A stretch of DNA of 64,000 nt from Octopus sinensis (taxonomy: Eukaryota), in contig NC_043003.1 in the NCBI RefSeq assembly GCF_006345805.1, positions 83,452,001 to 83,516,000 of the forward strand. The letters run 5' to 3'. Positions 1 through 64,000 of this stretch are shown in pieces (within the stretch, counting starts at the first letter, position 1; every line of letters starts with the position of its first letter). The translations under genes and the position numbers were made by a program. Under the pieces are notes generated by a model. That model saw only the letters and a program-made list of their open reading frames with translations. It made no database searches and was not told the DNA's origin.

Positions 1-2540
1 AGAACGGCTCAGTGTGCTGCCCAGGTAGACAAACTTGTCTACGACTTTCAGAATTGTTCCTTCAACCAAGATAGCTGGTTCCACATATGGACTTCCTGAT
101 GCTGGGTCGAACATTACAATAGTCTTCTCCAGACTAATTCTGAGTCCAAATGCCTTGCAAAAAGCAGAAATACGATTCATATGTATTTGCATGTCATCCA
201 CTGTAGAGTGACTAAGTCACAGTCATCTGCATAAAGGAGGTCACAAATAAGAGACTGGAAAACTTTTGAATTGGCAGCAAATCGGCGCAGATTAAAGAAG
301 CGGTCAGAAGATCGATACCTGACATATATTTCCAGAGAACTAACCTTAGCAAAAGCATGAGTAGAAGCAGCAGCAAAGTACACAGAAACGAGAGTTGAGG
401 CAAGGATGTCAACCTTCTTGACACCATTCTCTATAGGAATGAGTCCCGCTATGCCACCACCAACATTGATCTAAGCCTCCATCCCATCATGAAATGATTT
501 AAGTATAGATACAAAGTGGTCCGGACATCCAAGTTTTGCAAGTATTTTCCATAGCAAGTCTCTCTTCACAGTATCAAAGGCCTTGGTTAAAAAATGAATG
601 CCTGGACGTGATCCATATTCTTCTCATAGCACTTCTCCTGCAACTGTCTTGCTGTAAAAGCCGTTATCCATTGTTCCTCTACCAGATCGGAAGCCATATT
701 GCGATTCAGATAGGATATCATTTACGAGATACCCATTCAGGCTAGTAAGGAGATTTGCCAGCAGCTGGTGGTAAAGCAATACTTCTATATTTACCACACA
801 TTGTTCTGGCTCCTTTTTCTTTATAGAGAGGGAGAATAATTGCATCCTTCCAGTTTTTAGGCATTGCACCATCCCTTCTGACTGCACTAATAAGTTCATG
901 ATGGGACTGTATGATGTAATCACCACCAAATCGCAAAACCTCAGCACAAATTCCATCCTTTCCAGGTTCCCTACCAAGATTCAATTTATTTATTGATGTC
1001 ATCACTTCATCTATCGAGGGCGTGGAATTTAAGGAACCAATGATAGGTCTTTGTTGCATAGTATCAATCACTGTTTCATCCCTACTGACTCATGGTTTAA
1101 GAGTTCAGAGAAGTGTTCGATCCAGCGACCTGCGATTTCTGTTGATTTAGTAAATAGAGTGGAAGACTCCTTGGAAAACAAAGGAGCTGATGTGGAGCTC
1201 TTACACCCATAAACTTGCTTCATAAGATGGTAGAGCTTCTTGCTGTCATTTGCATCAGCAACAGCCTGAACATCTCGAGCAAGATCCTCCCACCAAGTGT
1301 TCTGCATCTTCTTTAGAGATCGCTGCAGTAGTGATTTTACACTGCTATAGTGGGCAAGTGCTAGATTTCTCAACACAGCTGAAAGTCCTCTGTGCAGCAA
1401 TACATTGTGGGCATGGTGCTTTACAGCCAATAGGCACCGAACTTCAGCATCATTTTCATCATATCAGTCTCTGTGTCTGGCAGTAGCATATCCCACTGTT
1501 TCAGCAACACATTGAAGAACCTGATCTCGAAAATCTTCGCATGTTGCAGTATTTTCAGTGCTGGACAAACGAGTGTGAAGCTCTTTCCTCAACACAGCAT
1601 TATTTATCTTATGGTCATTCAGACCCCGGGGAATGCTGAATGGCCCTCTCCTCTCTTTCACTGTAATCAACATTCGGAAGTTTGCTCGCACCAGACTCCG
1701 GTCTGTCCAGCATTCCGATCCATGAAAGGACTTGACGTTACAAATGTCATAGATGTCACGCTTGCGGATGATGACATAATCCAGCAAGTGCCAAACTTTA
1801 GACCTTGGTTGCATCCACGTTGTTGTGTGATCACCTTTGTACATAAAATGAGTGCTTGCGATGTAAATTCCATGTTCATCGCAAAGCTCCAGCAGCATCA
1901 GACCATTGCTATTCATTTTCCCTACAACAAAACGTCCTAGAGAGTTCCGTGTTTGCCAGTCTGCTCCAATCCTGACATTGAAATCCCCCAGTAGAATGAT
2001 TTTATCAGAATTGGGGATTTTCCTAAGTATGGCTCTCAGCTGGGTATAAAAATTAGTTTTATCTTCATCCCAACTAGTCAAAGTAAGTGCATGGGTACTT
2101 ATTAGAGCAGCAAACCACCCACCTTTCAAGTGCAATCGTAGAGGCATTAGACGTTCATTTATAGGAACAGGAAATTCCTTCAACTTTTTAAGGATATCAG
2201 ATTGAACTGCAAAGCCAACACCACCCTTCTACTTCCCCTTCCAAAAGAATGTGGTATCTCCTACTTCCTCAAGCTGACCATTACTTTCTATACGAGTCTC
2301 TGAAAGTGCAGCTATATCTGTGTTATAACGGTTCAGCTCGTGAGCAACAAGTGCAGTGCGTCTTTCAGGCCTACAATCACTTTTGTTAGCCAACAGGGTG
2401 CGCACATTCCAACATGAAATGTTCAAGTTCCATCCAGATTTTGTAAATAAAAGTCTCTTTGTTTTACGAGCGCAGGGTGGACATCCGTCAGTCGCGCTAA
2501 ATTGACCAGATATGGAAAGACAGGCAATTTTTGGGTTCAC
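1..2540 (-). pseudogene. APE endonuclease-reverse transcriptase ORF of the RTE element, broken by frameshifts
   Basis: ORF track pieces 2229-2540, 1464-2183, 1068-1430, 742-1071, 624-977 and 177-383 are successive parts of one RTE ORF in different frames. Confidence 0.9.
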
Positions 2541-2813
2541 CTTTTCTAGAACCTCCCCGGCCTCCGGGCGAGCAGTGCCTTCTCCAAATGGAGCTGCTCA
2601 GACACCCATGCAATAACCGAATCCTACTGCTGTCTTGGGCCGCCTACGCGCAGATCACTGACTACATGCTTCCAACCCATCAGGTCTGCATGCTTCACCA
2701 CCTTCACATCGCACAGGATTTCCGAATAAAAATAAAAAACATAAAAAATAAATAACTATATAAATATATACTAAAACTAATGATACATACATACTGTATA
2801 ATAAAATAAATAA

Positions 2814-2846
<33 letters not shown>

Positions 2847-3415
2847 GGAAAAAAGCAGCAAACATCGAGCAGAGATCAGCAATACCTGCGTAGAGTTTTA
2901 GGTCCAATAAGCCTTGCACGACACCTCATAGACCCTCTCCACTTTATTGACATTATCCAGAGACAAGCCGGAGCAAGATGTCTGGTGCCAATATGAGTTG
3001 TAGGCTCAGGGGTCTGGGAGCGCCATGATCTCTAGCACAAACCAAAGATCTCTAAAATTTCCAATGCCATTCCTTGCATTTCTGGTTTTATATCAGTGAC
3101 CTTTTCCTAGTGAGCTTCAACAGAAGCTGAGGCGTGCCTCACTCTCAGTGGTTTTTCAGCACGCCGGACACCATCCCGGAATTTCTGCGTACCCATGCTA
3201 TTGCTAGATAGCCGCTGAGCCTACACTACGTTCATCCGACCTTTCAATAGGCCTTTTTAATCCTGCTGGGTTTCTAGCAATCCTCCTCACCAGGATAGCC
3301 TGATGGGAGTGCCAGTTTAGTCACCGACAACCCGACCATGCAGCAGGTTGTACTGGATTCCATGTTACCAGTAGCACTTATAAGAGCTTCATAAGTGGCC
3401 TGGTGTATATATGAA
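1..3415 (-). mobile_element. RTE-clade LINE, decayed, with long putative 5' UTR (about 2541-3415) interrupted by an AT-rich/(TA)n patch at about 2722-2860; runs off the left edge
   Basis: Minus-strand ORF pieces give an APE N-terminus (WNVRTLL..RPERRTALVAHELNRYNTDIAALSETR), LLGDFN, WHLLDYVII and RT motifs (ESQYGFRSGRGT, LLYADD, VDKFVYLGSTLS). Assigning 2860-3415 to the UTR is inferred from GC-richer sequence continuous with the element. Confidence 0.85.
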
Positions 3416-3424
3416 ACACAAATA

Positions 3425-3640
3425 CAGTAATCCCTCGACTATTGCGGGTGTTACGTTCCAAAAACTACCCGCAATACATGAAAATCCGCGAAGTAGAAAT
3501 AGTACTGAACTGTATATTTTTTTAGGTTTTTATAATTTGTATATATTTATTTTATTAAATGCGAAACAACACCCGATGAATCTAGGTAAACTTAAATAAT
3601 AAACCGAGAGAGTTGAACCGCGATATGGCGAGGTATTAAT
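3425..3640. mobile_element. pogo/Tigger-like MITE (Tc1/mariner superfamily)
   Basis: Left end TA|CAGTAATCCCTCGACTATTGCGGGT; right end AACCGCGATATGGCGAGGTATTAAT is a degenerate inverted copy; about 215 bp, no ORF. Confidence 0.65.
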
Positions 3641-3645
3641 ATATA

Positions 3646-3685
3646 CTATGTATATCTATATATATATATACATACACACACACAC

Positions 3686-3749
<64 letters not shown>

Positions 3750-3767
3750 GTATACATTTATATATTC

Positions 3768-3799
<32 letters not shown>

Positions 3800-3820
3800 T
3801 ATATATACATTTATATATTC

Positions 3821-3855
<35 letters not shown>

Positions 3856-3900
3856 ATATATGCGTATATATGTATGTACGTATGTATGTATATGTGTTTT
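3646..3900. repeat. (TA)n/(CA)n/(TG)n compound microsatellite
   Basis: Seen directly in sequence. Confidence 0.95.
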
Positions 3901-4068
3901 TATGTGTGTGTATGTGCCTGTGCGCGCGCTTTTCATTTACATGGGAAAGGTCGCTGAAATTGGTGTTGTTGACAACTACACGTCAACAACTTCCTGCTTC
4001 GAAGACGTGTAAAATAAATTAACTTTTACATGTAAAAAACGAAAGGAAATGAAGAATATATATGAAGA

Positions 4069-4070
4069 AT

Positions 4071-4107
<37 letters not shown>

Positions 4108-4117
4108 AAGATGGATG

Positions 4118-4207
<90 letters not shown>

Positions 4208-4217
4208 AAGATGGATG

Positions 4218-4295
<78 letters not shown>

Positions 4296-4305
4296 AAGAT
4301 GGATG

Positions 4306-4360
<55 letters not shown>

Positions 4361-4399
4361 GATAGATAGAAAGATGGATGGATAGATAGATAGATAGAT

Positions 4400-4441
<42 letters not shown>

Positions 4442-4446
4442 GGATG

Positions 4447-4492
<46 letters not shown>

Positions 4493-4502
4493 AAGATGGA
4501 TG

Positions 4503-4553
<51 letters not shown>

Positions 4554-4558
4554 GGATG

Positions 4559-4635
<77 letters not shown>

Positions 4636-4650
4636 GTAGATAGGTAGGTC
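4069..4650. repeat. (GATA)n tetranucleotide array with recurrent GAAAGATGGATG variants
   Basis: Seen directly in sequence. Confidence 0.97.
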
Positions 4651-4734
4651 GATAGATAGATATGTCTTTTATAAATGTTACATGAACGATCATGTTTTGA
4701 AAAGAAATTTAGTATTTTATTTCATATGTACGTG

Positions 4735-4797
4735 AGTGTGCGCTTGTGTGTGCATTTGTGCGTGTGTTTGTGTGTGTGTTGGTATGTGTGTGTGTGT

Positions 4798-4838
<41 letters not shown>

Positions 4839-4849
4839 TGTGTGTGTGT

Positions 4850-4888
<39 letters not shown>

Positions 4889-4975
4889 CACGTTGTCATT
4901 TCGGTCGGCAACAGCCAAGACTGCAATGTAAGTTCGAAATCTAATTGGAAAACTTTACTTGACCCTCGTCCTTTT
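4735..4975. repeat. (GT)n tract followed by an ~90-bp dispersed repeat (copy 1)
   Basis: TTCACGTTGTCATTT..GCAACAGCCAAGACTGCAATGTAAGTTCGA..CTAATT..ACTTTACTTGACCC at 4887-4975 recurs at 13053-13140, again next to (GT)n. Confidence 0.85.
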
Positions 4976-5189
4976 TACAATTTTACGATAAATGTTTTGA
5001 ACAAAATACCAGCTACTGCAAAGTAAAACCTCCCACTTGCATTTGGCACTTCTGACTATCATTGACTCCCACCACATCTGGTGTTTTAGTTTCCTTCTAT
5101 CTGCGTGACTGTGGGGTGAAAAACATGGTGTTTTATTATATATAAGACATATTGGTGTATATAACGTTTTATAATGTGTATACAAGCAT

Positions 5190-5600
5190 AGAACGGCTTT
5201 AGCTACGGATATTTTGTCTCAAACGTCTCAAAGATTGAAATATTTTTATTTCTAAGTCTCTCTAAAGGAGACTACGGCAGCGGTACTGGATATTAACAGT
5301 TATCGCCAAGCTAATATGGCAGTCCAGAAATATAGGACTAAAGCTCCAAGAGGTCATCGGCTCTAGCTAGCTATAGGACACACGAAGATGTGTCCATTAT
5401 AACCCTCAAACAGGGGAGGTCAGCTGCTTCCCCTTGCTGGTCAGGCATCTGCAGACATGTTTCAGGGTATTTGCCCTTTATCAATGCTGAATAGCCAAAC
5501 CCGGCAGGCGTCTCAAGGATTAAAAGCCACAAAGCCGGAAGGTCCACAGTGTTTTGACCTCCTTAAGCGACGAAACACCCCGGGCGTTTTGAACCAATAC
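5190..5600 (-). mobile_element. Probable Penelope-type pseudo-LTR repeat carrying a decayed hammerhead motif (5450-5488)
   Basis: Minus strand reads GCA-TTGATAA-A-GGG caaata CCC-TGAAAC-AT-GTC-TGC, a hammerhead layout with core substitutions. Outer boundaries are uncertain. Confidence 0.45.
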
Positions 5601-7000
5601 AAAAATTCTTATTCCGATATAGAAATCGATAAATAAAACATCTACTGATTTGTGCAAAAGCAAACAAGGCAAGAATTAAATTATATAAGCACTTGAAACA
5701 GCTTAAGATCAAAATACCGGTGCGTATAACTCATAAGTTTCTTTGAGATGTTTTTCTGATACAATACAAAATAGTACAGCCAGCCAGTAATGTTCCACGT
5801 TTGTATACACGTCATAAATGTTATACATACCGATAGTTTAATCTATGATTGTTTCAAGAGAGTATATTAATTTAATTCTACCCTGGACAGGGGTGTGTGT
5901 TCGTGCATGTGTGTATGTGGTGTGTGCGGTGTGTAAGCATTTGAGCATACATGTGTGTGTGTGTTTGCATACAACGCACACATATTTATTTATATATTAT
6001 ATTTTATGATGTGTATATTTTATTATATGTTTATATTATATTAAATTATATATTATAGTGTGTGTATTTGTGTGAGTGTGTGTGTTTGTGTGACTGTGTG
6101 TGTTTGTGTGTGTGTGCGTGAATGTATACACACACACGCACATACACATAAACACATACACGAGTATGTATAAACACACACATATATGAAAAATTGTTCG
6201 TCAGGATTTATAGATTCCAACATGATTCAACATCCTCATCATCGCCATCATCAACACCATCTCCTTTTCTTTCGTACCACTACAACTACTACTACTATTT
6301 CTTCTTTGTTCTTTTATCCTTTGACTTTCGTGTCAGCCTCTTCATCATCAGATTACGACTTTCTCTTTTTCGTTCCATTTCTTTTCTTCGACTATATCTT
6401 ATTCTTCCGTCTTCTCGTCTTCACTTTAAATTATTTTTATCCTCATTTTACTTGTTTCTTCATCTTTTGCTCCTCTCCATAGTCCTTTTAATGTTCATTT
6501 CCCTTCTTCTCCTTTTTTACTAATCTCTTCATATTTTCTTGGTCCAGAGGCAAAGATGAACCTAATCGACTACCCTGTCGCTAATCCCACATAATTAAAA
6601 TCAGCTGCGCAAAGTTACAAAACAAAAACATCTCGTTAACGACACATTGCTGCGACCGCTTTCAGGGGTGAACTTCACCAAATAATAACATGAGACCCAC
6701 TTACCTGAGGAGAACGGTGCAAATAGTTACACAACCCAATAGGGCATTCACTAAATCATCCCTCTGCCCGCTAGAAATAACAGCCAAATCTGTCTTTAAA
6801 AACAAATTTAATACTGACATGTTTAACACGCAAGTTACTTTGAGATGTTTTTCCGAGGAAAATAATTAGAGTTAGGTCTCTCTTGAAATGTAATCCCTGA
6901 TGAAAGGTGAAATGATGAAATGATCACGTCTGGAACGCTTCTATACCTAACTGTGTTCGATTTGGACAAACCTGCGGTTTAGCAGCTAAATCATCGATAT

Positions 7001-7543
7001 TTTTCTTTTCAGTTATTGGACTGTGGACATGCTGCAGCACCGCTTTGACGAATTAAGTCGAGTAAATCGACTCCAGTACTAGTTTTAAACTTGAAACTTA
7101 TACTATCGTTCTCTTTTATGCCGAACAGCTAAGTTATGGGGACATAAGCAAACCAACACCCTTTGTCAAGCCGTGGTAGGGACAACACAAACACGCACAT
7201 ACATACATACATAATGCTTAAAGGAGAATCTGGATAAAGTGGAATTATCAGAAAAAGAAACTGACCAGTTGATTCGTACATTACAAGTCCAATCTGTGAG
7301 TGGAACAGTAAAAGTATGCAAGACTTTTCTCAAGTTCCAAATGTGAATTTTTCTGTGTTAACTACATCCCAAAGATGGAGCCTTGTATCTTTGTTGGAAA
7401 CCGGCTCCCTCCTTAGTGGAAGATTTATAACAACTAAAAAATAGAACACACACACACACATGCACATATGCTTGTTTGTGTGTGTGCGAATGTGTGTGTG
7501 CGTGTGTGTGTGTGTGTTTATATGTGCGTGTGTTTGCGTTTGC

Positions 7544-7576
<33 letters not shown>

Positions 7577-7715
7577 TGTGTGTGTACACTACGGGCTTCT
7601 TTAATGTCACATTTCCACTCACAAGGCTTTAGCTGTTCCAGAGCCATAGTAGAAGGCATTGGTCCAAGATGCTACGCAGTGGGTTGGGAAGCAAGCTTGG
7701 ACACTGGTTCAAGAT
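7001..7715 (-). mobile_element. tRNA-derived SINE family A (head about 7586-7715, tail about 7001-7212), split by a non-LTR fragment and (GT)n
   Basis: Both parts match the full-length family A copy at 33273-33688 (CCACTCACAAGGCTTT..ATAGTAGAAG; GCCGAAC.GCTAAGT). Confidence 0.75.
7213..7445 (+). mobile_element. 3' end of an RLE-type (R4/NeSL-like) non-LTR element inserted in the SINE
   Basis: Translates LKENLDKVELSEKETDQLIRTLQVQSVSGTVKVCKTFLKFQM*, followed by a short UTR; resembles the C-terminal helix of RLE non-LTR ORFs. Confidence 0.55.
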
Positions 7716-8354
7716 GCCTCGCAGCCATGTCTGCGCTTATAACCTAATTACTGTAAAAAAATTAACCCTTGTGGAACCAGTCATAGTTAATAATTTCGTT
7801 CATAGAACAAAGTAGCGCGATTTAACGTAATACAATTAGTTTTGAAGTGATGTATCATATCTTTTGGCGTCATATGATGTCTGTCCATCGTCCAATAAGT
7901 AGTCTAGTGGTTCTGATCAAGTGAGAGTTGAAAGTCTTAACCAGCGAGGCATAATATTTCATTGTGGATCGTACATGAACCGACAACTTTTCTTTTTTAA
8001 TTTTTGTTTTGTTATTGTTGGGGGCTTTTTTTCCGTTACATCCTGTATTATGTGTCATGGTTGCTCTTGTTTTGGCTTTGGTTTTAGTTCAACTCTAACG
8101 AAGTCCAGATTAAGCCGGCCTGTCATCATAAGCATCCCGACCGTAATTAACACAATTTTTAGACATATGCAGAATTACATTCTCCAATGTGTCCTTCCGC
8201 TTCTTGTTTGTTTTTTTAAGCGTTAGTTGAATTTGGCACCTCGTTTAACGGATAGAGAGTGACCTGGTAGAGTCTTCCTCGGGGATTCATAAGTTCATAA
8301 GGTTACATCATCAGATCATGTCTAGATTCTTTTGTTTTGGCTGGTGTACCAGCT

Positions 8355-8800
8355 GCCTTGTTGGTTCATTAGAAAATCTCCCTTTGGTCTTATGTAGAAC
8401 TCCGTGTTGACTCATGTAAAGATTTCACAAGTGGCTCATGCACGAGTTCCTTAGTTGACTCAAGCAGTTCTACTTGTAGTCTCATAGCTCCTCCTTTGAC
8501 TCACGTGGAAGATCCCTTGATGGCTCTTATATAGACCGTCGTACGGCTTATCTAGAGAGTCCCTTGTTTCATTCAGTAACTGTTTTATTGGCTCTTACAG
8601 TAATTGCTTTGTTGAATCATGTGGAGATGTCTTTTTACTCCATCTAAAAACTTCTTAGGTGGATCATGTAGGGAGACTCGCCAGTTGATACATATAGATA
8701 TTTTTTGTTGCACAATGTAGGGATGGTTATATTGGCTCGCACAGAGACTGCCGAATTGATTCATTTAGAAACCTTTTGTTGCCTCATGAAGAGGCTACCT
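8355..8800. repeat. Highly decayed ~23-24-bp tandem repeat, about 19 units
   Basis: A TTG(A/G)CTCATGTAGAG-like core recurs at about 8407, 8431, 8455, 8496, 8520, 8612, 8658, 8732, 8756 and 8779. Confidence 0.7.
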
Positions 8801-9785
8801 TGCTGTGTAACCTATATTGACACTGTTTCGTTGATATGTATAGATTTCCCTCTTCAGTATTATTAGCATTGATCAGCCCCCAAACAACCGAGTGACATTT
8901 AATCGGGTCCGAACCATTTACATCCTAGTTTCATTCTGGCCATAAAACAAAACAAAAACCTGTGTGTTTCATCGATGAATTAATAAATGTTATTATCCTG
9001 ACACAAATGTGACACAAGTGAATTCAAAGATCAAAGCTTCGATATGACAAAGAATCCGACAACTAAACCTTTGATGTATTTTGAAAGTTGAAAATATCTC
9101 GCTGTTAGGATTTTTCTACAAAAACACAATAAAAATTTTCTTTTCTATGAGTGTATCGTTATAGTTATTTTTTAATAGTTCATTACTTTTTATTCTTTTA
9201 CATGCTTAAGTCACTGGACTGCAGCCATGCTAGTTCGTTGCATATTTCAAGTTTGGTACTTATTTGTCGAACCGCTATATTACGGAATATAAAGAGCCCA
9301 AACAAACATAAATGTCATAGATTTTTTTTTCCAACATAGTTCTTGGCTTTTTTATTATTATTCATGTCATCCCCACCGCCTCAATAAATAGGAGAGACGT
9401 CAGTCAGACTTTAATGTAAGCTATATTGCATGTAACTTCATCATATATATCTCTTAACATCGACAATTTCCAGTATGAATGAATGATAACATAAGTAAAT
9501 AAAATCGTTCATGAATGGTGACTAATGAGAAACAGGACACGGTTTCTCGGCTATATGTATTTGTTAGAACTAATTTTAATTGCAAACTACAACAGCCTAA
9601 CTGATATGTGTGTGTATCTGTGTACCTGTGTGTTTATCTCTGTGTGTGCTTGTGTGTCAGTAAATAAATATATATAGATATATAGATATATAGAGATATA
9701 GATATATGCATGCACATATAGATACAATCATATACGCACGTACAGGAATTAAATGATAAACATCAGTTGTGAAATAGTTGATTGA

Positions 9786-10620
<835 letters not shown>

Positions 10621-11699
10621 GCATTCATGCCCTAATTCACCAATTGGTGTGTTATACTATAATTTTTTGCGTATATCTTTTGCCAGTCTGAATGAGTGTA
10701 TATATGCGTACATGTATGTGTGTATATATCGAAAGCATGAGGAACAAATGTCTCATGTGTGATTTGAACACTGGACATAGAAACAAAAAACAAAAAGAAG
10801 CATATAACACGTTAGGCGTTTAGTCAGGGTGTCTAATAATGCGGTCATTTGCGATAAGATATAAAAATATAACATAGCCATATAATCAATGACAATAATT
10901 CAACACTGCTGTTTACAACGTTATATTATCAATAGAACTTACCTCATATATAATTTATCAATACATTTATCGAGAGTAATTTGTTAAAACCGGAACCCGA
11001 ACAGAGAACATACCCTCCCCATGTAAAACAGTGCTTTGTTGTAAAAACAGTGCTTTTGTTGAGTTAATTAGTCCTTTAGAAAAATGACCGTATGATTTAT
11101 CTTTTCTTACAAAACCTCTTCGTTTTTGTTGAGAACTCGTGTTCCAAGATTGATGCTAAAACGGTTCCCAAATGAAAACCATGAATAGAATCAGTGACGT
11201 GTTATAGAAGAGTTCTATGATATATTGGTTCCCGCTTACCAGAATAACAGATTATCTTCGATTGCAAGTCTCACTTTCTCCTCATTATTGCTGATCGAAA
11301 CGCAGTGTTAACTTTCTAACATATTACAATCTCGATTTTAACGTAGCATGTTAGCAGTTGTCTCTCTTCTCAGCTCATACGGGAGAAATATTTCAGATTT
11401 TCTCATCAATGAACTCATTCTTTTATGCCAATGAAAAGAGAGAAAAAGAAATAGCTTGTCAGATATATAAGCCAATTTTTCCACCCATTTTTTTTTTTTA
11501 TCTACTCGGGCATTTTTCAGGTTGATTCTCTGAGCTGTTTGTAAAATAATGATAAATTTGCAAAATAATGATAAATTAGCAAACACTGTACAATCCATGC
11601 TACCCCCATCTGCTCAAACCAATGAAGTGTACTTCGCCATGTTCCTTCTAGAAGGGGTAGTAAAATAAATATGTTATTAAGTCTGGACCTTGGAATTAG

Positions 11700-12110
11700 A
11701 ATCCATAATTTGAGGCAGAGGCGAGATTTGTAAAACTGACGTGTTACCAAAAATTGCTAGTTATGCCGAGAAGGTCGAATTTAAAGCAATGTTTGTTAAA
11801 ATTAGTGGTAAGGGTTGGCTTGTGGGCTGTAGAAAGAAGTGAGTTTTGATGCTTCCACGAAGAAATAAAATCATTTATTCAAATAAGAGGTCTTTTCCGT
11901 TAGTCATAACTCACCTTGCCTCATGTTATACGATCTTATACATAGATTTTTATGAAGAATCTTTTTTAAAAACTTATTGTCGAGTGTGATATCCAGTATT
12001 CCAAGTATTAATCCGGCATACTCCAATTTCGTCTACTTTCTCTTTCTCGAATAATCAAAATTTGGCTGCCCAGGCCAGGAGAGGAATCTTCAGTTAAATT
12101 TCGTTCTTGG
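11700..12110 (-). mobile_element. Decayed CR1-like LINE, RT C-terminal fragment
   Basis: Minus translation includes LILGILDITLDNK and FYKSRLCLKL, resembling the L.ILG...T..L.W..HI and LYK..IRP.LE motifs. Confidence 0.4.
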
Positions 12111-12171
12111 TGTCCTTCAATTATTCAGGCATCTTTCTAGTCTCTGATAAGTCATCTAACACACAAAAGAG

Positions 12172-12388
12172 GCAGCCGTTCAAGAATTTGGACCTGGAGA
12201 TCTCCCTTTCCAGCGACCTCGAGGGCCACCTCCCAGTGGTGTCGGGCGTCAACGAAGAGCCCTCGACTACAACAATACGACCAAAGTTGTTTTTTTTCCA
12301 AGGTCTGGGGTCTCCCGCCCCTAAGCCCTAGACCATCACCTATTCACCCTTACCCGTCTGGTTGCTTAACAACAACAACAACAACAAA
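12172..12388 (+). mobile_element. ~200-bp GC-rich dispersed repeat with (AAC)n tail (copy 1), probably a SINE or LINE 3' end
   Basis: Closely similar copy at 37360-37560; 3' stem-loop GGTCTGGGGT/(A/G)CCCTAGACC lies before the tail. Confidence 0.8.
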
Positions 12389-12425
12389 AGAGGCTCTATT
12401 ACACAATTGTTGATGTTGTTGCTTA

Positions 12426-12587
12426 TGAAGTTTTAGATTATAAGATGGTGGTGGTGGTGGTGGTGGTGGTGGTGGTGGTGGCGATGGCGGCGATGGCGGC
12501 GATGGCGGCGATGGCGGCGATGGCGGCGGTGGCTGCGGTGGCGGTGGTGGTGGTGGTGATGGTGGTGGTGGTCGTCGTCGTCGTATA
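12426..12587. repeat. (GGT)n/(GGCGATGGC)n/(GTC)n compound repeat
   Basis: Seen directly in sequence. Confidence 0.9.
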
Positions 12588-12852
12588 GATGATATAATAC
12601 CAGTAAAAGCAGGAAAGTGAACTAAATGCTATACAGCGTTTAGTTTTGTTCCTTAACGATTCAGATCAAATGCTATTCAGTCAAATTGTTCTTTTCATAT
12701 CTCCATATTCAATAACATAATTATGGGTAATATACTTGGGTCGATTCAATCGACTATACAGCATCCCTAATAAACATCGACCTCGTTTCTAGTTAAGCAA
12801 AATCAATATAGCCTCCGTTAGTTTATATACACACTAGTTCAGTAGTCATAGT

Positions 12853-12999
12853 ATATGTGTGTGCGTGCGTGTGTGTGCATGTGAGGGAGTGTTTGTTCTG
12901 TGTGTGTGAGAGAGAGAGGGTGTGTCTGTTTCAGTGTGCGCGTGTGTGCGTGTGTGCGTGTGTGTGTGTGTGAGTGCGTGTGTGTGTGTGTGCGTGTGC

Positions 13000-13054
<55 letters not shown>

Positions 13055-13140
13055 CACGTTGTCATTTTGGTTAGCAACAGCCAAGACTGCAATGTAAGTT
13101 CGAGACCTAATTAGACCACTTTACTTGACCCCCGTTCTTC
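12853..13140. repeat. (GT)n tract followed by the ~90-bp dispersed repeat (copy 2)
   Basis: 13053-13140 matches 4887-4975. Confidence 0.85.
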
Positions 13141-13438
13141 TGATTTTCCATCAAAGCCAAAAGCAAGGGGTCTGGTCGGCCCAGATGACTTTTTTTCCAC
13201 ATCACATAAATGTCAGGTTGATCAGCTCTGATCAACTCAAATTTTGGCACCGGGAGATAACCCGCCTAAATGATATTATGCAATCTACATCGCTCTTTTT
13301 CTAGATTCGCTCCTAGTGTAGTGAACGACTGACGTTGGTCCATTAGAATCCTTTTAACAACATCATTGTTTACCAATTTTGATATAAAATTATATCAATA
13401 TGCATCATGTGATGTGATACCGTATCGTGTTTGACTAT

Positions 13439-13690
13439 GGAGGCGCGTGGCTTAGTGGTTAGGGTGTTGAACTCATGAACGTAAGGTTGTGGTTTCAATT
13501 CCTGGACTGGGCGATGCATTTTGTTCTTGGGCAAAACACTTCATTTCACGTTGCTCCAGTCCACTCAGCTGGCAAGAATGAGTAATCCAGCGACGGAACG
13601 GCGTCCCGTCCAGATGGGGAATTTCTACGCCACTGAAACCGGGAAACCGGCCCTTATGAGCCTGGCATCGCTCGAGAAGGAACATTTATT
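13439..13690 (+). mobile_element. tRNA-derived SINE with CORE-like central domain
   Basis: A-box TGGCTTAGTGG and B-box GGTTTCAATTCC, then GGGCAAAACACTTCATTTCACGTTGCTCCAGTCCACTCAGCTG; the same domain appears reversed at about 17030-17085. Confidence 0.8.
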
Positions 13691-13799
13691 TATTTTTATC
13701 GTGTTTGACTAAACATAGGTTCACTAATTGTTACCTTCATACACTCAAAAGCTTGTACTGTAAAATTAAAGCGTTGTTTGTTCTTAATATTTTACTAAC

Positions 13800-13935
13800 A
13801 TGTGAGTTCAAATTACGAAGAGGTCGATTTTGCCTTTCATTCTTTCAGAGTCTAGTTGAACTCTGGGGTCGATGTAATCGACTTACCCACCCCTCCGAAC
13901 TTACTGGCTTTCTGCCTAAATTTGAAATCAATATT
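13800..13935 (+). mobile_element. Partial SINE family D
   Basis: GAGTTCAAATT..GAGGTCGA.TTTGCCTTTCAT..CTGGGGTCGATGTAATCGACTTA, as in 25830-26051. Confidence 0.75.
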
Positions 13936-14070
13936 TTACTTACAAGCACTATTATAGATTTATCAGAAAGGGATGCCGATGAAATATTTAGATAAAATGT
14001 GATTTTGCAATGTTCGTGCTTTTACTATATAACATTACAAATAGCTTGTAAATTTGGTAAAACCAAAATG

Positions 14071-14952
14071 CGAGGGGTTACCCAAAAGTAACCGGAAACG
14101 TTCTCTGTGGGACAAACCCGCATTTGTTCAGACTTCCGCCACTAGAAGTCATTTGATGCAACCCTCAGGCATCAGTTTGCCGACCGGTATTATCCTGAGT
14201 AGTCGTACTGTAACGTGATGCGTTTTTTTGTTGCTTTTTTTGCAGTGTTTCTCTCATATACGTCGATTTTTGCGATGGCTGAAAAGAAGGAACTGCGTGC
14301 TTCCATGAAATTCTGTTTTCTGCTGGAGAAAACGGCGGCTGAAACAGTTGTCATGCTTCAGAAAGCTTACAAGGACGATGTCATGAACAAAACACAAGTT
14401 TACGAGTGGTTTCCATGCTTTAGGAGTGGTCACTTGTTGCTTGAAGACCAACCCAATTCAAGACGACCGTCGACCTCCCGAATGAATGAAAACATCATAA
14501 ATATTCATGATCTGTTATTGGTGCACCGTCACCGAACAATTAACTGACTTGTTGATATGACTGGTGTGTCCAGGAGCGCCTGCCAACGATTTTTGAGCGA
14601 GGAGTTGCAAATGAAAAGAGTTGCCGCAAAATTTGAGCCTCGCTTGCTCACGGAAGATCAAAATGCGCGTTGTGAACTGAAACAGCAGTTGGAAGTTGAT
14701 CTGCACCTTTTTCCGGAGTTCATCACTGGTGACGAAAGCTGGTGCTACGGAATTTGCAGATGTGGAAGAGGTGAAGAAAAAATGACGGAGGCGTTACAAG
14801 GCATCACATCGCAAGAGTTCCAAGTACTGCTTCAAATTGTGGAAAAAAAGCGCATGGACCGATGAATTGCTTCAAATGGAGAATTCTTTGAAGGTAATAA
14901 AAGTGTAAACATGTAAATATGTAAAACTAAGTTTCTTTGGAGTGCCCTCACG
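14071..14952 (+). mobile_element. mariner DNA transposon, internally deleted and degenerate
   Basis: TIR CGAGGGGTTACCCAAAAGTAACCGG with degenerate right TIR TTTCTTTGGAGTGCCCTCACG|TA. Transposase pieces: HTH N-terminus (MKFCFLLEKTAAET..VYEWF), KRVAAKFEPRLL, ITGDESWCYG, then a jump to the C-terminus (NGEFFEG). Confidence 0.9.
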
Positions 14953-15284
14953 TATTCCAGGAATAACGTGTACTAGAATGTATTATAAAACAAGGAGGTT
15001 GCTTTTGCTGTGTTCTATCGCACAAACGGTATGTTCTTGTATTTGAAAGAATTCAATCTGAAACGAACATAAAAGACACTGTGTATGAGTTCTTGTATTC
15101 TCTAATTGCAATCTCGGTTTCTAAGATAAAGTAGTATATAAGTATATAAATGAAGGTTCCTCTGTTTGTAATTCTTTTGCCCTCAGTAACAACCTCTAGC
15201 GACACAAAATAACCTAAGTCAAGCACCAACCAGCATCTCACAATGAAAAGCGAAGCAGGTAATCTAACAGTCAAAGACCAGATT

Positions 15285-15570
15285 GTATGCTGACTATGAA
15301 GTCAACAGCAGAATTCAGTAGAGTTTACAAAGACAGTTCATTGGAAAAAGAGCAGCAACCTTAAAATAAGTTTGAAGATCAACAGAGCCATTATGGTGCC
15401 AATTTTATTGTATGTCATTGAAACATGGACTGTTTACAGCTGGTACGCCACAGTGATTAACATAAACTGCATGTACAAAATGATGTGCATGTGTTTCTAG
15501 AATAAGGTGCAAGACATTTAACGTCCTTATAACAAGCAGTGTTGCTAAGCTTCCACATCCTCTTACGCAG
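15285..15570 (+). mobile_element. RTE LINE RT C-terminal fragment
   Basis: Translates KISLKINRAIMVPILLYVIETWTVY, matching the RTE motif K..VY.A.V.P.LLYG.ETWTVY. Confidence 0.7.
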
Positions 15571-15814
15571 GACCCAGAGTTGCAAATATATAGGAGCAAA
15601 TGTGGATAATTCACTCAATAATTCTCAATAAATTACTGCATTGTACCCGTTTAATCTATCAATATTTTTGATTGAAAGAACTATTAAAAGAGTGTGACAA
15701 AATGTTTCGTGGCATATGCTCATATCCTTTTTATATTCTGAGTTCAAATTCCATCAAATTATTCCATGGGCGATAAATACATTCAGCAAAATACATCATA
15801 TATATGTGTGCGAG

Positions 15815-15815
<1 letters not shown>

Positions 15816-15890
<75 letters not shown>
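15816..15890. repeat. (GATA)n
   Basis: Seen directly in sequence. Confidence 0.95.
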
Positions 15891-15892
<2 letters not shown>

Positions 15893-16738
15893 TGTCTTTG
15901 TTAAGCTAATAAATCCTTCGTTCCTCAACTCCCAAAAGAGTTGTAGTATAGTACCGTAACTTGAGGAATGTCTTTACACCTGTCGGACTGAGCCCATTCC
16001 ACTCTGAGTTTACACAAGACTTATTTCTTACATAAATTTAGGAAGAACTATCTGAGCACCTTATTGCAGGAGTGATACTTTATTTACCAACCCTGAAAAG
16101 ATGAAAGGCAAAATTTACCTCAGTGTCATTTGAACTCAGAGCATACAGAATAGAAACGAATACCAGAGGGAATTTTAACCAACGATTTAACGACTCTACC
16201 ATCTCGCAGCTTAAACTGCTGAATATTAGAATATGAGAAATGAAATTGCGAGTGATGTAATAATATAACCTATCTAATACTTAAACTAAGTTTTATTACA
16301 GAAATATGAATAACAGCTACATTAGGAAGTTTTCTCAGTTATGAAATATTACTCACAAATACATATGCCTCTGTGTGTGTACATGAGTGTGTGTGTGTTC
16401 GTGTACGTGTGTGCATGTGCGTCTGTGTGTGTGTGTGTGTGTGTGTATGTTTGTGTGTGTGGCTGAATGCTACTGTCTACAGTCATCCGCTCCTACGTAC
16501 ACGTCGACTTATATGTATTTAAGTACGTACATGTATATAGCGCGTGATCGAGTCGTTAGGATGTTCAACTCACGATTATAACCTCGTGGATTTCATTCCT
16601 AGGCTGTGCGTTGTGTTCTTGAGCAAGGCACTCTATATCAAGTGTAGTCTCGCTTAAAATGTTTCAAGTCTAGTCAGCTGAAAATGAGCAACAACGTAGA
16701 ACCAAAGTATCTCTCTCCCCCCCTCTCTCTCTCTCTTA

Positions 16739-16810
<72 letters not shown>

Positions 16811-16822
16811 TTATATGTATAT

Positions 16823-17080
16823 AAAGGGTAAAGACCCCCTTCGGTCATGAATGACCATGGGATTGCACCTAGAAAGTTACCCTCCTAGACACAAGTCCGG
16901 GCAAGGTTGTTTATGGAAGACCAGCAGTCGCCCATGCATACCAGCCTCCCCTCTCCACGCCACCAGTGTTATCCAAGGGAAAGACAAAGGTCGATACAGC
17001 TTGGCACCAGTGACGTCGCAACTCATTTCTACAGCTGAGTGAACTGGAGCAACGTGAAATAAAGTGCTTTGCTCAAGAAC

Positions 17081-17087
<7 letters not shown>
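16823..17087 (-). mobile_element. CORE-like SINE with head truncated at a (TA)n tract
   Basis: Reverse complement of the central domain of 13439-13690 (CAGCTGAGTGAACTGGAGCAACGTGAAAT.AAGTG) plus a GC-rich tail. Confidence 0.75.
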
Positions 17088-17136
<49 letters not shown>

Positions 17137-17779
17137 ATAAAACTATTTAGTTATCTATCTGTCTCACTCTCTCTCCTCTCTCTCTCTCTCTCTCTTTCTC
17201 ACACGCTCACCACATCTGTCATATTCTCGATGTTCCGCTGGCTCAAGTGGATAGAGGAGCCGACAGTGTATCTATATTTGCATGCAACTGCATAGACGTC
17301 TAAATAAATAGCGGGAAAAACGCTACACGTTATTAGGGCATACTCGCGTGCAAGTGACGATTATTGTTATATATACATAGACATGTGTATGTGCAGAGTA
17401 GGGAATACAGAGAGTTTAAAACCAACAAAGAACCAAAATCAGAAGAAAGATCGCAATTTATGCATTCGAATTACAATATCGTGATGCTGTTAATTGAAAG
17501 GGTATGTGATTCTGTGTAGCGCTCAGCCTCTTGCACGTAAATTTCACGAGCAGGCGGATCCATTGCTCGTACCAAGTAGAACACTCGTTGTCGTAACCGA
17601 CGGAGTGCCAGTAACTATATCGTTTCTCGTTGAAATTTGAACAGGTTTATTCCTTTCCTTCCGCTGCAAATGGGACTTTTTTTATGACCGATGTTATGGT
17701 GAGTGGTCTACTTCGTTCAGATCTAGAGGTCAAAACTAGTTTATGCTATATTCGTCAAGGTAGTCATCTAAGTTTTGAG

Positions 17780-18200
17780 TTTTAAAAGGCCTTGCTCGTT
17801 GGTATCGACATCGCAAAATATTGCTTTCACAAAACAGTTCAATTTTTGTTTTTCACATCAAAAGCAATACCGATAGGTGGTCATAAACATACTACATCCA
17901 TGCTACCAGCAAGGTAACCTGTAAGGACTCAAGATTGATTGCCCTCTGGTTTTGCTGAGCTCTTCAAACGTCAGAAGACGTCTTGGTTAATGGTATATGA
18001 TCAATGAGAGAAAGTAAGACAGCTTGTACTTGATGGATATATAGCATCATAAGAAAAAGGTCGGGTTGCAAATGGATTCGAAGTAGAATTGTAATACTTT
18101 TCATGCCCTTTTAATTCAGTATATCCTTCATTGTGGCTTGGACGTTGCTTTTAGTTCAACGTCTCGGCCGGGGGATACTACAACACATTCTTATGTGAAC
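17780..18200 (-). mobile_element. Heavily decayed CR1-like LINE RT fragment
   Basis: Minus frames give KTRGQSILSPYR and YFAMSIPTSKAF, resembling PKKG....SNYR and FA..LDISKAFD. Confidence 0.4.
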
Positions 18201-18364
18201 AGTAAGTAGATTTCGATCTTTTCCTTATCTTGTTCGGCCCTATAAAATTGCTATCTAACTGCATCGACCCGACACAGTTATACAAACTCTACACAGGCAT
18301 TCTCCTGCGCTTGATAGCAGGTACATCATTATCCGAACCATCCAATCGCACGCACACATACCTG

Positions 18365-18427
<63 letters not shown>

Positions 18428-19189
18428 TATTATATTATATTATATTATTTTATATTATATTATATTATATTATATGAAAGCTGAATTGTGCCGAGCGAAT
18501 GAAAGAGAAGTCCTCAATACATGTTGCAGAGTATATAGCTTATTAAAACTAAATACTGACGTCACAACTCGAGTTTTATGCCACTGTGGTCTTTGGGTAA
18601 GAACCTATTCTCGCCTGAAGATCGCTATAATATAAAACACAACTCGCAAGAAAGATATTTGTACTTATTACCATTTTATGTCAATAATATAATTTTGTGT
18701 CTATTTTTGTTGTGAGTATGTATGTATGTATGTATGTATGTATGTATGTATGTATGTATGTATGTATGTATGCATGAATATGTATGTATAGATAGATAGA
18801 TAGAAATATTATTTTATATTATATTATATTGGTGTGGGCAAAAAAAACTTAATTTTTCTCTGGTATGTTATACAGGTTGCAATTACCCGCTTCTTTAACT
18901 TATTCTAAATGGTAATAGGGATTTGTAAAAGGAAAGACACTTTCACAGTTAACGAAGTTTCCCTTGGGATGTAATTGTTACAGTATTGAAATTTCACAGT
19001 TAGCTGCAACGTATTTTATAAGATGTCGTGAGCACTAAATCACCGCTGCAAGAATTATATTACCATAACACAAGCATACGCATGAGATTTTAACATTAGA
19101 ACATAATAGACGTATATATGCGTGTATATGTATGTATACGTGTACATATGTGTATATATAATATATACATATATACATATATTTATATA

Positions 19190-20530
19190 TATATGTGTAT
19201 ATATATATGTATGTATGTATTGATGGATGTATGAATGGATGAAATGGATGAAATGAATGGACACGTGTGTATATAGAGTGATACGTACATACATCTATAC
19301 ATACATGCATATATACATATATATTACGTGCCTTTGAAAATATCACGTTAGCTCGGTGTAGTTAACTGCGGGGTATGATAAGCTAAGCTCACTACACGCT
19401 ATAATATCGGAAATCTTTACAGTGATATAGATAACACACTTCACTCTAGGGAATGGGAAAAATTAGGGTGGGATAATTTCAGAAGAATGATATAAAATAC
19501 CGACTTCATCTGAATCGAGAGAAGAAAAGAAAAATAATTCAATATGATAAACTAGTTTGAAACCAAACCTGAGAACTAATCCTCAGACATGCGGCCCGTA
19601 AGATATTACATTGGCTATCACTTTACTATGTTGTAAGATATCTTTTTCGATAGATAATGGGAAATGTTGAGAGTGGAGTATCATAAAATAATGCTTTGCG
19701 AAGTTTTAAAAAAAACTTCTTACGATACGTTAAAAACATTACCGATATTATACTGTTCGAAATTCGTAAAAAAAACTTTAAAAATGATATGACATATTTT
19801 ATTTGATCAAAATGCACTCACATACACACACACATATATGTATACATACATATATTATATATATATGTGTATATATATATGTATGTATGTATTGATGGAT
19901 GTATGAATGGATGAAATGGATGAAATGAATGGACACGTGTGTATATAGAGTGATACGTACATACATCTATACATACATGCATATATACATATATATTACG
20001 TGCCTTTCAAAATATCACGTTAGCTCGGTGTAGTTAACTGCGGGGTATGATAAGCTAAGCTCACTACACGCTATAATATCGGAATCTTTACAGTGATATA
20101 ATAACACACTTCACTCTAGGGAATGGGAAAAATTAGGGTGGGATAATTTCAGAAGAATGATATAAAATACCGACTTCATCTGAATCGAGAGAAGAAAAGA
20201 AAAATAATTCAATATGATAAACTAGTTTGAAACCAAACCTGAGAACTAATCCTCAGACATGCGGCCCGTAAGATATTACATTGGCTATCACTTTACTATG
20301 TTGTAAGATATCTTTTTCGATAGATAATGGGAAATGTTGAGAGTGGAGTATCATAAATAATGCTTTGCGAAGTTTTAAAAAAAACTTCTTACGATACGTT
20401 AAAAACATTACCGATATTATACTGTTCGAAATTCGTAAAAAAAACTTTAAAAATGATATGACATATTTTATTTGATCAAAATGCACTCACATACACACAC
20501 ACATATATGTATACATACATATATATATAT
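19190..20530. repeat. Near-perfect tandem duplication, unit about 670 bp (about 19190-19860 and 19861-20530)
   Basis: Anchor offsets are 672, 670 and 669 bp; the non-microsatellite parts differ by three 1-bp indels and one substitution that I could see. Confidence 0.95.
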
Positions 20531-20596
20531 ATAGATATAGATATACATGCATACATGTATATGTATGCATATATATATATAATATATATATATATT

Positions 20597-20645
<49 letters not shown>

Positions 20646-20689
20646 TATATATATATTATTTATACAGGTAGGTTCGAGACTAGAGTTCT

Positions 20690-22150
20690 GTATGTAGAAT
20701 ACATTTCGAAGTGTTCAAGAGCCGGTAGATGACAAGCAAGTTAGGCAAATCGATTTACACAGAATATTATATACATTTAACAGAAATATGGATATAAAAT
20801 AGTCCGACTTACAGAATATAAATATCAGGAGTTAAATGGGTAGATATTTTTTAGTTCAACAGCTGCTTCTGGGGGCATTGGGAGTCCGGAATAATGATAG
20901 TTACTTGAATCCTTTATCGGATAACACCACCTCTGTCTTCAGGGAAGAATTTTGCATTGAAGAATTTTACATTTGAGGAGTTGACAGGATGGACTTTAAG
21001 ATGGAATGATTTTGTGGAGAACTGTGTTAAAAAGGGGTGCTGGGGAGTTTAGATAGAGAGTAGTAGAAGAAGAAAATAGACTTAAGGGATAGGGTTTATA
21101 ATAAGGATAGTGATAGTAGTAGAGGTGGAAAGTGGGAGGAAAAGGGAAAGGTAGTATAGGTAGTATGTGAATGATGATCTTTGTGATAGTTTCTATGAAG
21201 GCTATACACTTAAGGGTTGAGATAGTGAAAAGGGCTTGTTATTAATTGGAGAAATGAATTGACTGGTTCAGTAGCTAAGGGGAATGGGGAGGTGGTCAAA
21301 AGTAGTTGTTAGTGGTACAAAGGAATTGGGTTGGTATTGGAAGGGGTGTTGTGGTAAAGGGAGAAATATTCAATTGAATTGAGAGAAGCAAGTAAGGAGG
21401 TGGTAGAGGTAGATTGGTTAGTTTAAAAAGGTGTGGGGCTTTTTTAAGTGCTGTTTGAGATTGGGGAGCGTATGGAGGCTAAGAGGAAAGTGGGAAGTGG
21501 TTGATTTGAAGATTTGGAAGAAATTTGAGATGTGTATATGGAGAGGAATAAGATAATGGGGGTTAGTATTTATTAAGTAATAGGTTGCAAGGTTGACTTT
21601 GTTTTAGATTAAGGTTATTTGGGGTATGGAAGTTTATTATAGGATTATATAGATTTAGTGAAGTGCGAGAAAATTGAGTAGTATCTATGTTTACAAGAAT
21701 ATATAACATCAGAGAATCTATTGAGTAATGAGGAGTTGTGAAGGCGAAGAATGGTTAATGGTTCTTTTAGACATAACTTACCGATAATTGCGTTGTATGG
21801 GGGAGCTTCATACAGGATAGGGTGTATGGAATATTTTGCGATTTGCGGTTGTGTATGTACGTGGCTAAGGAGGTAGATAGTTTAGAGTTTGAATTAGTGA
21901 GAGTTCATATGTGCACGGTAGCTTCACTTGAAATCTACTGTACCGCCGATATATACCCTTGATTGATGTGAACAGGGTGTTATAACACAGCACTTGTAGA
22001 TCACATTTTTACAGGAGCCTGCAAGAGGGCATAATTTAGAAGTGTGACAGATGCAAGTTTTTCTACCTGCTCCGTGGTTGGGGTTTACTACTAGTGAGGT
22101 TGAGCTTGGTTGGTTTGTTGTTAGTGGGGGAGAACCTTAAGTGTAATTTG
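20690..22150 (-). mobile_element. Penelope-like element fragment: GIY-YIG endonuclease (about 21690-22050) plus a strongly C/T-rich downstream region
   Basis: Minus translation CICHTSKLCPLAGSCKNVIYKCCV..RVYIGGTVDFK*SYRAH..LATYIHNRKSQNIPYTL..LLNRFSDVIYSCKHR is a typical PLE endonuclease and C-terminus. The extent of the 3' part is inferred. Confidence 0.8.
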
Positions 22151-22955
22151 TATTTGTATTGGATTGGGAGGTGTATGTATGTACGTACGTACATACGTAT
22201 GCATGTATATATATATATATGTGTATGTATATACACACTTGAAGTCACATGGAGCCGAATTAATACTTGTAGCTCCTACTAAATATGTTGAGTACCTTTT
22301 TATTTCGTTTGTCCACTCATTTATATATATATGTATATATATATATATGTATATATATATATAACCCTCAACACAGGTACCATACTATGCAGAATTGGAA
22401 AAAGTGTGCACCATTTCACTCTGGTATGTTCGGGTTGAATTTATAGTGCGAAAAAATAAGTTGAATAACCATTAAAAGGTAGACAACCAAAAGTGTGTTG
22501 AACTGAAATACTGTCCCTCGGAGATTCCAAATAGGTTTGTGTGATAAGGTGAATGTACGGCCTGTTAAAACTATGGTAATTTTTACAAAGTACGCAACAG
22601 AGTTATACCTTTACGTCGTGAAATAAATATCACTATCTTTAGTATCGGAACATCTGGAATAAACTTCTTTCTGTCCCTCCGGAGTCGATGACAATAGTAC
22701 AGATATGGATTTCTGGCACCAGCACAAACTCCCAAATTTTGATGGGGTGGGATATATTCAATTAGATTCACCTCGGCACTTGACTGATACGAATTTTATC
22801 GCCGCTAGAAGAACTTAAGGTAAAAGTGCCCCCAGCGGGATATTTGATTTCGTAACGTAAAGTGATACAAATACGCTTGTGGCCACCAGGAGTTTTGTTT
22901 GATGCTATCGATTTCGCCATTAATGCAAATAATCAAAATGATATAGCGTGCCATT

Positions 22956-23380
22956 CGGAGCGTGTAGCCCAGTGGTTAGAGTGTTGCATTCATGAACCTG
23001 AGATCGTGGTTTCGAATACCGAACGGGCGGGGTGTTGAATTTTTGAGCAAAGCACTTCATTTTACGTTGCTTTGTGACTACTTCAACGTCTAAGGTCGAT
23101 TTGATTGAGAGTGTAAGCGATTGTGCTACACTGTATTTTATTACTATAAACAAATCATCAGATTATTCAGCAAGAAATCTTCTTTCTCGGACTCGAGAGA
23201 CTACCAAGAAAAGTAGCGTGCCGATAGGAGTCGCCATGCTCTCAATCAACATGCTAGAAACAGCAACCAAGCACACCTCAAGTAAAACCCTGCTGTCATG
23301 AATGAAAAAGGTCACACTCAACTATGTAGGCCTAGTTGCCATAAAACGTAAGATGGTCACGACTGGCGTATCAGTGATCA
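22956..23380 (+). mobile_element. tRNA-derived SINE (head plus decayed body)
   Basis: A-box TAGCCCAGTGG and B-box GGTTTCGAATAC, CORE-like TTGAGCAAAGCACTTCATTT, then the CTAGAAA.AGCA.CCAA motif also seen at about 6771, 24283, 28579, 30972 and 35211. Confidence 0.65.
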
Positions 23381-25829
23381 TAAATATGCTTATATAAGAC
23401 TTGACGATAAGGAAATCAAGTACTAATATAGTGAGTGGGTTCCTTAACACAAATAAATTCTCAGTAAACTTAGTGATTCAGATGTATGCTGTCTGCTTTA
23501 CTTATTCCACTGAAAACATGAATATTACAGCTTCTATTCCTTTATCAACATGAAAATACATGAATATACAACTTCCTTTTTTTTTATCAACTAAAATTCA
23601 CAGGACAGATAAACTGTACGTGGATTCTTCTAATCAAGAAAGTGAAAATCATTATCTTCGTTAATCGCATCAGCACTGGACAGAGACGATTATTAATAAA
23701 TAGCAATAAATATTATAAAACCATATATAAATGGGTATTATTACATCAGTATTAGATAGAGATAAGTATCAGTTAATAAGTAATGCAGAAATAACGATAG
23801 GTATTATAGAAATATAGAGATAGGGTATTATAGAAATGTAGTTGATGTTGTTGTTGCTATTGTTGTTATTGTAGTTGTCGTAATTGTTGTTAGTGTTTTG
23901 CTTGTTGTTTAGTCCCAACCAGATATGATTGCACAGAGCTACAGTGAAAGACATTCAAGCAGTGGTATTCTAGGTTGTCATACGCAGTGTATCTGCATAA
24001 TCTAGTGAGTCCATTGTTTAAGACGATAAAGTATGTGATTCGAGTGTATGCCCTTGCTATTTCTAGCATGTCTGACGACCTCCTAGATGCTCCAACGTCG
24101 TTTCTATCTTCTGATATTAACCTTAAAAACAGTGAAGTGATGATAGGCTACTGGTTTAATTGTAAATCTATATTTATTTGCGAGACACATCTTGAATCCA
24201 AACATCTATCTGCCGAAATTGTAAGTCAAAAACGCATTTCACGAGCCAATGAGAGAATCTATTCACAGTTTTTTGACCTTCTAGAACTAGCAGCCAAATA
24301 TTCCTCAAATCACTCGCTAGTGTGTCAAAAAGAGAGGGACATTGCCTTATGTAAAATAAGACACACTACATAACAAGTTGTTTAGCTGAGGTAAACAACA
24401 GCACCTATTACAACAACTATGATTTTCATCCCTTTATTGCAACACAATGCAGTGTTTTAGCCTTTATGTAACCTAAGGTTTATTGTATATAATATCTAAG
24501 TTGATTTTATATTTTAATAAATATGTAGGCAGTAAAAGAATTGGTATTCTCGACCCTCTCAGAATTATTCTGCGACCTAGCTCGTAGAATTATGACAACA
24601 GTGCAACAAACCTACTATACAATGAAAATGTTTAGTGGTAATGACGTTTATTTTATTTCCAGGTGCGAATTACAGTTGTGGCTAATGATGGCTACCGCTC
24701 TTAAATTGATAGCAGTGATGGTAGTTATGCCATCGGCTTCCAAAACTCCAGCATATTTATGTCTATTGTGTATATCATTCTTTCATTTAGCTTCGGTAAA
24801 TTTAAACTTTCGCTTTTATAATAAATCTCTTACTTCATAACAAGGGTTCCACACTTGTAAATGCCATATTTCTAATGTCATTGCTAAATATTCACACAGT
24901 ATTTAGAAGGGTTCTTAATTCCTTCTCTGACTTCAGTTCCGCCTTTGCAATTCATGGATGACCAAGCTTTTGACCATTCCCGAATTGCATATGATTTACT
25001 ATCCTCTGGTCTTTTCCTGGGCGATATCCAGCTTTTACTTTCCTTAATTCTGGGAAGAGTGGGATAAGATCAATAATAGACGATATAGGTGATAATCTAT
25101 TTTTCCGGTCTCATGTTGGAAATGAAGAACTGGAGTCGATTCATTCGACTGAAATGTTCTTCAAAGTGGTGCTCCAGCATGGCCGCAGTCTAGTAACTGA
25201 AACAAGTAAAAGGTAAAAGGTAAACCAATCTCATCTTTCCTGTCCATTGGCAATAAAATCTACGTCTTAACTTGTTTCTCTCTTTTTTAACACAGACAGC
25301 GAGGCTATCAATAAAAATAAATGACAGCAAATAATGATATACACTGCAGGAATTATAGAATTGAAAACAACAAAACTGTATACTAGGCATCTTCAAACAA
25401 TGCACTCACCAGTAATATCCTTTATCTTTTACTTGCTTCCGTCATTAGAGTGCGACTATGCTGGGGCACCACCTGGGAGAGTTTTAGTCGAATGAATCAA
25501 CCCTAGTACAGTTTTTGTTAAGAATTTCATATAAATATCAAACTTGGAGGTTTATTGCTATCTTTTGTGCAAACATACTAGGACTCAGCTAAACTGATAA
25601 GTCTGTAATGTGAGTTAATTAGTTCATTCGCAGCGCTTGTGGATAACTTGAAATGTTAAATAATGCCCTGGCAATACATGACATTAAACTGCATCTAGTA
25701 TTGAAGCTCCAGCCTGAAAATTCGGGAATTTTGGCCGGAGCATAGTGTTAGCCCTTTGCCACCGCTAGCCAAATGTATGCTCTGGCCCGAGTAGGAGTAC
25801 CTGTCAAGGGCCCCGTTTATATGTCATAT

Positions 25830-26051
25830 AGGCGGCGAGCTGGCGGAAACGTTATCACGCCGGGCGAAATCCGTAGCCGTATTTCGTCTGCCATTACGTT
25901 CCGAGTTCAAATTCCGCCGAGGTCGACTTTGCCTTTCATCCTTTCGGGGTCGATAAATTAAGTACCAGTTACGCACTGGGGTCGATTTAATCGACTTAAT
26001 CCCTTTGTCTGTCCTTGTTTGTCCCCTCTGTGTTTAGCCCCTTGTGGGTAG
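25830..26051 (+). mobile_element. tRNA-derived SINE family D, near full length
   Basis: GGCGGCGAGCTGGCGGAAACGTTA..GAGTTCAAATTCCGCCGAGGTCGACTTTGCCTTTCATCCTTTCGGGGTCGATAAA; multiple partial copies in the window. Confidence 0.85.
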
Positions 26052-26696
26052 TAAAGAAATATATATGTCATATAGAAGATGATCTTGTGGCTAAGACATA
26101 CAGGGAAGCTGGCTTTTAGACATGTGTCACACAGTCCTGCAGGTGTGTTGACATGCCCTGATATTACGTGAAAGATTAAACAGGCGCAAAGATTAAACAG
26201 GCCCCGTGCCACAAAAACATGGAGAAGTAGAGACAAGTTGAGTAAATCGTAAATAACCTTATACAAAGACACGGGCAACCACTGGTGTATTTTCCTCTAT
26301 ACCAATGTTCAAGACTTTGGTACTGATGTCCATAATCGCCGCTGCTTGTGGGTATGGTACATAACAAAGAGCTATAGCCTTTCATATGTTTGTGTATGTT
26401 TGTGTTTGCACATACGTGTGTGTATGAGTGTACATCATTCTGCGTATGCCAGAGTATATGTGTCTGTCTTTCCGAATATGTTTGTTTCTCTATACGCGTT
26501 TGTACATATTTCTGTAGTAGTCTATTGACTCTTATCGATTCAATCAGATAATTCAAAACATCTCACAATATAACTATATATAAAACGGCGGTAAAAAAAA
26601 TATATATATATTTCATGATATCATAAGATATTGTACTACGTAAGATTCAACTAGTATGTCACGATGTGATAGATATGATACTCTATAAAACAGCAA

Positions 26697-26708
26697 ATAA
26701 TAATAATA

Positions 26709-26747
<39 letters not shown>

Positions 26748-26817
26748 ATTATTATCATCATCATCATCATCATTGTTATTATTATTATTATTATTATCAT
26801 CATCATCATCATCATCA

Positions 26818-26868
<51 letters not shown>

Positions 26869-26905
26869 TATTATTATTATTATCATTATTATTATTACTA
26901 TTATA
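26697..26905. repeat. (ATT)n/(ATC)n
   Basis: Seen directly in sequence. Confidence 0.95.
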
Positions 26906-27059
26906 ATTTGAATAGAATGATTTTTTTTTGTTTGTTTCTAAAAGTGACCTCTGGTTGTATTTTATTTGCAGTCTCTGTTCTGTGATTAATGTTATTCCAC
27001 AGAGGCGTTTGATCTTTCCCAACAATTGTTTATTGTAATGTTACATTTTTACGCGCGCA

Positions 27060-28200
<1,141 letters not shown>

Positions 28201-28254
28201 ATATATTTGTGTGTATGCTCGTTTACTTTGAAATAGAAGCTAATGTTGTTTATA

Positions 28255-28530
28255 TATATAAATATAGTCCCCGCCTTCCAACATTCTCTATTCTATACAT
28301 CAATTACTTTCTAGCGCTCACTTCTAATAACACACATTCCTGTGTAGATGGCTGTACTCATCCCTTCTTCTATTTAACCTTCCACACAAAGACAACATAT
28401 TCCAGACTTGTACTGCTTCCAATGAACAGAGACTACGCCAACTGCTTTCAACGTGGACATGACAACCTAGTCACCTGCAACAGCATCAAACGACATACAT
28501 TACATATACGAAGGAAAACAGTATTTCACA
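28255..28530 (+). mobile_element. CR1-like LINE RT fragment
   Basis: PTFSILYINYFLALTSNNTHSCVDGCTH..GHDNLVTCNSIK resembles PTLFLL.IND.L..TSN.IHSYADD.TLH..WG..NLV.FN.SK. Confidence 0.75.
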
Positions 28531-28778
28531 ACATAGCAGAATAAACAAGGGATTATCTATATGATATCTCGGCCGCCCAGAAATAGCAACTAAATTTCCC
28601 CTTAACCCTTCGAACGCGAAAAGGATATATCCCCTCAAAATTTCATTAAAGTTAGCTGCAGGAAGCGATTTTACTCCTCGGTTTTGAAAAACCCTGTCCT
28701 TATGCTGCGGAGAAGTGGAGACATCCCTAGTGACTCTTTCCACAAAAAACAATATTTCACATTTTTCTTAATTTTTAT

Positions 28779-29175
28779 GTGACTGTGCGGTAAGAAGCTT
28801 GCTTGCCAACCATACAGTTCCAGTTTCAATCCCACTGCGTAGCACCTTGGACAAGTGTCTTCTACTATAGCTTTGGGCCGACCAAAGCCTTGTGAGTGGA
28901 TTTGGTAGATGGAAAGTTAAAGAATCTTGTCGTATATACGTTAGTCACTGCGTGTGTGTGTGTGTGAGTGTGTTTATGCCTGTAATTACCCTCCCTCACC
29001 GCTTGACAACCGGTGCTGGTTTGTTTACGTAACTTAGCAGTTTGTCAAAAGAAACCGATACACTAAGTACCAGGCTTAATAAATATGCATACTGAGGTCG
29101 ATTCACTCGACAAAAAGTTCTTCAAAGCAGTGTCCCAGCATGGCCGCAGTCTAATGACTGAAACGTGAAAAAAAT
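28779..29175 (+). mobile_element. SINE family A, diverged full-length copy
   Basis: Collinear with 33273-33688. Confidence 0.85.
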
Positions 29176-29629
29176 AGAAGATATATTTCCTTAAATATCA
29201 CTTTACAGAGCAGGAATCAAATAGTTTTAGTGGAGAATATGAAAACCGTAACTACAGGAGATACTGAGAAAATATTTCACAACCAGAAAATATCGATTCT
29301 GCTTTTTTGGTGAATAATTAGCATCCTTACGGAATGCCCATGAAATTTAATTAGGCAATCAAAGGCTTAATTACATCTTATTGTCTTTTTAAGTATTCCT
29401 AACACTAGCTTAAGCAATGTAGTAGACTAAAAAAAAGATGGAGTGGTCATAACGGAAATACTTCTGATTATATGTTTGCTAAATCAAGGACGATCAGTGC
29501 CTTAAGAAACAATAAAATCTACTGCAATGGCGTCATCTAATACCTTTAATGCCCCTCTTTAATGAACACCAGTACGGTCTCTAAAAAGCCAGATCCACTA
29601 ACGACTTACTCTGTTCCCTTTTGCATAAG

Positions 29630-29975
29630 TATGCTCTCACTTTGGTGAAATTTGGTGGAAGTAATGTTGTCGCCCCCGACAACAGCAAAGCTTTTAATTG
29701 TGTCTGCCAAGCGAATTTCTTCTCGAAACCTCTTTCCTACATGTTCCGCCTATCTTTCATCTCTCGGGTCAGTAGCTTCTTATCAGATCGCACAACTGCT
29801 GCGAGTATTGACGGGGTTCTTTATCTTCCGCATTCTATCAACTTTCTGGCATTTTCCAGGGTCCTGTTTTTGGTATGCACTCCCTGCCTTCTGTGCATCA
29901 GTGACTTATTTGCCGCTACATTCAACATCTATTCTTTCACAGATGGTTATACTCTTCATTTCTCCGTATCATTCC
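29630..29975 (+). mobile_element. CR1-like LINE RT fragment
   Basis: FGGSNVVAPDNSKAFNCV..SFLSDRTTAASIDG..LLCISDLF..IYSFTDGYTLH follows the motif order of CR1 RT (VALDISKAFDRVWH, SFLS.R, YADD). Confidence 0.8.
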
Positions 29976-30187
29976 CAGCCACTCGCAAAAGAGTGAGAGA
30001 GGGAGCGCGCGCAAACAGCAGACCTATGAATAGGTGGTTGTGGTATGCTAGTGAGTGGGTTCGCCAGTAACTCGAGCAATAGGTTTCTAAAAATGTGTAT
30101 AGACATCACCCTATTCTACATACGTGGGCACTGCTCATACAAGGATCATAGATTCTTTAGACCTTCGAGAATCAATAACAATTTCTC

Positions 30188-30275
30188 CAGTTCTATATTT
30201 AAGAGATGACGAATTATGTACATTATTTACATTATTTACATTTGACGGATATTATTATTATTATCATCATCATCA

Positions 30276-30350
<75 letters not shown>

Positions 30351-30438
30351 TATTATTCAGGTCACTGCTTGGAATCGAACTCGGAATCTTGGGGTCAGTA
30401 GCCTGCGCTCTTAACCACTACGTCATATGCCCAGTGAA

Positions 30439-30505
<67 letters not shown>

Positions 30506-30652
30506 TCGAAAAATACCTTAGGAATAAGATCCCAGGTTAGAATTTCTCCAAGACACCTGATGAAGGCTGGAGGGTATTTCAGCCGAAACGTTGTATTAAC
30601 AACAAACAAGATGGGGACAAATATCCGTCAAATGTAAATAATGTAAATAACA
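30188..30652. mobile_element. Head-to-head inverted pair of a composite element: tRNA-like head, (AAT)n and Penelope-type tail with hammerhead
   Basis: Minus 30432-30360 has an A-box (TGACGTAGTGG) and B-box (GAGTTCGATTCC). ATATCCGTCAAATGTAAATAATGTAAATAA occurs on plus at about 30621-30650 and reverse-complemented at about 30221-30252. Both arms enter (AAT)n via CTGAATAAT. Confidence 0.7.
30552..30597 (+). ncRNA. Minimal type I hammerhead ribozyme motif (Penelope-type)
   Basis: Stem I GACAC/GTATT (one mismatch), CTGATGA-A, stem II GGCTGGA/TTCAGCC, GAAAC-GT-T; stem III is the palindrome ACGT; predicted cleavage after 30592. Confidence 0.7.
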
Positions 30653-30729
30653 ATTTCTCTGATGAAGAGGTAAATTCCAGTTCCTTGAGAAATTTTGGCA
30701 AACCTCAGTCAGTACATCCCTATGCACCT

Positions 30730-30900
30730 GAATATTAGTTTCAAATTTTAGCACATGTCCAGCAATTTGTGGTGGGGGCGGTAAGTCGATTACATCGACC
30801 ACAGTGCTCAACTGTTACTTATTTTATCGACCCCAAAAAGATGAAAGGCAAAGTCGACCTCGGCGGAATTCGAACTAAGCATTTTTTTCCGGCGTGCTAA
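30730..30900 (-). mobile_element. SINE family D, partial
   Basis: Reverse complement of the 25830-26051 body (GATGAAAGGCAAAGTCGACCTCGGCGGAATT). Confidence 0.8.
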
Positions 30901-31599
30901 AACGTGTAACTGAATATTAATCACAATTTGACACTTCTCATTTGACGAGCGTTTATCTGATCATCAGCCTCTCTAGATGTGGCAACCAAATCTCCTTCGA
31001 TGGTGCCAATCCGTCTTAAAAAGAAAGAACGGCATACTGGACAATGTAGTGCTAAATATTCTCTACGTCGAGATAGTCTAACAAAAGATATGCTCATTCA
31101 GGGTCAGGGCTTATCTGAAGCTGAACAACAACAAGAATCTCACAAAATATCTACTTCATATTCCAGCATAATTTAAAAACGTAAAACCAAATTTTTTAAA
31201 AATCATTATTTGACGACTCTTGGTCAAAAGGCCTTAGCCCAAAACTTAAATTATTGATGCAGCGACAGTTGGCAGTCCACCAACATATATTCTATCTACA
31301 GGCAAGATGTTTATATATGTCTATACATACAGTAATAACTATTTTATAGATGTATTCTGTAATAGAATATTCCGAAATATCACATTTTTTACGCATACAT
31401 GCAGCAACCAAATTTACTGGCATGCATTTTATCGACACAGACTATGATAAAATTCCTCGGATTCCAGATTTTAACTTTACTCTCTGGAGAAGAAATTACA
31501 GTATCTTACTTCCAGGAATTTAACACAAACGAACCTGAAGATTCAATATTCAAAATTAATAAAGAATTTAGCATACTAAATCTGCTGAATATTTTATAA

Positions 31600-32100
31600 C
31601 TAACCTTCTTAACTGTTCTATATCTACAGATAAAAAAATAATTAAGTGATATTTAAATAATTAAATGACATTTAAATTTCTTATCTCGTATTTAATTAAT
31701 GTTCCTTGAGTTTTTCGCCCTTGGCTTTGTCACCACATTTCTTTTTGACAAAGACTTATATTGAACGAGTCGAAAACAGTATTTCCTAGAAACAATGTTG
31801 ATGAAATCTTTCCTTATCTTGACATCTACTTTGTCTCCCCAACCACCACTCTTTCACCTCGTTATATATGGAAATTCTGTTTATCTAGTGAATTTCAATT
31901 GTTTCTTTGAACGATTTGCTTCTTCTTTCTTCTGTCTATGTTATCTGACATTTTCTGTTCTTTGACTAAGGGACTGGCAGATAATACTGTGCCATTTGCA
32001 ATTATTTTTCATTATGTTTATTTTCTTCCGAATAATAGAAATAAGACAAAGCTTAAACAGAGTCTGCAAACCACTTTTTCTTAAAGGTTCTCCAGTAACC
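31600..32100 (-). mobile_element. Possible decayed Penelope-like linker fragment
   Basis: Minus translation KIRKDFINIVSRKY and RTVKKVSYK weakly resembles the PLE motifs NIGK.FL.LI.KHF and NTVKVSYS. Confidence 0.3.
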
Positions 32101-32259
32101 GACTTAAATTTAATTTTTAGTGTGTATAATTTCCATGTCAGTATTTTTCTATCTGTATTTTATTACACCAATCTTTACTATACATTTTCCAAAGCATTAT
32201 ATAGTTAAGAAACAAGGGCAGTGGGTTATAAAATGTTTTGCAATATTTAGTTATGGCTC

Positions 32260-32420
32260 TTTATGTTCTGAGTTCAAATCTCGCCGTGGTCGACTTTACC
32301 TTTCATCCTTTTGGAATCGATGGAATAAAGTACCAGTCAAACACTTGGTCGAGTGTATTGGCTCCTCCTACACCACCACCTCAAAAAATGGACTGCTGGT
32401 TTTGTTTCTGTATCTGAAGA
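32260..32420 (+). mobile_element. SINE family D, partial
   Basis: TTCTGAGTTCAAATCTCGCCGTGGTCGACTTTACCTTTCATCC..GAATAAAGTACCAGT. Confidence 0.75.
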
Positions 32421-33272
32421 ACATATACTTAAGAAACAAATATTTCACTAGATATACGGCTCATCTTTAACAGAAAACTTCGCCTGCAAGTGGAATTAAA
32501 CCTAATGCTACAAACAGGGGTTGACATCGTTGTCAAGAAATCCGTTTTGTAACTATGCAGCCTCGAATCTGATCCTACTCTCTAACACCTTGAACGGATG
32601 TTTCTGCCTTAGCTTCAAATCAATCAAAGCCTTGTGGGTGGAACTTGATAAAAAGAGATCGTACCGAAACCCGATAGATAGACCATTGTTCGTTGGTGGT
32701 AGACAGAATTAATCATCTAGTTTAACAACACTGTCCGATCCTTGAGTACTCCTGTACTCACTGTTGCAATTTTCTGGTCAATTCTCTGGTCAGAGAATAA
32801 CATCCTTCCTTGCTTCCTTCAATCAGTATTCCTTCTTCTCATCAATCTCAGAGACTCTAAAGAGAATAGTGTGGGCTGCCTTTTCTGAAAAGGGATATGA
32901 AAAAACACGTCTTCATTTTCAGAATGCTAACGCTGCTTGGAGTTATGTATTACACTTATGGGTTGATGAGAATAAAATTCATTGGTTAGACATGAGTACA
33001 ATCTAACAATCCGATCTCCCGGTTCCTTCTCTGATAGTCTCTCAACTAGGGACTCCACTGCATTCTCTCGGTAATTTGTATAGTGAGAGTTTACGTCTGC
33101 CAAATGATATTCCACTGTTCATACCACACACTGGGGTACAACCAGATGAAGACACATGATGAAATAACCATCGGTGAACTGATCCAAATTACATGGTAGT
33201 TAGCAGCAACCACACTAAGTTTTAGCTTACCACCTTAAAGAGTAATTGTATAGTATAATAAAAGTTTCCATA

Positions 33273-33435
33273 GGCGCAGGAGTGGCTGTGTGGTAAGTAG
33301 CTTGCTAACCAACCACATGGTTCCGGGTTCAGTCCCACGGTGTGGCATCTTGGGCAAGTGTCTTCTGCTATAGCCCCGGGCCGACCAATGCCTTGTGAGT
33401 GGATTTGGTAGACGGAAACTGAAAGAAGCCTGTCG

Positions 33436-33470
<35 letters not shown>

Positions 33471-33688
33471 TTGTGTGTCTGTGTTTGTCCCCCTAGCATT
33501 GCTTGACAACTGATGCTGGTGTGTTTACGTCCCCGTCACTTAGCGGTTCGGCAAAAGAGACCGATAGAATAAGTACTGGGCTTACAAACGAATAAGTCCC
33601 GGGGTCGATTTGCTCGACTAAAGGCGGTGCTCCAGCATGGCCGCAGTCAAATGACTGAAACAAATAAAAGAGTAAAAGAGTAAAGAGT
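33273..33688 (+). mobile_element. SINE family A, full length (tRNA head, internal (TA/TG)n, TAAAAGAG tail)
   Basis: A-box TGGCTGTGTGG, B-box GGTTCAGTCCC, 3' tail AAAAGAGTAAAAGAG; other copies in the window. Confidence 0.9.
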
Positions 33689-34505
33689 TGAATACAGTCC
33701 CTTTCTGAAATTGTTATTATTTTTGTTGCCGCTGTTAGTGCTGTTATTGTTATTTTCAACCTCCTAATTCAGCAGACCATTTCAGATCAAAAATGTTCCA
33801 GTCAAAACCTTCCCATATTTTATTTTGTTTTGGAGATAATCTGTCTAGGACTACAATTTCTAATGTGTTTCTTTATTTCAGATACATTGTATCTAGGGTT
33901 AAATTATCCAACTTTCGTTATATAGCTTAATCAGAGAAAAAAAAACAACGCTTCCGACCCTTTTGCAGTGACTTCGAGCCTAGTGGGGTGAAAGAAATAT
34001 CATCTTAATGTCCTTAGGCTATAGACTTTACTGAAGGCATGCAGCTGGAAATATTTCACTAAAAGAAACCTAAATGCTATTGGTGGCATTTTTCTGCTTT
34101 CTTTCTTTCTTTTTCTAATTTTTGATAACGATACTTCATAAAAGTAATTCGTCAGATTCTATTAAATATATTTATGCAAAATGTTTTCACTTGTTAAGGC
34201 TATCACTAGAGATTTTTCTATAGAAATTAAAGCCAGCACAGATTTTGTTACGACGTTTCGTATCCGAGACGCTTGATGAGATTAAATATGAAAATGAGAT
34301 TAAAGATGAAAATGGATAATGCATGTATATCACATATTTCAAGAGCTTCTGCTCCTTCCTCAGTAGCACCCATCCAACCCATTAACCATCCACGAACTCA
34401 CTGCTTAAATAGCCACAATATATAACAGAGTAACGCTGTTGGATATACGAATTTACATATTAAACGCGTTCCTCGAAGCTGATGAGTAAATATTAAGAAC
34501 CTGTA

Positions 34506-34920
34506 GGGACACCGAATTTCGTTATGCAACAATAATATACTACAAAGTATTTTTAAAATACTGCATTCAATTGTATTAGCAGTACTATTACATTACTTAA
34601 CTCTACAGGTTTTTTAAGAGAAATTATAGCCAGCGCTGATTTTATTACGACGTTTCGTATCCAGATGCCTGATGCAAACAACAACGTGATCGAAGATTAG
34701 AAATGGGTATATCCAAAAACGTTACATCGCTATATGTGAATTCGTGGATTAATAATGGGCTGGGTGGGTTTAAAACTCCTGAACTATGGCATAGACGCCC
34801 ATTAACCAAATTTAAGTGATGTAATAGCACTGCTAACACAATAGAACAGAATAGTGACTTATAAAAGCGTTTAATATACTTTGTAGTATATCATGGTTGC
34901 ATAACAAAGTACGGTGTCCG
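34506..34920. mobile_element. Putative MITE with ~44-bp TIRs and TA flanks
   Basis: GGACACCGAATTTCGTTATGCAACAATAATATACTACAAAGTAT (34507-34550) is an imperfect inverted copy of 34875-34919; TA lies on both sides. Confidence 0.65.
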
Positions 34921-36120
34921 TACCAATCATAAATATTATGCATGATTGTTTACAAATTTTTTATGTAACACAGAAATTGAATCAGCCGGCATAAAGAGAC
35001 AAGCAATAAAGACATTCATGTGTTAATAAACGAATTATATATTAATAAACGAAAATACAAATAACAATTCTGTAAAATAAATTTCAACTTATGTTTTATC
35101 TTTCTTTTAAGTTTCTTTATACTTTCAAACATGCCACAGAGAAATTGAAATCCTGGTGACCCGAATGATGCCAGCATTCGTTTGGAGGTCGAAATGGATT
35201 CCAATTACCTACCCCAAGTCGATTGGCCTGTTAGAAATAACAGTCAAATCTCCGTTAGCTGTCTTAACGGAAGAAAGCATATGTTATGTTTGAATATAAG
35301 TTGAAATGGCCACGAATAGAATATCGTGATCAGAGATGACCTGGGACTCCAACAACAATGACGCCAGTGGTGACATGAGGGACAATTACTATATGATACA
35401 GTAAAACTTCGTGGTCAATCAGCTTTGGTTTTGGTATCTTACAACAATATTGCGACACAAACAGAAAACCTTAACATTTTTATAATAATCTATGTTGAAA
35501 CGTACTTGCTATAAATAATAAAACAGCGTATACCTCCTCTATGAAATTCTCCAAGTATTTCGTGGCTCAATGATTTTAGATGACTTTGTTTGTATTGACA
35601 ATCTAACATAATTCTTACATTGAACGAAATACTGTCATGTTTATCAGAAATGTAATAATGTTTATACACACAAGAAAATATTTTCTTTACTTTTTCCTTT
35701 TTATTTATTTTTTTTTTTGTCAAAACAATAGTCAGGATTCTGTAATATGAGTGAAGTTGTATTAACAAGTGCACATTCTATGTAAACGTCTACTGTTGCC
35801 TTAAACAAGCACATATTTCAAAAGAAAAATATATTGACAAGGTTTATCAATAAATTATGAATTTCCCCTTAAATGGACGGACATCGGAAAGAATGGCGAG
35901 ACAACTGAAGATTAGATTAGAAAGAAGTGTTGTTCTGAGCAGAAAAAAAACTGAGTAGTTGATACAGTATTCTTCAGTGTAAATGCTCTATCGATTTTAA
36001 AGACACACACTAGGCCATACTATTCTATTTGTTTCCACTCTTACCTATCCAAACTAACACAGATTGGTTATTGTTGTGTGTGTTTGTATAGATCGATAGA
36101 TAGATATATACATACATACT

Positions 36121-36164
<44 letters not shown>

Positions 36165-36272
36165 TATACATACATGTATATACATATACATATATGTACA
36201 CATATGTACATAAATATATATATACATACATATACGTATATGTATGTGTGTGTGTAATTATGTGTGGGTATG

Positions 36273-36306
<34 letters not shown>

Positions 36307-36659
36307 ATGATATGTAATCTCACCCCAAAATTTAACGCAAAACTTTACCTCTTATACATTTTGGCCATAAAAGATATGACGTCATCGAAGATAAATTAAG
36401 AATGGTAAAAGATTTATAGAACAAACTTTGAAATTTATCATCGCCTATTTGTAGTTTTCACTGTTATTTACCAATCATTTTCTGATTGATCGAACTCTGT
36501 TGACCGGCGTATGTTTAGAGATAATATAACTCTTCAATATAAAGTCATCAAAGTTGTCAGGCTTGATTAATCTTGCGATTTATCGCTAACCTCCATAAGA
36601 CAATGTTCCATTAGAGATACGGTAAACATCAAGTGGTTTTAGTCAAATGATAAGTTCGG

Positions 36660-36693
36660 CGCCTAATTATTATCGCTATTATTATTATTATTA

Positions 36694-36750
<57 letters not shown>

Positions 36751-36755
36751 TTATT

Positions 36756-36799
<44 letters not shown>

Positions 36800-36810
36800 T
36801 ATCGTCATTA
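36660..36810. repeat. (ATT)n/(ATC)n
   Basis: Seen directly in sequence. Confidence 0.95.
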
Positions 36811-37359
36811 TGCTTTCGTTCCTCTCCACGCTAGTGGTGTTTAAATTCGCTCCATGAGTCTTGAAAACGATTGTTAATTGCTTGCTCGTTTAAGGATTTT
36901 TTTTTTTAATTATTGTTTTTTTGTTTTCTTGAGGACTCGCTCATGACCGTGGTGGGGTTGTCTGTTCCTTTGTTTCTCGATACATCGAGGTTAAATCACT
37001 AAAAAAAAATCATCAAAAATTTGAAAACGTATGTAAACATACAAAATTAAACCGAGTGGGAACTGATCAAAGAAGCAGAAAGAAGGTTGCCACCAAGATT
37101 TCAGTTTTTCTGTGACACCTTTGAAAGTATAAAGAATTTTTTAAAAAACAGATAAAACAAGCTGGAATTTATTATACAGACCTGTCAATTTCTATATTCG
37201 TTTATTAATGTGAATACATGAACGTGCTGTTTGTCCCACTACTTCTACTAATGAAGACTTTTCCTACTGACCTAGTCTGCAATGCAACTACTTTCACTTT
37301 CGCGAACTCCATTGATGACAAAACCTATGGCAGTAACCACAACATACGGAGCAGCAGCA

Positions 37360-37560
37360 GCAGCCGTTCAAGAACTTAGACCTGGAGATCTCCATTTCCA
37401 GCGACTTCGAGGGCCACCTCCCAGTGGTGTCGGGTGTCAACGAAGAGCCCTCGACTACAACAAGACGACCAAAGTTTTTTTTTCCATGGTCTGGGGTCTC
37501 CCGCCCCTAAACCCTAGACCATCACCTAATCACCCTTACCCGTCTTGTTGTTTAACAACA
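37360..37560 (+). mobile_element. ~200-bp GC-rich dispersed repeat (copy 2)
   Basis: Matches 12172-12388. Confidence 0.8.
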
Positions 37561-38199
37561 CCAAAAACAGCAGCAGCGGCAATGACAGCAATAAGTGCAA
37601 CTACAACACCGAGAAGGAAAGAAAATAAACAGCAGCAACACCAACAACAGCTTTAACGTCGAATCACCGCCAAAACCACCACTATAGCTATCACTACCAA
37701 CAAAAGTGCGACAAACACAACTGTAGTTTCAGCTGAGAATGACACCAAGGGCAATGGTTTCGCTAACGCAGCTCTCTACAAACAAAAACTATCTTGACAA
37801 ATATCTGTAGTGAATTATATACGATCCTCAGAACAAGCCGTTTGACGAGAGAGCAAGATATACATCGGACATTGGCACTGAATAAGCTCGCACTGCTAGA
37901 AATGTTAACGGTATAGGAATATTAGTAGATGTCGCAGGCTTTAAGTATATCTGTGACTCAGCGGCCATGGTACACTGAGCCCTGTGTAGAGAATGTTGAC
38001 AGCAGAACATCCTCACCGGTCGAAAGCGACCCAAAGAGTAGACGCTCTAACACAGACAAGGGAAAACTAGAGCAAAGCACAATAGTCAGAAATCAAAGCT
38101 TCTACATTTTTAGTTGTAAAACAAACGATACGCGAGGAGAAACAGCAACACAGGTCGAGAAGCGAATGAAAGATATATGTGGTGCCATATAGCACCTAA

Positions 38200-39370
38200 A
38201 CAAAGAGAAAACATCGGGACACTTCTGATATTGTCTGTTTTTATCTTCAGGTCACCCCTCCACATCCATAACCACCGACCTTCTCTATCTGTCTTTTCGC
38301 TCATATCTTTTGCAATGTGACTGTACATTTTTCCCCTTTCCATACAATTTTTTGGCTTCGAGTTTTTTCCTCTTTAAATTTCTCTTTCTCAACATAATTA
38401 TCAGACTTCTTCATATGTATCAACAATGGTCCCACAGCACTTTTACATCTTACCCTAACTGTTTTCCTCTCATTCAACACAGTCCTAACAATTGATCAAA
38501 CTTCTCTTTCTTCTTGTCAAGTACAACCGATCATGTCACTCTTGCGATGAAATGCTCCGTGTCAATAATTTCCGTGTCTTCGTATCCATACTCATCAGTT
38601 CATTCTTTTATCAGCTCATGATTCCAGCTCCATAGCTAAACGGTGCTACCGCCCAGGCATTTAGTATTTGGAATTTAAAACATCTTGTCAATTTTGAGCA
38701 CAATAATATTCGTAGTATTCTAAAATACTTTCTTCAATTCTTTCATTTCCTTCCCCCATGATTGCATTGAACTCTAGTATGCCAAGGTACCTATAGCTTT
38801 CCTTTTCATTACTTCCTAGTTTGTAAATTTGTAAACTCTAGCCCTGCCAGGCACTGTAGCTTGACTCTTTTTAGACTTGTTACATCACACTTCTTGAGTC
38901 CGAATTCCACCTTAAGATATGTTATTAATAAGAAATTCTGCGGGTTTTTGTATCATCAGTTTTGGGTAGAAAAATGGTAGTTCTTTCAGTCAGTCAGACA
39001 TTTACTCATCATCTGAATGATATAGCTGAAGATACTGCGAGATTTTCGTGTACATCTGTCAAACAATTCAACTAGAATTTAGTGATGCAGTCCGGCCCTG
39101 AGGATTTCCATTTGCTAGAATTTCTAAGTACACACTTTGACTCTTCTATTTCCATTGCTTCCCATTCCTGTTCAACTTCACTCTTCCTTGCTTATGTTCT
39201 GTCCAGTCAACATCAGCATTGAACTCTTTTTTTCGTTGTTCCATACCTTTTTTCCAGAACTCTTCCACTTCTTCAATCGCAGGTGTTCTTTTGCCTCTAT
39301 CTTACTTTTACCAATTTCCCTAGAAAATTTGTTCGCTTCATGTATACATTTGCAGGCTATTAAAACAATC
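38200..39370 (-). mobile_element. R4/Dong-type RLE non-LTR fragments: pre-RT region (about 39100-39370) and post-RT region (about 38200-38900), internally deleted
   Basis: KFSREIGKSKIE; YRYLGILE; HGAFHRKSD; KDMSEKTDREGRWLWM..DLK. Confidence 0.7.
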
Positions 39371-39494
39371 AAACCAGGTTGTTCATTTACAAAGTCATGT
39401 GATAGAAAAAAGGAGAAGAAAGACAGAGAAAAACGAAAATATATAAAATATTAAAGTAAACAAAGGAAATAAAGGGTAAAAAAGGAAAGAATTC

Positions 39495-39680
39495 ACAGCG
39501 ATAATGCTCTTCTCAATACGTGTGATGTGTCAGTTAATACAATCTTTTGCACTTTCTGGTTGGATGGTAATCTAGGGATCATTCTTTAATAATTTTCAGT
39601 TCCTTTTTTTATCATTCCAAGTGCACCTACAATAACTGGTATTGCAACCGTCTAGAGATACCATCTTTGCTCCTACTATT
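39495..39680 (-). mobile_element. R4/Dong-type C-terminal fragment, same subfamily as 44130-44893
   Basis: VAIPVIVGALGMIKKGTE..KVQKIVLTDTSHVLRRALSL*; shares TTCACAGCGATAATGCTCTTCTC with about 44308. Confidence 0.85.
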
Positions 39681-40718
39681 TTGTGGTATTATTAAATGTT
39701 GCTTAGTTTCGACTTTTGTCTTGTACTTGAGATAACCATAAATATGTGAGGGTAGGAGGAGATAGTAGCAGAAAGAGAAGCAGCTTGGTGAATAAACTAA
39801 ATTCCACAGGTCTGTAAACAGGTTCGGCAGATGGTGAGGGGATCAACTATGGGGCTTCGCATTCTTGTGCGATCAGGCTACAAAAGAAGCGTTATACCCC
39901 TGCGGTCAGCAGAGGTCAAATGTGTTTACTACTACCAGCAATCAATGAGAGCGCTAATCTTGGCCTTGGAAAGCACCATTTCACCTTGTTCTGTTTTTAA
40001 TTACATATAGAAAAATAATAATATATATATATACTGATGTTTATATCATTGAACTTTTGAATATTTTGATTTTTTGATTTTTTGAATTTTCCTTTTATTT
40101 TATAGGTTTTGCTGTGGTCTACAGTTTTCGTAATTGTGCAGTTTATATATTTATGCAGGTGCTATTCTCCTTAATTTTTATCGTACGATTAAATTGTTGC
40201 AATAAAAGGTATGTTTACATATTCGAGTAGACAGGAAGAAAAAAAGGGTAAAATTTTCACAGAAAATTGTAGATATTAAAGTTTTAAATATTCTAAAGAT
40301 GATCGTTTGTATGTCCGGACAAAAAAAACTGTAGTGTTCTTAGAATAAAAAAGTATGTTTAGATTTTCGAATATTCAGAGAGAAAGGAAAAGTTTGGTAT
40401 TCACAGAAGTTGTAAATATTAAAGATTTTAAAAGTTTTTAAAGATGATCGTTTGGGTGTTGGTCCAGAGAAAATTGTAGATATGTAAGTTTCTAACCTTC
40501 TTATGGTGGAAATGTTAAAATGCTCACAGGAGATTGTAGATGTTCCAGTTTTTGAAAGTTGTTTTACTGTTGTTCTGTTGGGTTGTATTAGTGTTTCTGT
40601 ATCTTCGGCAACTGACTGGTCAGCGCAACGAAGGACGCATCCAGCCACTGTCAAGTCTAGTGCGTTGTTGTTGATGTTGTTGCTTTTTAACGTTGTTGTT
40701 ATTATTATTATTATTATT

Positions 40719-40809
40719 GAGTGAGAGAGCAGTGCATGCCATCAAAGTGACACTGGGGTAAAATATACGAAACCCAGTATATCCATCATGACTACCCGTC
40801 TGATAAGGG
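40719..40809. mobile_element. Left part of an interspersed repeat that hosts the LTR element
   Basis: Reads continuously into 43629-44088 across the AAGGG duplication; bounded by (TTA)n. Continuity also rests on my recollection of this repeat family. Confidence 0.7.
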
Positions 40810-41083
40810 TGTGGTTGATGAAAGGAGCACAACAGAACAAGGAAATAGGAAACAGAAGTGCAACAGGGTCTTACCTGACAGGGGATGAAGTCGGATGGCC
40901 TTCAGCCAACTTGCTCGCGTTTGGTCGTCTCGGTGCCTTGCTCCGGTCTGTCGCCACCGCTCGATGCCGCACGTGCCTTTTGTCGCTCACTTCCGCTTCC
41001 GCCGGCGCATGCGCCCTGCAAGACCTGTAAGCATCACTTCCGCTCCCGCCCGTCCCGTCACACTCCTTCATCACCACACCACA
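40810..41083 (-). repeat. 3' LTR (274 bp)
   Basis: Direct repeat of 43351-43628, differing mainly by small indels. Confidence 0.95.
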
Positions 41084-41095
41084 CGCCCCCCTGAT
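41084..41095 (-). promoter_or_regulatory. Polypurine tract
   Basis: Minus strand ATCAGGGGGGGCG abuts the TGTGG start of the 3' LTR. Confidence 0.75.
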
Positions 41096-41099
41096 CTAT

Positions 41100-42530
41100 A
41101 AATCACTGAACCGGCTTCCTCACTCGCTCCCGCATTTCGTCCTGGGCACGTACCAGTTCCCCCTGACCGGGTCTTCCGCTCTTGTCCTCTCTAGGATCTC
41201 CTGCATCATCGCCACCGTCCCTTCTCCCACCTTGTCGCCCCACCTCTCTCCTTCTGCTCGTCTCTTGGTGAAACTACACGCGTGCGCAGCCATCCAGCGA
41301 TCGGTAGTGACCGACCAACTTCCCACACACCGAGAACAGCTCTCTCCTGCTGACGCTGGAACTCAGCTCTGGGATTTCATTTCCTCTCCGGAACACCAAT
41401 TCACCTGATCTATCTCTTCGCAGCTTCAGCCCCAGCGCGGCTCCCCCTTCAATCGACTCCGGTGGCTTAGCAATCAGTCCGAACTTCTCCATGTCTCACT
41501 ACCTCGTTGGCTGCCACTACAGTGTCGTCCACCAAAATGTCGTCAATGTAGGAGCTGGTGGCCTTTCTGATCTTGCCGTCTTTCCCTAGGACGACCTAAG
41601 CACTGCCGCCATGATCTTCGGAGCAGAATTCAGCCCGAAACCCAGCCTGGTTAGACAGTACGTCCGGCCCTTGTACCGCACCAGCTGATATCGCCATAGT
41701 TTGTCGCTCACATGGAGCTGCAAGTATGCCGATCTCAAGTCGACAATCGTCGCTGCCTCAGTCGACTGTCTCCACTTGCGTAATGCCTCACCACAAACGT
41801 CTGTCGCCTCACCTCCCGTGTGAACACGATATGTGCTGGTTTAGCTCCCTGAAGTCCAGCACCGGTCTGACTTTTCCCTTCGTAGGCTGCACCCCGCCAT
41901 CAGGGGTAGCACTCCGCCCGCTACCTCCTCCTTCCAAGGGACAAGGACCCCTTCCTCGATCCACCTCTCCACCTCGTCTTCAAACTCAACCCTGGCGTGG
42001 CCTTTCAGAGTATGCTGTAACAGCTCACCCTGTTCTCCATGTCGGGGGCTCGCCCTTCCATTTCCACTCTATCGTCCACCGCTGACCATCGAACGCCGCT
42101 GAAAGTCCTTGTCCTCGATGGTAAAGCGGCGCCGTCCCTCGCGGGGCTCTGCTCCCTCTGTTGATCCTGACTCGCAGTGCACGACGCCCCCACGCTTCGA
42201 ACGTGACCTTATTTCCCCACAACGCTGACGCCACCGAGGCAGTTGATGGCGTCCATCCCCATCACCACATCAACTCCATTTATCACACGTTCGGCCACAA
42301 TTGCCTGTAGCCTTAGTGTCGCGCCGCGCACCACTATCTCTACCGTGCTGCTGCCTCTGCAACGGATTTCGCTGCCGTCGACCGCCCGGACACTACACAC
42401 CCCACCGTTCCTTCCTTCGTCACCCTCGAAGTCACCAGGGTGGTCGTACAGCCCGTATCCACGAGGGCTCTTGAACGCCTCCCCCTCGGCCTCCACGTCA
42501 ATCACTGGCAGTGTCTCCAATAGCGCCTCT
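41100..42530 (-). pseudogene. pol: pol remnant: aspartic protease and reverse transcriptase, frameshifted, truncated at the RNase H start
   Basis: ALVDTGC (DTG at 42451-42459); VDLRSAYLQL; TRLGFGLNSAP; SYIDDILV (YIDD at 41539-41550); stops at GNWYVPRTK, before the expected CDAS motif. Confidence 0.9.
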
Positions 42531-43295
42531 ACTTCGTTTGAGGGAAAGTTCGAGAGGCAGCAACTTCCCGCCGCGGTCGTTTCCCTGGCCGCAATCACGG
42601 GCAATGTGCCCTGTCTGCCTGCATCGATAGCAACTGGCCGGCCCCGCTGCGTACAGTCCCGCGCCATGTGCGGTCCTTGGCATTTAAAACATCGTCCTGA
42701 GAACGGCCGCTCTCGTTGCACGGTGGGCTTCCGTACCTCTTTCTCGAGACGTCGTCCGTCTTTACGCGCCTCCGTCACCGCCATCACTATCCCCTTCCGC
42801 CCCGAGTGTCTCGTCAACCCGCGAGCATGAGTTACAAGCTCGCTCAATGGCATCTTTTTGACCCCGGCAGTTGTTGTAGGTGAATCCCTACATCATCGGG
42901 GAACCCATTTACAAATGCCAGTCGGGCTGCTCTCTCCATTCCTTCTCTCCGCAAACCCGCCAGAGTCGCTAGCCTTCTAGCTTCCGCCGCAAAATCATCC
43001 ACCTGGCCTCCCGTCCACCTGATTGCACCCAGCTTAGCGAAAGCTGTGTACTCGCATTCTGTGTATGCGTCACACAAGCGCCGCTCTATATCCCCATCGC
43101 AGAGCCGTTCTTTTTCGTCCATTTCCAGGTAAAGCGACAACGCACTTCCTTCCAATACAGGGCCATAAGACTCGCCACGTCGCTTATGCCCTGCAGTCTC
43201 GCCACCAGCCTGATTTTCTGAATCCAGGCCACTACATCGCCTTCGCCGTTAAAAGGTCTGACGACGTCACTGGCGATCCTAATTTTTGCCGACAT
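42530..43295 (-). pseudogene. gag: gag with two CCHC zinc knuckles, frameshifted
   Basis: MSAKIRIASDVVRPFNGEGDVVAW..; CFKCQGPHMARDC and CYRCRQTGHIARDC lie in adjacent frames. Confidence 0.9.
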
Positions 43296-43338
43296 CGTGT
43301 TGACAAAAATGTTGAAAAAAATGTGAACGCTGACTAAT

Positions 43339-43350
43339 GCCGAAATAGCT
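43339..43350 (-). promoter_or_regulatory. Non-canonical primer-binding site AGCTATTTCGGC, complementary to tRNA-Phe nt 1-12
   Basis: Immediately follows the 5' LTR on the minus strand; plus strand reads GCCGAAATAGCT, the 5' end of metazoan tRNA-Phe(GAA) as I recall it. Confidence 0.75.
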
Positions 43351-43628
43351 TGTGGTTGATGAAAGGACAAACAGAACAAGGAATAGGAAACAGAAGTGCA
43401 ACAGGGTCTTACCTGACAGGGGATGAAGTCGGATGGCCTTCAGCCAACTTGCTCGCGTTTGGTCGTCTCGGTGCCTTGCTCCGGTCTGGTCGTCGCCACC
43501 GCGCTCGATGCCGCACGTGCCTTTTGTCGCTCACTTCCGCTTCCGCCGGCGCATGCGCCCTGCAAGACCTGTAAGCATCACTTCCGCTCCCGCCCGTCCC
43601 GTCACACTCCTTCATCACCACAACCACA
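43351..43628 (-). repeat. 5' LTR (278 bp)
   Basis: Perfect 8-bp terminal inverted repeat TGTGGTTG/CAACCACA. Confidence 0.95.
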
Positions 43629-44088
43629 AAGGGTACACTAGGCACATGCATCACAACCATATGTGCGCGACATGGTGATCTCATATCAAGATAAACAGCA
43701 CATGACCTTGCAGGTGGGGCCCAGTTACAATTTTGTTCTGGTCGAGTAGCCCATCCCGCTCAAAAGGTCCCTGAATAAGGGTTGTTTAAGGATGTTGAAC
43801 GAAACACCCCTCTTTCCAAAGGTGAATTATTCAAACCCCAAGGAATCTCTCTAACACATGGCTATGATGATCCCCCACTACTTCTGCTCGTGATCAGAGA
43901 TGCAGATATCGTCAGCCACTAAGGGACATGCTCAACTGGTTAAGGTCAAACAACTGACAGGCAAATCTATGGTATTGAGCAGAATATTTGCTGTAGCCCG
44001 TAGCCCACAGACAAAACAATGTACATCATAACACTTGCAATCAGTTAAGATCAGTAGCCATGAAAGCCACTGCCTGGTACTGCATCAG
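43629..44088. mobile_element. Right part of the host interspersed repeat
   Basis: Starts with the TSD AAGGG and ends at (ATT)n; noncoding. Confidence 0.7.
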
Positions 44089-45044
<956 letters not shown>

Positions 45045-45073
45045 CATTATTATTATTATCATTATTATTATTA

Positions 45074-45127
<54 letters not shown>

Positions 45128-45129
<2 letters not shown>

Positions 45130-45235
45130 TCTCTTTATATTCTGCAGGTGTTAAGACTCTCCACCCTGAGATTAGGTGGTCTATCGTTTCAATCTCATCG
45201 TTACAGAATCGGCATTTTGGGTCAGCTCCATTTTT
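45128..45235 (-). repeat. Duplicate of the ~105-bp 5' end (zinc knuckle) of the 44130-44893 element, embedded in (TAA)n
   Basis: Nearly identical to about 44788-44893, with the same junction to (TAA)n. Confidence 0.9.
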
Positions 45236-45248
45236 ATTATTATTATTA

Positions 45249-45285
<37 letters not shown>

Positions 45286-45319
45286 TATTATTATTATTAT
45301 TATTAATATTATTATTATT

Positions 45320-45394
<75 letters not shown>

Positions 45395-45555
45395 TATTAT
45401 TATTATTATCATATTATTATTATCATTATTATTATTATTATTATTATTATATTATTATTATTATTATTATTATTATTATGAATATTATTATTATTATTAA
45501 TTATTATTATTATTATTATTAATTATTATTATTATCATTATCATTATTATTATTA

Positions 45556-45594
<39 letters not shown>

Positions 45595-45614
45595 TATTAT
45601 TATTATTATTATAT

Positions 45615-45910
45615 TTCTTCATCACAGGTTTTGTTGCAGTTCCTGAAGTCTTACATGTATTGCGGGCTTGCTACCTGCAACCAACGGTATCTTTTCTTTT
45701 CGGCTATCTGTTTTCTTTTCTTTTCGGCTTCTAATACTTTCCTAATTATTCTGGCTGTGCCAAGGAGGCAAACCTTTCGTAACCGTTCTACTGGGCACTC
45801 TATTCCAATTTCCTTTATATTCCCCTTGATGCCTTCTGATACTGTTCCCAAGGACCCAACAATATTCGGCACTATCTTCACCTTCTTCATTTTCCACAGT
45901 CTGGCTAGCC
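45615..45910 (-). mobile_element. 5'-truncated R4/Dong-type 3' end, second subfamily
   Basis: LARLWKMKKVKIVPNIVGSLGTVS..VCLLGTARIIRKVLE; (TAA)n on both sides. Confidence 0.85.
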
Positions 45911-45912
45911 CG

Positions 45913-45967
<55 letters not shown>

Positions 45968-45972
<5 letters not shown>

Positions 45973-46319
45973 TAGTTTTATTTTTATAGCGTGCTTTCAC
46001 TTCACTACCGAGCGCAGCTCTGTGTGCCTTGGGTATGTGCTGTGATTTGTTGTGATGCTCTGATGGTTATTGTATGGAAAGTGTTCTGCGTAGGATGTGT
46101 GCAGTGCCTAGTAGTGCAATTTTCTGTATGTTATATGTGTTTGTAAGTCCTGGTGTTTTTGTTATGTATTTGTCGGAATATTTTTTTATCATGCCTAATG
46201 ACCTACTATGATAGGAATTGTTTCTGTTTTCAGGTTCCACATTCTAGTTATCTCTATTTCCAGGTCTTTGTATTTTGAGAGTTTCTCCATTTCTTTTAGA
46301 GACACGTTGTCATCTGCTG

Positions 46320-46320
<1 letters not shown>
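45968..46320 (-). mobile_element. 5'-truncated R4/Dong-type 3' end, third subfamily
   Basis: PADDNVSLKEMEKLSKYKDLEIEITRMWNLKTETIPIIVG..IQKIALLGTAHILRRTLSIQ*; (TAA)n on both sides. Confidence 0.88.
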
Positions 46321-46368
<48 letters not shown>

Positions 46369-46884
46369 TAGTATTACTATTATTACTACTACTACTACTA
46401 CTACCATTATTATTATTATTATCATTATTATTATTATTTACTCGTCATTGTTTAATACTTTTCAAAATCTTTCTTGCATCGATGTCGACATGGGAGCAGA
46501 ATTATTTCGCGGTTGACATAAATTTAATACAAGACGATAAGAATGTGTTAAACTAAGAAAATACGAAGCGGTAACCACAAAATAAAGAATGTTTCTGACT
46601 TTGCTTTCTTTTTTTTTTTTTGGTTTGGGTTTTTGTAAGAGAGAAATCTAACATTTAATGTAGTATCAAACAAAAACAATTACATCAATTCTAATACTTA
46701 GATGAACAAATAAAATTTAGCGTTCAATTACGCATCAGAACAACACTACAACAAATACAATAACAACAGTAACACGTGTTACTAAGTAGCGAAATATTTG
46801 TAATATTGACTCAGTGAAATACAACATTTATTTTCATTGCAGAAAACTCAAGAGCAAACTGAATGGAATTGTCAAATAGTTGTT

Positions 46885-46912
46885 ATATATGTATGTGTGT
46901 TTAGATAGATAT

Positions 46913-46970
<58 letters not shown>

Positions 46971-46971
46971 G

Positions 46972-47005
<34 letters not shown>

Positions 47006-47257
47006 CCGACAGGAGAAACGGATATAGATATATTCATTTATGTATGTATATATTCATGTTTGTTTGAGTGTGTATGTACATACGTATTTATAACATACAT
47101 ACACATACATACGTTCATATATATATATATATATACGTATTGACATACATACATATATATATATATATGTATGTATGTGTATATATATATACATACATAT
47201 ATATATAGATTCGTATGTATATATCTATCTCTCTGTCTTTCTTTCTCTCTCTCTCTT

Positions 47258-47316
<59 letters not shown>

Positions 47317-47717
47317 GCATGTATATGTAGTTATATATATATGTGTGTGTGTGTATGTATGTATATTTAAATAAACACAGAAAGACATACATATATACAT
47401 ACATCCATATGCACACGCATACACATACAATATGATAAAAGAGCGTTTATATTTGCTTCTGCATCGCTCAACTTACCATTGGTTTACCTCTCATAGCATC
47501 TCATCTATCATTATGTTTTGAGTCATAATATTTTATCAGAAATTCTGTAAATGCCAGATTAGATAAATCGCTTCTATGTCAATTTTGTATCTGATGTTTT
47601 ATTTTCCTTTGATGGCGTATTGAAGTCCTACAAAAAAAGATATGATATCGGCTGAATGTCCTTTGTGAGATTCCTTCAACTCTGATATTTATTATAAGGT
47701 ATAGTGTTAGGTGTGTG

Positions 47718-47801
<84 letters not shown>

Positions 47802-47841
47802 CGTGTATACATTAATGTATTTCTGCATAGTCCCACACATA

Positions 47842-47888
<47 letters not shown>

Positions 47889-47891
47889 GTG

Positions 47892-47922
<31 letters not shown>

Positions 47923-48030
47923 TAATGTGTGTTTCTGTGTGTGTATATATGTGTGTGTGTGTTAATGTGTGTTTCTGTGTGTGTATATGTGTGTGTATGT
48001 GTGTATAAGTGTGTGTGTGTATGCGTTCAG
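46885..48030. repeat. (GATA)n/(TA)n/(TC)n/(TG)n microsatellite-rich block
   Basis: Seen directly in sequence. Confidence 0.85.
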
Positions 48031-49398
48031 TATTATTTTTCGGTTAAATTGCAATTTTATGTAAGATTAAGATATATACTTCAAACCTTTCATTCTACAT
48101 GTGTAGCAATGCTTCATAACGTTTGAAAGTTTCAAGAAGAATTTTTCTACAGAGATTTCTTAATTCTTTGAATTTAGCTTAAATGACATCGTAAACTTTA
48201 AAAAAAAATTAATACTAGATATTTGCATTTGAAAAAAGCCACCATAAATTATATATAATTATTTTAACTTATATAGTAAATATATATCCTTTTATGACTT
48301 CATTTAAATACCAGTGTATTAGGGCCATCAGAAATTACTGTTAAGCATTTTTACAATGAATTCCGTGTTGAAAGTCTTTGTTGCTGTAATCATACAATGT
48401 TAGTTTTTCTATGATTTTCATATTTATTATAACTGTTTATATACGAATCTTTGTTGCTCGGATATTTTATTTATTTGTTTTTCTTTATTTTCCATCACTT
48501 CGGCAAGACATTAGGTTCAGTAAACTACGTTCATGAATGAATGATGAAATATGACTTATTCACTTTCGTAATACTTAGTCAATTCATGAATTTCTTACAC
48601 TACACACTTACTGTTGTTCCCAACACACATTAATTTGAAACTAAAGCAGTGTGAGATCATTAGAAAAACTATGTTTTCCCTTTGACCGCACGCTACTTTA
48701 CACCCAAATTTTGCCCATACTCATTCATCAAAATATATGGTTATACCATGTGTATTGTGACTATATTAGATTCTGTGGGCGACAACGAGGAGGTATACAC
48801 GGTAGAGTGCCGGACAAGATATATCAAAATATTTAGTGATATTACTTTTTGCTTTGAGCTCGAATCCCATCTAAGACTATCTTCCATCGTTGTCAGATGA
48901 CAAAAACAAGTACTATATATGTAGTGACGTGTTTTTTTCGAAAGTTCATAACCCGATTCTCTTCCTACATCACTTGGATATTGTGACAACGTTACAAATT
49001 ATATTAAATTAAAGTTTTCCACCAGTGATTCTTGTTTCTTATTTAAGAATGAAATATGGAAGCAAAAAAAGTGCTTGCATATATACTCTTCCCAGTAAAT
49101 TGAGTATGTCAACCAGAAACAAATTTCATTACTATAGTTAATATATTTATTGTCAGCAGTAAATGTTACGTTCAAAACATTTTTTCCGGTAGCACTGTTT
49201 TCAAGATGGCTCTTGTTATCCAAGTTAGTTTTATTTATGCATACTAAAAATCTATGCATACTGAAAATCGATTTTAAATTGATTTTTAGTAGATTATTTT
49301 TTTGTATCACTTATTTGAATAGACACTTAAGCACCTATATACATACACACAGAAACACACAGACATACACACAGAGATATATGTGTGTGTGAGTGTGT

Positions 49399-49442
<44 letters not shown>

Positions 49443-49834
49443 TATGTATGTATGTATTTATGCATGTATGTATGTATGTATGTATGTAAATATATATACA
49501 TATATATATATACATATATATACACACACAAAGAAAATGTATTCTACTAAAAGTATTGAATAACCATCGCTTGAATATTTTAATGTAAAATTGTTTTGCA
49601 TGTTTATCAAAAAGCTACAATTCACATGGAGGACTGAAGCGACACTTGAACATTCATAATAGACGAGCAGAAAATTGAGTCAATAGTGAAGTGGGACATT
49701 GCAGTAATATAATGGACTATTTCCCATACATCGAAATTGTTGACCTTGTGCCAAACTTTGAAACCTATGTATATGTGACACACGTGTATATATGCATGTA
49801 TAGTCGCCATGATAGATCGGTAGCCACTACACAC

Positions 49835-50012
49835 ATTTTTTTCTCTCCTTGTTTCGCTCCTTGTTTTTTTTCTGTGTCCCTTTCTGTAGAAGAGCGTAGG
49901 CTCGAAACGTAAAAGACTTTTTCAATTCCTGAGCGTTATACTAATACATCTCTTTGTTTTATACACCTGTCTTCGTCGTTTGGTTATTTTTTCGTGAACT
50001 CTCCCTATATAT
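49835..50012 (+). mobile_element. Penelope-type pseudo-LTR-like repeat with hammerhead-like motif (49880-49915), copy 1
   Basis: CTTT-CTGTAGA-A-GAGC gtag GCTC-GAAAC-GTA-AAAG; homologous to 57715-57858. Confidence 0.65.
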
Positions 50013-53000
50013 GCATGTATGTGCATAAATGTTGTATATCAACGTCTACAGCAATAGGCATCTTCATTTACCGACAGATACGCTCCCACACTGCCAAATC
50101 CTGTCATGCGTTAAAAGCGTAAATTGCCTCACAGAGATTCACACATCTACAATAATAATTTTTAACAAACATCCATCATGCTCTAACCGAGCCTACATAA
50201 CCGCTTCTGCTGTAGCAGCCACCAGAATATACAGATATGCATAAACAGGCTGGACAATGAAGAGGATTCAACACAATCAGACAAACCTTTCCACCAATTC
50301 GTTGCATGTACAGAAATGATGTACTTGTACTTTCATGTAAAATGAACAAACAAATTCATTGTTAGATTTGGAAAAAAAATGAGACGTTTATTCAAGATTT
50401 TGTGTTTAAATATAACATTTCAAGTAATCTAACAATGGCTGTCTTGGATATTTCACCAGGTCTTAAGGCCTTATAAATACAACCATCATATGAAGCTAAA
50501 CATGGCGACAGTATATATAAAAATAATACTGCGCTCACTTCAGCTACAATTAGAAAGCCCATAGAGAACATAAGTGTAGATATTTACTATCAATCCTCTC
50601 ATAGAGAAATATGCATAAAAGCAACATTCCTCAAAAACGAAGCTCTAACCGGAAGTGCGTTTAGTTAGATCATAGTTTTTATAATGAAACCCACATCTAC
50701 TCCGATTTCAAGGAGAACCAAGAAGCTGAAAGTCATCTGCTTAAAATAGCTCATAAGTTAAACGTCACTACTAATAACGCTAGACATTTCTATTTCTCGT
50801 TGGCTCATTCAGTGGATGAGCAACCAATAAACGACCATCTCCCAAGCTGAACGCTGCAAAATTATGTGAGCTGCTAACCTACATACATTTTTGTGTTTAT
50901 TTACATTTATACTTCTATAATATATTATATATATATACACTTCATTATTTGTGGGCTAACAAAATTACGAATGATTTCATGTAAAGAGTTCTTTACAATT
51001 GTTCAAACATACCGCATGAGAACGTTAGAAATTGTCTCCAAAATACAGGACGTTTACGTCTAAATTTCACATCCCAATAACACAGACATTCTTTCTCTGC
51101 TGTTGCTGCATTTTCTTTCGAAATCATAGAGAACTGAGTCAATAACGCTAATTTCTACAGAAATTTTATTGACAGAGCTACTTTCCACTTTACCAAGGCC
51201 CTTGACAGGATGGTTTTAGTTATGAGGGACTACATGGTGAACCCCAGTATCTATTCTGAATCCAAGCAGAAACAGGAAGTCATCTAGTTTAATCCACCTT
51301 ATAATTTAGAAGCTTCTACAAATATTGCCAGAAATCTCTATCTTTCGTAAGGCGCCATTCCCTGACAATGCATAAATAACACAACCTTTTCGACTCATGT
51401 TATAGTGAATAATTCTTGAGTAAATAAAATTACTTCGAGCATTGCATGCCATTATCTGAAACATGCATTTGTACTGAGTAGACCTCCCCTCCCAGTAACC
51501 CAGCTGCAATTGCTGAGATCGGAACATTTGTGCACTGGAAAGTGCTCTGCGGGACTATAATGTATAGTGCAACGTTCTCCCGAGTAGCTCCGTTCAAGAG
51601 CCGATTTAGTTAACATCATCATTCCTATAGGTCCAGAGATAGTGGTAAATTTTCTTTTCCATCCCATTTCCAAATGTAGACGAAAACAATGTAGAAGCCC
51701 GTCAGAAGGAGCTTTCCTGTTCTTGGGTAGCATACCTAACCCGACGCCTAGTTTCACCAGCACCACCACGTATCATTTGTGTGTATTAACAGAGTCCACC
51801 ACTCTGTTGCTGCTACTCTGATTTGGTCTTCGGTCGGTAGTAACTTTTTCGCTTCCACCCAATTCAAAGATCCTAGAAACAAGCCATCGGTGCTGACCTG
51901 TGACATGTTTTCCTCTAAGTTATTAAAAATATATATAAACGTAGCTTATTCATTTTACTTCGCTCTCTCACTAAACATCATTTCACCTTCAATTGCTACG
52001 AACTACCTTCAATTAGATCACCACGCAAGGGCAAGTGGGATTGTGTTTTTGTTTTGCTTTTTTTTTTTGCTTTTTTAAATGTTGTTTGTATGTGAAGAAA
52101 TTGTGTTGTAACTGATATTCTTGACTATTGCAAATATATTCGGGAAAACCCTTGAGAATACGAAGCCGGACGACATGGAAATACAACCCTATTTAATTTT
52201 CCCAGAAGTGCAATTTGCATCATTTATACTGCATTAATGCCACAACATCACGTTCTGGATAAACTTCCCAACATCTAAAATATATTTTTTTCACTTTATT
52301 TTTATTCTTTGTGTCTTTTCAAGAGAAAAACTGCAATATTTCATTCAACTTTTCCTTTCTTCTTCTTTCCTTTAATTCTCTTCTTTTTAATCTAAATTTT
52401 GATTAATCTAAGTTTCGATTCCCCCGTCTCCACTTTCTATTACTCAAACTATCTCACATTTTTATTCCATTCTCTCTCTCTCTATTTCTTATTCATTTCT
52501 CTCACAGTGTTCCTTCCGTTCTTATTCCATCCTTTTATTTGCTCTCCCATTCCATTCACTAGCTTTCTCTATTTCTTTCTTTCATTCCACCCTTTTGCTA
52601 TCCATTTGTCACTCACCCTATTTCTAATCTCTCTCCCTCTCTCTTTCTCCGTCTTTCGCCCTCCTTCACTCTCTCCTTCCTTCCCTCTCTCCTTCTTTCT
52701 CTCCCGCCATGCTCTCAGATTCTTTCTCACAAACTCTCATCTTCCCTCTTTACATCTCACACTTTATCACTTGATGTAAATCCTCAACTTTCATATATCA
52801 CTATCTCTCTGCTTGTCTACCTGTTTACTCACTATTTAACTCCACTTCTTTCTCTCTCTTTCTCTCTCCTCTCTTTCCCTCAATCTCTAACCCTCTCATC
52901 TATTCTCTGTGTCCATTTCTCTCTCAATGCATCTATTTCTTATTCGTTGATAATTGTTCTAATACTGAGAGGAGAAATTCCAAATTTGCCAGCTGTTACC

Positions 53001-53543
53001 AATCCATATGTAGTTTGACATTTCTCGCTAATCGCTTCATTCCTTGTAGCTTAATGACCAAAGTAATATTGAACATACGATATTTAACATCGGAAAACCA
53101 TGTCGCAGCGAGGCGATTTAAATGCGATGTTTTCCCTTAGGATGAATATATCTCGGATGAAGAAAAAAATTATCAGAATTAGTGCTGGTGGGGGTGAATA
53201 AATGTGTTGGTTCGGTTACAGAGGAATTAACTATTGTATCCTTAATATGCTCTTAATCTCTCTACAGAAGTTTTGAATTTCATGATATGCATATGTTCAC
53301 CCACTCACAACCCATCCCATCTCACACATACACGCACACGCGCGCGCGCGCAGAACACACGTATACGTACATGTATGCATACATACGTACAGAAATGCAT
53401 GCATTTGTGCATACATGCATATATTAAGATGTCGTTTTACTAGCGATCATGCAAAAGTGTCATTCATTCTACAGATATTTAAAATGCTCAGTTGAACATC
53501 ATGTGTGTGCGCAAGTGTATATGTATGTATAGGCGTGTGTATG

Positions 53544-53580
<37 letters not shown>

Positions 53581-53690
53581 TGTGTGTGTGTGTGTGTCAC
53601 GAATCTATTTCTAAGTGTATATATACATAATATATACATATATATCTATACATATATATATGTATGTATATATATATATATATAATATAT

Positions 53691-53739
<49 letters not shown>

Positions 53740-53742
53740 GTA

Positions 53743-53773
<31 letters not shown>

Positions 53774-53843
53774 GTATATATATATATATTATATATATAT
53801 ATATGTATGTATGTACTGCATATGCATATGTATGCATGTATGT

Positions 53844-53876
<33 letters not shown>

Positions 53877-55559
53877 ATGTATGTATATATATATATGTAT
53901 ATATTTATATATTTATATATTTATATATATATAACACATAAAGATTATATTTTTATAGACTTCTAATACGAAGAATTATTTGTTTGCATTTATGCTTACA
54001 TTTTAAGAACTTGTTTTTTGTAAACCCTTTTAAAAAAAAAATAATAATAATAATAATAATAATAAGTAAAAATACAATATTATATTAAACCTTCAGCTGG
54101 TTTATTTCCCAAATCTTCCCTGTCAATTACTTACTCGTTAACAATATAGAAATACCACTTATATTTCAACACTTCGATTTTGATATTTTTCTCGAAAAAA
54201 AATACTCTTTTAATAAAAAATATAAATTGTTGAGAAACAAGTTAAAAACATACAAAAACTACTTCAAAAATCAGAGAAAGTATTTTCAGAGATAACTTTT
54301 ACCCACTCGTTGTTGGAAAAGATGGGTCTCTTCTGTTTTTACCTTTTTGTTTTGCTTTATTGTTTGTTTGATGTTTGGTTTGCTTTTGTTTGTTTGTTTG
54401 TTTTTTTTTCTTGTAATTGATTTGTGCAAACGTTTATTCCATTCTCGGCAATGAATATGTTTCGGAAATAAAACACAATATTTTATATTGCCTGGATTTC
54501 TATTTTACTCGCAATATTTCTTATTTTTAACACCACTTTAATAAATCTCCCCAGGATATGGAATTTGCAAATGCTAAATATCAATTGAGGACGATGACGA
54601 TGTCGTCGATGGTGGCAACAACGATGGTGCTAAGACAACGACGTCAGCAGCGATATTTTTATTGTTATATTTTATGAAAATATCTGAGTTTTACGAAGAG
54701 TTAACTGCTGTCGTTATACCTGACAGTTGTAGTTAAAAGCAATATAGCTTCCTAATGTAGTAAAGACTCTAATTATTGAAGGTTTTGATTTCATTTTATC
54801 ATATTTTTATCTTGTTGTCGTCGTACTAACTCAGCTATAGTTTCCATACAGTACAAGCAAATGTCAGGCTGTATTGGCTACTAGAATATATCTCAATGGT
54901 GCATTCTGCAAGGAAAACTTATAGTTAAACACATGTTTAACTACTTATACTTATAGCAACGAATGGCGGATGTAGCTTTTAATCAAAGGAAATGATAAGC
55001 TACAACAAAATAATCTCAGAAGAGAGATAACTCACTATATTTTCGATCAAAGAAAAATAAAAAGCTAGAGAAGATGGGAAGCAAAGTAATTTTGATAGTC
55101 GGCAACTGTAGCAACAATTCTGGACAGATTTCGGTCTTGTTAGCTTTCCTCAGATATATATTATCTATTCATTGTTATATACGATCTTTCAGAATAATAT
55201 ATACTGTACTATACAATATATTTGTAGATTTTACACTAATATTGCATATATAGACAAGTGTTAATACCTTGCTTTTATAGAATATACTCTAAATTCTAAA
55301 ACACGATCGAAACTATTCCGGTTAATCCATTTTTACAGTCTATGAACATATTTTATATAAAGATGAGGTGTTTACATCAATTTGTGCTGAGTGTTATTCG
55401 AAAATATATAAATAAAGTCTTTAATATAATGTTGCATTGAAACAAAACGCTATTAGCGAATCAGTAATGTATTAATCGAACTAGTGAACAAGAATGCTTC
55501 ATAGGCAAATGCCCACGCATGCCTATTAGTTTACCAAATCCAAGATAAGAATAAATCAC

Positions 55560-57010
55560 ATACTTTGTGTGTATGACCTCAAGCTATATACAAAAGAAAA
55601 TGAGATAGACTAAGACTGTTTGATCCAAACAGCGAGAGTATTCAGTAAAGATACTGGAATGTAGCTTAGGCTAAATAAGTGCGAAGTACTAATTATAAAA
55701 ACAGCTGGAAGATAAACTCTGATGGCATAAAATTACTACAAGACAACATCATATCATTGCTTTGGTATAATGAGGGTACAAATATATAGGAGTATTGAAA
55801 GACAACAGGATAATGGAAAGAGAAATGAGAGAGAAAATCACTAAACAATACAAGAGAAGAATTAGGAAGATGTTCGAAACAAAATTAAATGGAGGGAACA
55901 TCATTACAGCCATAAATACATGGGTTATGCTCATATTGAGAGATTCTGCTCCGTCTCTGAAATTGGCAACGATCGAGCAATATAACTCGGATAAATGAAC
56001 TAGAAAACAGCGCACAATGCACAACGCATTCCAGTCTAAAAGCAATTCAGATCGACTCTACTAGCCAAGAAAGAAAGTGGAGGTGCCAGAGGATTACTAA
56101 AAGCAGAAGACAATGTTAATATTGCGGTGCTAGGTCTCAACAACTGTTGTGCAAAGTAAAGAAATTATACTGTCGACAGCCAAAGATAACCAAAAAGTGA
56201 CTGAAACAGTAGGAGAATTCAAAGAGAAAAGGAAGAAGAACAGAACAAACTGGAAAGAAGTGAAACTACATGGCCTATTCATACAACAAACCAAGAATAT
56301 TGGAAGTAAAGATCGCTGGCTGTGGCTGATGGACAGGAACTTCAAACGAGATACAGAAATGCTAATTATAGCCACTCAGGAACAAGCTCTTAGAAAAAAT
56401 CTGATAAAGGCTTAAATGTACAAAACTCAGTCAGACAGCAAATATAGAGTCTGTAGGAAAGGATAGAATCAATCACTTTTTGAGTGAGTGTAGTATACTA
56501 GCACAAAAAGAGTATAAGCGCAGAAATGACTGTATAGGCAAAAAAGTGTATTAGGATTTTAGCCGGTTGTGTGACTTCAAAAGAACAGAAATGTGATAAA
56601 CCGGAGGCTGTGATAAAGAAAAATGAGAATTACAAGATCTTGTGTGATTTCTCTTTAAAAAACTGGCGATGCTATTGGAGCAAGAATGCCGGATATGATT
56701 ATATAGGACAAAATAAACAGAGTAAGATCATAGATTTTGCAATACCCTATGGATAGAAGAGTCGATAGTAAAGAAATTTTTTAAATCGATAAGTATCAAG
56801 ATCTACCCAGATAGTTGAGGAGACTGTGGAAGACTAAGGCAACAATTATTCCTGTAGTAACTGGTGTACTTGACACATCTAAAATGCAACCTAAAAGCCT
56901 GTAAGAAATTGGAATTGAAACTCGCACGGCCGAAACGCCCCATCCTATACTCTGCAAGGTTCCTTAGGAATATTCTTGAGATTTATTAGACTTGTCACCA
57001 GACATAAAAA
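55560..57010 (+). mobile_element. Decayed R4/Dong-type element, from RT core to RLE and 3' end
   Basis: DLKLYTK; LIQTARVFSKDTGM; KLNGGNIITAINTW; WKEVKLHG..RWLWL..QEQALRKN; IIDFAIP; DKYQDL..LRRLWK..IIPVVTGVL. Confidence 0.88.
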
Positions 57011-57039
57011 TAAAATATCTGTTAACAAATTAGCATGCA

Positions 57040-57040
57040 C

Positions 57041-57102
<62 letters not shown>

Positions 57103-57108
57103 TTGGTG

Positions 57109-57170
<62 letters not shown>

Positions 57171-57229
57171 TGCAGCAGTAGTAGTAGTAGTAGTTGTAGT
57201 AGTAGTAGTATAGTAGTAGTAGTAGCAGC

Positions 57230-57276
<47 letters not shown>

Positions 57277-57376
57277 CAGCAGCAGCAGCAGCAGCGGCAG
57301 CAGCGGCAGCAGCGGCAGCAGCGGCAGCAGCGGCAGCAGCGGCAGCAGCGGCAGCAGCGGCAGCAGCGGCAGCAGC

Positions 57377-57432
<56 letters not shown>

Positions 57433-57437
57433 CAGCA
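57040..57437. repeat. (TAG)n/(CAG)n/(GCAGCGGCA)n compound repeat
   Basis: Seen directly in sequence. Confidence 0.95.
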
Positions 57438-57630
57438 ATATAACAATAATTTTATTAGCCACAGGATTCCAAAAGTTGCAAAAATCTACGAAAATTCCAC
57501 TGTGGCTGGCAAAGAAACAAACGACGAATCGGAATGAAGAAAAACACAATTACAAATTACGAACGGAGGGGATAAGAAACTTAATACAATATATGTAAAA
57601 ACGTACTGAGAACTTTTAAGGTATACACAT

Positions 57631-57672
<42 letters not shown>

Positions 57673-57714
57673 ACATACAAACACACAGAAATATACTTCT
57701 AAATTCGCACGTTT

Positions 57715-57858
57715 TTTATTCTCTCTGTTTCTTTTCTCTTATTCCTTTCTGTTGAAGAGCGTAGGCTCGAAACGTAAAAGACTCGTTCACTTTCCCGAGC
57801 GTCAAACTCATAAACCTGTCTTCGTCTTTTGTTTTTCTGTAAATCTCAACTATAAGTA
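57715..57858 (+). mobile_element. Penelope-type pseudo-LTR-like repeat with hammerhead-like motif (57745-57780), copy 2
   Basis: CTTT-CTGTTGA-A-GAGC gtag GCTC-GAAAC-GTA-AAAG; homologous to 49835-50012. Confidence 0.65.
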
Positions 57859-58914
57859 TATTCTTTCTAGTACATTTTTAGAATTATTTCAGTACAGATA
57901 TGCATATATGTATGCGTGTGTGTATGTATACACACACACACACACACACACATATGCATATCTACACGGAAATAATTTTTTAACTGTACTAGAAAATATG
58001 CTGTTAAAAGACGATATAATCATGAAAGATTACTGGTTAGGTGGAGTTAGGGCACTCTACAACCCTCATAACTTGAGCATTTCTCAAATTCTATTCGAGT
58101 GCAACCAAATGCACCAGTTAGCATTCTTCAGACATTTGATGTTGAAAGATACTAACATCTTGAGATCATTCCTTTTAAAATTCGGTGTAAGTCTTAATTA
58201 TAATTGTACTTGTAATCTATCTTCTGTATGTTGTTTATCTTCTGAAGGTAACTGTTATTGTATTATTCTAACGTCTTCGGAAAGTCTGAAGTAACAGAAA
58301 TGCGTTAATTTTGTCTATTAACTGGTTGAGTTTCGAAGATCGGTAAATCCTAGTTCATCTCGGTCCTCTTTATTTTCTTCGTTATTTTCTCTGAGGAAGG
58401 ATTTTGTCGTTTAGAAGAAATAGTTCTTCTTCACCTATTTTACTTTGTATGTTTCTTGTTTTTGCCTTTTATGCTGATGTTTTTGTCCCTTCGTATTTTA
58501 AGCGAACGTTTAGAAATTTTCTTCTATAATTTTTATTTCCTCTTCGTCGTACGACGGAGGTTTACAACTACAGATGTTTGTAGATCTCTTTATGATATTT
58601 GGCCTAAAGATATTTCATTTGATATCCCCGAGTCTTGGTTGCTGGTGCTCTAGAAAATGTGGTTTGCTGTCCTTTTTTGTATTGGCTGTTGATTTTCATT
58701 GTTTTCTTTGTTTTTGTTTATTTATTTCAGTTCTGTCGGACATTCAGCTCTATGGCGTGCTTTACTCCGACAAATATAAACAACTAGACTTTCTATTCAC
58801 TTTCCTTAATTTTATGCCTTTGTCTCGGCGCCTTCGATTGAACAGAGTCCCGGTATGGCATTCAGGCATTCGGGTGTCGTTAAGACTTTGCATGTCCCGT
58901 TTGTCGCCCCTACA

Positions 58915-59153
58915 AAGAAGAAGAAGAAGAAGAGAAGAAGAAGAAGAAGAAGAAGAAGAAGAAGAAGAAGAAGAAGAAGAAGAAGAAGAAGAAGAAGAAG
59001 AAGAATTATAATAAATTTTTCCTGCTCTAAGCACAAGGCCTGAAATCTTGAGCGATGGGGGTTAGTCGATTACATCGACCCCAGTGCTCGACTGATACTT
59101 GTTTTAACGACTCCAGAAAGATAAAAGGTAAAGTTGACTTCGGCGGTATTGAG

Positions 59154-59221
<68 letters not shown>

Positions 59222-59294
59222 TAATAATAATAATAATAATGATAATAATAATAATAATATAATAATAATAATAATAATGATAATAATAATAATA

Positions 59295-59332
<38 letters not shown>

Positions 59333-59374
59333 TAATAATAATTGATGTTATTATCATCATCATCATCATCATCA

Positions 59375-59405
<31 letters not shown>
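58915..59405. repeat. (AAG)n, a partial minus-strand SINE D (about 59025-59152), then (AAT)n/(ATC)n
   Basis: Seen directly in sequence; SINE D motif GTCGATTACATCGACCCCAGT. Confidence 0.85.
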
Positions 59406-59406
<1 letters not shown>

Positions 59407-60121
59407 TTAGAAATCATTGACGTGATTTAATAAGCCAGAATTTGTTAAGAAGGAAGAATGCAAGGTGTTGTCCTGGCTGAGAGAGGGAATTCATTAAAAG
59501 AAATTGGTTCTTGATAATAATTCTTCGTCTGTTCCAAGTAAAATAATAAAAAATAAAGCGAAGTCGGCTCTAAATGAATTGTTATTGCATTAAGAACATC
59601 ATTTCAGACAATGAAGGGTAAGTGAGGATGGGAGAGGATGTGAGAGTGTGAGTATGAGAGAGAGGTAGAGTTTAAGACTGAGAGCGTGGGAGCGTGGGAG
59701 AGAGTGTATGAGACGTAGATAGGGAGATAGAGTTTGTGTGTGTGTGAGAAGGAGAGAAAGTGAAAGTGAAAGTGAAATAAAGTATGAGCGAAAGTAAAAG
59801 AGGGAGAGTGCGTTAAATGGTGTGACAGTGAGAAAGAAGAAATTAAGGCGAGGAGAAAGGGAGAAAAGACAGGAATATAGAGAGAAGAAAGAAAGCAGGG
59901 AAATGGAAAATCAGTGCTAGAGGGTAAGAGAGAGGAAACGTGGAGAGAGAGAGAGAGAGCGATAATGAGATAAAGGGGGAGAGAAAGAGAGAGAGAGAGA
60001 GTCAGTAATGAGACAGGAGAAAGTATAAGGGATGATGTGAGAGAAATAAGAAGAAAATTGAGAGTAAGAGAGAGCAAGAGGAAGAGCAGAGATTTGTGAG
60101 ATAGGAAAATAGCCGACGGCA

Positions 60122-60170
60122 ATAGAAGAAGAAGAAGAAGAAGAAGAAGAAGAAGAAGAAGAAGAAGAAG

Positions 60171-60205
<35 letters not shown>

Positions 60206-60960
60206 CGACGACGACGACGACGATGACGACGGCGGCAGCGGCGGCGGCGACAACGACTACTATTACTACTACAAGACTGAAAAAAAAGAGCGGGAGAAGA
60301 GGAGCAAAGGTTTGAACAAAGCTATGAGAGCGGTATGAAGAGGAATGGTGGTAAAAGGAAGAGGAGTAAATGACAAGAGTAGAAAAACGAATAGAATGGA
60401 GATAGGTGAAACTCAAAGAAGAAGAGAGAAACACACAGACGAGAGAGATACACACACAGAAAGAGAGAGACACATACAGAAAGAGAGAGACACACATGCA
60501 GAAAGAGAGAGACACACACAGAAAGAGAGACACACACACAGAAAGAGAGAGAGACACACACAGAAAAAGAGAGACACACACACAGAATGAGAGAGACACA
60601 CACACAGAAAGAGAGAGACACACAGAAAGAGAGAGACACACGCCGAAAGAGAGAGACACATACACAGAAAGAGAGAGAGAAACACACAGAAAGAGAGAGA
60701 CACACACACAGAAAGAGAGAGACACATAGAAGAGAGAGACACATAGAAAGAGAGAGACACACACACAGAAAGAGAGAGACACATAGAAAAAGAAAGAGAT
60801 ACACAGAAAGGGAGAGCGACACAGAAAGAAAGAGGGAGACAGAGATAAAGGAAGAGAGAGACAGAGATAAAAGAAGAGAGAGACAGATAAAGGAAGAGAG
60901 AGAGAGAGGAGTAAAACGTGAAAGCTGTGAAAAGAGTATAGAGAGAGAGAGAATAGAATG
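60122..60960. repeat. Trinucleotide series followed by an ~20-bp AG/AC compound minisatellite (CAGAAAGAGAGAGACACACA)
   Basis: Seen directly in sequence. Confidence 0.9.
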
Positions 60961-61348
60961 AAGTAAAAGAAAGTATTGAGAGACACAGGGAGACGGTGAG
61001 TGCGCGCGTGCGTGTGCATGTGTGTGTGTGTGTGTGTGTATGTGTGCGTGTGTGTGTGCGAATGAGAGAATGAGAGAGAAAGTTGAGGTCGAGAGAAAGA
61101 GCGAGTAAAACCAAGAAGACATGAAAAGAAGAACATTAACAATGCCCAATTTTTCTTAAGTTGATGAACTTCCGCCTGTATTGTTTGTTTTCTAATTAGT
61201 CTGTCTTTTAGCACTTGTTATTGTTTACATTATTGTTGTTATTGTTTACAATACTGTTATTGCTGGTGTATACATTAGCGTCGTTGTTTACACTGTTGTT
61301 ATTCTTATTGTTTACATAACTGTTCTGTACATCGTGGTTTTACTCTCT

Positions 61349-62037
<689 letters not shown>

Positions 62038-62060
62038 GTTGCTTCCATTACCCATTTTTA

Positions 62061-62273
62061 CCCTTTTACTTGTTTCAGTCATTTGACTGTGGCCATGCTG
62101 GAGCACCGTCTCTAGTCGAGCAAATCGACCCCAGGACTTATTCTTTGTAAGCCTAGTACTTATTCTATCGGTCTCTTTTTGCCGAACCGCTAAGTTATGG
62201 GAGAAGTAAACACACCAGCATCGGTTGTAAAGCGATGTCGGGGGGACAAACACAGATGCACAAACATATACAT

Positions 62274-62316
<43 letters not shown>

Positions 62317-62480
62317 CGACGGGCTTCTTTCAGTTTCCGTCTACCAAATCCACTCACAAGGCTTTGGTTGACTCAAGGCTATAGTAGAAGACACCTGCCC
62401 AAGGTGCCACGCAGTGGGACTGAACCCGGAACCATGTCGTTGGTAAGCAAGCTACTTACCACACAGCCACTCCTACGCCT
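62061..62480 (-). mobile_element. SINE family A, full length
   Basis: Reverse complement of 33273-33688. Confidence 0.9.
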
Positions 62481-62852
62481 GTTGTTTACATTGTTGTTAT
62501 AGTTTTCATGTTGTTGTATACGTCATTCTAGCTGGCATTGTTGTTGTTTTCATTATAGTAGCCGTTATTTACATTATTATTGTTGTATACATTATTGCTG
62601 TTGGTATTTACATTGTTTACATTTTATTTCATTATTATTGATGTCGTTTACATTATTATTATTATCATTGTTTACACTGTTATCGGTATTTACCTTATTG
62701 TTATTGTTGTCCTTAATGTAATAATTGTTGTTGTTGCTATATTGTTGTTATTGACCCTACTGTTGTTATTGTTGACGTCGTTGACCTTCTTCTCGCTGTT
62801 ACCATCATTGTTGACGTTTTTTTTTCTTTTTTTTGCTGATATTTTGTTTTCC

Positions 62853-62887
<35 letters not shown>

Positions 62888-63046
62888 CTCGTTCTTGCTC
62901 TTATTGTCTCTACATCTGCAACCTGCTACAATACAGCTGCTGCAAGTTTTCTTTGTGAATTTTATTTCTTTCTTCCTCTCAAGTTTGCTTCCTTATCTTC
63001 TTTCTTTACCTCCTTCTCTCTTTCTCCCTCTTTCTCTTTCTTTCCT

Positions 63047-63078
<32 letters not shown>

Positions 63079-63389
63079 CCTTCGTATTTCTTTTTCTTCT
63101 TTCTTCCATCTTTCCTCTTTTCTCTCTTTCCTTCCTTTTTTTATTTCTTCGTTCTTTCATTACCACCTTTCCTTCTTTCCATTCCTTTTTTCTTTCCGTC
63201 TTTTTTCTTTCTTCGAGTCTTTCCTCAATCTTTTCCTCTTTCTTCCTTTCTCTCTTTCTTCAGGTATTTTAATTTCTCTTGTCTTTCTTTTCCATTTCTT
63301 AATTTTCAACTGTAATCAATAAACAACACCGATGTCATTTATTGTTAGACACAAACACAGAAAAGAAGGAAAAAAAACAATAACAAAAA

Positions 63390-63581
<192 letters not shown>

Positions 63582-64000
63582 TGGAGTTTTAATTTATGAT
63601 ATTCAGCAATGAAATTGGTGGAATTTTAGGAGAGACATCACGGTGTGTTTCCTCGCTTTTTATGTTTGCTGTTGTTTGATTTTGTTTCATAGAAAGGATT
63701 GAGGTATATTTGATTTTTGTTTATTTATTATTATTTTTTCTCATTTTTTTTTTTTTTGCTTTTGTTTTGTTTTGGGGTGAGTTTGTGTTTTGAATTGTTT
63801 ATTTGTTTAATCCTTCATTTTCTTTATTAATTCGTCTTTTTTGTTTGTTTGTTTGCTTGATTTTTCATTTTTATTTTATATATTTTATATTTTTTCCTCC
63901 AATTTATTCACCGAGCAATTATTACTTCTCACTAATTTTTTTACCTTGATTATTTAGATTTGAACTTGTATTCCCGTCACTATTCTTCTTCTTCTTCTTC

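What the first reader, a model, noticed from the sequence alone, without database searches (positions are those of the whole stretch)
43339..43350. Gypsy element whose PBS is complementary to the 5' end (nt 1-12) of tRNA-Phe: candidate priming by a tRNA 5' fragment
Seen: the LTR boundary is fixed by the 8-bp TIR, the second LTR and the AAGGG TSD. The next 12 nt on the sense strand are AGCTATTTCGGC, with no TGG. Established: canonical PBSs begin with TGG and pair with the tRNA 3' CCA end. Metazoan tRNA-Phe(GAA) begins GCCGAAAUAGCUCAG (recalled from human and Drosophila, not searched). Copia primes from an internally cleaved tRNAiMet, and Tf1 primes from the first 11 nt of its own RNA released by RNase H. 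The match starts exactly at tRNA nt 1, and nt 12 pairs with the base next to the LTR, which is the geometry needed to extend a 12-nt 5' fragment. The LTR has no copy of GCCGAAATAGCT, so Tf1-style self-priming is not supported. Inference: a trans version of Tf1 priming, in which the tRNA 5' end anneals and is cut after nt 12. I do not know whether this has been described.
Basis: partly seen in the sequence, partly recalled or inferred. Interest (0 to 1): 0.88.

Follow-up and report, generated by a model that had tools for sequence, protein, structure and literature searches.

The report
Retroelement primer site matching tRNA-Phe 5' end
A defective retrovirus-like mobile element and eight relatives carry, where the reverse-transcription primer must bind, 12 bases that pair with the first 12 bases of phenylalanine tRNA instead of a tRNA 3' end, which suggests a fourth, apparently undescribed way of priming.

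Summary
On the minus strand, a 2.8-kb LTR element (LTRs 43351-43628 and 40810-41083, 5-bp target duplication CCCTT) has AGCTATTTCGGC directly after its 5' LTR. This is the exact complement of nt 1-12 of metazoan tRNA-Phe(GAA). There is no TGG, and the LTR holds no copy of the complement.

New evidence comes from eight related elements in other assemblies, whose LTRs are otherwise unalignable. All carry a 12-mer of the form AGCTA-NNNN-GGC at the same place, straight after the LTR's terminal ACA. In three of them the 12-mer is the entire leader before the gag ATG. The invariant bases pair with tRNA-Phe nt 1-3 and 8-12. The four variable bases pair with nt 4-7, which are the positions that vary among the eukaryotic tRNA-Phe genes I recovered. 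One recovered gene (GCCGTGATAGCT) pairs with the commonest variant site through 11 Watson-Crick pairs and one G·U.

Tf1-type self-priming, canonical 3'-end priming and copia-type half-tRNA priming all fail their tests. Use of a 12-nt tRNA-Phe 5' fragment as primer is the best explanation, but it is inferred, and how the tRNA is cut is unknown. The element belongs to a distinct DUF7047-bearing lineage with Gypsy/retrovirus gene order, and it cannot be shown to be a classical Gypsy. I found no precedent in the searchable literature.

The parts
43629..43633 (-). Target-site duplication, upstream copy (CCCTT on the sense strand, AAGGG on +)
   Evidence: Read directly. The identical 5-mer lies at 40805-40809.
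43351..43628 (-). 5' LTR (278 nt), TGTGGTTG...CAACCACA
   Evidence: Repeat pair; LTR alignment about 97% identical; sequence.
43339..43350 (-). Primer-binding site AGCTATTTCGGC, complementary to nt 1-12 of tRNA-Phe(GAA)
   Evidence: tRNA sequence; homologous 12-mers in eight relatives.
43296..43338 (-). Short untranslated leader between the primer-binding site and the gag ATG; contains no TGG
   Evidence: Read directly.
42498..43295 (-). gag, broken by frameshifts; N-terminal motif shared with relatives; two CCHC zinc knuckles
   Evidence: ORFs; zf-CCHC hits; tblastn of the gag N-terminus to the loci.
42209..42497 (-). Aspartic protease region (DTG motif), spread over two frames
   Evidence: weak gag-asp_proteas / Asp_protease_2 hits.
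41352..42000 (-). Reverse transcriptase remnant with stops and frameshifts
   Evidence: Three-frame translation; 12 homologous RT fragments; RT profile hits.
41274..41351 (-). First 17 profile positions of DUF7047, the lineage's hallmark domain; the coding region is truncated after it (no RNase H, no integrase)
   Evidence: Pfam PF23088, E = 1.6e-4, residues 48-64 of the ORF. Intact relatives continue with RNase H and integrase.
41084..41097 (-). Polypurine tract AGATCAGGGGGGCG (plus-strand primer)
   Evidence: Read directly. Nearly the same tract lies before the 3' LTR of L007.
40810..41083 (-). 3' LTR (274 nt)
40805..40809 (-). Target-site duplication, downstream copy (CCCTT)

Best explanation
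The 12 bases after the 5' LTR are the element's minus-strand primer-binding site. They are used by pairing with the 5'-terminal 12 nucleotides of cytoplasmic tRNA-Phe(GAA): the 5' strand of the acceptor stem (nt 1-7), nt 8-9, and the first three bases of the D stem (nt 10-12). The inferred course is as follows. Gag's zinc-knuckle chaperone opens the acceptor and D stems. The site takes the place of the tRNA's own 3' acceptor strand. A cut between U12 and C13 leaves a 12-nt RNA with a 3'-OH next to U5. That cut could be made by the element's RNase H on the RNA duplex, as Tf1 does on its own RNA, or it could already be present in a host-made 5' fragment. RT extends this primer into U5-R. Later, plus-strand strong-stop synthesis copies the 12 RNA bases and stops at the tRNA's physical 5' end, which regenerates the site for the second strand transfer. 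Shown here: the position, length, boundaries and conservation of the site, and its complementarity to tRNA-Phe 5' ends. Inferred: that it primes, and where and by what the tRNA is cut. This is a property of a whole lineage of animal LTR elements marked by DUF7047, not of this one copy.
For: 1) There is an exact 12/12 complement to tRNA-Phe nt 1-12, starting at nt 1 and abutting the LTR's terminal CA.
2) Eight related elements were found: L001, L004 and L007 from ENA assemblies, and L008, L009, L011, L012 and L013 from JGI metagenomes. Their RT is 55-71% identical to the window's. Each has a 12-mer directly after an LTR ending in ACA: AGCTATTTCAGC, AGCT-TTTCGGC, AGCTATCTAGGC, AGCTATCGCGGC (four times) and AGCTAACACGGC. 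In the alignment, only ACA, AGCT and the last C of the site are invariant. The GG before that C is shared by seven of the eight ungapped sites and is a CpG-type G-to-A change in L001. The flanks do not align.
3) In L012 the gag ATG follows the 12-mer directly. In L008 and L013 it follows after 1 nt, and in L009 after 4 nt. There is no room for any other primer-binding site.
4) The L007 boundaries are independently fixed by its LTR pair, the duplication ATCTG and a polypurine tract.
5) tRNA-Phe(GAA) genes recovered from unrelated eukaryotic contigs begin GCCGGGATAGCT, GCCTTGATAGCT, GCCGAGATAGCT, GCCGAGGTAGCT, GCCGTGATAGCT and GCCGACTTAGCT. That is GCC-NNNN-TAGCT, constant where the sites are constant and variable where they vary.
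6) The L019/L020 tRNA-Phe (5' GCCGUGA, 3' strand UCGCGGC) pairs with the commonest variant site AGCUAUCGCGGC by 11 Watson-Crick pairs and one G·U. The last 7 bases of that site equal the tRNA's own 3' acceptor strand. L013 matches the same tRNA at 11 of 12 positions, and L007 matches the L016 type at 11 of 12.
7) The other tRNAs in the same cluster fit worse; Lys-CTT has 3 mismatches.
8) No LTR in any of the nine elements contains the complement beyond chance.
9) Established knowledge: nt 1-12 of eukaryotic tRNA-Phe carry only m2G10, which still pairs with C. Tf1 uses an 11-nt RNA primer released by RNase H from an RNA duplex.
Against: No experiment supports it, and no primer has been mapped. 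The host tRNA-Phe of the window and of every relative is unknown: no tRNA gene lies in the window or in loci L001-L013. No recovered tRNA gene begins exactly GCCGCGATAGCT or GCCTAGATAGCT. The co-variation is therefore a match of patterns across unlinked samples, not host-by-host pairing. Several copies are old and mutated (L001 has a CpG-type change, L004 a 1-nt deletion, and L007's LTRs are 95% identical). No nuclease is known that cuts a tRNA after nt 12; known 5' fragments are 14 nt or longer. Only nine elements were examined. Conservation of AGCT next to the LTR could in principle serve another cis function.
Confidence: 0.7

Rival explanations
1. Tf1-type self-priming: the 12-mer pairs with the first bases of the element's own transcript, which folds back and is cut by RNase H. 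The tRNA-Phe match would be coincidental.
For: The site is short (12 nt; Tf1's is 11), lacks TGG and abuts the LTR, as in Tf1, Tj1 and sushi elements. L004's LTR contains a 7-nt piece of its own complement, GCCGAAA, 270 nt upstream.
Against: In the window's LTR the longest exact piece of the complement is 4 nt. In all nine elements the best matches (4-7 nt) are no better than shuffles (fraction of shuffles reaching them 0.09-1.0). The L004 piece is absent from its sister copy L001. Self-priming predicts that the site co-varies with each LTR, whereas here the site is conserved while the LTRs diverge beyond alignment. A coincidental exact 12/12 match to a tRNA 5' end is very unlikely.
Confidence: 0.04
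2. The site does bind the 5' part of tRNA-Phe, but only to recruit or package the tRNA, or to regulate translation of the adjacent gag. DNA synthesis would be primed in another way, for example by a different RNA 3' end or by a nick elsewhere in the annealed tRNA.
For: This explains the conservation and the tRNA-like pattern of variation without needing an unknown cleavage after nt 12. The gag ATG lies 0-4 nt from the 12-mer in four relatives.
Against: Every LTR element needs a primer site next to U5, and in L008, L012 and L013 there is no other non-coding sequence. The complementarity ends exactly at the LTR boundary, which is the geometry of a primer 3' end. Plus-strand transfer needs a copied primer segment of just this kind.
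Confidence: 0.12
3. The primer is some other small RNA whose 3' end happens to read ...AUAGCU, or the 12-mer is a conserved cis element unrelated to priming, such as a dimerisation or packaging palindrome around AGCT.
For: AGCT is a palindrome, and it is the most conserved part of the site. No host small-RNA data were available.
Against: The conserved GGC at the far end, the fixed 12-nt length and the window's full 12/12 identity to tRNA-Phe are not explained. No abundant RNA with such a 3' end is known to me.
Confidence: 0.06
4. Chance: a decayed or accidental sequence next to the LTR of a dead element, with the true site lost.
For: The window copy is defective and truncated.
Against: The LTRs are about 97% identical and the site is intact. 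The same site is found in eight relatives from at least four other assemblies. The chance of the match is about 3e-6.
Confidence: 0.01

Closest known systems
Tf1/Tf2/Tj1 and other Tf1/sushi-group self-priming elements
   Same: Both have a short site of 11-12 nt with no TGG, directly after the LTR. In both, the primer is the 5'-terminal 11-12 nt of an RNA, which must be released by an internal cut. In both, plus-strand strong-stop synthesis would end at the physical 5' end of that RNA.
   Different: In Tf1 the RNA is the element's own transcript, acting in cis. Here no LTR has the complement, and the sequence is that of a host tRNA, acting in trans. The RNase H here is of a different type (PF00075/RVT_3 matches), and there is no chromodomain hit.
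copia, 1731, Ty5, Tca2 and plant Osser/Bianca 'half-tRNA' priming
   Same: The primer is a 5' fragment of a host tRNA produced by an internal cleavage, not the CCA end.
   Different: Those fragments are about 39 nt long, are cut in the anticodon stem-loop and pair through the anticodon-stem region of tRNA-iMet (or Arg or Ile); see PMC6317226 and PMC4139406. Here pairing is with nt 1-12 of tRNA-Phe, including the very 5' end, and the implied cut is in the D stem.
Canonical tRNA 3'-end priming (retroviruses, Ty1, Ty3, gypsy)
   Same: A host tRNA is the primer, the site abuts U5, and a zinc-knuckle Gag is available as chaperone.
   Different: There is no TGG and no pairing with the CCA end. The opposite strand of the acceptor stem is used, and the tRNA would have to be cleaved.
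Odin retrotransposons and lokiretroviruses (PMC9040795)
   Same: Both are animal LTR elements with gag-pol and no env, with an extra domain between RT and a cellular or retroviral-type RNase H. The integrase's best matches among solved structures are retroviral integrases.
   Different: Relatedness was not tested here. Odin was reported only from sea anemones, and that paper does not discuss primer-binding sites.

Membership tests
Canonical tRNA 3'-end-primed LTR elements | The site starts with TGG within a few bases of the LTR and pairs with the 3' CCA end of a tRNA | tested here: not met
   There is no TGG between the LTR and the gag ATG in the window or in the eight relatives.
Half-tRNA (copia/Ty5-type) priming | The site is complementary to the anticodon stem-loop region of tRNA-iMet (or Arg or Ile) | tested here: not met
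   Complementarity is to nt 1-12 of tRNA-Phe. The only other complementary stretches of 7 nt or more are single chance-level 7-mers inside gag codons.
Tf1-type self-priming elements | The site is complementary to a sequence inside the 5' LTR (the start of R) | tested here: not met
   The longest exact match in the up to 600 nt upstream of each site (the LTR and, in some loci, flanking sequence) is 4-7 nt, no better than shuffled sequence, in nine elements.
Tf1-type self-priming elements | The primer is released by the element's RNase H cutting an RNA-RNA duplex | not testable with these tools
   This needs biochemistry.
Ty3/Gypsy (Metaviridae) superfamily | Gene order gag-PR-RT-RNase H-IN between LTRs, with a short target duplication | tested here: met
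   The order is seen in L007 and in eight long (982-1204 aa) relatives. The duplication is 5 bp. The window copy itself lacks RNase H and integrase.
Ty3/Gypsy (Metaviridae) superfamily | RT and RNase H group with Ty3/Gypsy (Pfam RT_RNaseH / RT_RNaseH_2 signature, RT phylogeny) | tested here: inconclusive
   There is no RT_RNaseH or RT_RNaseH_2 hit. RNase H matches RNase_H/RVT_3. RVT_1 mostly scores below its cut-off. DUF7047 is the hallmark. The RT profile finds only 2251 proteins among 1.84 billion. No phylogeny with reference elements was made.
BEL/Pao | Pfam Peptidase_A17, DUF1758, DUF1759 and DUF5641 signature | tested here: not met
   None of these was hit in the window ORFs or in the relatives.
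Proposed class: elements primed by the tRNA 5' end | The 12-mer after the LTR is complementary to nt 1-12 of the host's own tRNA-Phe | tested here: inconclusive
   The window matches the metazoan consensus tRNA-Phe exactly. Relatives match recovered tRNA-Phe variants at 11 of 12 positions, one through a G·U pair. No element was paired with a tRNA gene from its own host.
Proposed class: elements primed by the tRNA 5' end | Minus-strand strong-stop cDNA is joined to the 12-nt tRNA fragment | not testable with these tools
   This needs cDNA-primer mapping.

The most novel reading that the evidence does not exclude
A whole lineage of animal LTR retroelements, marked by DUF7047, starts reverse transcription from the first 12 nucleotides of tRNA-Phe. 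This would be a fourth class of minus-strand primer beside the full tRNA 3' end, the anticodon-cleaved half-tRNA and the self-primer. It would imply a specific cleavage of a host tRNA in the D stem, possibly by the element's own RNase H acting in trans on an RNA duplex.
Probability: 0.45. Interest if true: 0.85.

Novelty: new variant of a known kind. Interest (0 to 1): 0.78.

Why it matters
Reviews of LTR-element replication list three primer types (PMC6317226). Annotation tools such as LTRdigest look only for tRNA 3' ends, so elements of this kind are scored as having no primer-binding site. A primer taken from the 5' end of a tRNA would add a new way for retroelements to exploit tRNAs. It would point to an unknown cleavage after nt 12, by either an element or a host activity. 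It would also suggest that 5' tRNA fragments, or RNAs that sequester them, could regulate such elements, as 3' fragments do for canonical ones. The hypothesis is directly testable, because the predicted cDNA-RNA junction is exact: GCCGAAAUAGCU joined to the complement of U5.

Tried and rejected
- The gag fragment found no homologues in the 5.8-billion-protein search.
- The scan of viral contigs with the RT alignment found nothing.
- No tRNA genes lie in the window or in the element-bearing loci, so no host-matched tRNA was obtained.
- L002, L003, L006, L010 and L018 lack the 5' end of the element (L018's gag starts at residue 44). L005's LTR-gag junction is deleted.
- Cluster look-up gave no accession numbers or sample names.
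- Searches of solved structures with the RT and the DUF7047/RNase H pieces gave nothing useful, so the lineage could not be placed.
- I looked for extra complementarity between the leader or gag and other parts of tRNA-Phe. Only single 7-mers appeared (CCTTTAG in conserved gag codons, against tRNA nt 40-46), and 40-50% of shuffles do as well. I rejected this as evidence.
- Ten literature searches found no description of a site complementary to a tRNA 5' end. [quoted passage not shown]
- To recover tRNA-Phe genes, I searched for the open reading frame on the reverse strand of the gene. The 24-residue peptide had to be padded with X to reach the tool's 40-residue minimum.
- One search failed on a script error. 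I re-ran it using only the LTR piece.

Full report
**What is in the window.** The finding lies on the minus strand. Reading the sense strand, the layout is: host flank ...GTACCCTT, then a 278-nt LTR (43628 down to 43351, TGTGGTTG...CATCAACCACA), then AGCTATTTCGGC (43350 down to 43339). A 43-nt leader without TGG follows, and the gag ATG is at 43295. A second LTR lies at 41083-40810, preceded by the polypurine tract AGATCAGGGGGGCG and followed by CCCTT again. The two LTRs are about 97% identical and differ mainly by four small indels.

The interior is only about 2.26 kb. It holds a frameshifted gag with two CCHC knuckles, a protease with DTG, an RT remnant with stops, and the first 17 positions of Pfam DUF7047. 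After that the coding region is cut off, and there is no RNase H or integrase. This is a defective, internally deleted copy.

**The match to tRNA-Phe.** The + strand 12-mer GCCGAAATAGCT equals nt 1-12 of human tRNA-Phe-GAA, as printed in two papers (PMC11706605 and PMC10505166). From my own knowledge, insect tRNA-Phe has the same 5' half. The 12-mer occurs once in the window. The window contains no tRNA gene, so the host's own tRNA-Phe is unverified.

**Relatives.** A search with an uninterrupted 84-residue RT stretch returned 12 short RT fragments at 49-81% identity. Their contigs gave related elements L001, L004, L005, L006, L007 and L018 from two long-read ENA assemblies, and L002 and L003 from contigs labelled 'Meta.Cpag'. 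A scan of JGI metagenome contigs with the RT alignment gave six more loci, L008-L013. I located each gag N-terminus by tblastn and read the sequence just upstream.

Every locus that retains the 5' end shows an LTR ending in ACA, followed at once by a 12-mer:

| Element | 12-mer after the LTR | Note |
|---|---|---|
| window | AGCTATTTCGGC | |
| L001 | AGCTATTTCAGC | a CpG-type G-to-A change |
| L004 | AGCT-TTTCGGC | a 1-nt deletion; same family as L001 |
| L007 | AGCTATCTAGGC | |
| L008, L009, L011, L012 | AGCTATCGCGGC | |
| L013 | AGCTAACACGGC | |

In the alignment of nine sequences, only ACA, AGCT and the last C of the site are invariant, and the flanks on both sides do not align. The A after AGCT is shared by the eight ungapped sites. 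The GG before the final C is shared by seven of them, the exception being L001's CpG-type change.

In L012 the gag ATG follows the 12-mer directly. In L008 and L013 it follows after one base, and in L009 after four. The 12-mer is therefore essentially the entire non-coding space in which a primer-binding site could lie. For L007 the LTR ends are independently fixed by the LTR pair (95% identical), a 5-bp duplication ATCTG and a polypurine tract nearly identical to the window's.

**Does the variation look like tRNA-Phe?** The conserved bases pair with tRNA nt 1-3 (GCC) and nt 8-12 (UAGCU). The variable four pair with nt 4-7, the inner acceptor stem. To see how real tRNA-Phe genes vary, I used the fact that the reverse strand of a eukaryotic tRNA-Phe gene is an open frame. 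A protein search for that peptide, padded with X to the minimum length, returned 75 spurious ORFs lying over tRNA-Phe genes. Most read ...TELFR, which is what the metazoan 5' end predicts.

I fetched several variants and confirmed them as tRNA-Phe(GAA) with ARAGORN:

- GCCGGGATAGCT (L014, L015)
- GCCTTGATAGCT (L016)
- GCCGAGATAGCT and GCCGAGGTAGCT (L017)
- GCCGTGATAGCT (L019, L020)

One more variant comes from L021, one of seven loci (L021-L027) that encode the same spurious ORF. Its tRNA-Phe-like gene begins GCCGACTTAGCT and carries an insertion in the T arm, and ARAGORN does not call it in any of the seven.

Eukaryotic tRNA-Phe 5' ends are thus GCC-NNNN-TAGCT, the same pattern as the complements of the nine sites. 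The L019/L020 gene sits in a cluster of animal-type tRNAs. Its acceptor stem is 5' GCCGUGA paired with 3' UCGCGGC, with a U5·G68 wobble. The commonest variant site, AGCUAUCGCGGC, pairs with its nt 1-12 through 11 Watson-Crick pairs and the same G·U, and the last seven bases of that site are identical to that tRNA's own 3' acceptor strand. L013's site is an 11/12 Watson-Crick match to the same tRNA. L007's site is an 11/12 match to the L016 type. Lys-CTT from the same cluster would have three mismatches.

This is co-variation at the level of pattern, not proof host by host. I could not obtain a tRNA gene from the host of any element, and no recovered gene begins exactly GCCGCGA or GCCTAGA.

**Rivals.**
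- *Tf1-type self-priming* requires the complement of the site inside the LTR. In the window's LTR the longest exact piece is 4 nt. In the other eight elements the best pieces (5-7 nt) are no better than shuffles. The 7-mer in L004 is absent from its sister copy L001. Self-priming also predicts co-variation of the site with the LTR, yet here the site is held while the LTRs diverge.
- *Canonical priming* fails because there is no TGG.
- *copia/Ty5-type priming* fails because the pairing is not with the anticodon-stem region.
- *Extra contacts* between the leader or gag and tRNA-Phe were only chance-level 7-mers.
- *Chance* is excluded by the conservation.
- *What remains open* is whether the tRNA 5' segment is really the primer, or only a bound ligand, and how a 3'-OH at nt 12 arises.

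**Mechanism proposed.** Everything in this section is inferred except the sequence geometry.
1. The site invades the acceptor stem in place of the tRNA's 3' strand and continues through nt 8-12.
2. A cut between U12 and C13 gives a 12-nt primer. The cut could be made by the element's RNase H on the RNA duplex, as shown for Tf1 (from my own knowledge of the Tf1 work, not checked here), or it could be already present in a host fragment.
3. RT extends the primer into U5.
4. Plus-strand strong-stop DNA later copies the 12 RNA bases and stops at the tRNA's 5' end, which supplies the 12-nt overlap for the second transfer.
5. Nt 1-12 of eukaryotic tRNA-Phe carry only m2G10, which still pairs with C (established knowledge).
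6. If the primer is copied in this way, sites of the CACGGC type (L013) and the CGCGGC type (L008 and others) could both arise in hosts with a GCCGUGA tRNA-Phe. This is a speculation that fits the data.

**What kind of element.** Intact relatives have the order gag(CCHC)-PR-RT-DUF7047-RNase H-IN. The RNase H matches Pfam RNase_H and RVT_3, not the Ty3/Gypsy RT_RNaseH families. RVT_1 mostly scores below its cut-off. There is no BEL/Pao signature. The integrase's best matches among solved structures are retroviral integrases. A profile of the RT core finds only 2251 proteins (219 at E ≤ 1e-30) among 1.84 billion representatives. This is therefore a distinct, moderately sized lineage. 'Gypsy' holds for gene order only, and I could not place the lineage. 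A relationship to Odin elements or lokiretroviruses is an untested lead.

**Precedent.** Ten full-text searches found no site described as complementary to a tRNA 5' end. A 2019 survey states that three primer types are known: the complete tRNA, the half-tRNA cut in the anticodon stem, and the self-primer (PMC6317226). The library lacks most subscription papers and Repbase notes, so earlier mention cannot be excluded. [quoted passage not shown]

**Verdict.** My confidence that this is a primer-binding site for the tRNA-Phe 5' end is 0.7. The cleavage step is unknown. The finding is best filed as a new variant of tRNA-primed reverse transcription, shared by a whole lineage of elements. Interest is 0.78.

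Noticed in passing
L007 2488-4539; proteins P0090, P0091, P0100, P0110, P0112, P0133, P0163, P0218: The element's lineage has a fixed architecture: gag-PR-RT-DUF7047-RNase H (cellular/retroviral type)-IN. Its RT core finds only 2251 proteins among 1.84 billion, and its integrase is closest to retroviral integrases among solved structures. It may be an unplaced lineage. DUF7047 could be a tether or degenerate RNase H, as in Odin elements and lokiretroviruses.
   Followed up: partly
L019 130-1442; L020 147-747: A very dense cluster of eight animal-type tRNA genes (Ser, Lys, Thr, Phe, Gln, Pro, Val, Arg) sits in 1.3 kb. Its tRNA-Phe has a U5·G68 wobble in the acceptor stem.
   Followed up: partly
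L021 about 1505-1612 (minus strand); the same spurious ORF is encoded in L022-L027: A tRNA-Phe-like gene (5' GCCGACTTAGCT ... 3' AGTCGGCA) carries an insertion of about 29 nt in the T arm. ARAGORN does not call it. It could be a non-canonical intron or a pseudogene. Its spurious reverse-strand ORF recurs on 10 contigs from several samples.
   Followed up: no
L011 1855-1935: A tRNA-like sequence (GGACCTCGTGGCG...GGTTCGAACC...), probably a tRNA-derived SINE or a tRNA pseudogene, is inserted between the primer-binding site and the gag ATG of that element. ARAGORN does not call it.
   Followed up: no
window 30218-30400, 36060-36300, 36630-36850, 44080-44140, 44880-45200: There are long (ATT)n/(ATC)n and (AT)n/(ATAC)n microsatellite arrays. 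The window is about 35% G+C outside the element, which is 51% G+C.
   Followed up: no
window 1464-2183 (minus strand): An ORF has a weak Exo_endo_phos_2 match (endonuclease of non-LTR retrotransposons), so another mobile-element remnant is present.
   Followed up: no
window 43200-43207; L001 8866-8872; L004 2104-2110: The conserved gag codons for (K/R)-P-F contain 7 nt complementary to tRNA-Phe nt 40-48. This is at chance level (40-50% of shuffles do as well), but it recurs because the codons are homologous.
   Followed up: yes
L009 1268-1477 and 3811-3940: An RT match is followed about 2.3 kb downstream by an LTR end, a primer-binding site and a gag start. The contig therefore holds two adjacent or tandem elements, or an assembly across a shared LTR.
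   Followed up: no
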